From: Candidatus Poribacteria bacterium
Lineage (GTDB): Bacteria > Poribacteria > WGA-4E > WGA-3G
NCBI GenBank assembly: GCA_965197475.1
Contig: CBDANF010000003.1
Location: 192,001 to 256,000 of the forward strand
Direction of reading: 5' to 3'
Length of the DNA: 64,000 bases
Position numbers and translations under genes: made by a program. Positions 1 to 64,000 of this stretch are shown piece after piece (positions within the stretch are counted from its first letter, which is position 1; the number at the start of each line of letters is the position of its first letter). The notes beneath the pieces were generated by a model. That model was not told where the DNA came from and did not search any database. It worked only from the letters and a program-made list of their open reading frames with translations.

Positions 1-317
1 ATATTCTTGATAAAAAATCGCAGTTAACTATTACAGTAGATTCAGTAGGTTTCGGCATCTACCGTGTTAGTTCAAATGGTGAAGGACTTAGTGCTGCAAG
101 GCGGATTTCTGCGATTGCTGGTGGCTTGAGAAAATTGGGTGAAATGGGATCCGTACGGGAACTTGAAAATGATACAGCCAAATTTTTATGTGGGCAGTCG
201 CACGATGAACTTGTCGGTTTGCTATTAGTTCGTGCACCAAACGTCCGAGTCATTTTACGTGAACAGGAAGCAGGCGCAGCACGCGGCGTACTATCTGCGC
301 CAAGCCAACAAACATGA
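1..317 (+). CDS. 3' end of a hypothetical protein (truncated by window start)
   Basis: Open frame ending ...EQEAGAARGVLSAPSQQT*, immediately upstream of the methyltransferase. Confidence 0.55.
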   Translation, partial: ILDKKSQLTITVDSVGFGIYRVSSNGEGLSAARRISAIAGGLRKLGEMGSVRELENDTAKFLCGQSHDELVGLLLVRAPNVRVILREQEAGAARGVLSAPSQQT

Positions 318-327
318 GGTAATCGTA

Positions 328-1371
328 GTGCATAGCGAAAAAAGTCAAGACATCAAACCGATGAATGGTCGTGAGCGTGTGCTTGCCGCACTCCGCAATG
401 AACCGACCGATCGCACACCAATTTGTAATCCTACCTCTGTTGCAACCGTTGAACTGATGGACTTGGTTGACGCACCCTTTCCGCAGGCAAATCGTGAACC
501 GGAACTGATGGCGAGACTCGCAGCAACCGGCTACACTGAACTCGGTTTTGACACCATTATGCCGGTGTTCACGATTATCCAAGAATCCAGTGCGATCGGA
601 TGCAAAATTCAGTGGGAACAGAAGGATAACTGGCCGACCGTCAAAATGCGTGAACCGATCTGGGAAGATGTTGACGATATCACAATCCCTAACGATTTCT
701 TAACACACCCAGACACGCAATGTGTGCTTGAAGCGATTAAGATTCTGAAGAAAGAATATGGTGATGAAGTTGCCGTAATAGGCAAAACGATGGGACCTTG
801 GTCGCTTGGATATCACTGCTTCGGCGTAGAACCTTTTCTATTGCTATCCCTTGATGATCCGGGCAAAACAAAACTCGCGCTGGATCGGATGAAGGAAGCC
901 ACTGTACAATTTGGTATTGCGCAAATAGAAGCAGGAGCAGACGCGCTCACACTCCCCGACCACGCAACTGGTGATCTTGTTAGTGGGGAATACTACCAAC
1001 GTTATCTCCGCGACCTACACATTGAATTCGTAGAACGGATCCCGATACCTCTCATCCTCCATATTTGCGGACGCACGGTTGATCGGATGGAGTACATCGC
1101 GCAAACAGGTATGGCAGCCTTTCATTACGACTCCAAAAATGAACCGCAAGAATCGATGGATATTGTACAGAAACGGATCGCACTGGTTGGCAACATCAAC
1201 AATCCCGAAACGCTCTTTGCAAAAGAACCGGAAGACGTTAAAGCAGAAGTCGTAAAAAACCTTGAGGCAGGCGTGCCTTTGATCGGACCGGAGTGTGCAA
1301 TTCCGCTTCAAACCACAATTGAAAACCTGCAAGCAATTCCACAAGCGGTGCAAGAGTGGTATAAAGAGTAG
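328..1371 (+). CDS. MtaA/CmuA-type methylcobamide methyltransferase (uroporphyrinogen decarboxylase family)
   Basis: MNGRERVLAAL start, ILHICG and GPECAIP zinc-ligand motifs; GAGGT RBS before GTG at 328. Confidence 0.85.
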   Translation: MHSEKSQDIKPMNGRERVLAALRNEPTDRTPICNPTSVATVELMDLVDAPFPQANREPELMARLAATGYTELGFDTIMPVFTIIQESSAIGCKIQWEQKDNWPTVKMREPIWEDVDDITIPNDFLTHPDTQCVLEAIKILKKEYGDEVAVIGKTMGPWSLGYHCFGVEPFLLLSLDDPGKTKLALDRMKEATVQFGIAQIEAGADALTLPDHATGDLVSGEYYQRYLRDLHIEFVERIPIPLILHICGRTVDRMEYIAQTGMAAFHYDSKNEPQESMDIVQKRIALVGNINNPETLFAKEPEDVKAEVVKNLEAGVPLIGPECAIPLQTTIENLQAIPQAVQEWYKE

Positions 1372-1401
1372 TTATAACTCCTATGTTTTCTCAAAAAAAA
1401 T

Positions 1402-1430
1402 TTGACATTGTTTGCAAATCATGATATACT
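1402..1430 (+). promoter_or_regulatory. sigma70-type promoter
   Basis: TTGACA-N17-TATACT. Confidence 0.6.
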
Positions 1431-1794
1431 ATACATTCAGACTAATTTATATTTCATTCTGGGAACGACTCATGAAAAGCGGATTGCTATTAAAAAACAA
1501 ACGTACAAGGTGTTTACCATCTAAGCAATTTGTCATATTGCAACAGTTTGATATGTTTATTTTAACTTCTAGAGTCCCCCCTTTTTACATTAGTTAATTA
1601 TTTTATCACAAAACAATATCAGGAGTCTTCGTGGTTGCGCTGCCTTTTTGTGTGCGCTTCGTTGGGACTCTTTTTTTGTTACGGGTAGGTTCTTGCGTAC
1701 AGAAACGCAAGGCACAGAAAAATTGTTTGCCTTAAACCGAAGACGTGTTAAGATGTAACTTTATACATTAGTTTTCTAAACAGGAGATAACGAA

Positions 1795-3225
1795 ATGAAA
1801 CATTTTTCTAACAAGCTTTTTCTTGGTGGACTAATAGTAGGGGGTTTGATTCTTACCCTTGGTGTTTTCCTTATTCTTGATGCGATTATAACCCCTTATT
1901 TTTATAAAAGCAAGTTCCCAGAAAATACTGTTGCGGCACGAATTTTACCAAATGGAGAGGTCGAGTACTACCCACTAAAACAGGTTAATTCTACTGAAAG
2001 TGAAGATAGTTCTACCAAACCTGATGCTGCTGGGACCTACTTTGAAGGCACTACAATTCCTAAATTAACAGAACAGGATTTGTGGGTTGCAATGATGACA
2101 TGGCATAAAGGACCGCAAACCGTTGAAGCACTCATGGATTCCTATTATGTAGCGTACATGCAAGATGAATCGCGTAGAAGAATTGATAAAAGATATCCTC
2201 CCGAACAGTGGCTGCAATATTTGCTTGATAAAGGAGTTATCTTCCACAATTTTCTTGAATATGCTCAGTATATGGATGCGCGAGTGGTAACAGATAAGTT
2301 TGATAACAACCCCGCATTGGTTCAAGAAGAATCAGAGATATTTGGAATACCTGTATCAGATTTAGATAGAATCAAAAAAAGACATCTTGAGCATCACCTT
2401 CTTTTTCTAAAGCGGAAGCACGCGATGGAACGCACAGTAGGTGAACCTGTTACAGGGGGTATCCATATAGGGGACAAGGTTCTACCGTTTTATAAAAACC
2501 GAGAAGTTGTCTATGTGCAACGCGAAGAAAATAAGACTTCTGCAGAATTCCTTGGTTCATCGCTTAATGATGTCCAAATTTTTAATCTCCTGTTCAGAGG
2601 AATTGAACCTGAAGGTATTGAGGTTATCTACATTGATAAATTGGGCAATCAACTTTCAGAGAAACCCGCACCTATACCCCGTGAACAAGTGCGAAAAATG
2701 ATGGCAGAAGGTGAAGCACCCCCTCCCGAAGAATGGTGGGCTCCAAACGCACCTATACCAGACTCTGAAGACTTTGAAGAATTCCTGCCGCCAGAAAGGA
2801 CAGATACCGAATTGGATCTCCGAAAACAACGCGCAAGAGAAGAATTTGAAAAGTTGGAAGAAGCCGCACAAACTGACGTTGAAAAGTTCATGCATGAGGT
2901 CCGGCAACTTGAAGAATTTGCTACGATGTCCGACGCAGAAATTGCCGCTGAACTTGAAAAACAGTTACGCCAACAACTACTACCGGAACTTCCAACTGAA
3001 GAAAGTCTTGAGGACGCACTCCGTGAAATGATCACCCCAAAACCGGCAACGCCGGAACGTTTTGAAAAAGCGATGAATATTTTGCAGAGCCACGGAGCAA
3101 AAGAGGGTTTGAAAAGACTCGCAAAGGATGATCCGGAACTCGCTCAATACTTCCTCAGAAACCCACAAAAGGTGCCGCCAAAACGTTCACAACCCTCAAA
3201 CACTCAAGACTCACAGAAGGAGTAG
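1795..3225 (+). CDS. N-terminally membrane-anchored hypothetical protein (paralog of 4139..5527)
   Basis: 476 aa ORF, AGGAG RBS, N-terminal TM, C-terminal SDAEI..GAKEGLKRLAKDDPELA motif shared with 4139..5527. Confidence 0.8.
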   Translation: MKHFSNKLFLGGLIVGGLILTLGVFLILDAIITPYFYKSKFPENTVAARILPNGEVEYYPLKQVNSTESEDSSTKPDAAGTYFEGTTIPKLTEQDLWVAMMTWHKGPQTVEALMDSYYVAYMQDESRRRIDKRYPPEQWLQYLLDKGVIFHNFLEYAQYMDARVVTDKFDNNPALVQEESEIFGIPVSDLDRIKKRHLEHHLLFLKRKHAMERTVGEPVTGGIHIGDKVLPFYKNREVVYVQREENKTSAEFLGSSLNDVQIFNLLFRGIEPEGIEVIYIDKLGNQLSEKPAPIPREQVRKMMAEGEAPPPEEWWAPNAPIPDSEDFEEFLPPERTDTELDLRKQRAREEFEKLEEAAQTDVEKFMHEVRQLEEFATMSDAEIAAELEKQLRQQLLPELPTEESLEDALREMITPKPATPERFEKAMNILQSHGAKEGLKRLAKDDPELAQYFLRNPQKVPPKRSQPSNTQDSQKE

Positions 3226-3229
3226 TTTT

Positions 3230-3526
3230 ATGAAAAACATGTACCTCTTATACGGTATTGCCATCATCGCCGTTGTGGGAATTTTTGTATGCAGTGTTAG
3301 GTTCACAAGCGGCACATCATCAATGGACACGCCGCAACAATCGGCATACACGTCAAAGTCTAAACAAGCGTTAAAGAAAAAATCCTATGCTTGTTGTGAT
3401 GAGAAACAGAAGCGCATGCGCGAAATGATGCGTCAATGGCTCAACGAAAAACCACAGGAGAATCCTTCAAACAAAGAGATTTCTGCGACAGACGCAGAAA
3501 CCAAACGAGCGCAAATCGCTCGTTAA
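3230..3526 (+). CDS. small secreted/anchored protein with CC motif
   Basis: AGGAG RBS, hydrophobic N-terminus, YACCDE; similar layout to 5527..5808. Confidence 0.7.
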   Translation: MKNMYLLYGIAIIAVVGIFVCSVRFTSGTSSMDTPQQSAYTSKSKQALKKKSYACCDEKQKRMREMMRQWLNEKPQENPSNKEISATDAETKRAQIAR

Positions 3527-3610
3527 ACGCAAAAGAAGGTTTTCTTGCAAAACCGAATCTAATCCAAATGTAATTAGATATCGTAACATATTCTACAAAA
3601 GGAGAATCAA

Positions 3611-4061
3611 ATGTTTACTTATGTAAATAGGGGGCACTTTACTTATTGCAATTCTTATAATTGGCATAAGCAGCTTTCTCATCCCTACTCTAACTCAGGC
3701 ACTTCCAGTAGCACTATGGGCTCGTTGTTCGGTTGGGAGTCCGTGGTGGACTAGCCAAACAATAGCAAAAGCGTCAGTCTCGTGGTCACATCCTGTATGG
3801 ATTCAAGATAGGATTCTAGTGCATGCTCATAATGGGAAGTTTAGTTGTCACGCGCGTGTCGGTGCTAACGAACCTAAAAAAGCGGAAGATATTCCGTTCT
3901 TCGTGTCCAGTTTGTTGGGTCCTGTGAATAAAGGTCATAAAGAACAGGATTTGGGATATACGCGCTGGGAAGGTGATGCTTACGCGAGTAGTGCAATTTC
4001 GGAATATGGAAATCCAACTAATTGGAAATTCTGTTCATCTGATGGACATAGTTCTTTTTGA
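3611..4061 (+). CDS. secreted hypothetical protein (frameshift in a G5 run near 3630)
   Basis: GGAG RBS and ATG 3611; removing one G gives signal peptide RGTLLIAILIIGISSFLIPTLTQA in frame with ORF 3819..4061. Confidence 0.6.
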
Positions 4062-4138
4062 TAGAACTTTTCAGCATTATGAAAGAATCACCGTTTCTCA
4101 AAGATAAACGGTGATTCTTCAAAAAGGAGGATATTCTC

Positions 4139-5527
4139 GTGTTAAACAATAGAACAGTAATTGTAATAAGTGTGTTTTCTATCGTTGTGATGGGGATAGC
4201 GTTCATTTTATTCAAACCTAAACAACAAGTGAGTGAAGAAGCACAAGCACATCTTGATAATCTTTATTCTCTTTCTGGAAAACTAACGCCTGAGAAAAAA
4301 CAAGTTTATTTTGATAATGCCTTTGCTTTAGAAAAACTTTCAGGTCAGCATGAGCGTCTGCCTGAAAAAGAAATGGAAAAAATGCGGGACCATCTTCGGA
4401 CATTGATCATCGAGAATCCAGACTTGGTGCTGAGTGCACAGGAGTACGATCAGCGGTATGGGCACATACTTGGACATACGCATGGCCATCGGCATGGTGA
4501 GGATTTATATCAGGAAACACAAAAAGCACTTGAGCAAGTTAATGCAGCTATAGCCGAATTGGAAGCGTCAGACGTGCCCGAAGGTGTTAAAGAAAGTCTT
4601 CGATCTATCCTAAATCTCAGACGCGAGACTCTTTTGATTTCCGACTCAGAGATTGATGAGTTAACTAACGTTTATATTGAGTTTTTAAAGAATGATCCAG
4701 AGGTAACTGGTGTCACGAAAGACGCAAGAACTGGTGAATATATTCCGACCTACGCTAATATGATAAGAGTCTATAGACGTCGGACGCATCATGTTGATGG
4801 CACATTAGAAGATGAAGTTACGGGCATGAGCACGAGTGCAAACACCCCAGAGAATCAAGCGGTAATAGAAGCGTATGAAACAGCGTTAGACATGACACCT
4901 CCTTCGGAAACACCACCCGCACCTCCGGAAATTGAGGGTTTGCGTTTTTCTGTTGAATACGAAGACGTGTATCTCAATTCGGAAAAAGAGGTTATAACAG
5001 ATAAAACGGATCAACCGATGGATGGGGCTACTTCTCCTCCTACATCTGATGTGCCAGCTACCCAGGTGGAGCAACCTAAAGTAGAAGAGGTTTGGACAGA
5101 AATCACAGACGATGTCTTTTCGTTGCAGGACTCATTGAAAGATATTGACGATCCACAAACGCAGAGTGAGATCACTATTTTTCTTGAGGAAGCTCTTGGT
5201 GTGCCGTTTGATCGGTTTTTAGAAATGAGTGATGCGGAGATTGAAGAGGATCTAAGAAAAATATTTGCGCCCAGCGATGCGGAGATTGAAGCAAAATTTA
5301 AAGATTTGCTCATGCCTCACCATCCCCCGATGGCAGACACAACAACGTTTGAAAGCAACTTAGAAAGCAGTCTTAGTAAAAAATTTTCAGTGCTGCGTGC
5401 TAAGCGCGCAATTGCTACCATCAATCATCTTGGACTTAATGAAGGACTTCGCCAGCTCAAAGAGGTGGATCCTGAAGTAGCAAAGCAACTAGAAGTCTAC
5501 CTCCAAAAACAAGAAGGGGAAAACTAA
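4139..5527 (+). CDS. N-terminally membrane-anchored hypothetical protein with His-rich patch
   Basis: 462 aa ORF, AGGAGG RBS, GHTHGHRHG, C-terminal MSDAEIE..GLNEGLRQLKEVDPEVA. Confidence 0.8.
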   Translation: MLNNRTVIVISVFSIVVMGIAFILFKPKQQVSEEAQAHLDNLYSLSGKLTPEKKQVYFDNAFALEKLSGQHERLPEKEMEKMRDHLRTLIIENPDLVLSAQEYDQRYGHILGHTHGHRHGEDLYQETQKALEQVNAAIAELEASDVPEGVKESLRSILNLRRETLLISDSEIDELTNVYIEFLKNDPEVTGVTKDARTGEYIPTYANMIRVYRRRTHHVDGTLEDEVTGMSTSANTPENQAVIEAYETALDMTPPSETPPAPPEIEGLRFSVEYEDVYLNSEKEVITDKTDQPMDGATSPPTSDVPATQVEQPKVEEVWTEITDDVFSLQDSLKDIDDPQTQSEITIFLEEALGVPFDRFLEMSDAEIEEDLRKIFAPSDAEIEAKFKDLLMPHHPPMADTTTFESNLESSLSKKFSVLRAKRAIATINHLGLNEGLRQLKEVDPEVAKQLEVYLQKQEGEN

Positions 5528-5808
5528 TGGTAAAATTGACTTGTTTTTCAATTATACTCCTGATTTTGTTTGCTGTATCGGGTTACATTCTCACGCGTCC
5601 TGGTCGTTCTTCAGTCCCAACACAGTTTTCAAAATCTGTGTCTGCTGTTGTCTCAACTACGAGGCAAGACACAGTGAAAAAATGTAAGTGTTGCACATTG
5701 GAGGAATTGCGTAAAAAGCTTAGATCTAGACACAAGAATATGCAGACAGCACCCAATAGTCGGAATCACAATATTGGAAATAAAAGCAGAGCACTAGATA
5801 AACTTTGA
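5527..5808 (+). CDS. small secreted protein with CKCC motif
   Basis: TAATG coupling to upstream gene, signal peptide, KKCKCC. Confidence 0.7.
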   Translation: MVKLTCFSIILLILFAVSGYILTRPGRSSVPTQFSKSVSAVVSTTRQDTVKKCKCCTLEELRKKLRSRHKNMQTAPNSRNHNIGNKSRALDKL

Positions 5809-7543
5809 AAAATATAAAATTATTCTCTACCCTATCGCAACAGACCGTCCGTTCTGCTGCGGGGGTTTTTCTCATTGTGTGCTTCTTTTTCATTGTGAAC
5901 AGTCCGCGTCTCCTCTCTTTAGATGCACATTGGTCAAGTGATGAAGCGCGTTGGCTTCGTCGTAGTGCGGCGTTTATGGATACTGTTGAGCAGGGACGCT
6001 TTTCAGAAACCCTGATTGCGTATCATCCGGGCGTGATGACGATGTGGGTTACTGGGCTTCGTGCCTTTTTTAGTCCTCCGCGATTGGATGCCCTAAACCT
6101 TGTTCTCGCTCGGTGGTTCATCGGTATTGTCATATCAGTTGGCATCGGTATTGCCTGCCTTTTAGTTTATAGACTCTTTGGACGGTGGGTAGCACTTATA
6201 AGTTTCGCGTGTCTCGCCTACTCACCACTTTTTTTAGCACAAACACGGCGTGTCCACACGGACGCGCTTGCCACCGTTTTTATCCTTTTAACAGTACTAC
6301 TTCTCTTGTTGTACTGTGAGAATCGGCAACACCGTCGATATCTTATCTTTTCAGGCATCGCTTTTGGATTGGCGGTCTTGAGCAAGAGTTACGCCTTGAT
6401 ACTTTTAATCTGGGTGCCATTCTGTATCTTTCTATATCGCCCCTCTCAACAGAAAATCGGAGGTCGCTTTTCCGTGTACGTTGCCGAAATCCTCTGTTTT
6501 CTCAATTGTACGTTACTTACCGTGCTCGCTGTCTGGCCTATTTTTTGGGCACCCTTTTTTGGAATCTTGGCACTATGTTTTTTAGGTCTCACCTTTGTTC
6601 TATACAACGCGATAAAAAACGAACATTGCCCTTTTGCTCTCATAGCAATAGCAGGTGCCGGACTGATTCTTGTCGGGTTCATGCAACCCAAACCGTCTGG
6701 CTTATTTTGGATAAAGTTGGTTGGGCAGTTACAACACCGCACGAAGTGGAACACTTCTTTCTCGGAAAAGTGGCTAATGATCCAGGATGGCTTTTCTATC
6801 CTTTTGTGTTGACTATCAACAGCACGCCGTTGATGCTGCCACTCGTATTTCTCGGATGTTTTCTCCTTTGGAAGTATCGGAAAAATTCAGCGGAAATATC
6901 TAAGCATTTCAAACTTATACTTGCTTTAGTAAGTGTAGTTATCCTCTTCACCGTGTGCCTTTCACTCACAAGCAAAAAGTTCAGTCGATACTTGCTGCCT
7001 GTTTTCCCGATATTGGAAATTCTTGCTGCCGTCGGGTTCGTGGAGTTAATCCGCTGGAGTTATGCGTATTTCAAGATTGAGACAATTGGTGTTAAACGTA
7101 CACTTGCTGGATTCGCATGCCTATGTTTCTTTTTCATTCAGATATTACCTGTACTCATGTTACACCCCTATTACGGCACCTATTACAACCCCTGTTGGAA
7201 AGTGACAGACATTACAAAGATAATCACTGTAGGAGATGCCTCTGGCTTGGATATCGCAGCGAACTATTTGAATCAAAAACCGAATGCGCGCCGCATGCAG
7301 GTACAGGTATCCCCGTTATCAACAACGTTGGTAAGATTTTATTTTCACGGACATGCCTATCGTGCAGATAGACGCATTTCGCAAACACCCGATTATGAAA
7401 TCGTTTATATCCGAGATTCACAAGTAGGGCGCGTTCCACAAACAGGCACTCTAAATGGTGAACTTGAACACGTTATAACTCTTAACGGTATTGACCACGT
7501 TTGGATTTACCGCATCCCAAATAAGGAAAATCCTAACGGGTAA
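5805..7543 (+). CDS. GT-C fold glycosyltransferase (ArnT/PMT, family 39-like); frameshift near 6680
   Basis: SDE motif, YHPG, multiple TM helices, RYLLP; split over ORFs 5805..6812 and 6506..7543. Confidence 0.75.
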
Positions 7544-7581
7544 AGCATCACCACTTTTCTCTTGCGAGGAGAAAGGAAACT

Positions 7582-8532
7582 GTGAAAACTTTCCGCCAAT
7601 ACTTTGGAATTTTCATTGCAGTGACGCTCCTCATTTTTCTTATCAAACCCTTTGTTCAGACACGTACCCAGTTGGAAGGTGTCACTTTTCAAATTCAGTG
7701 GCGGTGGTTCCTCCCGTCGTTTGGACTCATCCTCCTTTATCGTAGTGCGTATATTGTTCCTTTCGCACAATTCTTACGCGGCATAGTACCGTCCCAAGTT
7801 TCTTTTCGCGATGTTTTTACGCTGTTTCATCTTGCAAACATCACCCGATACCTACCCGGGCGGATTTGGGGGATTGTCAGACTCCTCACCCTTAGCGAAC
7901 GGTTCGGATTCAGCAAAACTGCTGTTGGTGTAAGTCTCACCTTGCACGTCGGCATAGAGGCCGTACTTGGCGGACTCTATGCTATGTCACTGGTCTTTTC
8001 AAAACAGATGCGAAGCACTGCATATCTTGTACTTGAAAGGGGTACAGGTCACGCATTGCTTTTTGCACTCTTCGGGATTGTCATCGCTACTGGTGCCTTG
8101 TTTTTGATAACAAAGGTGTCTTCTAAGGCACAGCATTTCCTGAAAACACTCCGGGAAATAGGCTCACCCCTTTTGCAAAAACATTTTCTGAAACAGTGGT
8201 TTAACATTTTTCAAGCTCACATTCTACTGTGGTTCTGCCAAGGTCTTGCATTTTTCCTTTTTGTAAAAAGCCTGGCCTCTGTGCAATGGAAAGACATTGG
8301 TGTTTTCTCTGCTTGCTACGCTTTTGCATGGATTGTCGGCTTTTTAAGTTTCCTCACACCTGGCGGTTTAGGCGTACGTGAAGGGCTGCTTGGGTTGTTA
8401 TTAGCAAACTATATGGCCACATCACAAGCAACCATCATTGCTCTATTGTGTCGGGTTTGGATGTTGTCTTCCGAGATTATTTTAGCTGGAACAGCATTTT
8501 TACTCTACAAAAGATCGGACAGACAAAGTTGA
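7582..8532 (+). CDS. lysylphosphatidylglycerol synthase TM / flippase-like membrane protein
   Basis: RYLPG and TPGGLGVREG motifs, polytopic. Confidence 0.8.
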   Translation: MKTFRQYFGIFIAVTLLIFLIKPFVQTRTQLEGVTFQIQWRWFLPSFGLILLYRSAYIVPFAQFLRGIVPSQVSFRDVFTLFHLANITRYLPGRIWGIVRLLTLSERFGFSKTAVGVSLTLHVGIEAVLGGLYAMSLVFSKQMRSTAYLVLERGTGHALLFALFGIVIATGALFLITKVSSKAQHFLKTLREIGSPLLQKHFLKQWFNIFQAHILLWFCQGLAFFLFVKSLASVQWKDIGVFSACYAFAWIVGFLSFLTPGGLGVREGLLGLLLANYMATSQATIIALLCRVWMLSSEIILAGTAFLLYKRSDRQS

Positions 8533-8559
8533 AAACAATACTAACCACGTTGATAACCT

Positions 8560-9606
8560 CTATACTGTAAGTTCAGCCAACTTAACAGCCCGACCACCCG
8601 CTTCTGCAGACTGATCAGCAGCAAAGACAACACGATGCGTTTCAAAGGCGGTATCAAAGTCAGTCAGCGGCATCGTTTCGTTTCGTCCAATGCTATCTAT
8701 GAACGCTTGGAATTGGGGTTCATACGGATGGTCGCTTACATCCCCGGAGTCAATGAGCGATGTTTCAAGGTTGCTCCATCTGCTTTTGTCCATGCCTTTA
8801 AGTTTCGCTGAGTAGATACGGTTGTCAAGTAGGCTTCCTTCGCTTCCAACAAGGTGAATGTGGAAGTAGTATGGCTGCAGGCAATCAACACAGGAAGTGA
8901 CTTTACCGATTTTCTGACCTCCTTCAAACTTAAGTAGACTCACACTGGTTGTTTTGTACTCGTAAGGTTGAAATGCTTCACCTTTAGATTGCGTGTGATA
9001 ACTGGTGACCTCTTCAACATTTCCATCCATAAAGAAGAGAAGGGCATCAAGCGCATGGCACCCCGCAGTGAGTAAGGTACTGCCGCCAAAGTCCTTTTTG
9101 ATGTTCCATTCATATTGTCCGTACCAAGGTCCGATGCCGTGGTAGTAGTCAACTTCTGCGTAGTGGAGTTCACCGAGCAATCCGTTGTCAATTACGGAGC
9201 GTATCATTGTAAAATGTGCGCTATAACGGCACTCAAAACAGACGCATACGTTGACACCAGTGGTTTTCACGGCTTCCCGGATAGCTTTGGCATCTTCATA
9301 GGTAAGGCAGATCGGTTTTTCGATGATGAGATGCTTCCCTGCTTTTGCGGCAGCGATCGCTTGTTCTGCATGAAAAGGATGCGGGGTGCAAATATCTATA
9401 ATGTCAATATCTGGATCTGCAAGCATCTTTTCATAATCTGTATATGCCTTAAGTGGTGTGCCATAAGTATCTGCTAATACGGATTCATCATGTTCGCGGC
9501 GTGAACAGATAGTGGTGACATCCGCCCCCGTAACAGCTTTGAACGCTTCAATATGCGCGCCAGCGACCCAACCGAGACCGACAATTCCAACGTTTAGGTT
9601 ACCCAT
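8560..9606 (-). CDS. Gfo/Idh/MocA family oxidoreductase
   Basis: [10 protein letters not shown] Rossmann motif, HLIIEKP. Confidence 0.9.
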
Positions 9607-9758
9607 TTAAAACTCCTTATCTCAATAGTTTTAGATATTTTAGCACAATTGCGGAAATTATTAAGATAAAAAATTCTGTTGATAAAATAAAGGTTATTTT
9701 TTACAATATGTAATATTAGTTCGACTAAAGTAGTATAATCATTACAAGGAGCTAAACA

Positions 9759-10979
9759 GTGCGAATAGTTTTTTCTAAATCAAGTTTTGCTTTTGTCATC
9801 GTAATGCTAACCTTCGTTATGGGCATAGCGGGCAGTTCATCCGCAAAAACACAAGAGAGCATTTTCACTGTTATAGAGACAGAAGATCCGGAATATCCCA
9901 CAATTGCGGCTTCTATCCAACTACCGTTTCGCGTCAGTCCAAACAACACTGTCGTCCTTGCCGGAAAACACGCGTATGTCACAACCGAAAAGCATTTGCA
10001 CGTCATTGATGTTTCTATTCCGCAACGGCCCTCTTATCTGACATCTCTCGCGTTTCGTAGTAAAATTGGCAATGCCTTTGTCTCTGGACACTATGTCATT
10101 GTAGCGGATGCTAAAAAGTTTCATTTCGTTGATGTTTCTGAGCCATCGCACCCCGTAATTCAATCTTCCATGCATCTACCCCATCAACACGCAATCAAAG
10201 ACCTTGATGTCCTTGGATCTTATCTTTATGTGATGGGCGCGAATGACTACCTGTACACTTTTTCCATAGGTGGTGCACAAGCACAACTTGTCAAGGCAGT
10301 TAAAATGTCAAGACGCTGGTGGTTGTTGAGCTTGAAAGCCGGAAGTCCTGAGGTGAAACAGGTTCTGCTTTCGACTTCAGACCCTCTTCCCGCAGGTCTC
10401 TCAAAACCACTCCTGTCTCGACGTGGGTTTTTACAACTCAGCAGCAGACAGGAAAAAGTCCGCGCAACGTCTGATTTTCTGGCAGTGGAGAGTCTGACAA
10501 ACCCAACGTGTGATCTGCTGATTTACGATGCGCGCAGAATTAATGATAGTCAGTCAAGTTTCTATGTTTGGTACTTTAACGTACAGTACCACTGTCTTAG
10601 GCATCTTTCCGCGACAGGGCACAAGACACTCACTCGCAGAAAACCGACAATTGCGTATGCTGTCGGAAACACCGGAGAGATGCAGCAAATTGCCCTCGAT
10701 CAGCCAAGTGAGACGATAGATGTCAACAACAAACGATTAGTGGGACCCGTCACAGATTTTCAATTTTCGAAGGATCTGCTTTACGTAACCAACGCAAAAG
10801 GATTCTTTTCTATTCACCGTATTCCTAAAGCGGGAAACCTTACAATAGAGATTCCCACGGAAGAAGACAGGGATAGGGTTATATCCGTCACACCGATTCA
10901 GGCAAATCATCCCATTAGCATTGCTGTTGGGAAACATTACGTCTGTGTGTTGGCTGCACCGAAAGATTCACGAAGATAA
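9759..10979 (+). CDS. secreted LVIVD-repeat beta-propeller-like protein
   Basis: Signal peptide; LHVIDVSIP and FHFVDVSEP repeats. Confidence 0.7.
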   Translation: MRIVFSKSSFAFVIVMLTFVMGIAGSSSAKTQESIFTVIETEDPEYPTIAASIQLPFRVSPNNTVVLAGKHAYVTTEKHLHVIDVSIPQRPSYLTSLAFRSKIGNAFVSGHYVIVADAKKFHFVDVSEPSHPVIQSSMHLPHQHAIKDLDVLGSYLYVMGANDYLYTFSIGGAQAQLVKAVKMSRRWWLLSLKAGSPEVKQVLLSTSDPLPAGLSKPLLSRRGFLQLSSRQEKVRATSDFLAVESLTNPTCDLLIYDARRINDSQSSFYVWYFNVQYHCLRHLSATGHKTLTRRKPTIAYAVGNTGEMQQIALDQPSETIDVNNKRLVGPVTDFQFSKDLLYVTNAKGFFSIHRIPKAGNLTIEIPTEEDRDRVISVTPIQANHPISIAVGKHYVCVLAAPKDSRR

Positions 10980-11041
10980 TAACCTATAATAATTAACATC
11001 CGTTGATAGTGCCATTTGGTTTCTAAAAATGCTAAAATATT

Positions 11042-11070
11042 TTGACATGAAAGAGAGAATATGCTATAAT
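11042..11070 (+). promoter_or_regulatory. guaB promoter
   Basis: TTGACA-N17-TATAAT with extended -10 TG. Confidence 0.75.
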
Positions 11071-11299
11071 TTATTATAATTGGCGATACGTGTTTTTAGG
11101 ACAACATTAGCGAGCCTTTTCACCCACCTCAATCCGCATTATAGTAGATTTTAGAATTACTTGGACATTGTTATCGGTCCAGTTGGGAAACAGTTCCTAC
11201 CGCATATTTTGTAGCACAAACTTTTAGTTTGTGTCGTCCTTGCGCAAACTGAAAGTGGACGCTACAGCAGTGTCCAGATAATTACAGATTTTACTATAA

Positions 11300-12817
<1,518 letters not shown>

Positions 12818-12857
12818 ACTATTGAGACTCAGTAAGTCAAGCAAAGGGAGAAAAACG

Positions 12858-13961
12858 ATGAAAATCCGTATTGAAATCCTCACAACTTTACTATTGACGA
12901 CCGTTACTCTGCTCGCTGGCTGCTCTGGCTGCGGACAGAAAACCGCCCCCGAACACGCAGACCCTTATAACCAAGCAGAACACGGACCCGTCGCGGCGAA
13001 TAGCCGAAAGCCCGTAAAACTAACCATTGTTGAACCGAGTTTTGAGAGACTGATAGAACAGTTCAAAGCAGATGTCACTGAAAATAAGGGGGACCCAGAG
13101 ATGCTCAAACGCAAAAGAAAAGCAATTGCCAACCCCGATATACTGTGGGATGGCATCGGATTTGAGGTGCCCCCCACACTAAATTTCGATGAAATCCCAA
13201 GACTGCCGGGCTACAATCCAACACGCGATAAGATAAAAGTCCGCTCTTATTCTGAAAAAGGAAAACCTATACACGGGGTCTATGATCATGACAAAGAAGT
13301 GTATCCTTTTGCGGGCAAAGTTATCTACAAAACAAAAGATCAAGAGGAGAGGTTGGATGCTGTACGGCAAAACTGGAGGCATTTGAATCCAAATTCCGAC
13401 CCAGATGATACTAACTACTATCGAAAACGTGCTCCGATTGTGTATGAGGGAATAGATACACTCATTGCTGCAAAACATCTGAGTCAAGCGTTTAGCCCTG
13501 CTAAAAAAGCTCTTGGCGTTGAATATGCGGAGCGTGCAATACGTGAAAATCCGAACTCTGTTGAAGCGATGCGTATTTGGGTCAAATGCCATCCTGAAGA
13601 TCAAAAGATTGAGGCATACCAACAGCTGCTTTCAAAGTTCCCCAACGATGCGTTTGCTCACGAGCAAATCGCCGGCTACTACTACCGCGAAGAAGATACG
13701 GTTTCCGCCCTGGACCACATGCTGAAGGCTTGTCTGTTAGATAGTCGTATCGCGAAAACGAATGACTTATTAGCCAAATGTTATTTCAAACTCAGTGAAT
13801 GGGAGAAAGCCGTTGCTGCGTATCAGGGCATGGATTATTTTGTCAGTCCGAATTTTCTCTTTGAGAGTCCTGACAAAATAACTAAAGCCAAAGATGAGGT
13901 GCATAAGCAGCGAAAAGGGTATTCAGTTATAGAATTAACACAAGAAGGATATGACAAATGA
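12858..13961 (+). CDS. TPR-like lipoprotein, cassette A1
   Basis: Lipobox LLAGC, helical TPR-like C-terminal half; RBS GGGAG. Confidence 0.85.
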   Translation: MKIRIEILTTLLLTTVTLLAGCSGCGQKTAPEHADPYNQAEHGPVAANSRKPVKLTIVEPSFERLIEQFKADVTENKGDPEMLKRKRKAIANPDILWDGIGFEVPPTLNFDEIPRLPGYNPTRDKIKVRSYSEKGKPIHGVYDHDKEVYPFAGKVIYKTKDQEERLDAVRQNWRHLNPNSDPDDTNYYRKRAPIVYEGIDTLIAAKHLSQAFSPAKKALGVEYAERAIRENPNSVEAMRIWVKCHPEDQKIEAYQQLLSKFPNDAFAHEQIAGYYYREEDTVSALDHMLKACLLDSRIAKTNDLLAKCYFKLSEWEKAVAAYQGMDYFVSPNFLFESPDKITKAKDEVHKQRKGYSVIELTQEGYDK

Positions 13962-14101
13962 AATATCGCATTTCTGTTTTGACATTGTTTAGTGTGCTGA
14001 ATCCGTCCGCTGCGGATGGTCCACCGAGTGTTTCTATAGAGTCAGCGAATTTGGATGCGTATAATGGGTGGTTACCGAGAAAGCCATCCGCACGATATTG
14101 A
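13958..14101 (+). pseudogene. 5' stub of a secreted-protein gene fused out of frame to the guaB tail
   Basis: ATGA overlap with A1; MKYRISVLTLFSVL...VSIESANLDAYNGWLP resembles VCIEP..FNxWLP of 15312 and 19173. Confidence 0.7.
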
Positions 14102-14190
14102 TATTACGGAGGAAGCACCGAACTATACGGTTGCTAACCTTGCTACATAAACTGTTGAGACTCAGCAAGTCAAGCAAAAGGAGAAAAACA

Positions 14191-15300
14191 ATGGAACTTC
14201 GTATAGAAAAGTTCTTAACTTTATTTATGATCGCGATTATATTCCTCGCGGGTTGTTCGGGGTGTGCACAAAAAAACGCTCTAAAAGGGATTGAACCGAC
14301 CAAGGATTACAACGAACAATCTAAATACGGACCGGTCGCAGCGAACACGCGCAAACAGGCAAAACTAAAGCCTTTCCTTGAACCGAGTTTTGAGAACCTT
14401 ATAGAACAGTTCAAAGCCGATGTCAAAGCCAACCGCGGTGACCCTGAAGTCCTCGCTCGCAAAAAACAGGCGATAAAGAACCCTAATTTGCTATGGCGAC
14501 CTTCATTTCGAGTCCCGAAAAAAAACAGGCAAAATCCGAGAACTTATCCTGAATATAATCCCTCTGCCGACGAGATCAGAATCCTAACCCATAATAAAAA
14601 AGGGGAACCATTACGCGCCAGATATTTCGATCATCCAGGTGTTCCTAACGGTCTTGAGATTGAATTCACAGGCAAAGCCTATTACCTCACGAAAGAACAG
14701 GAAGAAAGAATGAAATTAGTTTTACATTCAGACGATCTTCCACAAGATGAGCGACAACGTGAATATTATAAAATTATGTTTGAGGGTATAAATACGTTTA
14801 CAGCTGCAAAGTATTTGAGCAAAGAGACTTCCAGTATTGCAGAAACCATAGGTCTTGAATACGCTGAACGTGCCATGCGCGAACACCCAAACTCTCTTGA
14901 AGCTATGCATCTTTGGGCTAAATGCGTTCCATGGGAACCTATAGAAAATAAAAGAGATGCGTATGAAAAGTTATTGACGAAGTTTCCTAACGATGCCTCA
15001 GCACATTCTATACTTGGTTTCATATATTGGTCTCGTCTGGACTCTCCTGAGTTAGCCATCCCGCATTACCAAAAATCTATTCAACTTGATAGTCGTGGCG
15101 AAGCTGGCAAAAAGCATTGGTTAGCTTTCTGTTATGAGAAACTTGGAGAATATGAGAAAGCGGTCGCAGTCTATCAGAGCATCTCTGTAGTAGACACATA
15201 CGGTCCTCGTGGTTATATGATCCCTATGTCATTAAATTACGTACAAGACGTGGTATATAAACAACGAACAGGTCGTTCCTTTTATGACTTAGACGATTAG
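14191..15300 (+). CDS. TPR-like lipoprotein, cassette B1
   Basis: Lipobox FLAGC, GPVAAN..EPSFENLIEQFKADV shared with A1, TPR-like C-terminus. Confidence 0.85.
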   Translation: MELRIEKFLTLFMIAIIFLAGCSGCAQKNALKGIEPTKDYNEQSKYGPVAANTRKQAKLKPFLEPSFENLIEQFKADVKANRGDPEVLARKKQAIKNPNLLWRPSFRVPKKNRQNPRTYPEYNPSADEIRILTHNKKGEPLRARYFDHPGVPNGLEIEFTGKAYYLTKEQEERMKLVLHSDDLPQDERQREYYKIMFEGINTFTAAKYLSKETSSIAETIGLEYAERAMREHPNSLEAMHLWAKCVPWEPIENKRDAYEKLLTKFPNDASAHSILGFIYWSRLDSPELAIPHYQKSIQLDSRGEAGKKHWLAFCYEKLGEYEKAVAVYQSISVVDTYGPRGYMIPMSLNYVQDVVYKQRTGRSFYDLDD

Positions 15301-15311
15301 GAGGGTATTGA

Positions 15312-15758
15312 ATGAAAAAATACTATCTCACAATTTTACTTTTCACATTACTCCCGTTTGCACACGCACAAAACGTCTGTATAGAACCAATGTGGGACAC
15401 GTTTAATCAGTGGTTGCCTGAAGATGGGGACACGGTCACTTTTCTTGTGACCGTCTCGGAGGCAAGGTCCAAAGGGTCGATTGTATTAAATCTGACCAAT
15501 GTATCTACTTGGGAAGGGACATGCATGAACAAAGGGACAGGCGACGATGCTGATCTATACTTTACCAGAACAGATCAGGTATTAGCGGGTAGGATTCGTT
15601 CTGCTATGGGATATTGTGGCACGCCAGATATTGAGTCGTTACGCAGAGATGTCCAATTTGTCCGTATGTCAAGCAGCGGTTACAGAGAAAGCCATCCGCA
15701 CGATATTGATATTACGGAGGAAGCACCGAACTATACGGTCGCTAACCTGAACACATAA
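15312..15758 (+). pseudogene. 5' stub of a secreted-protein gene fused in frame to the last ~58 codons of guaB
   Basis: Signal peptide ...AHA, then [22 protein letters not shown]...ANLNT matching the GuaB C-terminus. Confidence 0.85.
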
Positions 15759-15798
15759 ATTGTTGAGACTCAGTAAGTCAAGCAAAGGGAGAAAACCG

Positions 15799-16897
15799 AT
15801 GAAAATCCGTATTGAAATCCTCACAACTTTACTATTGACGACCGTTACTCTGCTCGCTGGCTGCTCTGGCTGCGGACAGAAAACCGCCCCCGAACACGCA
15901 GACCCTTATAACCAAGCAGAACACGGACCCGTCGCGGCGAATAGCCGAAAGCCCGTAAAACTAACCATTGTTGAACCGAGTTTTGAGAGACTGATAGAAC
16001 AGTTCAAAGCAGATGTCACTGAAAATAAGGGGGACCCAGAGATGCTCAAACGCAAAAGAAAAGCAATTGCCAACCCCGATATACTGTGGGATGGCATCGG
16101 ATTTGAGGTGCCCCCCACACTAAATTTCGATGAAATCCCAAGACCGCCGGGCTACAATCCGACACGCGACGAGATAGTCATCCGCTCTCCTTTTGAAAGA
16201 GGTAAACCTATACGCGGGGTCTATCATCCCTGTGGAACATGACAAAGAAATATATCCTTTCGCTGGAAAAATTATCTACATCACAAAAGAGCAAAAGGAA
16301 AGGAAGGATGCTGCGCGCCAAAACTGGCATAATGCGAATCCGAACTCAAGAGCGGATGTTGACTATTACCGAGAACAGTATGCGATTACATTTGAAGGAA
16401 TAGACACACTCACAGCAGCAAAATATTTGAGTCAATTCAGTGATCCTAATCATCCCAGCACAAAAATTATCGGCATTGAATATGCAGCGCGTGCGATGCG
16501 TGAGCATCCGAACTCTGTTGAAGCGATGCGTATTTGGGTCAAATGCCATCCTGAAGATCAAAAGATTGAGGCATACCAACAGCTGCTTTCAAAGTTCCCC
16601 AACGATGCGTTTGCTCACGAGCAAATCGCCGACTACTACTACCGCGAAGAAGATACGGTTTTCGCCCTGGACCACATGCTGAAGGCTTGTCAGTTAGATA
16701 GTCGTATCGCGAAAACGAATGACTTATTAGCCAAATGTTATTTCAAACTCAGTGAATGGGAGAAAGCCGTTGCTGCGTATCAGGGCATGGATTATTTTGT
16801 CAGTCCGAATTTTCTCTTTGAGAGTCCTGACAAAATAACTAAAGCCAAAGATGAGGTGCATAAGCAGCGAAAAGGGTATTCAGTTATAGAATTATAG
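15799..16897 (+). CDS. TPR-like lipoprotein, cassette A2 (frameshift near 16228; last codons cut by IS630)
   Basis: Near-identical arms to A1 with divergent middle; ORFs 15760..16242 and 16193..16897. Confidence 0.8.
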
Positions 16898-17801
16898 TAA
16901 ATCCCGTAATTACTTATACACTTTTATAATATCATCAATAGAAGTCTGAGCATTATATTGACGTATCCGCTTGATGTTGGCGAAATCCTTCTCAATCGGA
17001 TTCAACTCCGGTGAATACGGCGGTAAAAACAACAAACTCGCACCGCAATCCCGGATCAATGCTGCCGTCTGTGAACCTTTGTGGAAAGACGCATTATCCA
17101 TAATCACAACATGGCTATCGTCAAGCAATGGACACAACATTTCCGAAAGCCAACTGTTGAAGGCGATCACATCGCAACTGCCCTTGAAAAGCACAGGTGC
17201 TGTGAAACATCCATCAAGCCGTGCCGCAATCAGCGTCGTGGTGGTATACCGATGGCTTGGCACTTTATCTTCAACACGGACACCTTTCGGGCATAAGCAT
17301 ACCGACGGAAAGTGGTTTCAGTGAAACCACTTTCGTCAAGATAAACCGGTTTTTTGCCATGCTCCTGTGTCTCTTGTTGAAGTGCCGAAAGATACTCTTG
17401 GCGTTTTATCGGACACTGTTCTTTGTAGGTCGTTGTCTTTTTTTTCGCGTAATATTGAGTTTTGAGAAGGCATAAAAGATGCCGTTTGTTGAAACACCGA
17501 AGTGTTTGGCACGTTCGGCGAGTGTGCTATCGGGAAAATCGGCAACATGTTATTGAAGCGCATCATAATCAATGTGTCGGGGCCCTTTGGGACCCGGCTT
17601 CTCATAGGCAAAGGGGTTTTCTGCTTCTAACCAGTTATAGATCGTCCTTCTTGAGACACCGAAGGTGCGTTCTGCGGCGGCTTTACTGCCACCATTATTG
17701 ATGAAATCAAGCACGCTTTTGCGTCCATCTGTTGAATATGCCATAATCATAAAGGCTAACATAAATCACAGAAAATGTAAACTTATTTTCAGGATCTACT
17801 A
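16895..17801 (-). mobile_element. IS630-family element (HTH and DDE ORFs, frameshifted)
   Basis: TIRs TAGTAAATCCCG / TAGTAGATCCTG, duplicated TA (16893-4, 17802-3), MDNASFH and LPPYSPELNPIE motifs; empty site visible in the A1 copy. Confidence 0.92.
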
Positions 17802-17823
17802 TAAGACAAGAAGGATATGACAA

Positions 17824-17967
17824 ATGAAATATCGCATTTCTGTTTTGACATTGTTTAGTGTGCTGAATCCGTCCGCTGCGGATGGTCCACCGAGTGTTTC
17901 TATAGAGTCAGCGAATTTGGATGCGTATAATGGGTGGTTACCGAGAAAGCCACCCTCACGATATTGA
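17824..17967 (+). pseudogene. second copy of the MKYRISV... 5' stub fused to the guaB tail
   Basis: Near-identical to 13958..14101. Confidence 0.7.
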
Positions 17968-18056
17968 TATTACGGAGGAAGCACCGAACTATACGGTTGC
18001 TAACCTTGCTACATAAACTGTTGAGACTCAGCAAGTCAAGCAAAAGGAGAAAAACA

Positions 18057-19088
18057 ATGGAACTTCGTATAGAAAAGTTCTTAACTTTATTTATGATCGC
18101 GATTATATTCCTCGCGGGTTGTTCGGGGTGTGCACAAAAAAACGCTCTAAAAGGGATTGAACCGACCAAGGATTACAAAGAACAATCAAAATACGGACCG
18201 ATCGCAGCGAACAGTCGCAAACCGGCAAAACTGCCCCCGTTCCCCGAACCGAGTTTCGAAAACCTGATAGAACAGTTCAAAGCGGATGTCGCAGCGAACC
18301 GTGGTAATCCGGGAGCATTGGAACGCAAACGAAAAGCGATTGCTAATCCCAATATTTTAGATTGGCCCTTCTTTGTCTCTGCTGGTGATTACAAAAAAGG
18401 GGAACAACCACTGTCTAAATTATACAGATATGAGACTATCACTATCAAAACAACAGCGGAACAAGAGAAAAGACTGGATGCCTTAAGGTCAGAGGAGCTC
18501 CCATCTGATGTACACAAACGAAAAAGAAACGAGATTTATTTTGGGGGTGTTGATACCCTTACCGCTGCAAAGTATTTTATGACGCGTGGCAGTAGAAATG
18601 CCTCCACCTATGGGGTTGAATATGCCGAGCATGCCATGCGCGAAAATCCAAATTCCGTTGAAGCTATGCACGTCTGGGCGAGATGCAGCAGCAACACTAA
18701 GGACAAAGAAAAGGGAATTGCGGTATTCCGCAAGATGCTGTCCAAGTTCCCGAACGCTGCCGCAGCCCACATTGGACTCGCACAGAATCTCTTTTATCAG
18801 GCTCTGAAGGTTCAAAGGGAGTTTGGTGCTGGTTCTCATATAAATCTTGTGGAAGAAGCACTTCACCACACACAGACAGCGATACAACTTGACAGCCGCA
18901 TCCCACGGTATAACTACTTATTAGCGCGGTGTTATTTTGAACTGGGAGAATGGGAAAAGACGCTTATTGTCTACCATGGAATGCCTTCTATTGGTATGGG
19001 AGCTGCTTTTAATTTGACATTTCAGAGAGCTCATGGAAATCTCGCGAAACAAAGGGGTGAATATTCTCTCTTTAGAGGGACTGAATGA
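18057..19088 (+). CDS. TPR-like lipoprotein, cassette B2
   Basis: N-terminus nearly identical to B1 (FLAGC), remainder divergent with TPR-like helices. Confidence 0.85.
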   Translation: MELRIEKFLTLFMIAIIFLAGCSGCAQKNALKGIEPTKDYKEQSKYGPIAANSRKPAKLPPFPEPSFENLIEQFKADVAANRGNPGALERKRKAIANPNILDWPFFVSAGDYKKGEQPLSKLYRYETITIKTTAEQEKRLDALRSEELPSDVHKRKRNEIYFGGVDTLTAAKYFMTRGSRNASTYGVEYAEHAMRENPNSVEAMHVWARCSSNTKDKEKGIAVFRKMLSKFPNAAAAHIGLAQNLFYQALKVQREFGAGSHINLVEEALHHTQTAIQLDSRIPRYNYLLARCYFELGEWEKTLIVYHGMPSIGMGAAFNLTFQRAHGNLAKQRGEYSLFRGTE

Positions 19089-19172
19089 TAAAGATGCTCT
19101 CCTCTGCATAATATTTGTGGGCGCAATTTTAATCTATAAACCCATAATAGAAAACAATAATGGATAAACAAT

Positions 19173-19482
19173 ATGAAAAATTATTATCTCACTATTTTAT
19201 TTTTACTGTTTACATCACTCCCGTTTGCCCACGCACAAAACGTCTGTATAGAACCGTTAAATAAAACAGAGTTTAATGCGTGGCTACCTGAAGATGGGGA
19301 CACGGTCACTTTTCTTGTGACCGTCGCAGGTGCCCAATCCACAGGTTCCATCGAGTTAAATCTTACCAATGTATCTACTTGGGAAGGGACATGCATGAAC
19401 AAAGGGACAGGCAACGATGCTGATCTATACTTTACCAGAACAGATCAGGTATTAGCGGGTAGGATTCGTTCTGCTATGGGAT
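19173..19482 (+). pseudogene. 5' stub of a secreted-protein gene fused to the guaB tail, cut by IS3
   Basis: Paralog of 15312 with the same RTDQV/LAGRIRSAMG junction. Confidence 0.8.
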
Positions 19483-19561
19483 TGTACTGCCACCGGAAAT
19501 TCGGGCCGCTCTCTAAGACAAGATTATGGTATAATATCCATCTCCTTGAAAGGAGTATCCG

Positions 19562-19852
19562 ATGGCGAAACGAAAACGAAGAAACTTCACCCCCGAGTTT
19601 AAAGCCGAAGTTGTTCTTGAGGCTCTCAGCGTTGAAAGTTCCCAAGCAGAAGTGTGTCGGCGACATAACCTCATCGATGAACAACTTTCAAAGTGGAAGC
19701 GACAGCTTCTTGAAAAAGCGGCGACCCTCTTTGAACCCGCTGATAAACAGTCTGATGCCTCTGCGGAGCGGATCGCCCAACTTGAGCAACTCGTTGGGCG
19801 GTTGACCTTGGCACTTGACATCCAAAAAAAAGCCTCAACTTACTTGAGTTAG
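19562..19852 (+). CDS. IS3 transposase OrfA (HTH)
   Basis: RRNFTPEFKAEVVLE HTH_Tnp_1 pattern. Confidence 0.9.
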   Translation: MAKRKRRNFTPEFKAEVVLEALSVESSQAEVCRRHNLIDEQLSKWKRQLLEKAATLFEPADKQSDASAERIAQLEQLVGRLTLALDIQKKASTYLS

Positions 19853-19857
19853 CCTCG

Positions 19858-20688
19858 ATGGAGCAGCGAGAAATGGTTACGGCATTACGGACAGACTTTT
19901 CGGTTCGGCAGATATGTGAGACACTCGGTTTCAACCGAAGCAACCTCTATTATCACTCCAAGCAGGCCCCGTGTGAAGCGGGCCTCCAGGATGAAATAGA
20001 GACGTTATCTTTGCTATATCCAACATACGGATATAGGCGTCCCACACAGTTGTTGGTGCGTAACGGATACACCATCGGGTATAAACGTGTTGCCCGATTG
20101 ATGAAGTCCGCCAACCTCTCGGTTTCTGTCAAGCGTGTCTGTCAAACCACGACATCCGTTGCGGGTGTGCGTCCCTGGAGCAATCGCCTTGAAAACCTTG
20201 ATGTCTCCCGATGTAATCAGGTCTGGGTGGGCGATATTACCTACGTCCGCCTCAAAGGACACTTTATCTATGTTTGTCTGCTCATGGATGTCTTCACTCG
20301 CATGATCAGAGGGTGGCATATCAGTCAACACTTGACGCAATCTCTGACGTTGAAACCCTTGGAGACAGCATTATGTCAAAGTGTCCCAGAGATCCATCAT
20401 TCTGATCAAGGCGTTCAATATCTTTCAAATGCGTCCATCTCACTGCTTAGGCATCATGGGATTGAGATTTCAGTCGCCCGGAGAGGGTGTCCTTGGGAGA
20501 ACGGATATGCTGAAAGACTTATCCGCACGCTCAAGGAAGAAGAAGTTCATCTCAATGACTATGAGGACATCCACGAAGCAAGAACCCGCATTGGGCATTT
20601 TATTACACAAGTGTATAATCACAAACGCCCTCACTCTGCGTTAGGGTATTTGACACCTGTGGAATTTGAGCAAAAAAACTTGTCTTAA
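19858..20688 (+). CDS. IS3 transposase OrfB (DDE integrase core)
   Basis: WVGDITY, HHSDQGVQY, ENGYAER, YNHKRPHSALGY. Confidence 0.93.
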   Translation: MEQREMVTALRTDFSVRQICETLGFNRSNLYYHSKQAPCEAGLQDEIETLSLLYPTYGYRRPTQLLVRNGYTIGYKRVARLMKSANLSVSVKRVCQTTTSVAGVRPWSNRLENLDVSRCNQVWVGDITYVRLKGHFIYVCLLMDVFTRMIRGWHISQHLTQSLTLKPLETALCQSVPEIHHSDQGVQYLSNASISLLRHHGIEISVARRGCPWENGYAERLIRTLKEEEVHLNDYEDIHEARTRIGHFITQVYNHKRPHSALGYLTPVEFEQKNLS

Positions 20689-20727
20689 CTTTGCTAAATT
20701 TTGGTCTGAATAAACGGTAGCACTTCA

Positions 20728-21014
20728 TTATGTTTACCATTAATAATATAAATTTTTATATCATTATTAGCTAATCGTTTTAGTTTAAAGGTTTTAGATC
20801 CGAATCCATTTCGTATCATTTCACTACGATAAAAATCTTGAGTTCCTTTCATCCACTTAATTATATCGTCTTTCATTTTCTCAATAGGAGGTGCATCTGT
20901 AGGCCTAAAATAGATTGTATTAACTACAAAAGATTCTTGTGAATGGACATTTATAGATATACCTATAAATAATATAACTAAAAGATAAAGTAATTTTTTA
21001 AATTGATTTTGCAT
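20728..21014 (-). pseudogene. secreted protein truncated by IS3
   Basis: Signal peptide, IYFRPTD..DFYRSEMIRNGFG; frame runs into the IS end; AT-rich. Confidence 0.7.
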
Positions 21015-21017
21015 ATT

Positions 21018-22243
21018 TTATTGCTCCGAGTCAATTAAAGCCTGATAGGTAAACCTCCTGAATTGCCCTTGAAAAGGATAACGGTTATTGAGAATCTGCG
21101 TCATCAGAATTCCTATGAGTTCTTTTTCGGGGTCAACCCAAAAGTTAGTAGCAGCTAAACCACCCCCACTGAGTGATCCATGCGACCGTTTATTTTTTAC
21201 GTTATTCTCACGCGTAACAACATGGAATCCAAATCCGAAAGCCCCTCCTTCTCTGTGATATTGTTGATGTGGATAACGCATCAGTTCAACGGTCTTGGTC
21301 TTTAAAATGTGCACACCTTCCAATTCACCACCATTGAGTAACATCTGACAGAAACGGAGGTAATCCGCAGCAGTAGAAACAAGCCCACCACCACCAGAAG
21401 GAAGAAAGTGACGTTATCGGTTGCAAGCGGAGGTTTTCCGACAAGTTTTAGTCCACCTTCTTCAGTAGGTCTATATATAGCCGCAAATCGTTCTACTTTT
21501 GTTTGTGGCACCGAAAACCCAGTATCTATCATGCCGAGTGGTTTAAAAATCTTCGTCTGTAAAAATTCTTCAAACGGCATTTCCGAAACTACCTCTACAA
21601 GATAACCGAGAACATCCGTAGAAACACCGTATTTCCATCTTTTACCGGGTTCGAAAACAAGCGGGATATCACTAAGTTTCTCTACCTTCTCTGCTAACGT
21701 TGAATCACGTTCAAATACTTTCAATTTGGCGTAAAGTTTATCAATAGGTCTGTCGCCCCACCCGTAAGTCAATCCGGAAGTATGCGTGAGTAGATGCTTG
21801 ATCGTCATCTTATTCTTAGCGTCATGTGTTTCTGTCTGCTCATTGTTAAAAACCTTCATGTCTTTGAATGCGGGAATATAGTTTTCAACAGGATCATCAA
21901 GTTTAATATACCCCTCATCGTAGAGTATCATCACAGCAACGCTGGTAATCGGTTTCGACATTGAATAGATACGGAATATCGTATCCGCTTCAACCGGTTT
22001 TTTATTTTCAACATCTCGCATGCCGATGGTCTCAAAATGTGCAATTTTCCCTTTCCTCGCGATGACAGTAAGGAATCCTGGTAGTTGTCCTTTGTCGACG
22101 TAGCCTTGCAGGACCAGACGGATACGTTCCAGACGTTCGGAAGAAACACCAACATCTTCCGGCTCTGCCATCGGGAGTCCCTGTGCAAATGCGAGTGCAG
22201 TGATACAAAATAGCAGTAAAAGTAAGCACGTTAATCGTTTCAA
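21018..22243 (-). CDS. serine hydrolase, beta-lactamase class C family (frameshift near 21390)
   Basis: FRIYSMSK (SxxK), LLTHTSGL, WKYG; signal peptide. Confidence 0.88.
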
Positions 22244-22273
22244 TCTATTCTCCTTTTTTAGTTTCGGTTATGG

Positions 22274-22506
22274 TACATCCTACATTCCGCACTTCTAATT
22301 ACCGATTTTCGATATTTATTTCTCAAACCCGCGTGGTCCCTACATAGAGCAAGCAATTTCAGGTGAACCAGAGAAAAAGACAAGTGGCAAATGGAATCTT
22401 AATTCACAACGCTAAATCTCTATTATCCTGTGCGAATCCTATCGTGACGCGGGTTTGTCCTATAAATATTAAAATTTGTTAAAACAAGTGCGGAATGTGG
22501 GATATA
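22274..22506. mobile_element. MITE-like element
   Basis: 21-bp imperfect terminal inverted repeats TACATCCTACATTCCGCACTT / AAGTGCGGAATGTGGGATATA, no ORF. Confidence 0.6.
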
Positions 22507-22767
22507 ACAAAGTGTGTTTATCTTATCAAAAAATAAGTTTTAAGTCAATGATTTGATTGCCAATGGGGTGTGAAAATATTTTGTTAATTTCTGAATCTCG
22601 GATTGCGCAGATTACGCAGATTGAAAAAGCGTAGCATTGGGGAAATGCATGCGCGTTTGTCTGAATCTCGGATTATCACAGATTACGCGGATTTTGAATC
22701 TTCGTGATTAGGATCATCTTTTAGACTGATGACTCAAGAGGTCCGCTAATTATCTGCGGAATTTGAT

Positions 22768-22827
22768 TTATCTACCAGCTTGCTGAGCGGCTTTTTCTAT
22801 CCAATTTCCAAGATTCTGGCAGCCATT
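22768..22827 (-). pseudogene. C-terminal remnant of a TIR-like (DUF1863/ThsB-type) gene
   Basis: Frame reads NGCQNLGNWIEKAAQQAGR*, resembling DUF1863 C-termini as recalled, not searched. Confidence 0.5.
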
Positions 22828-23236
22828 ATAAGCTAAAATAACCGATCGCAAGTACAAAAAGCACCTCTATCAAGTAAAAAATAATAAGCGTAACTGAAAA
22901 AATAGCAGATATCCAACTACTTTTCGGTTTGCCTTTATGCTTGCCAATATCCATCTTGAAATCGGTGTCAGTTTGCGCTCTGATATCATCATAGACATGT
23001 CGGAACAACCGTTCCTGCCAGAGAAAGTAACCGTCTAAAATCCAAAATCCTACAATAGGAAGAAAAAGAACTAAAACATAATATGAATTTTGCATATCCT
23101 CCTTGGCGATTAATACCATTGCTGCAACGAGAACTATCATACTCCAACTTTTTAAAAAGAAACTGTTCCGTCCCAAACGGTTAATAACAGCTTGCGTCAT
23201 TTCCAGATGCTTTACGACCTTTTCAATACCGTTCAT
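22826..23236 (-). CDS. multi-TM membrane protein of the family often adjacent to TIR genes
   Basis: KHLEMTQAVINRLGRNSFFLKSWS and LDGYFLWQERLFR motifs. Confidence 0.7.
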   Translation of the reverse strand: MNGIEKVVKHLEMTQAVINRLGRNSFFLKSWSMIVLVAAMVLIAKEDMQNSYYVLVLFLPIVGFWILDGYFLWQERLFRHVYDDIRAQTDTDFKMDIGKHKGKPKSSWISAIFSVTLIIFYLIEVLFVLAIGYFSL

Positions 23237-23543
23237 GGATTTATCATCCTTCACCATGTTTTGCAATCCGAGTGTTTGTTAAACTCTACAATTTATAGGT
23301 GAATTTGTCAATATTATTTGAGGGCGTTGGAACGTTGGTATGGGTTGTGCATTTGGCACACGGGTTATATGGACAGGATTTGTACTCTATAATGGCGTTC
23401 CTTTGCTATTTGAATCGCACTCGCCACAATTGCAATATATTCGTTTCAGAATCGCGGATTTGTGCAGATTTCGCAGATGACGCGGATTGAAAATCTGTGA
23501 CATCAGGCGATCTCCGCTAAAAAGGCAGTTTTCTGTTTTACTG

Positions 23544-24850
23544 CTATGCCTGCGGGGGTGTTAGTAGCATTACGGCGATGTCTTCTGGGATTTAACGTTA
23601 TGTTTCTGCTCAAAGTCGGCAATGCTATCATAATGCCCAAAGAATTCAATTATTATACCTTCTTTTGCATCCTTTGTCTCCACGAAGTCCGATCTAAATT
23701 TTTCCCATTCGTGAAGGTTTAGCCAAATCCAACACCGATTACGATATGCATTTGCCTATTCAGCATTTATTTTTATTGCTTTGTCATAGTTTTTGATTGC
23801 AAGTTCAACTTTTCCTTTTTTAAGATAAGCTAAACCAAGGTTATTATGTGCCTCAGCTAAATTAGGATTAAATTGTATCGCTTTCTTAAAATATTTAATC
23901 GCACGATCATACTGACCTTTTTTGCCGTAACTTTTACCGAGATTTGTGTAGGTTTTAGCATCATTGGGCTTGAGTCGTATTGCTTTATTCAAATCCTTGA
24001 TGGCACAGTTTAACCTGCCCTTATTGTTGTAAGCATTTCCACGATTAGTATAAGCTTTGGCTAAATCCGGATCCAGTTGTATCGCTTTAGTATAGTTCTT
24101 GAAAGCATGGCCAACATGACTTTTCATGTCATAAGCAACGCCGCGATTGTAATATACCTCAGCATCGTTGGGGTTGAGTTGTATTGATCTGTTAAAATCT
24201 TTGATAGCAAGATCATGTTCACCCTTTACACCGTAAGCAACACCGCGATAATTATAAGCTCCAGCATTTTTCGGGTTCAGTTCAATTGCACGGGAATAAG
24301 CTGCAATTGCTCTATCAAATTGCTTTAGCATCATCATGAAATTACCCTTTTCTACTATCCAATAAGACAATATCTTAATTTCTTCCGATGCTATAGTAGG
24401 TGAAGGTTGTAGCTGAGATTGCATTTCTTCAACGACTTTTCGAATACCATCTACTACACTTTTCCAACCTTTACTTTCTGGCTGCCATTCGTTAATTGGC
24501 TTGACTCCTTCAGGAAGTGCCTGAAATTCGCTGAGTTGGTGGTTTTCCCAATCGCAATGCTCAAGGATAATCGGAATCACTCTTATATTTGGATTTAACG
24601 CAGCAGTCAATTCCTTATTGCAATTTTCAGAAGCAAGACTATACGGACAAGTAAGGTAGAGCAGAATGTCCGAATCGGCAAGGTTGGTGAAAATTGCATC
24701 CCGCCATTTGTCTCCGGGTAAAATTTCGTTGTCGTGCCAGACATCAATTAAACCATTTTGCTTCATTACAGCAAGGTAAGTAATTAATTTGTCCTTTGCT
24801 TCGGTATTTTTATGCGCGTAGGTAATGAAAACCTTTAATCCTTTACTCAT
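23544..24850 (-). CDS. TIR domain + TPR protein (stop at 23756 and frameshifts in the tail)
   Basis: KVFITYAH TIR start, ENCNKEL, multiple AYNNRG-type TPRs; frame continues past TAG toward DFEQKHNV..PEDIAVML. Confidence 0.82.
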
Positions 24851-25175
24851 TCATTTCTCTCCACAATTGCAATATCTTCAGGACTAAACCATATAATGAT
24901 TATAACAGAGGCTCAGTTCATTTTCAAGAGGAAACGTTGGGATAAGGTTGTGTGTTTGGGCAAGGTCTTAGATTAAAGTCTGCACAGCCATTTCGATTCA
25001 CAAAAATGTTGACATCTAATCATATATCCTATACAATTCCATTTAGAAACCATCTCATAATATGGAATATCGCGCTGGAAAAGCGGGTTTACTGGCATTT
25101 ATGAGACATGTTTTTATAAAAAACTGAGGATGAATACCATCCAAAACATAGAAAGAATTGCCTAAGGAGGCGGAC

Positions 25176-26345
25176 ATGGCAGAACAGATTAAAATGGGTT
25201 TAGTCGGATGTGACGGTATGTCCGGTGCCCACATGAACGCTTATCGCGAGTTGTGGTCGAAAGAGGTCCGAGAATTCGATATTATTGCTGCGTGTGATAT
25301 AGACAAAGGCAGAGCCGAGGCGCGCGCGAATCAGGCACATGAGTTCCAAGGCGGCACAAAACCTGCTGTTTATACGGAACTTGACGAGATGCTTGATAAG
25401 CACCCCGATTTAGAATGCGTAGATATCTGTGCGTTGCATAGTGCACATCACGTGCTTGCCGTGCCAGCATTGGAAGCAGGCAAACATGTCATCATCGAAA
25501 AACCTTTTGGTATTACGATGCGCGCATGCAAACTGATGATGGAAGCAGCGGAGCGCAACGATAAAATTATTTCTGTAGCGGAAAACTATAGATTGAGTCG
25601 TATGGAACGTACGCGGAGTTGGGTAATTGCGCAGGGACGCGTCGGTGAACCCCGTATGTTCTTCTGGATTGAGGTAGGCGAGGGTTTAGGCAAGTGGGGT
25701 TGGCGCAACTTCAAGATGGATGCTGGCGGCGGATGGGCATTAGATGGCGGTGTGCATTTCACAGATCTGATGCGATATATCCTCGGTTTGGAAGCTGAGG
25801 AAGTTTATGCTATCAACAAAGCTTATGAACCTTTCCGCTACGATAATGCAGGCGCACGTGAAGGCGGATATGCGGTTGATGTTGAAGACGCTATGATCGC
25901 AACAATCAAGTTTGAACAAGGTGTTACTGCACAGTGGACATGGGTCGGTTCCGCTCCTGCCCACGGTTTCGGTCAGAAAGTCATTTACGGTAGTGAGGGC
26001 GCGCTTGATTGGGGTAGAGGTTTGGTGCCACGCGGTGGCGAGGCAATTTCTAATGATGATTTACAGAAGGAATTCACGGATAGCCTCAGTGATGACGAAC
26101 GTGAATACTATTTCCCTGCTGGAATTGGTAATACGGTTGCGATTGAACTGAAATACTTTGCTGATGCAATCCGTAGTGGTGGCAAACCTGAAGTGGATGC
26201 CGTGGAAGGAATGAGATCTGAAGCTATCTGCATGGCAGCCTATGAATCTGGATATTGGGGTCGCCCAGTGACAATTGCCGAGATTGAAAACTGTGAACTG
26301 GAAGGTTACCAGAAGGAAATCAACGACAAGTTGGGCATTAAATAA
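25176..26345 (+). CDS. Gfo/Idh/MocA family oxidoreductase
   Basis: MGLVGC, HVIIEKP, DGGVH; AGGAGG RBS. Confidence 0.9.
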   Translation: MAEQIKMGLVGCDGMSGAHMNAYRELWSKEVREFDIIAACDIDKGRAEARANQAHEFQGGTKPAVYTELDEMLDKHPDLECVDICALHSAHHVLAVPALEAGKHVIIEKPFGITMRACKLMMEAAERNDKIISVAENYRLSRMERTRSWVIAQGRVGEPRMFFWIEVGEGLGKWGWRNFKMDAGGGWALDGGVHFTDLMRYILGLEAEEVYAINKAYEPFRYDNAGAREGGYAVDVEDAMIATIKFEQGVTAQWTWVGSAPAHGFGQKVIYGSEGALDWGRGLVPRGGEAISNDDLQKEFTDSLSDDEREYYFPAGIGNTVAIELKYFADAIRSGGKPEVDAVEGMRSEAICMAAYESGYWGRPVTIAEIENCELEGYQKEINDKLGIK

Positions 26346-26372
26346 CGTGAGTTCTACAAAACTTAGTAGTGA

Positions 26373-26412
26373 ATCAACGCCAAATTCGGACATGGTATTT
26401 GGCGTTGATTTT
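26373..26412 (+). terminator. hairpin terminator
   Basis: AATCAACGCCAAAT..ATTTGGCGTTGATT followed by T tract. Confidence 0.6.
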
Positions 26413-26502
26413 GTCTTATTTTAACGCACCTTCATGCTTATACCCGGGCTTTTAGCATGAGTATTATAAACACATTCTTGAACAATTCATGAGGAAAATT
26501 GA

Positions 26503-27204
26503 GTGAAAACATTTGGACCGCGATTATGTTTTATCGGATTAATCGCTATCTTTTTTATGCTGTTTACACCTGACGTTGTACAAGCGTTTGGTATTGAAGA
26601 TAGAAATCTCATTTACGAACAAGGCGATATTCTCCGTCGTCCCAAAAACCTCCGAGGAAGACGGCAAGGCTTCATTTTTAGTATCGGTGCTGGTGTCGGC
26701 AATACAAGTTTTACTTCGCCACTTGCAGAATATTGGGGAAGCGCGTACGAAGGTAGTTTGCCAGATCCGCGTAGCACTACATCCGCCTTTGCCACAGAGC
26801 TTAAAGTCGGGCACGGCTTTACAGATCAGTTCCTTCTCTACTACACCAGCCGCATCTCATGGCTGCCGCTATCAAACCTTTACCGAGACACTATGATAGC
26901 AAACGGGTTAGCTGGTATAGGAATGACGATCTATCCGCTCCGAAGCAGTGATTTTTACATAGTAGGTTCTGCCGGTTTCGCGGTTCTTGTAACGTGGCAA
27001 CCCCCTTTCAAATTGGAGAGGGCAAGACAGACTGGTCTGGCTGTATCTGGTGGAATCGGTTATGAGCTTTTACCCCATCTGAACATCGACTTTACAGCTA
27101 ATTTCGGAAACGCAAATTCGACACAACTTGATGACGTAAATGAGATAACACTCACCAATGAGATTGTCACTTTTTTGGTGACTGTTAACCTCATTTTCTA
27201 TTAG
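26503..27204 (+). CDS. outer-membrane beta-barrel-like protein
   Basis: Signal peptide, amphipathic strands, terminal aromatic residue. Confidence 0.65.
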   Translation: MKTFGPRLCFIGLIAIFFMLFTPDVVQAFGIEDRNLIYEQGDILRRPKNLRGRRQGFIFSIGAGVGNTSFTSPLAEYWGSAYEGSLPDPRSTTSAFATELKVGHGFTDQFLLYYTSRISWLPLSNLYRDTMIANGLAGIGMTIYPLRSSDFYIVGSAGFAVLVTWQPPFKLERARQTGLAVSGGIGYELLPHLNIDFTANFGNANSTQLDDVNEITLTNEIVTFLVTVNLIFY

Positions 27205-27226
27205 CACGTTTTGTGGGGAAAAATCC

Positions 27227-27937
27227 ATGCATCCAAATAGATTTTTAAGTTATGCTACAACTGCGTTGCTTTTGATAGTCCTGTTTGTGGGTATCCTGAG
27301 TTGTGGAGATATCAGTGACGAAGAAACTACTGATCGGATCCGGTTCACTGAATTTGTGCTTTTTCCGACTTCGCCTTACGTTGATAAATCATATATAGAA
27401 CAGGTGCCCGCAGATGACGTAGCGTTTTTAGAAATTGACTTTGATGCTGAAAAAGCGGCAATTCAACAAGTCTATAACGATTTTTATAATGCCTATAACG
27501 ATAGAAGTATAAGTACTTTTTCAAAGATTTTGCATAAGGGAATTAACATTGATATTGGTTTTTACTACAAAGAGTGTGATGAATTTACCAATCGGGCTAC
27601 TAACTGGACTACCGTTAATACGGTTATTCAGGCTTCATGGATTATTCCCTCTTGTCCGCTAAATGACCCAAAGTGGGGACCAAATCCTACGTTGAAAGAA
27701 TTTTATATTAGGCCCAAGAATATAAGTGCCCTTTGGGACGAAGCGAGCGTGAAAGGGTTCAATTGTTGGAATGGAACTACTGATCGCCCCGGGGAGACAT
27801 ATATTTATCTGGTTAAAATAAATAACAAATGGTTGATTTATCAACTCGCAAGCCTTTCACCGGAGGACGCTGCTATCTACAACGGAAAACCGCCGCTCCC
27901 CAAATATTTTAACGATTCTAAATATAAGGCACCTTAA
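27227..27937 (+). CDS. lipoprotein with NTF2-like character
   Basis: ILSC lipobox; AIQQVYNDFYNAYN..KINNKWLI pattern. Confidence 0.65.
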   Translation: MHPNRFLSYATTALLLIVLFVGILSCGDISDEETTDRIRFTEFVLFPTSPYVDKSYIEQVPADDVAFLEIDFDAEKAAIQQVYNDFYNAYNDRSISTFSKILHKGINIDIGFYYKECDEFTNRATNWTTVNTVIQASWIIPSCPLNDPKWGPNPTLKEFYIRPKNISALWDEASVKGFNCWNGTTDRPGETYIYLVKINNKWLIYQLASLSPEDAAIYNGKPPLPKYFNDSKYKAP

Positions 27938-27979
27938 CGTTAACCTGATCCAAACCATTATCACGAATTTGAGGAAACT

Positions 27980-29332
27980 ATGGCAAAACCAACCGATATC
28001 CGCATCCTTGACGTTCAATATGATTTTGAGGAACACCAATACCGTACCCCGCTCAAGTTCGGGGGTGTGCCAACAGATCGTTGTGTCCTTTTTAACGTTC
28101 GGGTGCAAGTCCAGACGTATAACGGAAAAGAAGCGGAAGGAAGAGGTTCTATGCCGCTGGGCAACGTCTGGGCATTTCCACCGCGCTATGTGCCTTTTGA
28201 CCAAAGCCTCGCTGCAATGAAAACACTTGCCGAATTGACAGCTGATGCGACACGAGATTGCACACTCTGTGCACATCCTCTTGAACTCTCTGAGGTGCTT
28301 GAACCCGAATTTTTACAAATCGCAGACGGACTGTCGCAGACGATGCAGCTTATATCCCCGATACCGAAACTCTGTACTGTTGTCACGACAAGTCCGATTG
28401 ACGCAGCAATCCATGACGGGTTTGGAAAAGCAAACGGTATCAATAGTTACAACGGATTAGACGAAGATTTCATTCAGGCAGATCTGTCGCATTTTCTGGA
28501 CAGAGAGTTCACAGGAAAATATCTTGATCAGTATACGACACGACATCCGAAGCCGAACATGCCGATCTATCACCTTGTCGGTGCGTTGGACCCGCTTACG
28601 GAAGCGGATATTACAAAACGTCTTGATGATGGATTACCGGAAACACTACCGGAATGGATTGTAGCCGACGGGTTGACACATCTAAAGATAAAGTTAAATG
28701 GTGATAATCTTGATTGGGATGTAGCACGCGTGCTGGCGATTGATGAAATCACCGCAGAAACACAGGCAAAACGAGGCGTTAGCAAGTGGCACTACTCCGC
28801 AGATTTCAACGAAACATGCCAAGATGTGGAATACCTGTTGGAATTTCTTAATCGGATTCAGGAAGGGGATGGATATGCCTTTGAACGTCTTGCTTACATT
28901 GAGCAACCGACTGACCGCGACTTAGAGGCGCACCCGGAAAATAAGATGCACAAAGCTGCCGAAATAAAACCGGTGGTGATTGATGAATCCCTCACCGATT
29001 TTGAAACACTCCTATTGGCACGTGAACAAGGGTATTCTGGTGTTGCACTCAAGGCGTGTAAAGGACAATCACAGGCGTTGCTGATGGGTGCTGCTGCGCA
29101 AGAGTTCGGGATGTTCCTCGCGGTGCAGGATTTGACGTGCCCGGGGGCATCGTTTTTACACTCTGCTGGACTCGCGGCGCGCATCCGTGGCGTAACCGCT
29201 ATTGAGGGAAACGCGCGCCAATTTTGCCCAAGTGCAAATGATGGTTGGCGAGACGAATATCCATCAATTTTCAACATTACCGATGGCACTGTAGGAACAC
29301 AAGTGCTTACCGGTCCTGGGCTTGGACATTGA
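27980..29332 (+). CDS. enolase superfamily (mandelate racemase/muconate lactonizing-like) protein
   Basis: HLKIKL, ADFNE, YIEQP, IDES motifs. Confidence 0.85.
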   Translation: MAKPTDIRILDVQYDFEEHQYRTPLKFGGVPTDRCVLFNVRVQVQTYNGKEAEGRGSMPLGNVWAFPPRYVPFDQSLAAMKTLAELTADATRDCTLCAHPLELSEVLEPEFLQIADGLSQTMQLISPIPKLCTVVTTSPIDAAIHDGFGKANGINSYNGLDEDFIQADLSHFLDREFTGKYLDQYTTRHPKPNMPIYHLVGALDPLTEADITKRLDDGLPETLPEWIVADGLTHLKIKLNGDNLDWDVARVLAIDEITAETQAKRGVSKWHYSADFNETCQDVEYLLEFLNRIQEGDGYAFERLAYIEQPTDRDLEAHPENKMHKAAEIKPVVIDESLTDFETLLLAREQGYSGVALKACKGQSQALLMGAAAQEFGMFLAVQDLTCPGASFLHSAGLAARIRGVTAIEGNARQFCPSANDGWRDEYPSIFNITDGTVGTQVLTGPGLGH

Positions 29333-29681
29333 TACTTGATATTTCTCTTTCCGCGTCCACGACAGTGATATTCGTTACAACGTTCCTCTGTTCCGGATGC
29401 TGAACAGGAAAATCTTTTATCGTCTCATTGATCAACTCTTGCACTATCGTTTTAACTCGATCAAACGGTATACATTCCAAAACGATGATGGCACGATGTT
29501 TTGACGGGTCTATATTGTATGTCAATCCATACTGGATACCAAGGCGCATTAACTCTGGTTCAACGTTGATAGATATGTGTCTGCGTTCCTGCTCTGTGAT
29601 ATAAAAGCTATCAACGATGAAGTGGGTGTGAATCCACGCTTCTCGTTCTTCAATGATCTTCATAATTCTGCATTGTAACAT
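29307..29681 (-). CDS. hypothetical protein
   Basis: 124 aa ORF convergent with the enolase-family gene. Confidence 0.55.
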   Translation of the reverse strand: MLQCRIMKIIEEREAWIHTHFIVDSFYITEQERRHISINVEPELMRLGIQYGLTYNIDPSKHRAIIVLECIPFDRVKTIVQELINETIKDFPVQHPEQRNVVTNITVVDAEREISSINVQAQDR

Positions 29682-29758
29682 GAAAAGCGATAGGTGTCAA
29701 CGTTACGGAAGGGGTAGGGTATAAACTGTCGGATTGACTGAGTATATAGTGGAAAAGG

Positions 29759-30649
29759 TTATTTTTTTATTTCTGGACGCGGGCGCACTATTCGAAACCC
29801 AATTGTGTGTGTGGAGTCCAGAGGATAGAACTTAAATCGTAAACCTGAACGCAGAAATGGGCTGCCGGCATCCCACGCACCACCGCGAATTACGCGTGCC
29901 CGTAACACATCTCGAAAACGTAGGTTAAGCGGATTCAGCCTCACATTCTTGCTGTTCTGTTGGTAGAAAGAGGGGTTATATTCATCAAGGCACCACTCCC
30001 AGACGTTTCCAGCAAGATCGGCAATGCCATCCGGAGAAGCACCTTTTGGAAATTGTCCGACAGGAGTTGGACGATTATAGCGACGAGCGAAATTCGCATG
30101 GTGCCGTGCTTTCGGAGGATCGTTTCCCCACGGGTATGTTCGTCCTTCTGTGCCACGAGCCGCGCGTTCCCACTGTGCTTCTGTTGGCAAACTCCCACCA
30201 ATCCATTCTGCAAACGCTTGCGCATCAAACCAAGTGACACCGACGACAGGTTGTGCATCGGCGTTGAAGTTTTCATCTTTCCATGTCTCTTCGCCTTGAT
30301 GTCCGCGGGGTGTAGGTCGTCCTGTTGCTTCAATGAAAGCGCGGTATTGTGCGTTCGTGATTTCGTAGCGTGAGATTTGGTATGCAGAGAGATAGACACT
30401 GTGTCATGGAATTTCAGCGTCAAAGGTGTGCTTTTCCAGTAGGGAACTTCGTAATTTCGCGTCTGTGTAGGCGGTTTCTGCTTCCTCTTGTATGGAACCC
30501 ATAAGGAATTCGCCTTCTGGAATCCTAACCCACTCTATGGTGGTGAGTGTTTTTTCAGCGGCAGGACTTAATTCAGCGGTAATAACACCTTCCCAAACGC
30601 CAAGAAGGAATACCAGAATCGTAAGGCAGACGCATCGCATTCCAGACAA
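29759..30649 (-). CDS. formylglycine-generating enzyme (SUMF1) family protein, two frameshifts
   Basis: IPEGEFLMGS, PTEAQWERAARG, DLAGNVWEWC, RGGAW, IGFR. Confidence 0.85.
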
Positions 30650-30655
30650 AATCCT

Positions 30656-31318
30656 TTAATTTTCGCTGAGTTTCTCTTCAAAATTGAACTTTCTTAAAGA
30701 AAATCTGGTCCATACTTTATCCAAATTTTCGCCATCACTAGAGGAACCACCGTACGATCCAACGCTATAAGTATCACTAATACTAGCACTTAATTTGTTA
30801 GCTATCTTAAATATATCTTCTACATGGCGAAGGCTTTGCGAATTGATCACACGACATCGTAAAATATCCGGAGGTTCAGAGTAATTTTCATCATATTTCA
30901 GATAAGCATAATCTTTTAAAATGCTTTTGAGAATGTTTACAGAAGTATCATCGGATTTCTTAGCAGGACAGTCTTCATTATAAGTTGGGGAATTATAATA
31001 AGGCAAGAGTCTCACCACACTTGGATTTTTCCGGACAATTTTAGTGATCTCTATAGCCGCTTCCTGCAGAGTTTTTTCCAACTCCTTGCGGGTAATTCCT
31101 TGCAGCTGATCGTCTCTAAGGGTTGCAGTGAAAACACCTTTGCTCATATCCATCGGTAAACCTTCTCTTTGTTCAACGCCATTGCGCGCATACCGAACAT
31201 GTCCGAAGAAAGTTGGACCGTAACCCTGCACATTAAGTATTTCTACTCAAAGGAACTGAATGAATTTATAACCTGGTAAGTCTTTTAAGTCAATGATTAG
31301 TTTATCATATTCACTCAT
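30656..31318 (-). CDS. hypothetical protein with an in-frame TGA near the 5' end
   Basis: GAGGAGGAG RBS and ATG at 31318, in frame with ORF 30656..31231. Confidence 0.6.
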
Positions 31319-31344
31319 TAATAACTCCTCCTCTGTGATAGACG

Positions 31345-31955
31345 CTAATCGAATCCGGAAAATTCTACATCAAAACGATTCTTAACACAGGATGGGGATA
31401 TATGTCCGTAACCCAGAATCTCAGCATCCCGTAGCGCATTAATTAACGTTTCTAACGGAAGTGTTAAGTTGTAGTCGCAACGCCTTCCTGGTCCTGGTGG
31501 TTCAGGTTGTCTACCTATCAGAAAATTCGACATGTTTTGTGGGTCAACAACCCCAGAAGAAAGTTTGGCAGCCCATTGTGTTGATAGAAAGGAAATTCTT
31601 TTCGGACATCAACATTAGCAGGATCCTGTAAACTTAGTGCTACTTCCTTGATCGGATCAAATAGTTTGAGATCTGTAGGTAAAGAATTGTCGATCTCTAT
31701 TTCGTAAACATAGCCTGGATTATTTCTTGTAGGTATTATGCCAGCAGTTCCACTCCACATTGCATAATGCCATGCTACTGCATAAGATCGGGTAAGAGAA
31801 ATATACGGACTGTTAAAAGTCCCTGCAGCAATGTGATCTATTAATGCTTCAGTCGTCTGCGTAGTTTCTGGTGACCTCGCCGCAAAACCTACTTGACGGG
31901 AGTCGTTGGCATGCCAATGCGTTCCAACTCCCGCCCCCTTATAGAATGTAGCCAT
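31345..31955 (-). CDS. putative ADP-ribosyltransferase-fold protein (frameshift near 31545)
   Basis: FYKG, SPYISLT, GYVYEI and RDAEIL follow the R-S-E ART motif order. Confidence 0.55.
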
Positions 31956-32169
31956 AAATGTTTAGACCTGAAAGGCATGGTAACAGGCAGCATCATGGAC
32001 TATCAGTTACCTTAAAATTTGATTACGTATATTTTACCATGCCTACAAGAATATGTCAATTTTATAGATTGACTCAGGAGAACACATTTTCGGCTTGATG
32101 CCTATAACAAAATCTGTTATATTAAAAGACAAGCAATTTGTTGGACTAAGGAAGAGTATTCTTTACCTA

Positions 32170-33153
32170 ATGCGCAAAACTAACTCTAACAAACTGATCG
32201 TAGGTTCTCTGATAGCTGAACCCGGGACACGGATGGAAGGGCGTTTGTCCGTTGGAACACTGCCGGATGGCACGCCGATTCGTGTGCCTGTTGTTCTCAT
32301 CAATGGAAAACAACCGGGTAAAACTCTCTACCTCCAAGCGATTAGCGATGGAAATGAACTGAACGGTATCGCTGTTATCCACGAAATCTTAAGCCAGATT
32401 GAACCTGCAGAATTAAACGGTAAACTGATTGCAGTACCGGTTGTCAACGTCCACGCCTTTCATGCAAAGCAAGCGTATAGTCCTGTTGATAACGTAAAGA
32501 TGAACCGTTGTTTCCCCGGACGCGCTGAAGGCACATCAAGCGAGCGTATCGCATATCAGTTATTTGAGAAAGCCATCCGAAACGCTGACTATTGCATCGA
32601 CCTGCATCAGGGAGGTGTTCAGCCGATGATTGATGAAGTGCGCGTGCGTGTTGGAGAGAAACATCAATGTCATAGTGCTTGCCTTGCGTTAGCACGCGTC
32701 TTCGGTATCGGCTATATTCTTGACCAAAAGGGCCCGAAGGGACAACTTGCCCAAGCTGCGCCGGACATCGGGATACCGACAATTGACCCAGAACTCGGTG
32801 GAACACATGGATGGGATACCATTAGTATTGGCAAAGGTGTCCGAGGTGTGCTAAACGTACTTAAACAGTATCAATTTATCAATGGAACACCTGAAATTCC
32901 TGACCAGCAGATTGTTGTTAACCGATTTGTGTCTGTCCTCAACAATAAAGGTGGATTCGTCTACTACAAAGCGAAATTATATGATCGGCTTGAAGCACGG
33001 CAACCGATAGCTGAAATTCGCGATGTGTTTGGACATGTATGTGAGGTTGTCCGCAGCCCTGATGAGGGTATATTTTGGTCACACCCGGTCTATCCGATGG
33101 TTGCGAGCGGTGGTATTATCGGTAAAATAGGGACACCAATTAGTTACCTCTGA
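32170..33153 (+). CDS. succinylglutamate desuccinylase/aspartoacylase (M14) family protein
   Basis: DGNELNG, MNRCFPG, IDLHQGG. Confidence 0.88.
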   Translation: MRKTNSNKLIVGSLIAEPGTRMEGRLSVGTLPDGTPIRVPVVLINGKQPGKTLYLQAISDGNELNGIAVIHEILSQIEPAELNGKLIAVPVVNVHAFHAKQAYSPVDNVKMNRCFPGRAEGTSSERIAYQLFEKAIRNADYCIDLHQGGVQPMIDEVRVRVGEKHQCHSACLALARVFGIGYILDQKGPKGQLAQAAPDIGIPTIDPELGGTHGWDTISIGKGVRGVLNVLKQYQFINGTPEIPDQQIVVNRFVSVLNNKGGFVYYKAKLYDRLEARQPIAEIRDVFGHVCEVVRSPDEGIFWSHPVYPMVASGGIIGKIGTPISYL

Positions 33154-33309
33154 AACGGCTTTCGGCTATTGGCTTTCAGCAGTCGGTTACAGAAATTTCT
33201 TTTAGAAAGTTGATTGAAAATCGGGCTTAAAAAGCCCTCCCACAAGAAAGAGAAATCAGAATTACAAATCCTCCGACGAGAGTTGGTATCACCTTTAGGA
33301 AAGAATGGT

Positions 33310-34611
33310 ATGCATAAAAAAAATCGAGAAAACTTTATAGAACAGATGGGGTCTGGGAGCGTTGCAATCTTTGCTAATGCGCCTGCTGCAATGCGGAACC
33401 ACGACACAGAACATATTTATAACCCCGATCCGAATTTTTATTACCTCACAGGTTTTGAAGAACCGGAATCGATTTGTGTTATCGCACCTGACCATCCAAA
33501 ACATCAATATGTTTTGTTTGTGCTTCCCAAAGATGAAAAAGCCGAAATCTGGAACGGCAAACGGGTCGGCGTTGAAGATGCCTGTGCACACTACGGTGCA
33601 GACAAAGCATTCCCAATAGACAAGTTTGAAAAGAGAATAGGCAGATACTTAAAAAAGGCTGAACGGCTGTATTACACGCTTGGCTCCAATGGCCATGTTG
33701 ACGCTGAAATCCTCGCCCGTTTTAAACAGGGTGTGAGGTCGCGTATTCGCACTGGAAAAGGAATCCATACGCTTGTTGATCCGAGTCCAATTCTCAGTGA
33801 AATGCGGTTAATCAAAAATGAGACGGAACTGTATCGTATAAGGCAGGCAGCGGATATTACGGTGGATGGTCATATCGCAGCGATGGTAGCAGCACGTCCG
33901 GGGATGTACGAGTACGAATTAGAGGCGATTGTAGATGCAACCTTCCGTAGCAGTGGCGCAAACGGCACCGCTTTTCCGACAATTGTCGCGAGTGGGGGAA
34001 ACGCAACGATCCTTCATTATAGAACTAACGACTGCCAGATTGAAGATAATACGCTCGTTCTTATTGATGCAGGTGCAGAATATGAACGCTACTGCGGGGA
34101 CGTAACCCGAACCTTTCCTATCAACGGCACTTTTACCGACGCGCAAAGAGAGATATATCAACTTGTTCTTGATGCACATTATGCGATTATTGACACGATT
34201 CGTCCGGGGGTCTCTATTGATGAACCGCACCAAAAATCGATCGAGTTGTTGACAGAGGGGATGCTTAGTCTCGGTCTTTTAAAGGGCAAAACGAAAAAAT
34301 TGATAAAGAAAGAGACATACAAGCAGTTCTATATGTATCGTGTGGGGCACATGATCGGCTTAGATGTTCACGATGTTAATTGTGTTCGCGATGCAGAAGG
34401 TGAGTTTAAAACCTTTGAACCCGGGATGGTCATCACAATTGAACCTGGACTCTACGTTGCGGAAGGCACGAAAAAGGTTCCTACAGATTACCTCGGCATC
34501 GGTGTCCGCATTGAGGACGATATTCTCGTCACGGAGTCCGGCTGTGAGGTGCTAACTGATGTTGTTCCAAAGGAAATTGATGCGATTGAGGAACTGATGA
34601 AACAGGGTTAA
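33310..34611 (+). CDS. pepP: Xaa-Pro aminopeptidase
   Basis: FYYLTG, LIDAGAE, DVTRTFP, GLDVHD, TIEPGLY, GVRIEDD. Confidence 0.92.
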   Translation: MHKKNRENFIEQMGSGSVAIFANAPAAMRNHDTEHIYNPDPNFYYLTGFEEPESICVIAPDHPKHQYVLFVLPKDEKAEIWNGKRVGVEDACAHYGADKAFPIDKFEKRIGRYLKKAERLYYTLGSNGHVDAEILARFKQGVRSRIRTGKGIHTLVDPSPILSEMRLIKNETELYRIRQAADITVDGHIAAMVAARPGMYEYELEAIVDATFRSSGANGTAFPTIVASGGNATILHYRTNDCQIEDNTLVLIDAGAEYERYCGDVTRTFPINGTFTDAQREIYQLVLDAHYAIIDTIRPGVSIDEPHQKSIELLTEGMLSLGLLKGKTKKLIKKETYKQFYMYRVGHMIGLDVHDVNCVRDAEGEFKTFEPGMVITIEPGLYVAEGTKKVPTDYLGIGVRIEDDILVTESGCEVLTDVVPKEIDAIEELMKQG

Positions 34612-34648
34612 CTACCCATCATGTGTTATCTGTTGAAGCCATAAACCT

Positions 34649-34822
34649 ATGAGAAATTACCAATTTTATCTCAAAGATATTTATGAAGCAATGAGTGCTG
34701 TCCAAACATTTGTCAAAGGTATTGATTTTGATGCGTTTGTCGTAGATGATAAAACCACCTCTGCTGTCATCTGGAAACTTGAAATTATTGGAGAAGTGGC
34801 TAAAAATATTTTGGAACTGTAA
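34649..34822 (+). pseudogene. truncated DUF86/HepT-like gene
   Basis: MRNYQFYLKDIYEA...SAVIWKLEIIGEVAKNI; lacks the RxxxxH half. Confidence 0.7.
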
Positions 34823-34836
34823 TATTATAATCGGTG

Positions 34837-36601
34837 TTATTCCGTAACAACCGTTTCCTCTCCAAGCATATCAATAATCTTCACAGCAACGCGGGCATCA
34901 GGACGTGGCAACGTTACCGTGTATTCTCCCTCAACAAAATCATCCTTTTTCTCTGGAACATCGCTCTCAACTATTTTGAATCCTGTGTATTCTCCCTCAA
35001 CAAAAATGCTCTCCTGTGTAGTCAGTATCAATTAGCACACAATCAATCTGTGCGCGGAAGTCGTCAATTTGCTCGTCAAAAATGGTGCGGTCTATGTCCA
35101 TACGCGCTAAAATGGTAGGACTAATGTACTCTGCGATGGTAATTTTGAGACTATCTCCCTCTCTCTCAAAATTAACCTCTGCGGATGCAGGCTCAAACGT
35201 AGTTATTCCTTCGCTGCCGATGTCACGCACAAATATTTTGTTTACTGCGCGCCGCCTGTTTTCCTCCTTGAGTTCCGCCTGAATGTTACTATTGGTCCCG
35301 TAGCAAAATACAGTGATGTTGCGCGACTCTTCCGGACGATTCTCAAGTTCATCTTTAATTGTCTGAATATCTAATGGGGTAAGCGGTTTTGTAAGGTCAA
35401 TGATTTTGACGAGTGTTCCGTCAAGTGTTCCATCAAAAAATGCCTCTTGCCTATCAGTTTGCACGCCATATTTTTTAATCACAATATCCCTTCGCTCCAA
35501 ATCGGTACTGGCATCGTAGTTATTGACCCGATAATGCACAATGCCGCGCTGCATATCTGGCAACTTCTGTAGTCTCTTTATTGTCGTTTGAATTGCACCT
35601 TTGTTGATATCTGCAGCGATCCAACGTCTACCGAGTTTTTCAGCAACGGCAGCCGTGGTACCGCTGCCGACAAAGCAGTCAAGCACAATATCACCCTCGT
35701 TTGAAGAAGCATTGATAATACGTTCTACGAGTGCTTCAGGTTTTTGGGTTGGATATCCTATACGTTCATTATCGTCCCCTTGTATAGTAAGTTCCTTTTC
35801 TATCCATAGATTTCCAATAGCGACTCCAGGATTAGTATCAAGGTAGACTTTCTTAACAGTGCCTTGTAGATATTTGCGACCACGAGGTATTGCATAACGT
35901 CGTCCATTTTCGTCAATGTGTCTATATTCAGATTTGATAGTTTCTTCTGATAATGGACGGTATATGGCATTGAAAGTATATCTATCGGTGACAGAGTAAA
36001 ACAGTAAAGTGTCGTTCTCAGTTGTAAATTTTAGCTTCGCTGTATTTTTATGTCCACCATATTTTCTCCACACAATTTCATTTCTAAAGTTAATTTCTCC
36101 AAAAATCTCGTCCAACGTTAACCTCAAATAACTGTTCATTCGCCAGTCACAATGCACATAGATAGCCCCTTTATCTGATAACAATTCCCGCATCAAAATC
36201 AACCGTTCATACATAAATTGAAGATAAGTATCATTTGCCCAGATATCACTGTATTGTATCTGTTCAGCAATAGTGTGTCCTTCAGCCTCCAGAACCTTCT
36301 TTTGACCGCGTAATGCCACTTTCCGCACATAATCAGCACCGCTTGCAAAAGGCGGATCAATGTAGATAAGGTCTATCTTACCACGAAAACCTTGCACCAG
36401 CAGTGTGGAGAGAATCTCTTTGTTATCACCGTGAAAAAGGAGGTTAGGACCGTCCTTAAATTTGTCGTAACTCGGTTCTTTTTCTGCGTTCTCAACGTTA
36501 TAGCTATCTATCAATTGCGCAGGGTAGTTGCTTATCGTGTCAATTGGGCGTTTGCCTACCCAGTGCAGCATGGGTCTGCCTTTAACTGGCTTGATTTTCA
36601 C
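34837..36601 (-). CDS. mod: type III R-M DNA methyltransferase (Mod), frameshift near 35000
   Basis: IYIDPPF, YPTQKPE, LDCFVGSGTT; C-terminal VKIIDMLGEE. Confidence 0.9.
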
Positions 36602-36652
36602 TGTGTTCCTTCTTGTAGTTTAGAAATCGCATAAAATGTTCTGGGTGGGATA

Positions 36653-37222
36653 TTAGGGATTTACTATACGCTGCTGCTTCAATGTTTCTATTTCTCGTGC
36701 AAGTTCTTCAATGCGTCTCTCTTGCTCGCGATCGCTTCTTCCGCGCCATGCAATGAGTATCTGTGGAATGCCTACGGCTAAGACAATAAGAGCTATTAAC
36801 CCGTAAGTGACATTTGTCGCATGTGAGATTTGATCCTTAACGCCATCAAATTGTTTATCAACGCCATCAAATTGTTTATCAACGCCATCAAATTGTTTAT
36901 CAACGCCATCAAATTGTTTATCAACGCCATCAAATTGTTTATCAACGCTATCAAATCGTTTGTCAACACCTTCCAGTTTGCCGCGTATCCAGGAGATGTC
37001 CATGTGAATAGGAAATGAATCCTTTTGCTCTAGCCATGGTTCTGCTCTTCCTTCCTCTACTTTTTGAAGACGGGTATCTAATGCTTTGATTTCTGCTTTT
37101 ATTGGATCTATTTCCTCTTTGAGAATCGATCGGATCTTATCAAGGTCTTGAGGTGTTAAATCAGCGAAAGTTGGCAAAATAATTGTCCACAAGACTATTG
37201 ATAATAATAAAACATTTTTCAT
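36653..37222 (-). CDS. coiled-coil membrane protein with heptad repeats
   Basis: Signal peptide, (VDKQFDG)n, C-terminal TM. Confidence 0.8.
   Translation of the reverse strand: MKNVLLLSIVLWTIILPTFADLTPQDLDKIRSILKEEIDPIKAEIKALDTRLQKVEEGRAEPWLEQKDSFPIHMDISWIRGKLEGVDKRFDSVDKQFDGVDKQFDGVDKQFDGVDKQFDGVDKQFDGVKDQISHATNVTYGLIALIVLAVGIPQILIAWRGRSDREQERRIEELAREIETLKQQRIVNP
36839..36964. repeat. 21-bp tandem repeat (5 perfect copies + 1 degenerate)
   Basis: AACGCCATCAAATTGTTTATC repeated. Confidence 0.95.
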
Positions 37223-37560
37223 TGTATTTCCTCCAAAATAGCATGCGGTGAGTGAAGGGAGTCTTTTAACTTAGAAAGAATGTCCAACACTTTATCCAAT
37301 TGCGGTGGATGCTCGGTATTAAGGAGATAAGTGAGAGCCTGGGGGTTAAGATTTGTCCATGTGACAAGTTCTTCAATTCCGCCTTGTGCTTCTACAATAT
37401 CTTTCATGGAAAGTAATAGTATCTCAATGTTGCCATCTTTATCAAAATCTTGCAGTGCAGCTTCAAGATAACCTTTTGCAAATTCTGGTTGTGCCAGGTC
37501 TTTGAGAAAATAGTCTTTAAAAGGTGTTGTGTATTGCTGAAGTTTGATATCTGCATTCAT
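37219..37560 (-). CDS. addiction-module antidote-like HTH protein
   Basis: FAKGYLEAAL..DIVEAQGGI pattern. Confidence 0.7.
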   Translation of the reverse strand: MNADIKLQQYTTPFKDYFLKDLAQPEFAKGYLEAALQDFDKDGNIEILLLSMKDIVEAQGGIEELVTWTNLNPQALTYLLNTEHPPQLDKVLDILSKLKDSLHSPHAILEEIQ

Positions 37561-37630
37561 CGTTGTTATTCCTTCTCTTGTCAGAATCCGACATTATCCA
37601 TAAACCAAACCATTACATCTGTTCTCAATG

Positions 37631-37900
37631 TCAAAGTTCATCAAGCAACTTCTCATATTCTGTATGTGGACCAATCCAGAACCAAACAATTACTCCATTT
37701 TCAATAACGCCAACTGCTCGGTAATTGATGTTGATACGAACAGAGTAAATTGACTCAGTATTGTGTACTTTCTTGAATCGTAGACTTGGATGGTGTGAGT
37801 TTTCGGTGAACAGTCTATAAGCTTCTTTAGCTTGATGTTGAATGTTACCTGGTAATTTCGCGAGCATCTGACGAAAGCGTTTTGTTGTTCTTGAATTCAT
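37631..37900 (-). CDS. RelE/ParE-superfamily toxin
   Basis: HPSLRFKKV..YSVRININYRAVG..WFWIGPHTEY. Confidence 0.85.
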   Translation of the reverse strand: MNSRTTKRFRQMLAKLPGNIQHQAKEAYRLFTENSHHPSLRFKKVHNTESIYSVRININYRAVGVIENGVIVWFWIGPHTEYEKLLDEL

Positions 37901-38115
37901 AGTTGGTCTGGATTGAGTTCCTGTGTTTGACCACTACGATGTTCGGCAATTGCTTCAGAAGCCAATTTGGATAACGCCTCTTGAGAATTGGCGAATAACC
38001 TATCCCACTGTCTTTCAGAGCAGAGTTCAGCAAGTACCCAATCTGCTAGGGCATCCTGTTCCTTCGGTGAGAGCTTTGATGCTTCTGTAAAAGCTTGTTC
38101 AAGTCGCGTTGTCAT
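37897..38115 (-). CDS. cognate antitoxin
   Basis: MTTRLEQAFTEASKL..WDRLFA; ATGA overlap with the toxin. Confidence 0.8.
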   Translation of the reverse strand: MTTRLEQAFTEASKLSPKEQDALADWVLAELCSERQWDRLFANSQEALSKLASEAIAEHRSGQTQELNPDQL

Positions 38116-38273
38116 TGAGATACCTCCGTACAAAAAGTGGTTAGCGATGTCAATGCTATGGTAAGCACAATTATCTGATTGCAAGTCTGATTAAGTATAA
38201 GATATTCACAGCGAATTGTCAACCTGTTTCCTCACCGCAAGGTGATTCATTTTAGATGAATACGTTTGTTTCA

Positions 38274-40922
38274 TCATTGTTTCTGTAAGGGTTCGTTCCC
38301 ATAAATCCATTCGCGAATTTTCTGCATTTCGTCTATATTCTCCTGTAGAAAAGCGTCCTTCGTATAAATGACGTGATATTCAAAGTGAGCGTCCGGTTGT
38401 AACTTTGCCAGACGTTTCACCGCCTTCTTTTTCGCCACGACGTCCGGGGCACCGCGTTCGCTTTCAGACTTAATCTCAACAATGTAGAATTCTCCTGTGT
38501 TCTTGACGATGACAAAATCGGGAAAATAGCGGTGATAATTGTTATCAGTGCCTTTGTATTCAAAGTGAAAATCGGTTTTCTTGGTATTCGTTAAACTTCC
38601 GGTAAACAGGAATACTTTGACATCTGCAACGGATTCCTTAAGTGTTAACAAAATCGTTTTAAAGAAATTCTGTTCGGGGCCGCTATCAAAATCGTAGGGC
38701 GTATAATGAAAACTCGCATCGTGATCGTCATCTAAGTCCTCTTCACTGAGCAGCAGGTCAGCTTTACTTTTGCGCAGGCGCACCTTGTGAACGTAGCAGT
38801 CCTCAGCCGCATCTTTTTCAAAAAGTAGGTTGCCATCGTCATCGTGGATACGGATAAGCGCGAGGTATTCCGTAATCGTTTCCTCAATCACTTCGTAATT
38901 TTGCTGTTGGTCTTCCACCTGTTTGCATAGCGAATCGAAGTGTTTGAACGGGACTTGCCCCTCTGGATAAAGCTTTTTCAGGATTTTGAGCGTCTCTATA
39001 ACAGAGAGATGATAGTTTGTTGCAAGTCGTCTTGCAAGTGTGTAGCAATCCGTTGTCCGATTAGCAATCTCCACCTTGTCCTGCGCGCCTAACGCTGTTA
39101 GAGGAGAGGCACCCCGCTGCGTAAAATCGGGAGTCAGAATGCTGCGAAATGCAGGTGGAGTCTCCCTTACATCTGTAGGCTTATACAACTGAATTGCTTT
39201 AGGTGCATTTTCCAGAGGAACAACCTTGCACACCAATTGCATAATTTTTAATTTCGGTAAATCAGTTTTGCGAATGCGAAGTGCAACCTCCTCTGTTTCT
39301 GCGTCTTGTCTACGCAGTTCACCAAGTGTGGTGCCGAAGTTTGCTTGTAATTCTTTATCTAAAATCGTACTGTTTTTCGTATCCAAAAAGATTTTTGCTG
39401 TCCGTGTGTTACCTTTTACTTGACGTAGGCATCGCGTTGAGGCTTGCAAGATAAAGTTACTACTCGTTGTTTGTTCTTTAATAAGCGCGCAAGCGAATAG
39501 ACTTGGACAATTCCATCCCTCTGTCCCTTTGCCAATAAGTAGAATAATACGTTTTTGGCTGTCAGGATTGTTAAGTTGGTTGAATTCATCAATCTCGGCT
39601 TGACTGGATTTTTGGGTATTAACGAGTATCTGCGTGGTGTTCTCTCCGATTTCTGTTAGCGCGTTTTGGATGTGCTGATTGGAAGCATCCAAATGTTCTT
39701 GCGTCCTGAAGTAAAAGGCGATTTTGGATTTCGCACCATCGGGCAATGATACATCACCGTAGTTATCAAAAAAATCGTTGATAACGCTACGGATCACGTC
39801 TTGGTCAGGAATAGTTCCGATAGGATACTGAACAATGCCGTTGTGAAGACTTTTAAGGATGTTGTCCTTTATCCCTTCACCGAGACTATACCATGCCACA
39901 ACTTCTCTGAGCATCTGCCGTTTGGCGTAAGGGGTGCCGGTGGTGTTGATAACAGCTATGAGAGGCGTTTTCTCATGTATGTAGTTAACTGTTTCGCGTA
40001 CCCGTTTGAGTTCTGTGTCTATTTTGTTTCCATAAGTATGATGTGCCTCGTCTGAGAAGACCCCTAAACTTGGCAAACTCGTTATTTTTTGGAGACGGAG
40101 GTTTGCCTCTAATTCTGCTTGTTCCTTCTTTTCCTCAAATTCAAACAGCGACTGATTTGCCCGCTGCCTCATGTTTGCTCTCAAACTAATTTTCTCGGTG
40201 TTCGTGACGATGACGTTGAAAGCACTACCCGCTTGGACTTGAATCTCTTTTGCCCCGGTCTGTGGGTAGGTAAGCTTGAGATTGGCAAGGAAGTCACGGT
40301 GTAGACTGGGCGGTAGAATTTGATCAAAAGGAATGTCACTGATTTCACGGAGACTTTCAATAATCGTTGTGCCGGGAGCAAAGACGAGGGCATTTTTCAT
40401 AAATTCGCCATTAGGATAGCGGAGTGTCATCGCGAATTCGGTTGCAATAATAGTGCCGATAAGAACCGTCTTGCCTGTGCCCATTGCAAGCGCAAAGATA
40501 TAACTTGGATATGGAAGGCTTATCGCTTCGTAAACAGGATCAATTCCTTTCTGTTTAAAGAATTCGGGTTTCTCTTTCACTAAGTTAATGACGGCATCAA
40601 CATTCTGAATCAACATCGCTTCGTTTTCAGTGATTGGAATACCGAATGCTTCACAGAAATCGCGTATATCGCCAGTTGTATCGTAGTAGTGTTTATAGAG
40701 TTCAACAATATGCGGGGTGTTCAGGACTAATCTGATATACCAGTAGAGTTCCAGTGATTGGAATTGCGGTTCACGGAGGTATTTGAGGTGGACGCGTTCC
40801 CCTGCTTCGCCTTCAAATTGCCAGCGTAGCACCTCTCCGATAAGCGGGTAATCTTGGCAAGGGTATCCATCTTTACGCCATTTTAGTGTGTCGGCACGTA
40901 GTTTTTCATAGAGGTGTTGCAT
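38274..40922 (-). CDS. res: type III R-M restriction subunit (SF2 helicase + PD-(D/E)xK nuclease)
   Basis: AMGTGKT, DEAHH, EGWN, YFPDF..VEIK. Confidence 0.88.
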   Translation of the reverse strand: MQHLYEKLRADTLKWRKDGYPCQDYPLIGEVLRWQFEGEAGERVHLKYLREPQFQSLELYWYIRLVLNTPHIVELYKHYYDTTGDIRDFCEAFGIPITENEAMLIQNVDAVINLVKEKPEFFKQKGIDPVYEAISLPYPSYIFALAMGTGKTVLIGTIIATEFAMTLRYPNGEFMKNALVFAPGTTIIESLREISDIPFDQILPPSLHRDFLANLKLTYPQTGAKEIQVQAGSAFNVIVTNTEKISLRANMRQRANQSLFEFEEKKEQAELEANLRLQKITSLPSLGVFSDEAHHTYGNKIDTELKRVRETVNYIHEKTPLIAVINTTGTPYAKRQMLREVVAWYSLGEGIKDNILKSLHNGIVQYPIGTIPDQDVIRSVINDFFDNYGDVSLPDGAKSKIAFYFRTQEHLDASNQHIQNALTEIGENTTQILVNTQKSSQAEIDEFNQLNNPDSQKRIILLIGKGTEGWNCPSLFACALIKEQTTSSNFILQASTRCLRQVKGNTRTAKIFLDTKNSTILDKELQANFGTTLGELRRQDAETEEVALRIRKTDLPKLKIMQLVCKVVPLENAPKAIQLYKPTDVRETPPAFRSILTPDFTQRGASPLTALGAQDKVEIANRTTDCYTLARRLATNYHLSVIETLKILKKLYPEGQVPFKHFDSLCKQVEDQQQNYEVIEETITEYLALIRIHDDDGNLLFEKDAAEDCYVHKVRLRKSKADLLLSEEDLDDDHDASFHYTPYDFDSGPEQNFFKTILLTLKESVADVKVFLFTGSLTNTKKTDFHFEYKGTDNNYHRYFPDFVIVKNTGEFYIVEIKSESERGAPDVVAKKKAVKRLAKLQPDAHFEYHVIYTKDAFLQENIDEMQKIREWIYGNEPLQKQ

Positions 40923-40959
40923 TTAAGTGTATTACCTAAAGAGTGGAGGTGAATTAACG

Positions 40960-41223
40960 TTATTCATCGTCTATGATTGAAATATCTATAATTTCAGGTT
41001 CAGAAATCTTGGCATTTTCTTGTTCTAAGATTTTGGTGATTAAACTTTCTATTGAATGTATTATATTCTCTAACCCTCTTAAGTCCGTTGAAAATTGTGC
41101 TCTTTCTAATGGAGAAAGTACTGTAGGGTTAGCAAGCCTTCTTTGTATAGGTGCCAGTTTTTTTTGAGCAGGTTTTAATGCTGTTTGAAGTAAAGATAGC
41201 GTTAATTTAGTTTCTTCATCCAT
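40960..41223 (-). CDS. hypothetical protein
   Basis: 87 aa ORF co-oriented upstream of res. Confidence 0.5.
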   Translation of the reverse strand: MDEETKLTLSLLQTALKPAQKKLAPIQRRLANPTVLSPLERAQFSTDLRGLENIIHSIESLITKILEQENAKISEPEIIDISIIDDE

Positions 41224-41661
41224 TAGAGTGTTCCTTGCAATGTTATAAGTGAGATTTGTCTGAAAAATGATTTACAACAGCTGGCTGAAAAATTCCTATC
41301 CACATCGGAATTATACCAGGCTTGAGTAAAATGGGCAATGAAATTAACATGAGGAGTGTGTAAATATTTTGCCACTTAGGTTCAATTGCGAAAAGAACCC
41401 CGTGTTTTTCTACTGTAGGGCACAAGGACGCGCTCCCACAATAAGGGATGTGCGGTTATGACAATCTTTACACACTCCAATCCAACCTACAGGCTGAAAT
41501 ATGATTAAGGAGTCTTATTTCCCAATTAAAACTTGAAAAACTGCAAAACGTGTGTTATAATTCTGTTAAATTCCCCTCAGTAAAAAAAATCTAAAAAAAA
41601 ATGAAGAAATTATATTTCCGATACAACTAATTCTGTAACATCTGCGCGAGGTGGACATTTT

Positions 41662-42219
41662 ATGATTCCAGATGATGTTTATGTGCACAAAACAGTAGAG
41701 GGCGATGTTGAGGCATTTAACGAATTGGTCAATCGCCACCATACCAAAATATATGGGCTTGCATACCGCATGCTCGGCAATGCCGAAGATGCCGAAGATG
41801 CCACGCAAGAAACGTTCTTAGAAGCTTATAAGTCAATAAAAACGTTTCGATTCCAATCGCAATTTGGAACGTGGTTGTATAAGGTCGGTATAAACACTTG
41901 TAATCAATACATCCGAAAAGCCAAATCCCGTAACAGAATGCTGGACGCTTATACTGAAGACACTGCAGCGCGAGGCATGACTGAAGAATGGGAAGTACCT
42001 GAACGGATGGTGATTAAGACTGAACAACGTCAGGTGATTCAAGCGGCTATTGACCGGCTGCCTCCGAAGCAGCGTGAGGTCGTCACGCTGTATTATATGC
42101 AACAACTTAAATACAAAGAGATCGCTGAAATCCTTAACTGCTCTCTCGGAACTGTTGCCTCACGATTAAATAAAGCCATGCAGAATCTCAAAACGAAGTT
42201 GGAAAAATGCTACTTTTGA
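41662..42219 (+). CDS. ECF RNA polymerase sigma factor
   Basis: DAEDATQETF, FGTWLY, GTVASRL. Confidence 0.92.
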   Translation: MIPDDVYVHKTVEGDVEAFNELVNRHHTKIYGLAYRMLGNAEDAEDATQETFLEAYKSIKTFRFQSQFGTWLYKVGINTCNQYIRKAKSRNRMLDAYTEDTAARGMTEEWEVPERMVIKTEQRQVIQAAIDRLPPKQREVVTLYYMQQLKYKEIAEILNCSLGTVASRLNKAMQNLKTKLEKCYF

Positions 42220-42276
42220 GTAATCATGGTTACTACGTGAGCCAATTCTTAACTCATTGAAGCGAGGATTATTAAA

Positions 42277-42957
42277 ATGAATTGTGAACGGACTCGTGAA
42301 AACCTTGTTTTACATCGTCAAGATTCCATGCTGAAGGGAACGAAGCGTCGCGAATTTTTACAGCATCTCCGTGGCTGCAAGGCGTGCCAAGTCGAATATG
42401 AAGGATTATGGCATACCGCCACAGTACTGGGTAGCCTTGAAGCACCGGAACCGCCTCCCGAATTATTGGAGAATATCCAACGTCAAATTCGGGAGGTCCA
42501 TAAGCGGAGCAAAATTGCTTTCTTTGCAAGTCCTGTCTCATGGCTGTTCAGTAAGTTGAAGTTAGAGTTTTCCCCACAGTTTGTAAATTGCACTGCGCTG
42601 CTTTGTTACCTACTCGCGTCAGTCTTCTTGGTGAAACTGGCTTTCTTTACTGACGCACCGGAACAGGATTTTGGTTTGACTGCGATGGAGGAGGCACGCC
42701 TCCGGAACGTGCGAATTTCACCATCGCCGTGGGCATCACTAAAACACAAGAGTACTAAGATTGATAACGTACTTCCTATAAAGACACCAGGCGATAATCG
42801 TGTGAGCCTTTCTAACCAATTTGTTGGTATTGAAACAGCGGAAATATGGCACAGTCACACTATTAATGAGGGCGGAGAAACCATAGATGCACATTTTGTG
42901 GAGACTGCCAGCAAAAAGCTCGCCCTATTCTGGAGTGACATCAAGACAGATCTGTAA
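42277..42957 (+). CDS. zinc-finger anti-sigma factor
   Basis: HLRGCKAC (HxxxCxxC) and TM, adjacent to the ECF sigma. Confidence 0.82.
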   Translation: MNCERTRENLVLHRQDSMLKGTKRREFLQHLRGCKACQVEYEGLWHTATVLGSLEAPEPPPELLENIQRQIREVHKRSKIAFFASPVSWLFSKLKLEFSPQFVNCTALLCYLLASVFLVKLAFFTDAPEQDFGLTAMEEARLRNVRISPSPWASLKHKSTKIDNVLPIKTPGDNRVSLSNQFVGIETAEIWHSHTINEGGETIDAHFVETASKKLALFWSDIKTDL

Positions 42958-43009
42958 GGGGGAAGTATATAGATCAAACATCTCAAATATAAGAGGACAG
43001 ATCCTAAGT

Positions 43010-43046
43010 AAGAGGCACAATATATTGTATATTGTGCCTCTTTTTT
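43010..43046 (+). terminator. intrinsic terminator
   Basis: AAGAGGCACAATATA..TATATTGTGCCTCTTTTTT. Confidence 0.75.
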
Positions 43047-43170
43047 ATGGAAGAGGATTGTTAGTTTCTATAGCCCTAATTCACACCCAACCTAAAAAAG
43101 TTGACCCACAGTCCGTTTTGCGCTAAAATATACATATTTACAGGATCAAACTGCAGTATCGGACAAAAAA

Positions 43171-44229
43171 TTGACACAACCTCTACTTGAAGTTTCTAAT
43201 CTAAAAACAGTATTCCCTACGGATGGTGGAGTTGTAAACGCCGTGAACGATGTCAGTTTTTCAATTGCGCGTGGCAAAACCGTTGGCATTGTCGGAGAGA
43301 GTGGGTGTGGGAAAAGTATTACCGGACTTTCGCTTCTTCAACTTGTGCCAAATCCAGGCAGGATTGAGAAGGGTGAGATTCTGTTTTACCGCGATAACAC
43401 AGAGAAACCTTTAGATATAGCACAAGTATCGCCGAGAAGCGAGTTGATGCGTAGGATTCGCGGCAACGAAATCGCTATTATTTTCCAAGAGCCAATGACA
43501 TCGCTTAATCCTGTCTATACCGTTGGAGACCAGATCGCTGAGGCGATTGTGTTACACCAAGAGCACAAGCGTTCACCTCTGGCACGTTTCGGTTTGCAAA
43601 CAACACCAAAATGGGCACGCGAACGTGCTATTGAGATGCTTGCCCGCGTGGGCATCCCCGCTCCTGACCAACGCGTTGATGAATATCCACATCAGCTTTC
43701 CGGTGGGATGCGGCAACGTGTTATGATTGCCATGGCACTCTGTTGTGCTCCCGCGCTTCTCATCGCGGATGAACCGACTACGGCACTTGATGTCACGATT
43801 CAAGCACAAGTCCTCACCCTTATGCAGGAGCTGCAAGCGGAAATTGGGATGGCGATTATGTTGATTACACATGATTTAGGGGTTATCGCCGACATGGCTG
43901 ACGAAGTTGTTGTTATGTATGCTGGACGCGTAGTCGAAAAGGGAAACGTTGACGACATTTTCTATAATCCCTTACACCCCTATACACGTGGCTTGCTCAA
44001 CTCTATTCCAAAACTCGGTGGAGGTCAACAAAAAACGCTGCTCTCTATTCCCGGAACGGTGCCGCATCCGTTAGCACTTCCTATTGGATGTTCGTTTCAG
44101 CCACGATGTGTTGAACGGATGCCTATCTGTGAACAGATGCCTGAACTTAATATGATTGATGTTGAGAACGGGGAGCACGCCGTGAGATGCTGGCTTTGTG
44201 AGGAAAAAACCGATGCCGAGATTGCTTGA
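43171..44229 (+). CDS. oligopeptide/dipeptide ABC transporter ATP-binding protein (OppD-like)
   Basis: [27 protein letters not shown]. Confidence 0.92.
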
Positions 44230-45214
44230 GGTCAAAGAACTACGAAAATATTTCCCTATACGGAGAGGCATTCTCCGCCGTACCATTGGACTTGTGAAAG
44301 CGGTGGATGGCATTAGTTTCGACGTGGAACGCGGCGAAACCCTCGGTTTGGTCGGTGAAAGTGGTTGCGGAAAGACAACTGCAAGCCGATGTCTCCTTCG
44401 TCTAATTTCACCTACCAATGGCAGCTTCGCTTTTGGTGAGGAACAGGTAGATTTGGCGAAGTTGACCTCTCAACAGATGCGTCCTTTTCGCCGACGTATC
44501 CAGATGATTTTCCAGGACCCGCAGTCATCGCTGAACCCACGGCTGACGGTAGGAGATATTGTTGGTGAACCGATACGTGTCAACCGAACCGTAAAGAGAA
44601 AGGAACTTCAGGACCTGATTGTTGAACTCTTGGAATCTGTCGGTTTAAAGCCTCAGGATATGCGGCGTTACCCGCATGCCTTCAGTGGTGGTCAGCGACA
44701 ACGTATCGGGATTGCGCGTGCGTTAGCTCTTCACCCAGAACTGATCGTAGCAGATGAACCGGTGTCAGCACTTGATGTCTCCGTGCAGGCACAAATACTC
44801 AACCTCTTGGCGGAATTGCGGGAAAAATTTCAACTTTCCTATATCTTTATCGCACATGACCTGAGCGTTGTTGAACATATTAGTGATCGTGTCGCAGTGA
44901 TGTATCTCGGTAAGATTGTTGAGATTAGCGACGCAGAGACACTCTATCAATCGCCGAAACACCCTTACACAGAGGCATTGATATCCGCTGTGCCGTTGCC
45001 AGATCCGAAGGCGCAACGCGAGCGTGAACTAATTCGACTTGAAGGGGATGTGCCTGATCCATCTCAACCACCGACAGGATGTTATTTTCATCCACGATGC
45101 CGCTACGCAACCGATATTTGCAAACAGGAAACACCTGAACTTCAAGAGATTACACCCGGTGTGAAAGTTGCGTGTCATTTGAGTGAAACATTGGAATTAC
45201 AGGGAGTATCGTGA
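44213..45214 (+). CDS. oligopeptide/dipeptide ABC transporter ATP-binding protein (OppF-like)
   Basis: [24 protein letters not shown]. Confidence 0.92.
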
Positions 45215-46161
45215 TGCCAAAATTAGATCAGATAACACCAGAAGAACTTGCAGCCTGCCGGAAGCAGCTTGAACGCCGATGGAAAAGCCGCAAAGTTGAT
45301 GAGGCGTTGCTGGAACGCGCGTGGCAGGTTGCATACAAAATCGCAACACTCCTCTATGACGAGTTCGGTGCGACACAGGTTGCAGTTTTTGGGTCGCTGG
45401 CGGAACCGTTGGGTTTCACAAAGTCATCGGATATTGATATTGCGGTATGGGGACTCTCTGATAAAGCACATTCAAAGGTGAACGGTAAAGTAATGGACAT
45501 TGATACAAGGTTTAAAATAGACCTGATTAATTTTGATACGACGAAAGGACTTTTCCGAGAAAGAATCCAACAGCAAGCGATTCCTATAAAAAAAGGCGAA
45601 CAACCTACATTATGGAAGACACTTTACCAGCATCTGCACCGACAAGTTTTTCCTATCGTTGAGGAAGAAATATACGAAATGAACCGAAAAAAATTGACCC
45701 AACGCATCAATGACGAATGCACAAAAATTGAAACTACTGTTGTCGCAATCGTGAAAGCTCTGGAAGATATTGAGGTAGTTCCCGCTAACTACAAACAATA
45801 TATAGAAGAATCAATTGCCAACAAACTTGCTGATGTTTATAATGGCATAGAAAGAATTTTTGAACGGATTGCCAACGAAGTTGACGCACACCTGTCGCGT
45901 GGAAGTAGATGGCATAAAAACTTGCTTGAACAGATGACAAAACAACGTCCCGAAAGACCACCTGTGATTTCGCAGGATACTTTTTTGCTTTTAGAAGCAC
46001 TCTTAGAATTTCGCCACAAGGTTAATAATATCTACGCGGATGAACTAATTTATGAAAATACGGAGGCGCACGCAAACGGTATTGACAAACTTTTTCAGAG
46101 TTTCTCCGATGATCTCAATATTTTTACAGATTCTCTTGCGCAGCGTCCGGAGGATGGTTGA
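45211..46161 (+). CDS. fused minimal nucleotidyltransferase (MNT) + HEPN/HepT-like protein
   Basis: [11 protein letters not shown] in the N-terminal half; [23 protein letters not shown] in the C-terminal half. Confidence 0.8.
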
Positions 46162-46176
46162 AAGGAATAAAACAAC

Positions 46177-47004
46177 ATGCCAACACGAATAGATCCTGGT
46201 TTCTTTGCGACAGATGCCTCATTTGAAGATAGTGCTGCAATCGTAACAGGCTCCAGCCGTGGTATCGGACGCGCAATCGCTATTGAATTGGCACGCCAAG
46301 GTGCCGATGTACTCATCAACTATAACCAGAACCGGGATGCCGCTGAAGCAGTGCAGCATGAAGTAGAATCACTCGGTAGAAAAGCGGTCATAATTCAAGC
46401 AGACATTAGCGACTTAGACGCACACGCGAAACTGCTTGAGACAGCACATGATGCCTTCGGTAAGGTAAATATTCTTATTAACAATGCTGGCATCACACAC
46501 ATCGCTGACATCCTTGAGGAAACACCGGAGCAGTTTGATCTGCTGTTAAACACGAATCTCAAAGCACCCCATTTTCTTACGCAACGCGTCGCAAATTACA
46601 TGGTGGAGAATGAAATTCACGGATGCATTATTTACACGCTTTCCATTTCAGATACGATGGCATCCGACAACCGAACCGCCTACTGTATTTCAAAAGCTGG
46701 ATTAGAGATGAGTATGCGAGCTTATGCTGGCAGATTAGCGATGCACGGCATCAAGGTGAACGGTATCGCTGCAGGTGTAATTAATACCGATCTGTCGCGT
46801 GTCCGCATACCGGATTACGAAGAGGCAGCGGAGAAAGGTTATATCTTTATGGTGCGTCCCGGCACGCCTGAAGATGTGGCACATGCGACTGTTGCTGCGA
46901 TGCGGCTTTACGATACGGGGGTTGTCCTACCTGCTTCTGGCGGTGTGATGACACCGTTGCTGAATCTGCGGTCTATGACGGAATTAGAGATGAATAGGTC
47001 TTAA
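46177..47004 (+). CDS. SDR family oxidoreductase
   Basis: TGSSRGIG, NNAG, YCISK. Confidence 0.92.
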   Translation: MPTRIDPGFFATDASFEDSAAIVTGSSRGIGRAIAIELARQGADVLINYNQNRDAAEAVQHEVESLGRKAVIIQADISDLDAHAKLLETAHDAFGKVNILINNAGITHIADILEETPEQFDLLLNTNLKAPHFLTQRVANYMVENEIHGCIIYTLSISDTMASDNRTAYCISKAGLEMSMRAYAGRLAMHGIKVNGIAAGVINTDLSRVRIPDYEEAAEKGYIFMVRPGTPEDVAHATVAAMRLYDTGVVLPASGGVMTPLLNLRSMTELEMNRS

Positions 47005-47032
47005 TTGAAAGTAGTAGGCACACACCGTGCGC

Positions 47033-47200
47033 TATTAAACCCAAGATCAGTTGGTATTTAGACCCGTTTTCTTACATTTATCGTAAGGACGGGAACATGA
47101 CACAAAATCTGCTACGCAGTGGTCAAGCGTCAACTCGTAAACAAGTTGCGGCGTTGATAGGTGTCAACCGCAAAACTATTAGATACTGGTTAGCGACTTA
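47033..47200 (+). pseudogene. IS630-like transposase HTH remnant
   Basis: LLRSGQASTRKQVAALIGVNRKTIRYWLATY. Confidence 0.55.
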
Positions 47201-47603
47201 TACCAAATTAACGGGATTTATCCTATTTTCCGGACGGTAGATGTGGTTTCCTAACCGCACCGTAGGCATCAATTTAGTGTGGCATACGCATCAACATCAT
47301 TATAGGGCGGGGGTCTCCCTGTGCCCCGCTGAATCATGCAGCATGCCATAAGCGCATTTAGCGTTAATTTGGCCAAATCTGATGTATCCAAATAATGGGC
47401 GGGCACAGGGTGCCCGACAAATGCCATAAGCGCATTTAGCGTTAATTTGGCCTCTACAATGAGATGTGGACAGATTTTGCCAAAAACTTTATATACCCCC
47501 AACATCCAATTATACCAAATTAACGGGATTTATCTTATTTTTCTGGGTATTAGGTGCGCTTAGAAAGCGCATCTACCGAGTGGGATCAAGTTAATTTGGT
47601 ATA
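47198..47603. repeat. cluster of short MITE/REP-like elements
   Basis: TATACCAAATTAACGGGATTTATC twice (47199, 47511), inverted GTTAATTTGGTATA near 47590, and ATGCCATAAGCGCATTTAGCGTTAATTTGGCC twice. Confidence 0.7.
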
Positions 47604-47648
47604 ATCCGCCTCTTGACATCACAACCCTATTATGCTAAAATTCCACAA

Positions 47649-48113
47649 ATGATCGTAAAGAAACCGTTTCCAGAAATTATGTTTGAACAGATGCAAAGGG
47701 AAGACCTCCAACAGGTAATGACAATAGAAAGGGGTTCCTTCTCCGATCCGTGGCACGAATCATTTTTTAAAAGGCAACTTCGCAAACGAAAAAAACACAC
47801 CTTTTTATACGTTGCTCGAATAAATAACAAAGTGATTGGATATATTGTCTTTTATATTTTTTCTGGTGAAGGACACATCATGAATATTGCTGTAGACTCT
47901 AAATATAGACGGCATGGTGTGGGAAGATATATACTCGCTTCAACCTTGGAGATCGTTCAGACTCAAGCGTGTAACGAGGTGTTTCTTGAAGTCGCTGTGA
48001 ATAATACAGCAGCGCGACAGCTCTATCAACAATTCGGGTTCCAGGTTTACGGTATTCGTAAAAGATACTATCACAACTGTGAAGATGCTTACGTCTTACG
48101 AAAAGAGATGTAA
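47649..48113 (+). CDS. rimI: ribosomal-protein-alanine N-acetyltransferase
   Basis: HIMNIAV..RRHGVG, FLEV..NTAARQLY..FGF, RKRYY. Confidence 0.85.
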   Translation: MIVKKPFPEIMFEQMQREDLQQVMTIERGSFSDPWHESFFKRQLRKRKKHTFLYVARINNKVIGYIVFYIFSGEGHIMNIAVDSKYRRHGVGRYILASTLEIVQTQACNEVFLEVAVNNTAARQLYQQFGFQVYGIRKRYYHNCEDAYVLRKEM

Positions 48114-48179
48114 GGTTGATCTTCGCTGATTCCTTGTCAAGAAACTTGGTCATAAATTGCACCTATAGGAGGTATTGAT

Positions 48180-48971
48180 ATGATTTTTGATATAGCACGT
48201 TCAGTTTTTTCAGCTACGGACACTGGGGAGACACTTTCGCTTTCAATCCGAAGGCAGGAAGCACGAACTGCCGGAAGAAACGGATGGCGCATCCTTGAAG
48301 AAGAGGTCAACTGGCAGGCAAGCAAAACCGCTATCATTGTCGTTGACATGTGGAATGAACATTGGTCATGGGGGGCAACCGAACGTGTCAACATCATGGC
48401 ACCAAGAATGAACATTGTCTTACAACGCGCAAGACAACGCGGCATCCAGATAATCCACGCACCTTCCGATACGATGGATTTCTATAAGGACCATCCTGCG
48501 CGAACGTCTGTGCTTGAAATCCCACACGCTGAGCCTCCACCTGAACGTGAAATGCCAGATCCGCCTCAGCCTGTTGATGCGTCCGATGGCGGCTCAGACA
48601 CCGGTGAAACTAATAGTTACAAAGCGTGGCACCGTCAACACCCGGTGATTGAAATTGATGATGGGGATGCCATCAGTGACAATGGACAGGAGGTTTACAA
48701 CCTGCTCGCGCACGAAGGTATTCAAAACCTTATCTTTATGGGGGTTCATACCAATATGTGTGTGCTTGGTCGTTCCTTTGCGATTAAGCCGATGGTGCGC
48801 TGGGGGTTCAACGCTGTTTTAGTGAGCGATTTAACAGACGCAATGTACAATCCTTTCAAACCGCCTTATGTTAGCCATGAAGAAGGAACGCGCTTAATCA
48901 TTGAGTATATTGAGAAATTCTGGTGTCCCACAATCTTGAGTGGTGACTTAACCACCCCCAAACCGGAGTAA
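48180..48971 (+). CDS. isochorismatase-like cysteine hydrolase
   Basis: AIIVVDMW, MGVHTNMCV. Confidence 0.85.
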   Translation: MIFDIARSVFSATDTGETLSLSIRRQEARTAGRNGWRILEEEVNWQASKTAIIVVDMWNEHWSWGATERVNIMAPRMNIVLQRARQRGIQIIHAPSDTMDFYKDHPARTSVLEIPHAEPPPEREMPDPPQPVDASDGGSDTGETNSYKAWHRQHPVIEIDDGDAISDNGQEVYNLLAHEGIQNLIFMGVHTNMCVLGRSFAIKPMVRWGFNAVLVSDLTDAMYNPFKPPYVSHEEGTRLIIEYIEKFWCPTILSGDLTTPKPE

Positions 48972-49038
48972 CTTCAAATTTATATTCGAATACTGTCGAA
49001 TAATACCGTAGGCCAGGGTAGGGTTGGATACCATACAC

Positions 49039-49076
49039 AAAAAAGCCCGCGACAATAAAATGCCGCGGGCTTTTTA
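49039..49076. terminator. bidirectional terminator
   Basis: AAAAAAGCCCGCG..CGCGGGCTTTTT. Confidence 0.75.
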
Positions 49077-49679
49077 TGTTAAATTCATTGCTATATTCAA
49101 TATAGTTGCCCATGTAAAGGTCAAGGAAACCATCGGCATCGTAATCGCCCCACGCAATACCCGACCCGAATCCTGTATGTCCGATACCTCCTGCCCCGAT
49201 GTGAAACGTTTGAATGTCCCATCTCCTCTATTTAAATAGAAAACATTCGCTTTATAGTTTGTGACATAAAGATCAGGATCGCCATCGTTATCATAATCAA
49301 CAAAGGCACACCCCATACCCCAACCTGTGTCACCAACACCCGCGATGTCAGTTACATCTGTAAATGTGCCATCGCCGTTGTTTCGGTAGAGCACGTTTTT
49401 TGGAAGAGTTGCCCCCGGTTCAGGTCTCACTGCGGTGCTGTTGACAATGTAGAGATCAAGCGTGCCATTATTATCATAATCTCGCCAGGCAGCACCAGAG
49501 CCAACAAGTGCTGGCACCACACGGAGGTCAATACCACCGGCATGTTTGAAGCGAATTCCTGATGCTTCGGTAACATTTACAAACTGAATCTCTGCCGCGT
49601 GTCCGTACCAGACAAGCATTATGCTCAATAATATCAAACTTGTGAAAACAGATATGTACCTGTTCCGCATGTGAGGCAC
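49074..49679 (-). pseudogene. truncated FG-GAP/CRTAC1-like protein
   Basis: DYDNNGTLDLY, NNGDGTFTDVT, DYDNDGDPDLY; frameshifts and ends early. Confidence 0.75.
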
Positions 49680-49728
49680 CTTTCTTGTTCAGTGTCATTT
49701 TCCAAAGACATCAATATAAGATTTATTG

Positions 49729-49803
49729 ATACACATTTCGCCCCGCTGGGGCTAAGAGGGTTATTCACCAGCGTTTCTATACACATTTCGCCCCGCTGGG
49801 GCT
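49729..49803. repeat. two 25-bp direct REP-like repeats
   Basis: ATACACATTTCGCCCCGCTGGGGCT twice, palindromic core. Confidence 0.75.
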
Positions 49804-50012
49804 GCCTTTGCTGAACCTATAATAGTTTTTCTGTGGGTTACAACTTTGCACAAAACTCGTAGAAAAATAGAAAGGACTTGAGAACACAACATGAAACAGA
49901 CAGAAATTGTCCAAACTTTAGTAAAACTAAACGCAATAAGTAGTTTTGGACTTGCAACAAGCCATTGAATTTTTCACTTGACTCTCTTTTCTCCCACATG
50001 TTATACTATCCT

Positions 50013-50089
50013 AACGTTGTTGGTAGGGAATCTCATCTGTCTCGCTTGAGGCAGTCCCTACCAAACCGAATGAGATCGGGAACAACGTT
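50013..50089 (+). ncRNA. candidate pseudoknotted RNA with HDV-like topology
   Basis: Four complementary pairings readable by eye, starting just after TTGACT-N18-TATACT. Confidence 0.4.
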
Positions 50090-50150
50090 AAGGTTAAACA
50101 ACGTGATCCTATAAACAAAACACGTACAACCCTTACCATAAGGGAATATC

Positions 50151-50387
50151 ATGGTACTTTTAGTGTGGCCACTTCTTGTATTTGCTTACTATAAGCAAAA
50201 ATACACGTTGAAAAACTGGCTTTTGTTTTTCGCTATCATTGGATCTATAGTCACTGTTCTCGGTGCTCGAGAATACGCATTAGTAGCATTGGTAGCCCAA
50301 ATTGTCGGCATACCTATTATTTTTCTGTCGGCAAGATTCACCGCTTGGTGTATCAAACGGTATGTAAACCGAAAGAAAACAGACTAA
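50151..50387 (+). CDS. small membrane passenger protein
   Basis: 78 aa hydrophobic ORF inside the IS. Confidence 0.6.
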   Translation: MVLLVWPLLVFAYYKQKYTLKNWLLFFAIIGSIVTVLGAREYALVALVAQIVGIPIIFLSARFTAWCIKRYVNRKKTD

Positions 50388-50435
50388 CCCAACAACGAGG
50401 TGCCCCTGTCCCCTCTAACTCACAAAGGAACTATC

Positions 50436-50771
50436 ATGTTAATCATATTTCCAAAACCTGAACAAATCACTGGATTTTGTCCATTAGCCGTAAATCTTAA
50501 TATTTATGATGAAATTGTGATCATCAAGAACAACGAATCAAACTTGTTCAATCTGACTCTGTTGAAACATGTAGACGCTCATGGATCGAACCAATCAACT
50601 TTTCTCTACAATTTGGGCATCTTCCAATCCGAGTCAGATTGCTATACATTGTTCCAAAATATTCTCGAAGCTTTGAATTCGGATCAAAAGACATTCGAGC
50701 TTCCGCCATCTGTGCTGCAAGCACCGCCTGAACCCGCGGATCATGCAAAGAAACGCCCTGGGTACCTTTAG
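50436..50771 (+). CDS. hypothetical passenger protein
   Basis: AAAGGA RBS and ATG, ORF inside the IS. Confidence 0.6.
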   Translation: MLIIFPKPEQITGFCPLAVNLNIYDEIVIIKNNESNLFNLTLLKHVDAHGSNQSTFLYNLGIFQSESDCYTLFQNILEALNSDQKTFELPPSVLQAPPEPADHAKKRPGYL

Positions 50772-50777
50772 TTTCAC

Positions 50778-51662
50778 TCATCTCATACTCTCATTAACAA
50801 ACTTATCAAAGATGCTGTCAATGCTCCTATAGTTATACTTGTAGCACGCCTCTGCGACATACAGGGGCGTATATTCAGTCCAATAGTGGTGATGTGAACC
50901 ATACCAAGCGCGTTTGAGAAGCGACCAAAACCCCTCAATCGTGTTTGTGTGGACATCACCGTCAACAAATTGCTCTTGATGATTGATGATATGATGCTTC
51001 ATATCTCTACCGAGTGCGAGATAAGCATTATATTCATCGGTCATCAACTCCGAATCCTGAACTTTCACGGCTCTTCGGATAAAGTCTAAAATAGTCCGTC
51101 CTGTCAAATCCCTTGCAAGTTGTGCTACAACTTTCCCACCGCGTTGGACAGCCCCGATGATTGCGTCTTTATCAGTGCCACGACCACGCTTGGCAGGCTC
51201 CGCATCTGCTTTCTTGTTCGGCTTGCGAGGTTTACCCCCGATGTAAGTTTCATCAGCCTCTATGATGCCTTGTAATAGCACGTTGCTACCTTTCTTTGCC
51301 ATTTCAGCACGGATACGAGTCATTATAAACCATGCAGTTTTCTGATTCAAGTCTAAATCACGACTCAACTGGTAACTGGATAACGACTTCTTCGCATTCA
51401 CAATCAACGAGATCGCCAAAAACCACTTCTGAAGTGCTATCTTTGTCCCGTGAAACACCGTGCCACACGTCACCTTGAAAGTAGCAGTGCAATCATGGCA
51501 TTGCCAGCGTCCGATGCGTCCCAATTCCGTCTCTGTCCGTTCCGCAACGTTTAGACTATCACAATGCGGACATCTTGGTTCACCACGCCACCGAATATAT
51601 TCCAAATGCTCAATACATGCTTCTTGGTCAGGAAAACGCTCCATTACCTTCAATAAATCCAT
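50778..51662 (-). CDS. IS1595-family transposase
   Basis: CPHC..CHDC zinc ribbon, IEADETYIGG, MTDE, HTNTIEGFW. Confidence 0.93.
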   Translation of the reverse strand: MDLLKVMERFPDQEACIEHLEYIRWRGEPRCPHCDSLNVAERTETELGRIGRWQCHDCTATFKVTCGTVFHGTKIALQKWFLAISLIVNAKKSLSSYQLSRDLDLNQKTAWFIMTRIRAEMAKKGSNVLLQGIIEADETYIGGKPRKPNKKADAEPAKRGRGTDKDAIIGAVQRGGKVVAQLARDLTGRTILDFIRRAVKVQDSELMTDEYNAYLALGRDMKHHIINHQEQFVDGDVHTNTIEGFWSLLKRAWYGSHHHYWTEYTPLYVAEACYKYNYRSIDSIFDKFVNESMR

Positions 51663-52004
51663 CAGATACTCCTTGAAATAGGAGTTGCTTTTTCTGACGG
51701 ATTTCTGATATAATACCAGATAAGATTAGAACCGTCAAAAAGCAACTCGCTTTTTGTGTTCATTTAGGGGGCTACCAACCCCCTACTTTCTTATCTATAT
51801 TGTATCATAGTTGCACAATTAAAACAAGTGGAAATGTAGTCTACATCTGTGTTTGTAGCGATTTTTACATGTTTGTTGCAAGTCCAAAACTACTTATTGC
51901 GAAAATAAATACAAGAATATTTACGTTAATATGGTATTAGGTTGTGTTTATATTTCAAAAGTCAGGATATTCAAAAGGTATATTCTATTGCCTGTGAGTA
52001 TACG

Positions 52005-54149
52005 TTAGAATGACTTATTTTCAACATCCGGATCAATTTCTTTTGCCTTTGCAAAGTCTGCGCTTGCTTCTTCGTGTAGTCCATGTGCTTCTTTTGCTTG
52101 TGCACGTTCGTAGTAGTAAAGCGCATTATCTGAATTAATCCGAATTGCCTCACTGAAATCTTCAATTGCCTCATCATAATTACCAAGCGCAGCCTTTGCA
52201 GCTGCCCGGGTGTGGTAGGCGGGAGCACTCGGTTTGTCTGAATTTAGACGAATCGCCTCATCACTGTCAGTGACTGCTGCTTGAAAAAGAATGTTGGCTT
52301 CTTCTTTATCTCCATGCTCAACTTCTAATTGTCCAAGCATATACTTTTTCCATCCTCTCCCATTATAGGTTGAGGCGTATTCTGGGTTTATTTTGATAGC
52401 TTCTGTATAGTCGTCAATAGACGCTTTATAGTATTCTCGCGCATCCGCTATGTTCCCTTGATCCGCTTTAGATTTACCAAGATTGTACTTCGCGAAACCA
52501 CGACTGTAGTAAGCAACATGATCCTTAGGTCTCAACTGGATAGCATTATCATAGGCTTCTATCATCCCTTTATAGTCACCGAGTTTACCTTTCGCAAGTC
52601 CAATGTTTTTGTAATATCCAGCAAACTCTGGATCTAATTTGATTCCCTCCATATAGTCATCTATAGCCTGTAGAAAGTATTTAGTGGCTTCTGCGTCATC
52701 CCCTTTGTTTGCTATGGATCTACCAAGGTGGTACTTCGCCAATCCACGCATGTTGTATGTTCTATAATCTTTCGAGTTGGCTTGGATGACTTTGTTGTAG
52801 TCTTCAATCGCCCCTTCATAGTCGCCGAAACAGTATTTTGCTTTTCCGCGACTTTCATAGACGTTGAAAAAAGTACTGAATTCAGGATTAATACTGATCA
52901 TTTTATCAAAGTTTTCAATAGCCCCGGCATAATCCTCTAACTCACACTTCAAATTTCCGAGACAAAAGTAGACTTCTATTGAATCAGGGTTGAGTTTCAG
53001 GGCAATATCAAAATCGGCGAGTGCCGCTTCATGTTGGTCAAGGCCAAATTTTGCCATTGCTCTGCAGATATAGGATTGAACAAGATCAGGGTCAAGTTTG
53101 ATGGCAACATCACAGTCAGCAACAGCGTCTTTGTATTGTTCTAACGATAAGTGTGCGGCTGCTCGGTTGTTATATGCCCATTCAAAATCGGGATTAATCT
53201 TGAGGACAACATCACAGTCAGCAATTACGTCTTTGTATTGTTCTAACGATAAATTTGCAGCTGCTCTGTTGATATACGCCTCTAAAAAGTCAGGATTGAG
53301 TTCTATGGCAGCATCACAGTCAGCAATAGCGTCCTCCGCTTCACCCAAGAATACATTTAAACCCGCCCGAGTGACGTATATCTCCACTAAATCTGGATTA
53401 AGTTCAAGGGCAGTGTCAAAGCATTTTTTTGCCTCCATGTGTTTACCTTCCGCAATTATCATCTGACCCTGCACACCTTGAGCATAGCCACGTATCCGTG
53501 GAAGTTTTTGCCATTCTTCTAAAGGTTCCGCTTCCCTCAAGCTCACAAGCAAGTAGTTTAAGACATTTGCTGGGATCGCATGGCTAATAGATGGCATCTC
53601 TCCTCTACTAAAAGCCGATATCTCAAAGGAAGCACCAACTGCAACACCTATTACCTCACCTGTGTTGTTTAGCAGGGCACCCCCACTATGTCCGGGACCA
53701 ATTCTCCCTTTAATCCGGACATATTTATCGCTATTCCTTATACCGAGGAGGGTGACTTGTGTGGCTACACCTTTTTCTCCACCGGGGTACCCTACGGCAC
53801 AAGCAACATCACCACTTTTGACCATATCACTGTCGCTAATGGAAAGCGGTATCCCTTCACCTGTGACTTTTAGTATGACAAGGTCGTTTTTAACATCAAA
53901 CGCGACTACTCCTTCAACTGGATATCGAGTTTCCGTACTGGCAAGTTCGGCAAAAATAGAGGGTGCACCTGCAATACAATGAATATTTGTCACAACCCTG
54001 TTTGGACTAACAAAGAACCCGGTTCCACGTAGCCAGACAAGAAGTTTACCAGATTCTTCGTCAGTTTTTTGCCATACTATACTGACTACTGATTCCATTA
54101 GGGCTTTTTCACCAATCTGTTGCAGTCTTTTATCTCTTTTTTCTTCCAT
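52005..54149 (-). CDS. trypsin-like serine protease + TPR protein
   Basis: GTGFFV, TNIHC, DLVIL, GHSGG triad, then many TPRs. Confidence 0.88.
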   Translation of the reverse strand: MEEKRDKRLQQIGEKALMESVVSIVWQKTDEESGKLLVWLRGTGFFVSPNRVVTNIHCIAGAPSIFAELASTETRYPVEGVVAFDVKNDLVILKVTGEGIPLSISDSDMVKSGDVACAVGYPGGEKGVATQVTLLGIRNSDKYVRIKGRIGPGHSGGALLNNTGEVIGVAVGASFEISAFSRGEMPSISHAIPANVLNYLLVSLREAEPLEEWQKLPRIRGYAQGVQGQMIIAEGKHMEAKKCFDTALELNPDLVEIYVTRAGLNVFLGEAEDAIADCDAAIELNPDFLEAYINRAAANLSLEQYKDVIADCDVVLKINPDFEWAYNNRAAAHLSLEQYKDAVADCDVAIKLDPDLVQSYICRAMAKFGLDQHEAALADFDIALKLNPDSIEVYFCLGNLKCELEDYAGAIENFDKMISINPEFSTFFNVYESRGKAKYCFGDYEGAIEDYNKVIQANSKDYRTYNMRGLAKYHLGRSIANKGDDAEATKYFLQAIDDYMEGIKLDPEFAGYYKNIGLAKGKLGDYKGMIEAYDNAIQLRPKDHVAYYSRGFAKYNLGKSKADQGNIADAREYYKASIDDYTEAIKINPEYASTYNGRGWKKYMLGQLEVEHGDKEEANILFQAAVTDSDEAIRLNSDKPSAPAYHTRAAAKAALGNYDEAIEDFSEAIRINSDNALYYYERAQAKEAHGLHEEASADFAKAKEIDPDVENKSF

Positions 54150-54331
54150 TGTAATATTCCTTTTTGCGTTGAACTGTCAGATAATTTGGTCGTTTATATT
54201 ATGTTTAGGTAAAACTTAAACATAATGATAACATTAAAACGAGAAAAAGCGTAATTGAATTGTAAGTTGTGTAGGTTGTACAGCATAATTGTCCAATTTT
54301 AGAGTTACTATGATCATTCAATGGACAAGGT

Positions 54332-56964
54332 TTACTCTTTCGGTTTGATAAAAGCATTAAGATCCCAAAGATATACGACACCATCAAGTCCACCGCTCGC
54401 GAACAGGTTCCCATCTGGACTAAACACAACAGAATGGACATCTTGCCGATGTCCTTTGACTGTAACAATGTGTGTTTCCGTTGATACATCCCACAGATCA
54501 ATTTGACTCCAACTACCACTCACCAATGTCCTACCATCCGGACCAAACGAGATACTATTAAGCACATTTTTACCCGAAATTGTTGCTTTGTGTTCTAACT
54601 TAGTAACATCCCATAGTTTGATAGTTGAGTCTCTACTTCCGCTCGCTATCGTCTTGCCATCCGGACTAAACGCAACTGAATTAACCCAATTCGAATGTCC
54701 TATAAGTGTCTTTAGATGGCTGCCCGTAGCGATATGCCATACGCGGACAGTAGAATCTCTACTTCCACTCGCTAATAATACCCCATTTGGACTGAAGGCA
54801 ACCGACAGGACACGATCTGTATGACCTGTTAGGGTTGCTTTGATCGCACCAGTGGAAACATCCCATAGCTGCACAGTATTGTCTTCACTCCCACTTGCCA
54901 ACCTCTTACCGTCTGGACTGAACTTAACGGATGTAACATCCTGTGTATGTCCTGCAAAGTTAGATACTTGTTCTGCAGTTGCAACATCCCATAGACGGAT
55001 AGTCGAGTCAGCTCCGCCACTTGCCAACAACATGCCGTCTGGACTGAACGATAACGAAGCAACCCAGCGCGTATGCCCCGAGAATGTATTTTTATATGTA
55101 GCAGTATTTACATCCCATAGAAGAACGGAAGCACTACCTGTACTCGCCAGTATCTCACCATCCGGACTAAATGCCACAGAATTGGTAACAACTATATGTC
55201 CAGTAAAGGTATTAATTTGTTCCCCAGATGCAATCTCCCATACGCGAATTGTTCCATCATTGCTTGCACTTGTTAGTGTCTCACCGTCCGGACTAAAGGC
55301 TACAGAATTAACAGGACCTGTATGCCCTACGAACGTGGCAATCGGCGAGGTGCTTACATCCATATCTTGACCAATACCCCACAAATTGATAATATTATCA
55401 GTACCCCCACTCGCCAACACCCCACCATCCGGACTAAAGGCTACACACGTATGCCCTTTGAGCGTTGCTTTGTGCTTGCCAGTACCAATATCCCAGAGCC
55501 GGACAGTTCCGTCCCAACTTCCGCTGACGACAGTCTCACCATCCAGACTAAACGCTACAGATGTAACCTGCCGTGTATGTCCTCTTAGTGTTGCTTTCAA
55601 AGTGCCGGTGTTAACATCCCAAAGATAACATTTTTATCAGCATTCCCGCTTGCTATTGTACGACCATCCGGACTGAACGCCACAGATGAAACACTCTCCC
55701 TATAATTAGACTCCTTATTTTTGCTGAGGGTCGCTTTGAGTTCATCCGTTTCAGCATCCCAAATACGGATTCTGTCCAACTCCGCAGTTGCTAACATCCT
55801 ACCGTCGAGACTGAAGACTACTGAATCTACAGGATTCAGCACTCCGGAAACTGTAAGTGTTGACTTTTGGGTGCGTGTGGCAACATTCCACAGCGTTGTG
55901 GATTTCCCATTTGCGCCACTTGCGAGTGTCTGTCCATCTGGACTGAACGCGATTGAATTAACTTCTGTAGCACCACCCATCAAGGCAAGTTCCTGTGTCG
56001 TTTCCGCATCATATAGCCAAATTCCAGCATAGGTCGCAACGGCAAGTAGTTTACCATTTGGCGAATACTTAATCTCATTTACCCCACCTTTACCCAACCG
56101 TGCTATTGCACCTTTGGGTAAACCCCAGCGTGTGTATTCTGGTGCTCTAATTATTGGACTTGATTGTGTATCCTCCTGAGCAGATGGCAAATTTACATCC
56201 CCTGTATTCTGAGGACCGAAATAGTATTGCATCCCAATTCCAATTAGTAATACAAATGAAACACAAACAGCGGCAGAAATTGCCAATGGCACCAGAGGAC
56301 TCCCACCTGATGGTGCTACTGGACCCAGTTGTGAAATCTCTTTCATCACGTTTGCTGTTAATTCTGTTGAGAATTGGAATCCACCGAGAATCTCTTGAAT
56401 CATGCCTTCCTCCTTCTTTAATCGGTTCCGCGCACGGTGCAGCCGACTCTTAACTGTGTTTGTTGATACACCGAGAAACTGACCAATCTCTTCACAACTC
56501 AAACCAGTAAGATAGTGAAGTGTTATTACTGTGCGATCGCTTTCTCGCAGCTTGCTAAGCAGTTTATGAACTAACGCGTGACGCTTTTCTTTTGTCGCTT
56601 CCTCACGCTCCCGTGATACATGTTCCGAATAGTATACTTCCTCTAACTCAATCGGGTCTGTATCTTCTAACGATTGTGGTTGTGGGGTTTTCTTTCGGTA
56701 CCACGTGATACACTTACGATTTGTGATGGTATATAACCATCCTGCAAAGCGGCCACGATTTTTGAGGGTCCCAAGTTTTTGATACGCTGTGATGAATACA
56801 TCCTGAGTAATCTCTTGTGCAATGTGAAAATCACCGACCTTCTGCCATGCCAATGCGTGTATCTGATCTTGGTATTTTTCAACCAGCGCAGCAAAGGCAC
56901 GCTCATCACCTTCAAGTGTGCGTTCAATCAACTCAGCATCATTGTGGCTCATGTGACACCTCAA
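54332..56964 (-). CDS. ECF sigma factor-TM-WD40 repeat fusion (frameshift near 55620)
   Basis: AQEITQDVF and NTVKSRLHRAR sigma regions, TM, repeated SVAFSPDG..LWD. Confidence 0.85.
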
Positions 56965-57365
56965 AATAGAAATAATCTTTTAATTTATAGACGCGATTTT
57001 GAATTGGAAGGTTGCACTTTTGCCAAAAAAAATACGTGTTTTTTAGGAAAATGAGCAATTATTTTGAGAGATGGACAAAATAACAATGCATCCTTCTTTG
57101 GAAGGGTATATCTTAAAGGATAGCATAAGGATTAAACAGCAGCCAACTTAAAAACACAACACTCTCAATAAAAGTGGGGTTTTGGTAATTTCCAATTTCG
57201 TAAAGATATTTTAAGGCTCCCTGGCAAGAAGGTAACCGATAAGCAGAAAGGCACGCATAAAAAGCGTGCCTAATGAAACTTTGGTAACTCAATTCTAAAA
57301 CAATTACAAGGAAGGGATAACGTAGGGACTTGAGATTAAAATGAAAATCTCGGTTTTTGAGAACT

Positions 57366-57749
57366 TTACATGTCCAGGCTTAATAACTTCGCGCCCGTAG
57401 TTGGCAGCAGCTTACGCGATAGCACATATACGGTTTGCTTTGCCCTTTCACCGTCCTTCTGCTGTGTGCCATTGGCATTAGAGATAATATCAGCAGCGTC
57501 TTTTGAAACAGAATTATCTTCTTCTGATGTGTCCGGTTCCACTGTGTCAGCTTGTTCTATTTGTGGCGTTTCTACCTGTTTTGTTTCCGAGGGTCTCTCC
57601 AAGTGTTGTGCCTCTACATCGCGATTGGTACTGTGTTGTTCTATGGAAGCCATTTCGTTTTGAAACCACATATAGCATCCAAGTGTGAAAATCAAAATGA
57701 AGCCGATGCCACCGAGAATCCAGTTTTCTATGGAAAATTCTTTTAACAT
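57366..57749 (-). pseudogene. probably truncated membrane-anchored hypothetical protein
   Basis: AGGAG RBS, N-terminal TM, then a low-complexity linker and abrupt end. Confidence 0.5.
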
Positions 57750-58133
57750 TCTTTTCTCCTATTTAATTTCGTATGTTGGTGTGCATTCGCTGGGTAATAA
57801 TTCTATATTTTTGTTAGCTCAGTTGATAATTAGACAAATGAGGAAACATTATGTTCACAGAAACGGAATATCCGATTTCTGGGTAATTTCAGTAGATTCC
57901 AGCATTCATAAAGTACCCTCTGTAATTAAAGACGCGTTTGCAAGGAAAAAGATTGCATTTTTTTATAAAAATCGCATTTTTTCAGACAAAAAAGTGAATT
58001 TTATCAATTTTCTTGATGAAACAGGCGGAAATAGACCTCTTTAAGAGCTTCACGAAAACACAAGTTTACCAGGAAAGGAAAGGCGCGCATAGAAAGCGCG
58101 CCAAAGATGGGTGTTGTAACGTTAATGTCACAA

Positions 58134-58753
58134 TTATTCGTCAAGAGCGAAACGAAGCACACCATTACCGAGGGTTCCGACATAGAGCGTATCGCCATCA
58201 ACATCAAGACCAGAAACAAGATATGGGATTTCAGAGGTTACCTGCTTCCACTTATCTGAATCTTCTTTCAATTGATACACTTTTTGCTCAGCTTGACCGT
58301 ATACCGTTGTGCCATCCACCGCGAACCTGATTACGACAAGATGTGTCCTTCTGCGTCAGTTATCGTTTGCCAGTCAGTACCATCTCTTGATCGCACAACA
58401 CCTTTATCAGTTGCAACATAGACAGTTTGTTCAGCGAAGATTATTGCCTTGAAATGATCAACAGAAATTGAAAGATTTGCAGTGACATCGTTCCAAGAGT
58501 CTCCTTCATCAAGAGATTGCATAAGTTTGCCATCCCGCTTGCCGACGTAAACGGTTTTTCCTGAAACAGCGAGTTTGAATTCGTGTTCTTTTATGTCTGA
58601 AAAATTATCTATAGCCGCTTGATTTCCCTTATTTTTTATTCCGGTATCTATCCATTCGCTTGTGCCAGTTTTCCACCGGAAGAGATGAATTCCATCAAAT
58701 GACATATAGTAGGTTGTGCCACTAACTGCAAAAGCAAAACCACCCGGTAACAT
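58134..58753 (-). pseudogene. C-terminal fragment of a beta-propeller (BNR-like) protein, frameshift near 58330
   Basis: QSLDEGDSW, RSRDGTDW, LYVGTLGNGVLRF; no N-terminus. Confidence 0.6.
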
Positions 58754-58985
58754 TTATGTAGCGATCAGTGGTGTCATAAACGGGAGTATGAATTAAAATG
58801 ATTGACTCTAAAATCATCTTACGGTATAATCAAAGAGACCTATAGAAACTTTACCGAGTGTTGATTGCAACTCAAAATGCGTGATATATTATACACAGTA
58901 CCTGTAAAATATATCGGACTTTTTTCAGGGCTTGTTTTTGCACAAACGATGTTTTGAGAAACTATTTTGATAAGGAGATAAAATT

Positions 58986-59782
58986 ATGTCAGAGAAAATA
59001 ATGTTAATCCTAACTTTCAGTATCTGCGCGGTTTTCCTCACTATCCCTTTCGTTAATGCGCAATTTCCTGAAAATGGTGTCGTGGGGTACTGGTCATTTG
59101 ACGTTGGCACGATTAATGGTAATACCGTTAAAGATTTATTAGGTGAAAACGACGGTGAATTGGAAGGCAACCCAAAAGTTGTAAATGGAAAGGTGGGAAA
59201 GGCACTTGAATTCAATGGTGACAATGCTGTCCGTATTTCTGGTACTGATATGTTAAACTTCAACGGTGCCGAGGAAATGAGTGTAGTTGCATGGGTCAAC
59301 CCTGCAAGTGCTAAGCCTGTCAGAGGTGTAATTCCCGACCAATGCTGCGGTACGATTGTTGGTCAACGTGATGCCGAAAGCTGGGTGCTGCGTTTTGATG
59401 GTAGAAATGGGGTAAAGAGATGGTGCTTATTGTCCAACCGGGGTGGCAGGGACACAATACACTTGGTGTTCCCCCATTTACCGAAAACACATGGCATCAC
59501 TTGGTGGGAGTCGTTGATAAAAACAAATTGTTGCTTTATGTAGACGGAAAATTAGCAGATGAAGTGGGATACAACGGTCCAATGGCGACGAAAGGCACTA
59601 CAACTGAGATTGGCAATGCCAAGGCAGACGGTGGTTTCATCGGCATTATTGACGAAGTTCTGATTTACAATAGAGCAGTCTCAGCTAACGAAGTTAAACA
59701 ACTTTTTATGGCACAAGGGTTGTCTGTTGAACCTCGTAGTAAACTTACTACTCAGTGGGGGAACATTAAAAAAGTATGGTAG
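58986..59782 (+). CDS. secreted LamG-like jelly-roll protein (frameshift near 59415)
   Basis: YWSFD, GKVGKALEFNG, WHHLVGV, IDEVLIYNRA, C-terminal VEPRSKLTTQWGNIK. Confidence 0.85.
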
Positions 59783-59857
59783 AAATTTGAAATCATAAGG
59801 TTGTAATGCGAATACTTAATTATACGAATTTACTACCGAATTATAAAAGATTGACTT

Positions 59858-60880
59858 GTGAAAATACTTGGAATTGATACATCTTGTGATGAAACAGCTG
59901 CCGCGGTCGTAATTGACGGACGTGAGGTCTTATCAAATGTGGTTGCATCACAGATTAAAGCACATCAAGAATACGGTGGCGTAGTACCAGAGTTGGCATC
60001 GCGTAAACATATCGAGGCGATCAACTATATCGTCAATAAAGCGTTGACCGAAGCAGAGGTCACATTTAATGATTTAGATGCTATCGCAGTTACAAATCGT
60101 CCCGGATTAATCGGCGCGTTACTTGTGGGTGTGGCAGCAGCAAAAAGCCTTGCTTACTGCCATAATCTTCCGTTGCTCGGTATAAATCACATTGAAGGGC
60201 ATATCTACGCCAATTACATGGTGCATGATACGCTGACTTTTCCGCATGTCTGCTTGACTGTTTCCGGTGGGCACACTTTACTCGTTGAGGTGCACGAAGG
60301 GTGGAAATATAAAGTATTGGGAACAACACAGGACGATGCAGCGGGGGAAGTTTATGACAAGGTTGCGAAGTATCTCGGACTCGGTTTCCCTGGTGGTCGA
60401 ATCATAGACGAACTGGCACAAAAAGGTGATCCTACTGCGATAGACTTTCCCCGTCCTATGCTGCGTAGCGGTGATTACCAATTCAGTTTTAGTGGTGTCA
60501 AAACATCAGTGCGGTATTTTGTAGAGAAGGCAGAACGTGCGGGAATGATGGCGAACGGAGAAATCAGCATTGAAGACATTGCTGCCAGTTTTCAAGCAGC
60601 GGTAGTTGATGTGCTTGTATCAAAGACAGTTCATGCAGCGAAAACCTCTAATGTCCGTACTATTACGTTAACTGGAGGAGTCGCTGCAAACAGCAAACTA
60701 CGCAGTTCCCTGAAGGCAGCAGCTGCTGAAATTGACGCGGATGTCTACTATCCGCCAATTAACCTATGTACAGACAACGGCGCGATGATCGCAGGGATTG
60801 CTTATGAAAAATTTCAGCAGGGGCATCAAGATGGACTATCTCTCAATGCTGCTGCGAACGGTTCAATAGTTGATGTCTAA
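59858..60880 (+). CDS. tsaD: tRNA N6-adenosine threonylcarbamoyltransferase
   Basis: ILGIDTSCDET, GGVVPELASRKH, HIEGH, CTDNGAMI. Confidence 0.96.
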   Translation: MKILGIDTSCDETAAAVVIDGREVLSNVVASQIKAHQEYGGVVPELASRKHIEAINYIVNKALTEAEVTFNDLDAIAVTNRPGLIGALLVGVAAAKSLAYCHNLPLLGINHIEGHIYANYMVHDTLTFPHVCLTVSGGHTLLVEVHEGWKYKVLGTTQDDAAGEVYDKVAKYLGLGFPGGRIIDELAQKGDPTAIDFPRPMLRSGDYQFSFSGVKTSVRYFVEKAERAGMMANGEISIEDIAASFQAAVVDVLVSKTVHAAKTSNVRTITLTGGVAANSKLRSSLKAAAAEIDADVYYPPINLCTDNGAMIAGIAYEKFQQGHQDGLSLNAAANGSIVDV

Positions 60881-61519
60881 ATGGGTGAAAACTTGCAATC
60901 TGATTTACGAATTACATCCGCTGTGGATTGCCTAAAATCTGGAGGTATCATTGCTGTTCCCACCGATACGGTATATGGGTTGGGTGCTGACCCATTTAAT
61001 GCAAAGGCAGTGCAAAAACTGTATACGTTAAAAGGTAGACCAGAAGAGAAACCGATTCCCCTTATCCTCGGTTCAGTTGTAAATGTGGAACAGGTCGCAC
61101 AAAACTTACCGGGTTTCTTTTTTCATCTCACAGAAAGGTTTTGGCCAGGGGGATTAACAATCATTGTAGAATCAAAAAACCTTCTTCCGCAGATCACAGC
61201 AGGCGGGACAACCGTTGGTGTGCGTATCCCAAATCAACCACTGCTTTTGGAGATTCTTCAAGAATTCGGCGGTCCAATAGCAATAACAAGTGCAAATCTG
61301 TCGGGACAACCAGCTGCAACATCTCCTCAAGAATTTGGTCAGGAACTTTCTTCAAAAATTGATTTTATCGTAGATGACGGACAAACGCCCGGACCCATCC
61401 CATCAACAGTATATGATATATCCGTATCTCCCCCACAAGTTCGCCGACAAGGCGTGATTTCTGCAGATACCCTTGCCAAGGAGTTGATGTGTTACAACAA
61501 ACTTTTAAAGAACTCCTAA
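60881..61519 (+). CDS. tsaC: threonylcarbamoyl-AMP synthase (Sua5/YrdC)
   Basis: PTDTVYGL, KGRP, FWPGGLT, TSANLSG. Confidence 0.92.
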   Translation: MGENLQSDLRITSAVDCLKSGGIIAVPTDTVYGLGADPFNAKAVQKLYTLKGRPEEKPIPLILGSVVNVEQVAQNLPGFFFHLTERFWPGGLTIIVESKNLLPQITAGGTTVGVRIPNQPLLLEILQEFGGPIAITSANLSGQPAATSPQEFGQELSSKIDFIVDDGQTPGPIPSTVYDISVSPPQVRRQGVISADTLAKELMCYNKLLKNS

Positions 61520-62073
61520 AATTTCTTGCTACACCGACAGGAAATTGGGTGATACTTGGGTTGGGGTGTTTGATTGCTTTGGCAGTAGTTTACCACAGAT
61601 GGCGACAAATCCCAGAGTTGATGGCAGCGTTAATCCCGGAGGATACATGGTTTATCAATCGAGACGATAATAATCGTTTGGCAATTGTGGTTTCGCTCCA
61701 TCTGATCAATAAATCAGGCGCGCCTATACAGTTTTGCAAATGTAAGTTGAGTGGTTATACCCCAAAACCTCCGCCAGAACAATTGTTTTTAGAAGGATAT
61801 GACGAAACCATCGAACTCATTTATCCCGAATATGATTCTTTCTCAGATGCGGTAGGAAAATCTGAAAACCCTAATTCGGCGTATGTTCTTAATCCGTATA
61901 CAGAACAACGGATGTGGGTTTATTTTGAGTCCGGTATTGTGACATTGACCAATATGCTTCGCGCACCGATTGTGCTAAAGGATTTGAATCGAAAACGAAA
62001 ATCTATGCAGATTACTGTGCCTCGTAATATGGAACAGATTCAGTTATATCGTGAAGCAGCAATGCGTTGGTAA
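61489..62073 (+). CDS. hypothetical membrane-anchored protein
   Basis: 194 aa ORF with N-terminal TM. Confidence 0.65.
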   Translation: MLQQTFKELLKFLATPTGNWVILGLGCLIALAVVYHRWRQIPELMAALIPEDTWFINRDDNNRLAIVVSLHLINKSGAPIQFCKCKLSGYTPKPPPEQLFLEGYDETIELIYPEYDSFSDAVGKSENPNSAYVLNPYTEQRMWVYFESGIVTLTNMLRAPIVLKDLNRKRKSMQITVPRNMEQIQLYREAAMRW

Positions 62074-62218
62074 GCCAATAATTCCTATTTCAGAAATTAT
62101 ATGACTCAATTTGTTATTTCTCACCCATTTAACATCATCCTCAACTCACTATTCCAATTTATTTGCCATTTTTTCAGGGGTGTGGTATCCTATATCTTCA
62201 AGGAGAGATACGAAACCT

Positions 62219-62974
62219 GTGGCATCTATTAATGACATTGCAAACGAATTTATCCGTGAAGAAATTGAAGAATACCTTGAACGTCCCGATGAGATAGAAC
62301 GTATCATTGAGATGTTCGCGCAAGCAACCCCCAAAATGCAGGACATTGCTGCTGCACTGATTGATGGTGATCATCACACCGTTGATGCGTTGACAGAAGC
62401 AGCACTTGCAGAAGGCACAGAAGCTCTGGAAATTATGGACGATGGGTTGATCTCAGGAATGGGTATCGTTGGCATCAAGTTTCGTGAGAACTTTATATTT
62501 GTGCCAGAAGTGCTTGCATGTGCACGCGCAATGAAGGCAGGCATGGCACATATTGAACCCATTCTTTCCGATTCCGGAATTGAACCTATGGGTAAGGTGA
62601 TTATGGGTACTGTCAAAGGTGACCTGCATGATATTGGCAAAAACTTGTGTATTATGATGCTGCGGGGGGCAGGCTTTGTCGTCCACGATCTGGGTGTGGA
62701 TACCTCCGAAGACGAATTCATTGAGGCGGTGGAAGAATACAAAGCACCAATCTTAGGGATGTCTGCGCTGCTAACAACGACAATGCCAAACATGGGCAAA
62801 ACAATTGATGCTTTTATTGATGAAGACCTGCGTGAAGAAGTGAAAATTATGGTCGGCGGTGCTCCTGTTACCCAGACATTTGCTGATGATATGGGGGCTG
62901 ATGGATATGGTAAGGACGCGCTTGAATGTGTCGCCTTAGCAAAGCAGTTTCTTCAAGAAGAACCCGAGGAATAG
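62219..62974 (+). CDS. corrinoid (B12-binding) protein
   Basis: FVPEVL cap, GDLHDIGKN, SALLTTT, MVGGAP; AGGAG RBS before GTG. Confidence 0.92.
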   Translation: MASINDIANEFIREEIEEYLERPDEIERIIEMFAQATPKMQDIAAALIDGDHHTVDALTEAALAEGTEALEIMDDGLISGMGIVGIKFRENFIFVPEVLACARAMKAGMAHIEPILSDSGIEPMGKVIMGTVKGDLHDIGKNLCIMMLRGAGFVVHDLGVDTSEDEFIEAVEEYKAPILGMSALLTTTMPNMGKTIDAFIDEDLREEVKIMVGGAPVTQTFADDMGADGYGKDALECVALAKQFLQEEPEE

Positions 62975-62999
62975 TAACGCTCGTAGATTGTTTTTATAT

Positions 63000-64000
63000 A
63001 TGAAAAAGACAGACAAAGCTGAGTACGAGAAACGGCTTAACAAAATAACACAAATTTTTGAAGACCTTGTCGTCCATGCTGATGAACAGGCTACCTACCG
63101 CTGTCCTTATAAAAATCGGCTTGACCACTGCACGGCGAAATTCGGATGCCGAAACCAACGTAAGATTGATGAAGGTACCGGTCTCTTGTGTGTCGGAGAC
63201 GATAAGTTAGATTATCGTAGTGCTTGGGAAACGGATGATACCGACAAGATGGGACAGACACATAAGAAAGCAAGCGGCACAATTATATGTGACGGGAAGG
63301 TATATCAACTTACCCCTGGAAAAACCGTCTTTGACTACGCAGATGATTTAGCTGTACAAGTTCCTACCTCTTGCTTCCGAACAGGGCAATGCCACGAGTG
63401 TATCGTTGAGATCAAAAGTGGAATGGACAGTCTCCGTCCTCCTAACGAAGCAGAAACTTTCCTCAGAGATAACTACCGCCTTGCCTGCCAAGCAGTTGTT
63501 CTGGATGTTGATGTGCATATTGAATTCACACCGCTACGGCGCAGACCAAGGATTCTGACACATATCGGCACGGTCGACGCAAAATCTGAAAGCGATTCCC
63601 CTTCTTCTCTAAATCCACTGGTTACACATCGCGATGGAATTGTCTTTTATGAGGATGAACCCGTTGATCGGTACCGAGGACATCTCTTTGGACTCGCATT
63701 GGACATCGGTACAACAACTGTGGTGGCAAATCTGGTGAATTTAGAAAGTGGTGAGACAGTTTCAGTCAGCTCCTTTGAAAATCCGCAACGTTTCGGTGGC
63801 AGCGACATCATGCACCGAATTTCTTATGATGGTGAATTTGAAGGTGAGTTACGTAAATCGCTTATCGCCGCATTAAATAGCGAAATTGTGGACATGTGTG
63901 AAAGGCACGGCTTTGTTCGTCAGGAAATTTACGAAATCGTTGTTGCTGGCAACACAACGATGCGCGATATCTTCTTCAAACAGGATGTGCAGAGCATCGG
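63000..64000 (+). CDS. ASKHA-family reductive activator of corrinoid proteins with 2Fe-2S domain (runs off window)
   Basis: SCFRTGQCHEC..RLACQA ferredoxin, ALDIGTTT, NPQRFGGSDI, AGNTTM. Confidence 0.88.
   Translation, partial: MKKTDKAEYEKRLNKITQIFEDLVVHADEQATYRCPYKNRLDHCTAKFGCRNQRKIDEGTGLLCVGDDKLDYRSAWETDDTDKMGQTHKKASGTIICDGKVYQLTPGKTVFDYADDLAVQVPTSCFRTGQCHECIVEIKSGMDSLRPPNEAETFLRDNYRLACQAVVLDVDVHIEFTPLRRRPRILTHIGTVDAKSESDSPSSLNPLVTHRDGIVFYEDEPVDRYRGHLFGLALDIGTTTVVANLVNLESGETVSVSSFENPQRFGGSDIMHRISYDGEFEGELRKSLIAALNSEIVDMCERHGFVRQEIYEIVVAGNTTMRDIFFKQDVQSI

Follow-up and report, generated by a model that had tools for sequence, protein, structure and literature searches.

The 3' end of guaB, which encodes IMP dehydrogenase, stands at the head of a stack of lipoprotein genes in a genome of a sponge-symbiont Poribacterium, and displaced copies of that end head all but one of the other genes of the stack. 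We think that this locus is probably a hot spot, at which modules have been repeatedly swapped and stacked between related lineages of Poribacteria, with the 3' end of essential guaB as the homologous anchor and with displacement that does not use an integrase. The evidence is the anatomy of the locus, an excess of synonymous differences among the displaced ends, near-identity of a block across species, a tail allele that is live in one genome and orphaned in another, tails that are mosaics, and the absence of a recombinase gene from the loci that we scanned.

The guaB locus in the window

The window is the whole stretch of DNA that we analyzed (64,000 nucleotides). The genome that contains it (G000) is a metagenome-assembled genome (MAG) of 3 contigs. 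The features of the array are as follows.

11306..12817, + strand: guaB (IMP dehydrogenase, 503 aa), an ORF; the sole full-length copy in the genome (blastn)
12585-12817, + strand: last 233 nt of guaB, the portion copied in orphan tails
12818..12857, + strand: spacer with ribosome-binding site (GGGAG), from the guaB stop to lipoprotein 1 (alignments)
12858..13961, + strand: lipoprotein 1 (367 aa), with lipobox LAGC and C-terminal TPR
13958..14069, + strand: stub K, 37 codons from the start of a metzincin-type gene (signal peptide, ...NGW)
14070..14150, + strand: orphan guaB tail A (81 nt), ends LAT*, guaB frame intact
14191..15300, + strand: lipoprotein 2 (369 aa, TPR); 98.9% amino acid identity to a cassette of genome G003
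15312..15581, + strand: stub B, the signal peptide and N-terminal domain of a metzincin-type protein, 90 codons
15582..15758, + strand: orphan guaB tail B (177 nt), ends LNT*, guaB frame intact
15799..16897, + strand: lipoprotein 3, frameshifted near 16233, its 3' end cut by the IS630-like insertion
16898..17797, - strand: IS630-family element (transposase broken), which sits in a TA at the end of lipoprotein 3
17824..17935, + strand: stub K again, with 99% identity to the copy at 13958..14069
17936..18016, + strand: orphan guaB tail C (81 nt), ends LAT*, guaB frame intact
18057..19088, + strand: lipoprotein 4 (343 aa, TPR)
19173..19482, + strand: second type-B stub, then 25 nt (19458-19482) from the start of a 177-type tail
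19483..20702, + strand: IS3-family element, which closes the window's part of the array (Pfam HTH_Tnp_1 and rve)

A guaB tail with its spacer always lies 5' of the start of a lipoprotein gene, and this repeat bounds the cassettes. (In the alignments, the spacer at 12818..12857 recurs after every orphan tail.) A 38-nt core of the tail occurs four times in the window, at 12761, 14094, 15702, and 17960, and never in 100 shuffles. The window holds three orphan 3' ends of guaB (81, 177, and 81 nt) and a 25-nt scrap of a fourth copy, which was cut by the IS3-family element at 19483; this element has 28 full-length copies in the genome (blastn). Between the cassettes, there is no terminator-like site on the + strand.

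Stub K is joined to guaB at GGTTACC. According to the earlier note, the 81-nt tails are out of frame with their upstream stub, and we agree: ORFs 13958..14101 and 17824..17967 stop inside the tails. Stub B, which has a tblastn match to a 738-aa HExxHxxGxxH protein, is fused in frame with tail B; ORF 15312..15758 covers the tail in the guaB frame, and Pfam's IMPDH family matches the fused tail. Lipoprotein 3 is split over ORFs 15760..16242 and 16193..16897, and contigs from runs X4 and X6 have one base fewer at 16233. The boundaries of the IS630-family element were read from the sequence, and its ORFs at 16910..17263 and 17550..17762 match DDE_3 and HTH_Tnp_IS630.

Searching with guaB (blastn) identified six further orphan tails on another contig of this genome (C2), for a total of 9 tails and the scrap. 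These tails are copies of the last 81-229 nt of guaB. The genome has 11 lipoprotein genes, and 10 of the 11 are headed by the full guaB, the 9 tails, and the scrap. The array on C2 ends with a full metzincin-FN3 pair, followed by Fer4 (nuoI-like) and MT-A70 genes. Because that pair also bounds the guaB locus in G003, G013, G052, G055, and G049, the array on C2 is the distal half of the same locus.

Each cassette has a TPR lipoprotein as its cargo, in some cases accompanied by a metzincin-like protein and an FN3 protein. The structural model of lipoprotein 1 (mean pLDDT of 77.8) matches generic TPR folds, and lipoprotein 4 is 83% identical (amino acids) to the lipoprotein that adjoins the native guaB in G005. 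The neighbor of the lipoproteins carries HExxHxxGxxH, and its matches to Reprolysin_4 and serralysin are marginal. Neither the lipoproteins, whose folds are only generic TPR, nor the metzincin-like neighbor matched any toxin or immunity family. Our guess is that the lipoproteins act with the adjacent secreted metzincin-like protein, as its partners at the surface or in the periplasm, and are under diversifying pressure.

Orphan tails across the genus and their joints

We surveyed 40 genomes from the genus, all of them metagenome-assembled (Candidatus Poribacteria MAGs), and found 26 orphan tails in 7 of them. Among the 14 matching genomes from three other families of the order, none has more than one match. 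The tails fall into at least 10 classes of joints, with tails of 33, 41, 81, 103, 120, 159, 174/177, 229, 233, and 473 nt. Some classes are shared, with the same position and the same partner: the 229 class is common to G000, G013, and G050, and the 81 class to G000 and G003.

The partners at the joints are truncated neighboring genes (metzincin, FN3, or nuoI-like). In G013, there is a longer, parent-like version of stub K, and it shows that about 7 of 8 nt match at the joint (microhomology). Another joint links guaB to the 5' 135 nt of the nuoI-like gene from the downstream flank, and this stub differs from the resident gene at 3 of 135 nt. Such a joint is the expected product of duplication or circularization of the whole segment between the flanks. 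No circular or gain/loss variant was seen in the contigs we examined; the only array-scale joint in those contigs (15674 to 18043) has a shorter side of just 26 nt and may be an artefact of repeats.

These joints could instead be the work of integrative elements, with a site-specific recombinase that acts in trans or has since been lost. Each cassette would then be the remnant of an element that inserted at the 3' end of guaB and carried a replacement for it, and the tails would be att sites. A displaced 3' end with silent differences is the pattern of icd and icdC (PMC13626634), the position and partner of a joint recur across species, and tails that restored guaB would be under purifying selection, which fits the counts within joint classes (below). 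But Pfam scans of 14 window/L001 ORFs and 43 flanking ORFs (9 loci) found no tyrosine or serine recombinase; the only hits of this kind were DDE transposases (IS630, IS3, and IS4-like). In the same ORFs, there was also no Phage_integrase-type match that would indicate an integron. Instead of the constant att core and the one or two repeat lengths expected of an element, the tails come in at least 10 lengths, from 33 to 473 nt. Also, cassettes are as small as about 1.3 kb, with just a lipoprotein gene and a stub, and truncated neighbor genes are expected of illegitimate joints rather than of element ends. We consider integrative elements unlikely.

Exchange between lineages

A 2.6-kb block of the array is shared between two genomes. 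L022:10978-13572 in G003 corresponds to 12737-15331 of the window, with 97.5% identity over 2595 nt and with the same order (tail, lipoprotein 1, stub, tail, lipoprotein 2), while the flanking genes of G000 and G003 are 80-88% identical. Between these genomes, lipoprotein 2 has a synonymous divergence (pS) of 0.009 and lipoprotein 1 has one of 0.092, versus 0.35-0.54 for guaB, MocA, Fer4, and MT-A70. Since pS in the block is 4 to 60 times lower than in the flanking genes, transfer between lineages is needed to explain it. In other words, cassettes and their tails move between species-level lineages.

The tails themselves also point across lineages. The same tail is the live end of guaB in G000 and an orphan in G003: the orphan tail 81b of G003 is 2 nt from the live end in G000 and 11 nt from G003's own. 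The 233-nt tails of G003 are mosaics that switch at guaB position 1432 (P = 0.001-0.0025, Fisher exact test). Before this position, they have 9 differences to G003's allele and 19 to G000's; after it, they have 10-11 differences to G003's and 1-2 to G000's. For tails in G003, G050, and G052, the genome's own allele ranks only 16th-25th, and alleles of other species are closer.

The earlier note had proposed that cassettes arrived horizontally, each with its donor's guaB end. The shared block supports the transfer, but an orphan tail could be the donor's end or else the resident end that was displaced by the donor's, and the data fit either. A donor allele linked to the same lipoprotein turned up once, and in the reverse direction: the orphan tail and lipoprotein 1 of G003 match the native end in G000, which is natively linked to that lipoprotein. 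For the tails of G000, there is no donor among the sampled genomes: for all 9 tails, the nearest of the 38 native alleles that we scored is G000's own, at a distance of 4-11%.

That last result would also be expected if the array arose entirely within the genome, by tandem duplication of the guaB-proximal segment, with the resident guaB then converting the copies or rotating with them and so keeping the orphans clean. The 473-nt tail of G055 is likewise nearest to its own genome's native allele, the nuoI-like stub is close to its resident gene, and the joints resemble the scars of tandem duplications. However, gene conversion predicts near-identity to the resident gene, and the tails have pS of 0.13-0.67 (and pN of 0-0.07) to their own native allele, with the differences spread along the tail. 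Nor does this scenario account for tails that rank their own allele 16th-25th, or for the low pS of the shared block, which was seen once, between lineages with divergent guaB bodies. Furthermore, neighboring lipoproteins are just 46-60% identical, though their tails differ by a few silent sites. Overall, a purely intragenomic origin seems improbable.

We saw no sign, at this sampling, of frequent replacement of the live end of guaB. Across 300 pairs of native guaB genes, tail and body distances show a correlation of 0.74, with modest disagreement, and the tail distance was less than half of the body distance for just 1 of the 300 pairs.

Most differences between tails are synonymous

The specific codon changes in the earlier note hold up. 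The two 81-nt copies differ from each other by CAT CCG versus CAC CCT, and both differ from native guaB by ACT>ACG, GTC>GTT, and CTG AAC>CTT GCT. The 177-nt copy has GCA>GCT, TGC>TGT, CGA>CGT, CGA>AGA, and ACT>ACG; it also has TCT>CCA and changes beside the joint. Two changes that the note had listed as replacements fall on residues that vary among working guaB alleles. At residue 459, 34 of 39 native alleles have P, and G000 and one other have S; at residue 501, the native allele of G020 has A.

Among the window's copies (native, A, B, and C), 9 of the 12 variant codons are synonymous (counted by hand from the alignments), versus a neutral expectation of 0.23 (P = 2e-4, or P = 9e-3 if half of the divergence occurred on the selected lineage). 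Among the ten alleles in G000, 27 of 34 are synonymous (P = 5e-12 versus neutral decay, or P = 7e-7 with half of the divergence on the selected lineage). The 473-nt tail of G055 has 27 synonymous and 2 non-synonymous differences (27/29; P = 5e-10). When we compared only orphans to orphans (21 tails), the mean pairwise difference was 0.049, 0.019, and 0.237 at codon positions 1, 2, and 3. The guaB reading frame is intact in 21 of the genus's 26 tails, and the other 5 have decayed by frameshift or stop.

Copies with the same joint also differ mostly at synonymous sites: the synonymous to non-synonymous counts are 24:3 for the 229 class and 8:1 for the 103 class, with 5:2, 5:1, and 7:4 in further classes. 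The earlier note had each tail captured from a donor, but given the 24:3 and 8:1 within joint classes, a single capture is not sufficient. Exchange between the tails and working guaB ends must be ongoing, or else the tails must take turns as working ends.

Could the tails be conserved for a function of their own, as a translated C-terminal IMPDH peptide or as a DNA or RNA element for expression of the lipoproteins? They do always precede a lipoprotein start, with the spacer, and in G000 the 177-, 167-, and 120-nt tails are in frame with a stub ORF that bears a signal peptide (three in-frame fusions). But the 81-nt tails are not in frame with the stub ahead of them and lack a start codon for the guaB frame, and the 229-nt tails have TGA three codons before the guaB-derived part (as read from the sequence). 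A DNA or RNA element would not yield a three-base periodicity in the guaB frame, and we found no match to an Rfam family and no promoter-like site within the tails. With 5 of 26 tails decayed as well, we think that such a function is very unlikely.

There is next to no chance that the tails are plain local duplicates in neutral decay, with the synonymous pattern arising by chance or from the native lineage alone. The window has only 12 variant codons, and 8 of the 9 orphan tails in G000 have ACG where native guaB has ACT, so some of the change was on the native lineage. But neutral decay predicts an even spread over codon positions, with about 23% of changes being synonymous, and it is refuted by the synonymous counts, as the earlier note had argued; the comparisons of orphans to each other give the same periodicity. 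An assembly artefact, in which the assembler chained strain variants of a single locus, is scarcely credible, even though G000 is rated 6.97% contaminated and short-read contigs break at repeats: collapsing strains cannot create joints of stubs to tails, the same joints and block order are found in independently assembled genomes (including G003, which is a single contig), and individual cassettes are covered at 95-99.9% by contigs from other runs.

Comparison with known systems

The closest parallels involve displacement beside an anchor gene. In the account of Rhs C-terminal displacement by Jackson et al. (2009, PMC2935791), part of the anchor gene comes along with each laterally acquired alternative, and the incumbent end is pushed downstream, leaving strings of dissociated fragments. 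The mechanism proposed there is homologous recombination, possibly via circles, and no integrase is involved. The guaB locus similarly has one intact anchor and then a string of its 3' fragments, each heading a different module. As in such arrays, the orphan block in G003 is near-identical to the block that is attached to guaB in G000, fragments vary in length, and the scanned ORFs include no recombinase. Unlike Rhs, guaB is a housekeeping gene whose product is unchanged, as only silent sites and the last residues vary, and the cargo is a separate downstream gene instead of a new C-terminal domain of the anchor protein. Also, a role in toxicity or immunity is just putative for the TPR lipoproteins.

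In type VI secretion (T6SS) effector-immunity clusters of Vibrio cholerae, as described by Kirchberger et al. (2017, PMC5361080), horizontally acquired modules are inserted beside a conserved upstream region, and older genes are shifted back. Homology-facilitated illegitimate recombination was proposed, and the orphans resemble working modules of other strains. The guaB array would likewise grow by sequential displacement of modules. In Vibrio, though, the anchor belongs to the T6SS cluster, and the genes that are kept encode immunity, for which the selective logic is known, whereas in the guaB array it is a TPR lipoprotein that accumulates, with its truncated metzincin-like partner downstream of the retained gene.

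The e14 prophage (PMC13626634, and Hill et al. 1989 as cited there) supplies a replacement 3' end for icd, an essential metabolic gene, and the displaced pseudogene icdC stays behind and differs mostly at silent sites; recombination between the two ends gives working chimeras. The displaced ends of guaB also differ from the live end mainly at silent sites. But e14 has its own integrase, a fixed att site, and one displaced end, while the guaB array has many tail lengths, up to 9 displaced ends per genome, and no recombinase gene in the scanned ORFs.

Two other kinds of arrays look similar. Streptococcal ICEs, IMEs, and CIMEs accrete in tandem at the 3' end of a housekeeping gene, and copies of this end recur as their boundaries. 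The stack at guaB has the same arrangement, but those elements are bounded by the att sites of a site-specific recombinase, and none is present among the scanned ORFs of the guaB locus. Integrons hold ordered arrays of single-gene cassettes, which enter at one promoter-proximal point; the newer a cassette, the closer to this point it is expected to be. The guaB locus is also an ordered stack of single-gene cassettes behind one entry point, but its scanned ORFs include no IntI-type integrase, the repeat that bounds its cassettes is a piece of a coding gene with the spacer, where an integron has a folded attC, and the length of the boundary varies.

Proposed mechanism

Under displacement at the guaB anchor, arriving DNA would carry the 3' end of a guaB gene and, behind it, a new module, which consists of a TPR lipoprotein and may also include a metzincin-like protein and an FN3 protein. 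Recombination within the last 33-473 nt of guaB would keep guaB whole and would shift the previous guaB end, with its module, downstream, where it becomes an orphan. New joints would form by illegitimate joining at short microhomologies, with a truncated metzincin, FN3, or nuoI-like gene as the right-hand partner. Ordinary homologous recombination in the tails could then move tail-flanked cassettes, swap them, and attach them to guaB again, and circular intermediates are a possible route, as proposed for Rhs tips. We infer the order of events, a dependence on RecA, the circular intermediates, and the route of DNA transfer.

Each tail would periodically serve as the working end of an essential gene, or be overwritten by one. 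If so, only silent changes and tolerated C-terminal changes would survive, which would give rise to the synonymous excess.

Implications for Poribacteria

At the guaB locus, gene exchange between species-level lineages of an uncultivated group of sponge symbionts has left a clean record that can be counted. The locus indicates that an ordinary gene for an essential enzyme can anchor the kind of displacement that is known from polymorphic toxin loci. More broadly, the silent-site signature in non-coding remnants is a general test of "displaced working ends" versus "decaying duplicates," and it could be run genome-wide to find further recombination hot spots. The fast-turning lipoprotein, metzincin-like, and FN3 proteins are flagged as candidates for symbiont-host or symbiont-symbiont interaction.

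A more speculative reading, which we hold only tentatively and would not bet on, is that the guaB 3' end is an integrase-free attachment site that is policed by selection on the essential gene. A cassette with a decayed tail could not re-attach without killing guaB, so the pool would carry a self-cleaning recombination handle. A shared repertoire of TPR lipoproteins would circulate across the Poribacteria species in sponges, maybe as partners of, or protection against, polymorphic secreted metzincin-FN3 proteins. If this is true, then past acquisitions could be read, in order, from the string of tails.

Displaced ends of guaB in the window and on a second contig

Downstream of guaB, the window has several displaced (orphan) copies of the gene's 3′ end, which we call tails. 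The class number of a tail is its length in nt.

Features of the guaB array (positions in the window)
11306-12817: guaB (IMP dehydrogenase, 503 aa)
12858-13961: lipoprotein gene 1, separated from guaB by a 40-nt spacer
14070-14150: guaB tail A, 81 nt
14191-15300: lipoprotein gene behind a tail
15582-15758: guaB tail B, 177 nt
15799-16897: lipoprotein gene behind a tail (frameshifted)
17936-18016: guaB tail C, 81 nt
18057-19088: lipoprotein gene behind a tail
19458-19482: first 25 nt of a further guaB tail; an IS3 element cuts this copy

A 38-nt core of the tails has four matches in the window, versus none in 100 shuffles. Each tail copy is followed by the same spacer and ribosome-binding site and then another lipoprotein gene, and each copy in the window is preceded by a short signal-peptide stub ORF. 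The stubs (K before tails A and C, B before tail B) correspond to the N-terminal part of a large secreted protein bearing HExxHxxGxxH. Neither 81-nt copy is read in the frame of its stub, while the 177-nt copy is in frame. The resulting 148-aa chimeric ORF (15312-15758) has a signal peptide and an N-terminal domain of metzincin type, followed by the C-terminal 59 residues of IMPDH. In Pfam it is labelled as IMPDH (E = 2e-9), so annotation pipelines may call it IMP dehydrogenase. The frameshift in lipoprotein gene 3 is at about position 16233; contigs from runs X4 and X6 lack one base there and run X1 agrees with the window, so the break seems to be private to this population.

The source genome (G000) has three contigs, and the window is C3:192001-256000. 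This genome has one full guaB and six additional tails on contig C2, whose lengths by BLAST are 229, 219, 167, 120, 71, and 71 nt and whose joints lie 229, 229, 177, 120, 81, and 81 nt from the guaB stop. The C2 tails head seven further lipoprotein genes. Distally, the C2 array closes with a metzincin-like gene that is complete (738 aa) and an FN3 gene (420 aa), beyond which lie Fer4 (nuoI-like) and MT-A70 genes. The C2 array locus (L001) has two more in-frame fusions similar to the chimeric ORF (10973-11428 and 13990-14514). It also has 420-aa FN3 genes at both ends (2257-3519 and 16217-17479). The two FN3 proteins are 100% identical, and the 738- and 626-aa genes just upstream share a stretch at their 3′ ends (as read from ORF translations), which points to a very recent duplication within the C2 array.

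The Fer4/MT-A70 pair also closes the guaB locus in other metagenome-assembled genomes (G003, G013, G052, G055, and G049), and the window, G003, and G055 all have a MocA-type oxidoreductase upstream of guaB. Because these flanks are common to the guaB loci of other genomes, we conclude that C2 carries the distal half of one original locus, which was split at or near the IS3 element. This IS3-family element (19483-20702) has 28 full-length copies in G000; none of these copies lies beside the C2 array. A simple unit of guaB, lipoprotein, metzincin-like gene, and FN3 gene, as in G041, is presumably the ancestral order.

Tails differ from guaB mostly at silent sites

The earlier note had listed differences between the tails and guaB that were mostly synonymous in the guaB frame, and all of these are present in the window copies. 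A formal count bears out the excess: in the window alone, 9 of 12 variant codons are synonymous (by hand count), versus a neutral expectation of 23% (P = 2e-4). Across ten alleles from G000, the count is 27/34. Neutral decay of a copy does not fit this (P = 5e-12), even if we assume that half of the divergence arose on the native lineage and that this lineage accepts silent changes only (P = 7e-7). When tails from G003 and G013 are included, along with two native genes, 64 of 78 variant codons are synonymous. The longest orphan tail that we saw, in G055 (15583-16101 of locus L028; 473 nt, 157 codons), has an open frame; of its differences from that genome's own guaB, 27 are silent and 2 are replacements (P = 5e-10).

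When each tail is compared to its own genome's guaB by the Nei-Gojobori method, pS is 0.13-0.67 and pN is 0-0.07. This resembles a comparison of two working genes (for guaB of G000 and G003, pS = 0.51 and pN = 0.034). Comparisons restricted to 21 orphan tails give a diversity of 0.049 at the first codon position, 0.019 at the second, and 0.237 at the third. Both of the amino-acid changes mentioned in the earlier note affect positions at which working alleles differ: of 39 native alleles, 34 have P at residue 459, so that the S of G000 is the rare state, and the native guaB of G020 has A at residue 501. The IMPDH frame has no stop in 21 of 26 tails; the other 5 have a frameshift or a stop, so decay does happen once a tail is left alone.

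Copies with one joint descend, as orphans, from one founding event. Yet silent changes predominate among these as well: the ratio of silent to replacement differences is 24:3 for the 229 class (two copies in G000 and one in G013), 8:1 for the 103 class, 5:2 for the 81 class, 5:1 for the 233 pair, and 7:4 for the 177 pair. Tails must therefore keep being overwritten by, or take turns as, working guaB ends. The two 229-nt tails in G000 are identical except at position 1458 and in the last codons, where one has an LN ending and the other an LA ending, which places crossovers inside the tail. The earlier note proposed that each cassette had been captured horizontally along with its donor's guaB end. 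The core of that idea is right, but its form is too simple, as a single capture does not explain silent divergence between copies with the same joint.

Exchange between lineages

A block of the second array of G003 (10978-13572 of locus L022) matches window positions 12737-15331 at 97.5% identity over 2595 nt. The block runs from the final 81 nt of guaB through lipoprotein 1, stub K, tail A, and lipoprotein 2 into the beginning of stub B. Identity between these genomes is just 80-88% in the syntenic flanks and in guaB itself. Lipoprotein 2 has a synonymous divergence of 0.009 and lipoprotein 1 one of 0.092, versus 0.50 for guaB, 0.53 for MocA, 0.35 for Fer4, and 0.54 for MT-A70. Copies of the IS3 element in G003 and G006 are 94-97% identical, far above the flanking genes.

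The match begins exactly at the 81-class joint, and the sequence upstream is the guaB body in G000 and stub K in G003. Hence one tail allele (with 2 silent differences) is seen both as the live guaB end in G000 and as an orphan in G003. The native end of G003 differs from that orphan at 11 sites.

Two 233-nt tails in the same array are mosaics that switch at guaB position 1432. Before the switch, they have 9 differences to the G003 native end and 19 to G000; after it, they have 10-11 differences to G003 and 1-2 to G000 (Fisher P = 0.0025 and 0.0012). One of them is identical to the G000 live allele over its last 78 nt. In G050 and G052, too, the tails are ranked far from the genome's own native allele.

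For the tails in G000, the donor alleles anticipated by the earlier note did not turn up. None of the 38 native alleles that we scored is closer to these tails than G000's own, which is the nearest for all nine (distance 4-11%). The donors, if any, are unsampled close relatives of G000. A degenerate tail pattern, run against metagenomes, picked up 3 contigs; these all have native-type guaB and are absent from the six closest alleles listed for each tail. Among 25 native genes, discordance between the guaB body and the tail is modest and not decisive.

All of these genomes are metagenome-assembled, and G000 is rated as 6.97% contaminated. Assembly artefacts are nevertheless disfavoured as an explanation for the arrays because the same joints recur in independently assembled genomes. 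No gain or loss of array units, and no circle, was seen in Logan contigs, all of which are short and none of which spans the array. A joint from 15674 to 18043 in run X1 has a shorter side of 26 nt and may reflect a path through repeats. Where run X6 left parts of the guaB body uncovered, those bins were excluded as evidence.

Joints and their distribution

Orphan tails are present in 7 of 40 genomes from the genus (G000, G003, G013, G049, G050, G052, and G055), and G007 has a 29-nt scrap. In 16 genomes from three other families of the order, 14 had a match and none had more than one.

At least 10 joint classes can be distinguished; their tails range from 33 to 473 nt. The partner is a truncated metzincin-like gene in the 81 and 177 classes, in the 120 class of G000, and in the 159 class of G055; it is an FN3-type gene in the 103 class. 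In the 229 class, the partner consists of the initial 135 nt of the nuoI-like flank gene, followed by roughly 130 nt of unique filler. (We considered whether this filler was a repeat element and rejected this, as it matched only its own two copies.) At the 81-class joint, the parents match at about 7 of 8 nt, given a longer parent-like stub in G013. These look like illegitimate joints at microhomology.

Some joints are common to several species: the 81 class is in G000 and G003, and the 229 class is in G000, G013, and G050. In a 174-nt tail from G013, the partner sequence of the 229 class is joined 55 nt further into guaB, and we read this as a deletion derivative. At locus L034 of G041, downstream of the lipoprotein/metzincin-like/FN3 unit, a second copy of the first 31 nt of guaB (6739-6769), with the 60 nt upstream, is a duplication scar at the gene's other end.

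Cargo and neighboring genes

The lipoproteins carry a lipobox and, at the C terminus, TPR repeats. A structure model (mean pLDDT 77.8) matched only designed or generic TPR proteins in Foldseek, the one match in the ESM Atlas was at 0.80 (under the 0.9 level for more than a lead), and NCBIfam matches for the cargo were far under the cut-offs. The predicted complex of the metzincin-like protein (738 aa, residues 30-640) and the adjacent lipoprotein (26-357) scored 0.00, which is evidence neither way. dN/dS is 0.2-0.5 for the lipoproteins versus 0.04-0.08 for the flanks, which shows relaxed or diversifying pressure, and no more than that.

Elsewhere in the window, a 364-aa protein (23756-24850, − strand) has an N-terminal TIR_2 domain and six TPR repeats and is possibly defence-related. 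A beta-lactamase-fold gene (21018-22243, − strand) is apparently split into overlapping ORFs (21302..22243 and 21018..21344), probably by a frameshift.

Recombinases and transcription

We ran Pfam scans on 14 ORFs from the window and L001 and, across nine array loci in seven genomes, on 43 flanking ORFs. These identified DDE transposases (IS630, IS3, and an IS4-like one at the distal end of the G003 second array) and no tyrosine or serine recombinase.

A perfect sigma-70 consensus (TTGACA-17-TATAAT, with a TG extension) lies at 11042-11070, 236 nt upstream of the guaB start. Between this site and guaB, directly upstream of the start, is a 162-nt repeat (11139-11300) with 30 matches in G000 (at least 99% identity in all eight matches listed). 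It is multi-copy in G003, G005, G006, and G013 as well, so it looks MITE-like. The promoter scan found no site within the tails (20 sites in total, close to a shuffle mean of 16.1), no terminator-like site was found between cassettes on the + strand, and no Rfam family was found in the window. Read-through transcription of the array is possible. An RNA library (run X18) gave small contigs, at a depth of 2.7-3.3, in lipoprotein 1, lipoprotein 3, and stub B; these hint at transcription weakly at best.

A probable displacement array anchored in a housekeeping gene

We think it fairly likely that the 3′ end of guaB is a homologous anchor for adding and swapping modules from related lineages. In the founding event, illegitimate recombination would attach an incoming or duplicated segment, at its far end, within the last few hundred bases of guaB, which would leave guaB whole and the previous guaB end orphaned. 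Later events would be ordinary homologous recombination within the tails, which could move cassettes among arrays, among genomes, and into or out of the guaB-attached position. Complete metzincin-like and FN3 genes are kept only in the most distal module, and near-zero divergence to another species is seen in the block closest to guaB. Both observations fit stacking with the newest module next to the anchor, and neither proves it.

The same logic was proposed for Rhs "C-terminal displacement," circular intermediates included (PMC2935791), and for orphan immunity arrays of the type VI secretion system in Vibrio cholerae, where homology-facilitated illegitimate recombination was suggested (PMC5361080). 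The best-known parallel of the silent-site signature is icd/icdC at the e14 prophage (PMC13626634). There, an integrase does the work, whereas no integrase was found in the ORFs that we scanned around guaB. A literature search on Poribacteria with IMP dehydrogenase, or with lipoprotein/TPR/metalloprotease, found nothing on this locus. The locus is a displacement array, which is a known kind of system, but here the anchor is a housekeeping gene, the scanned ORFs include no integrase, and the hosts are an uncultivated group of symbionts.
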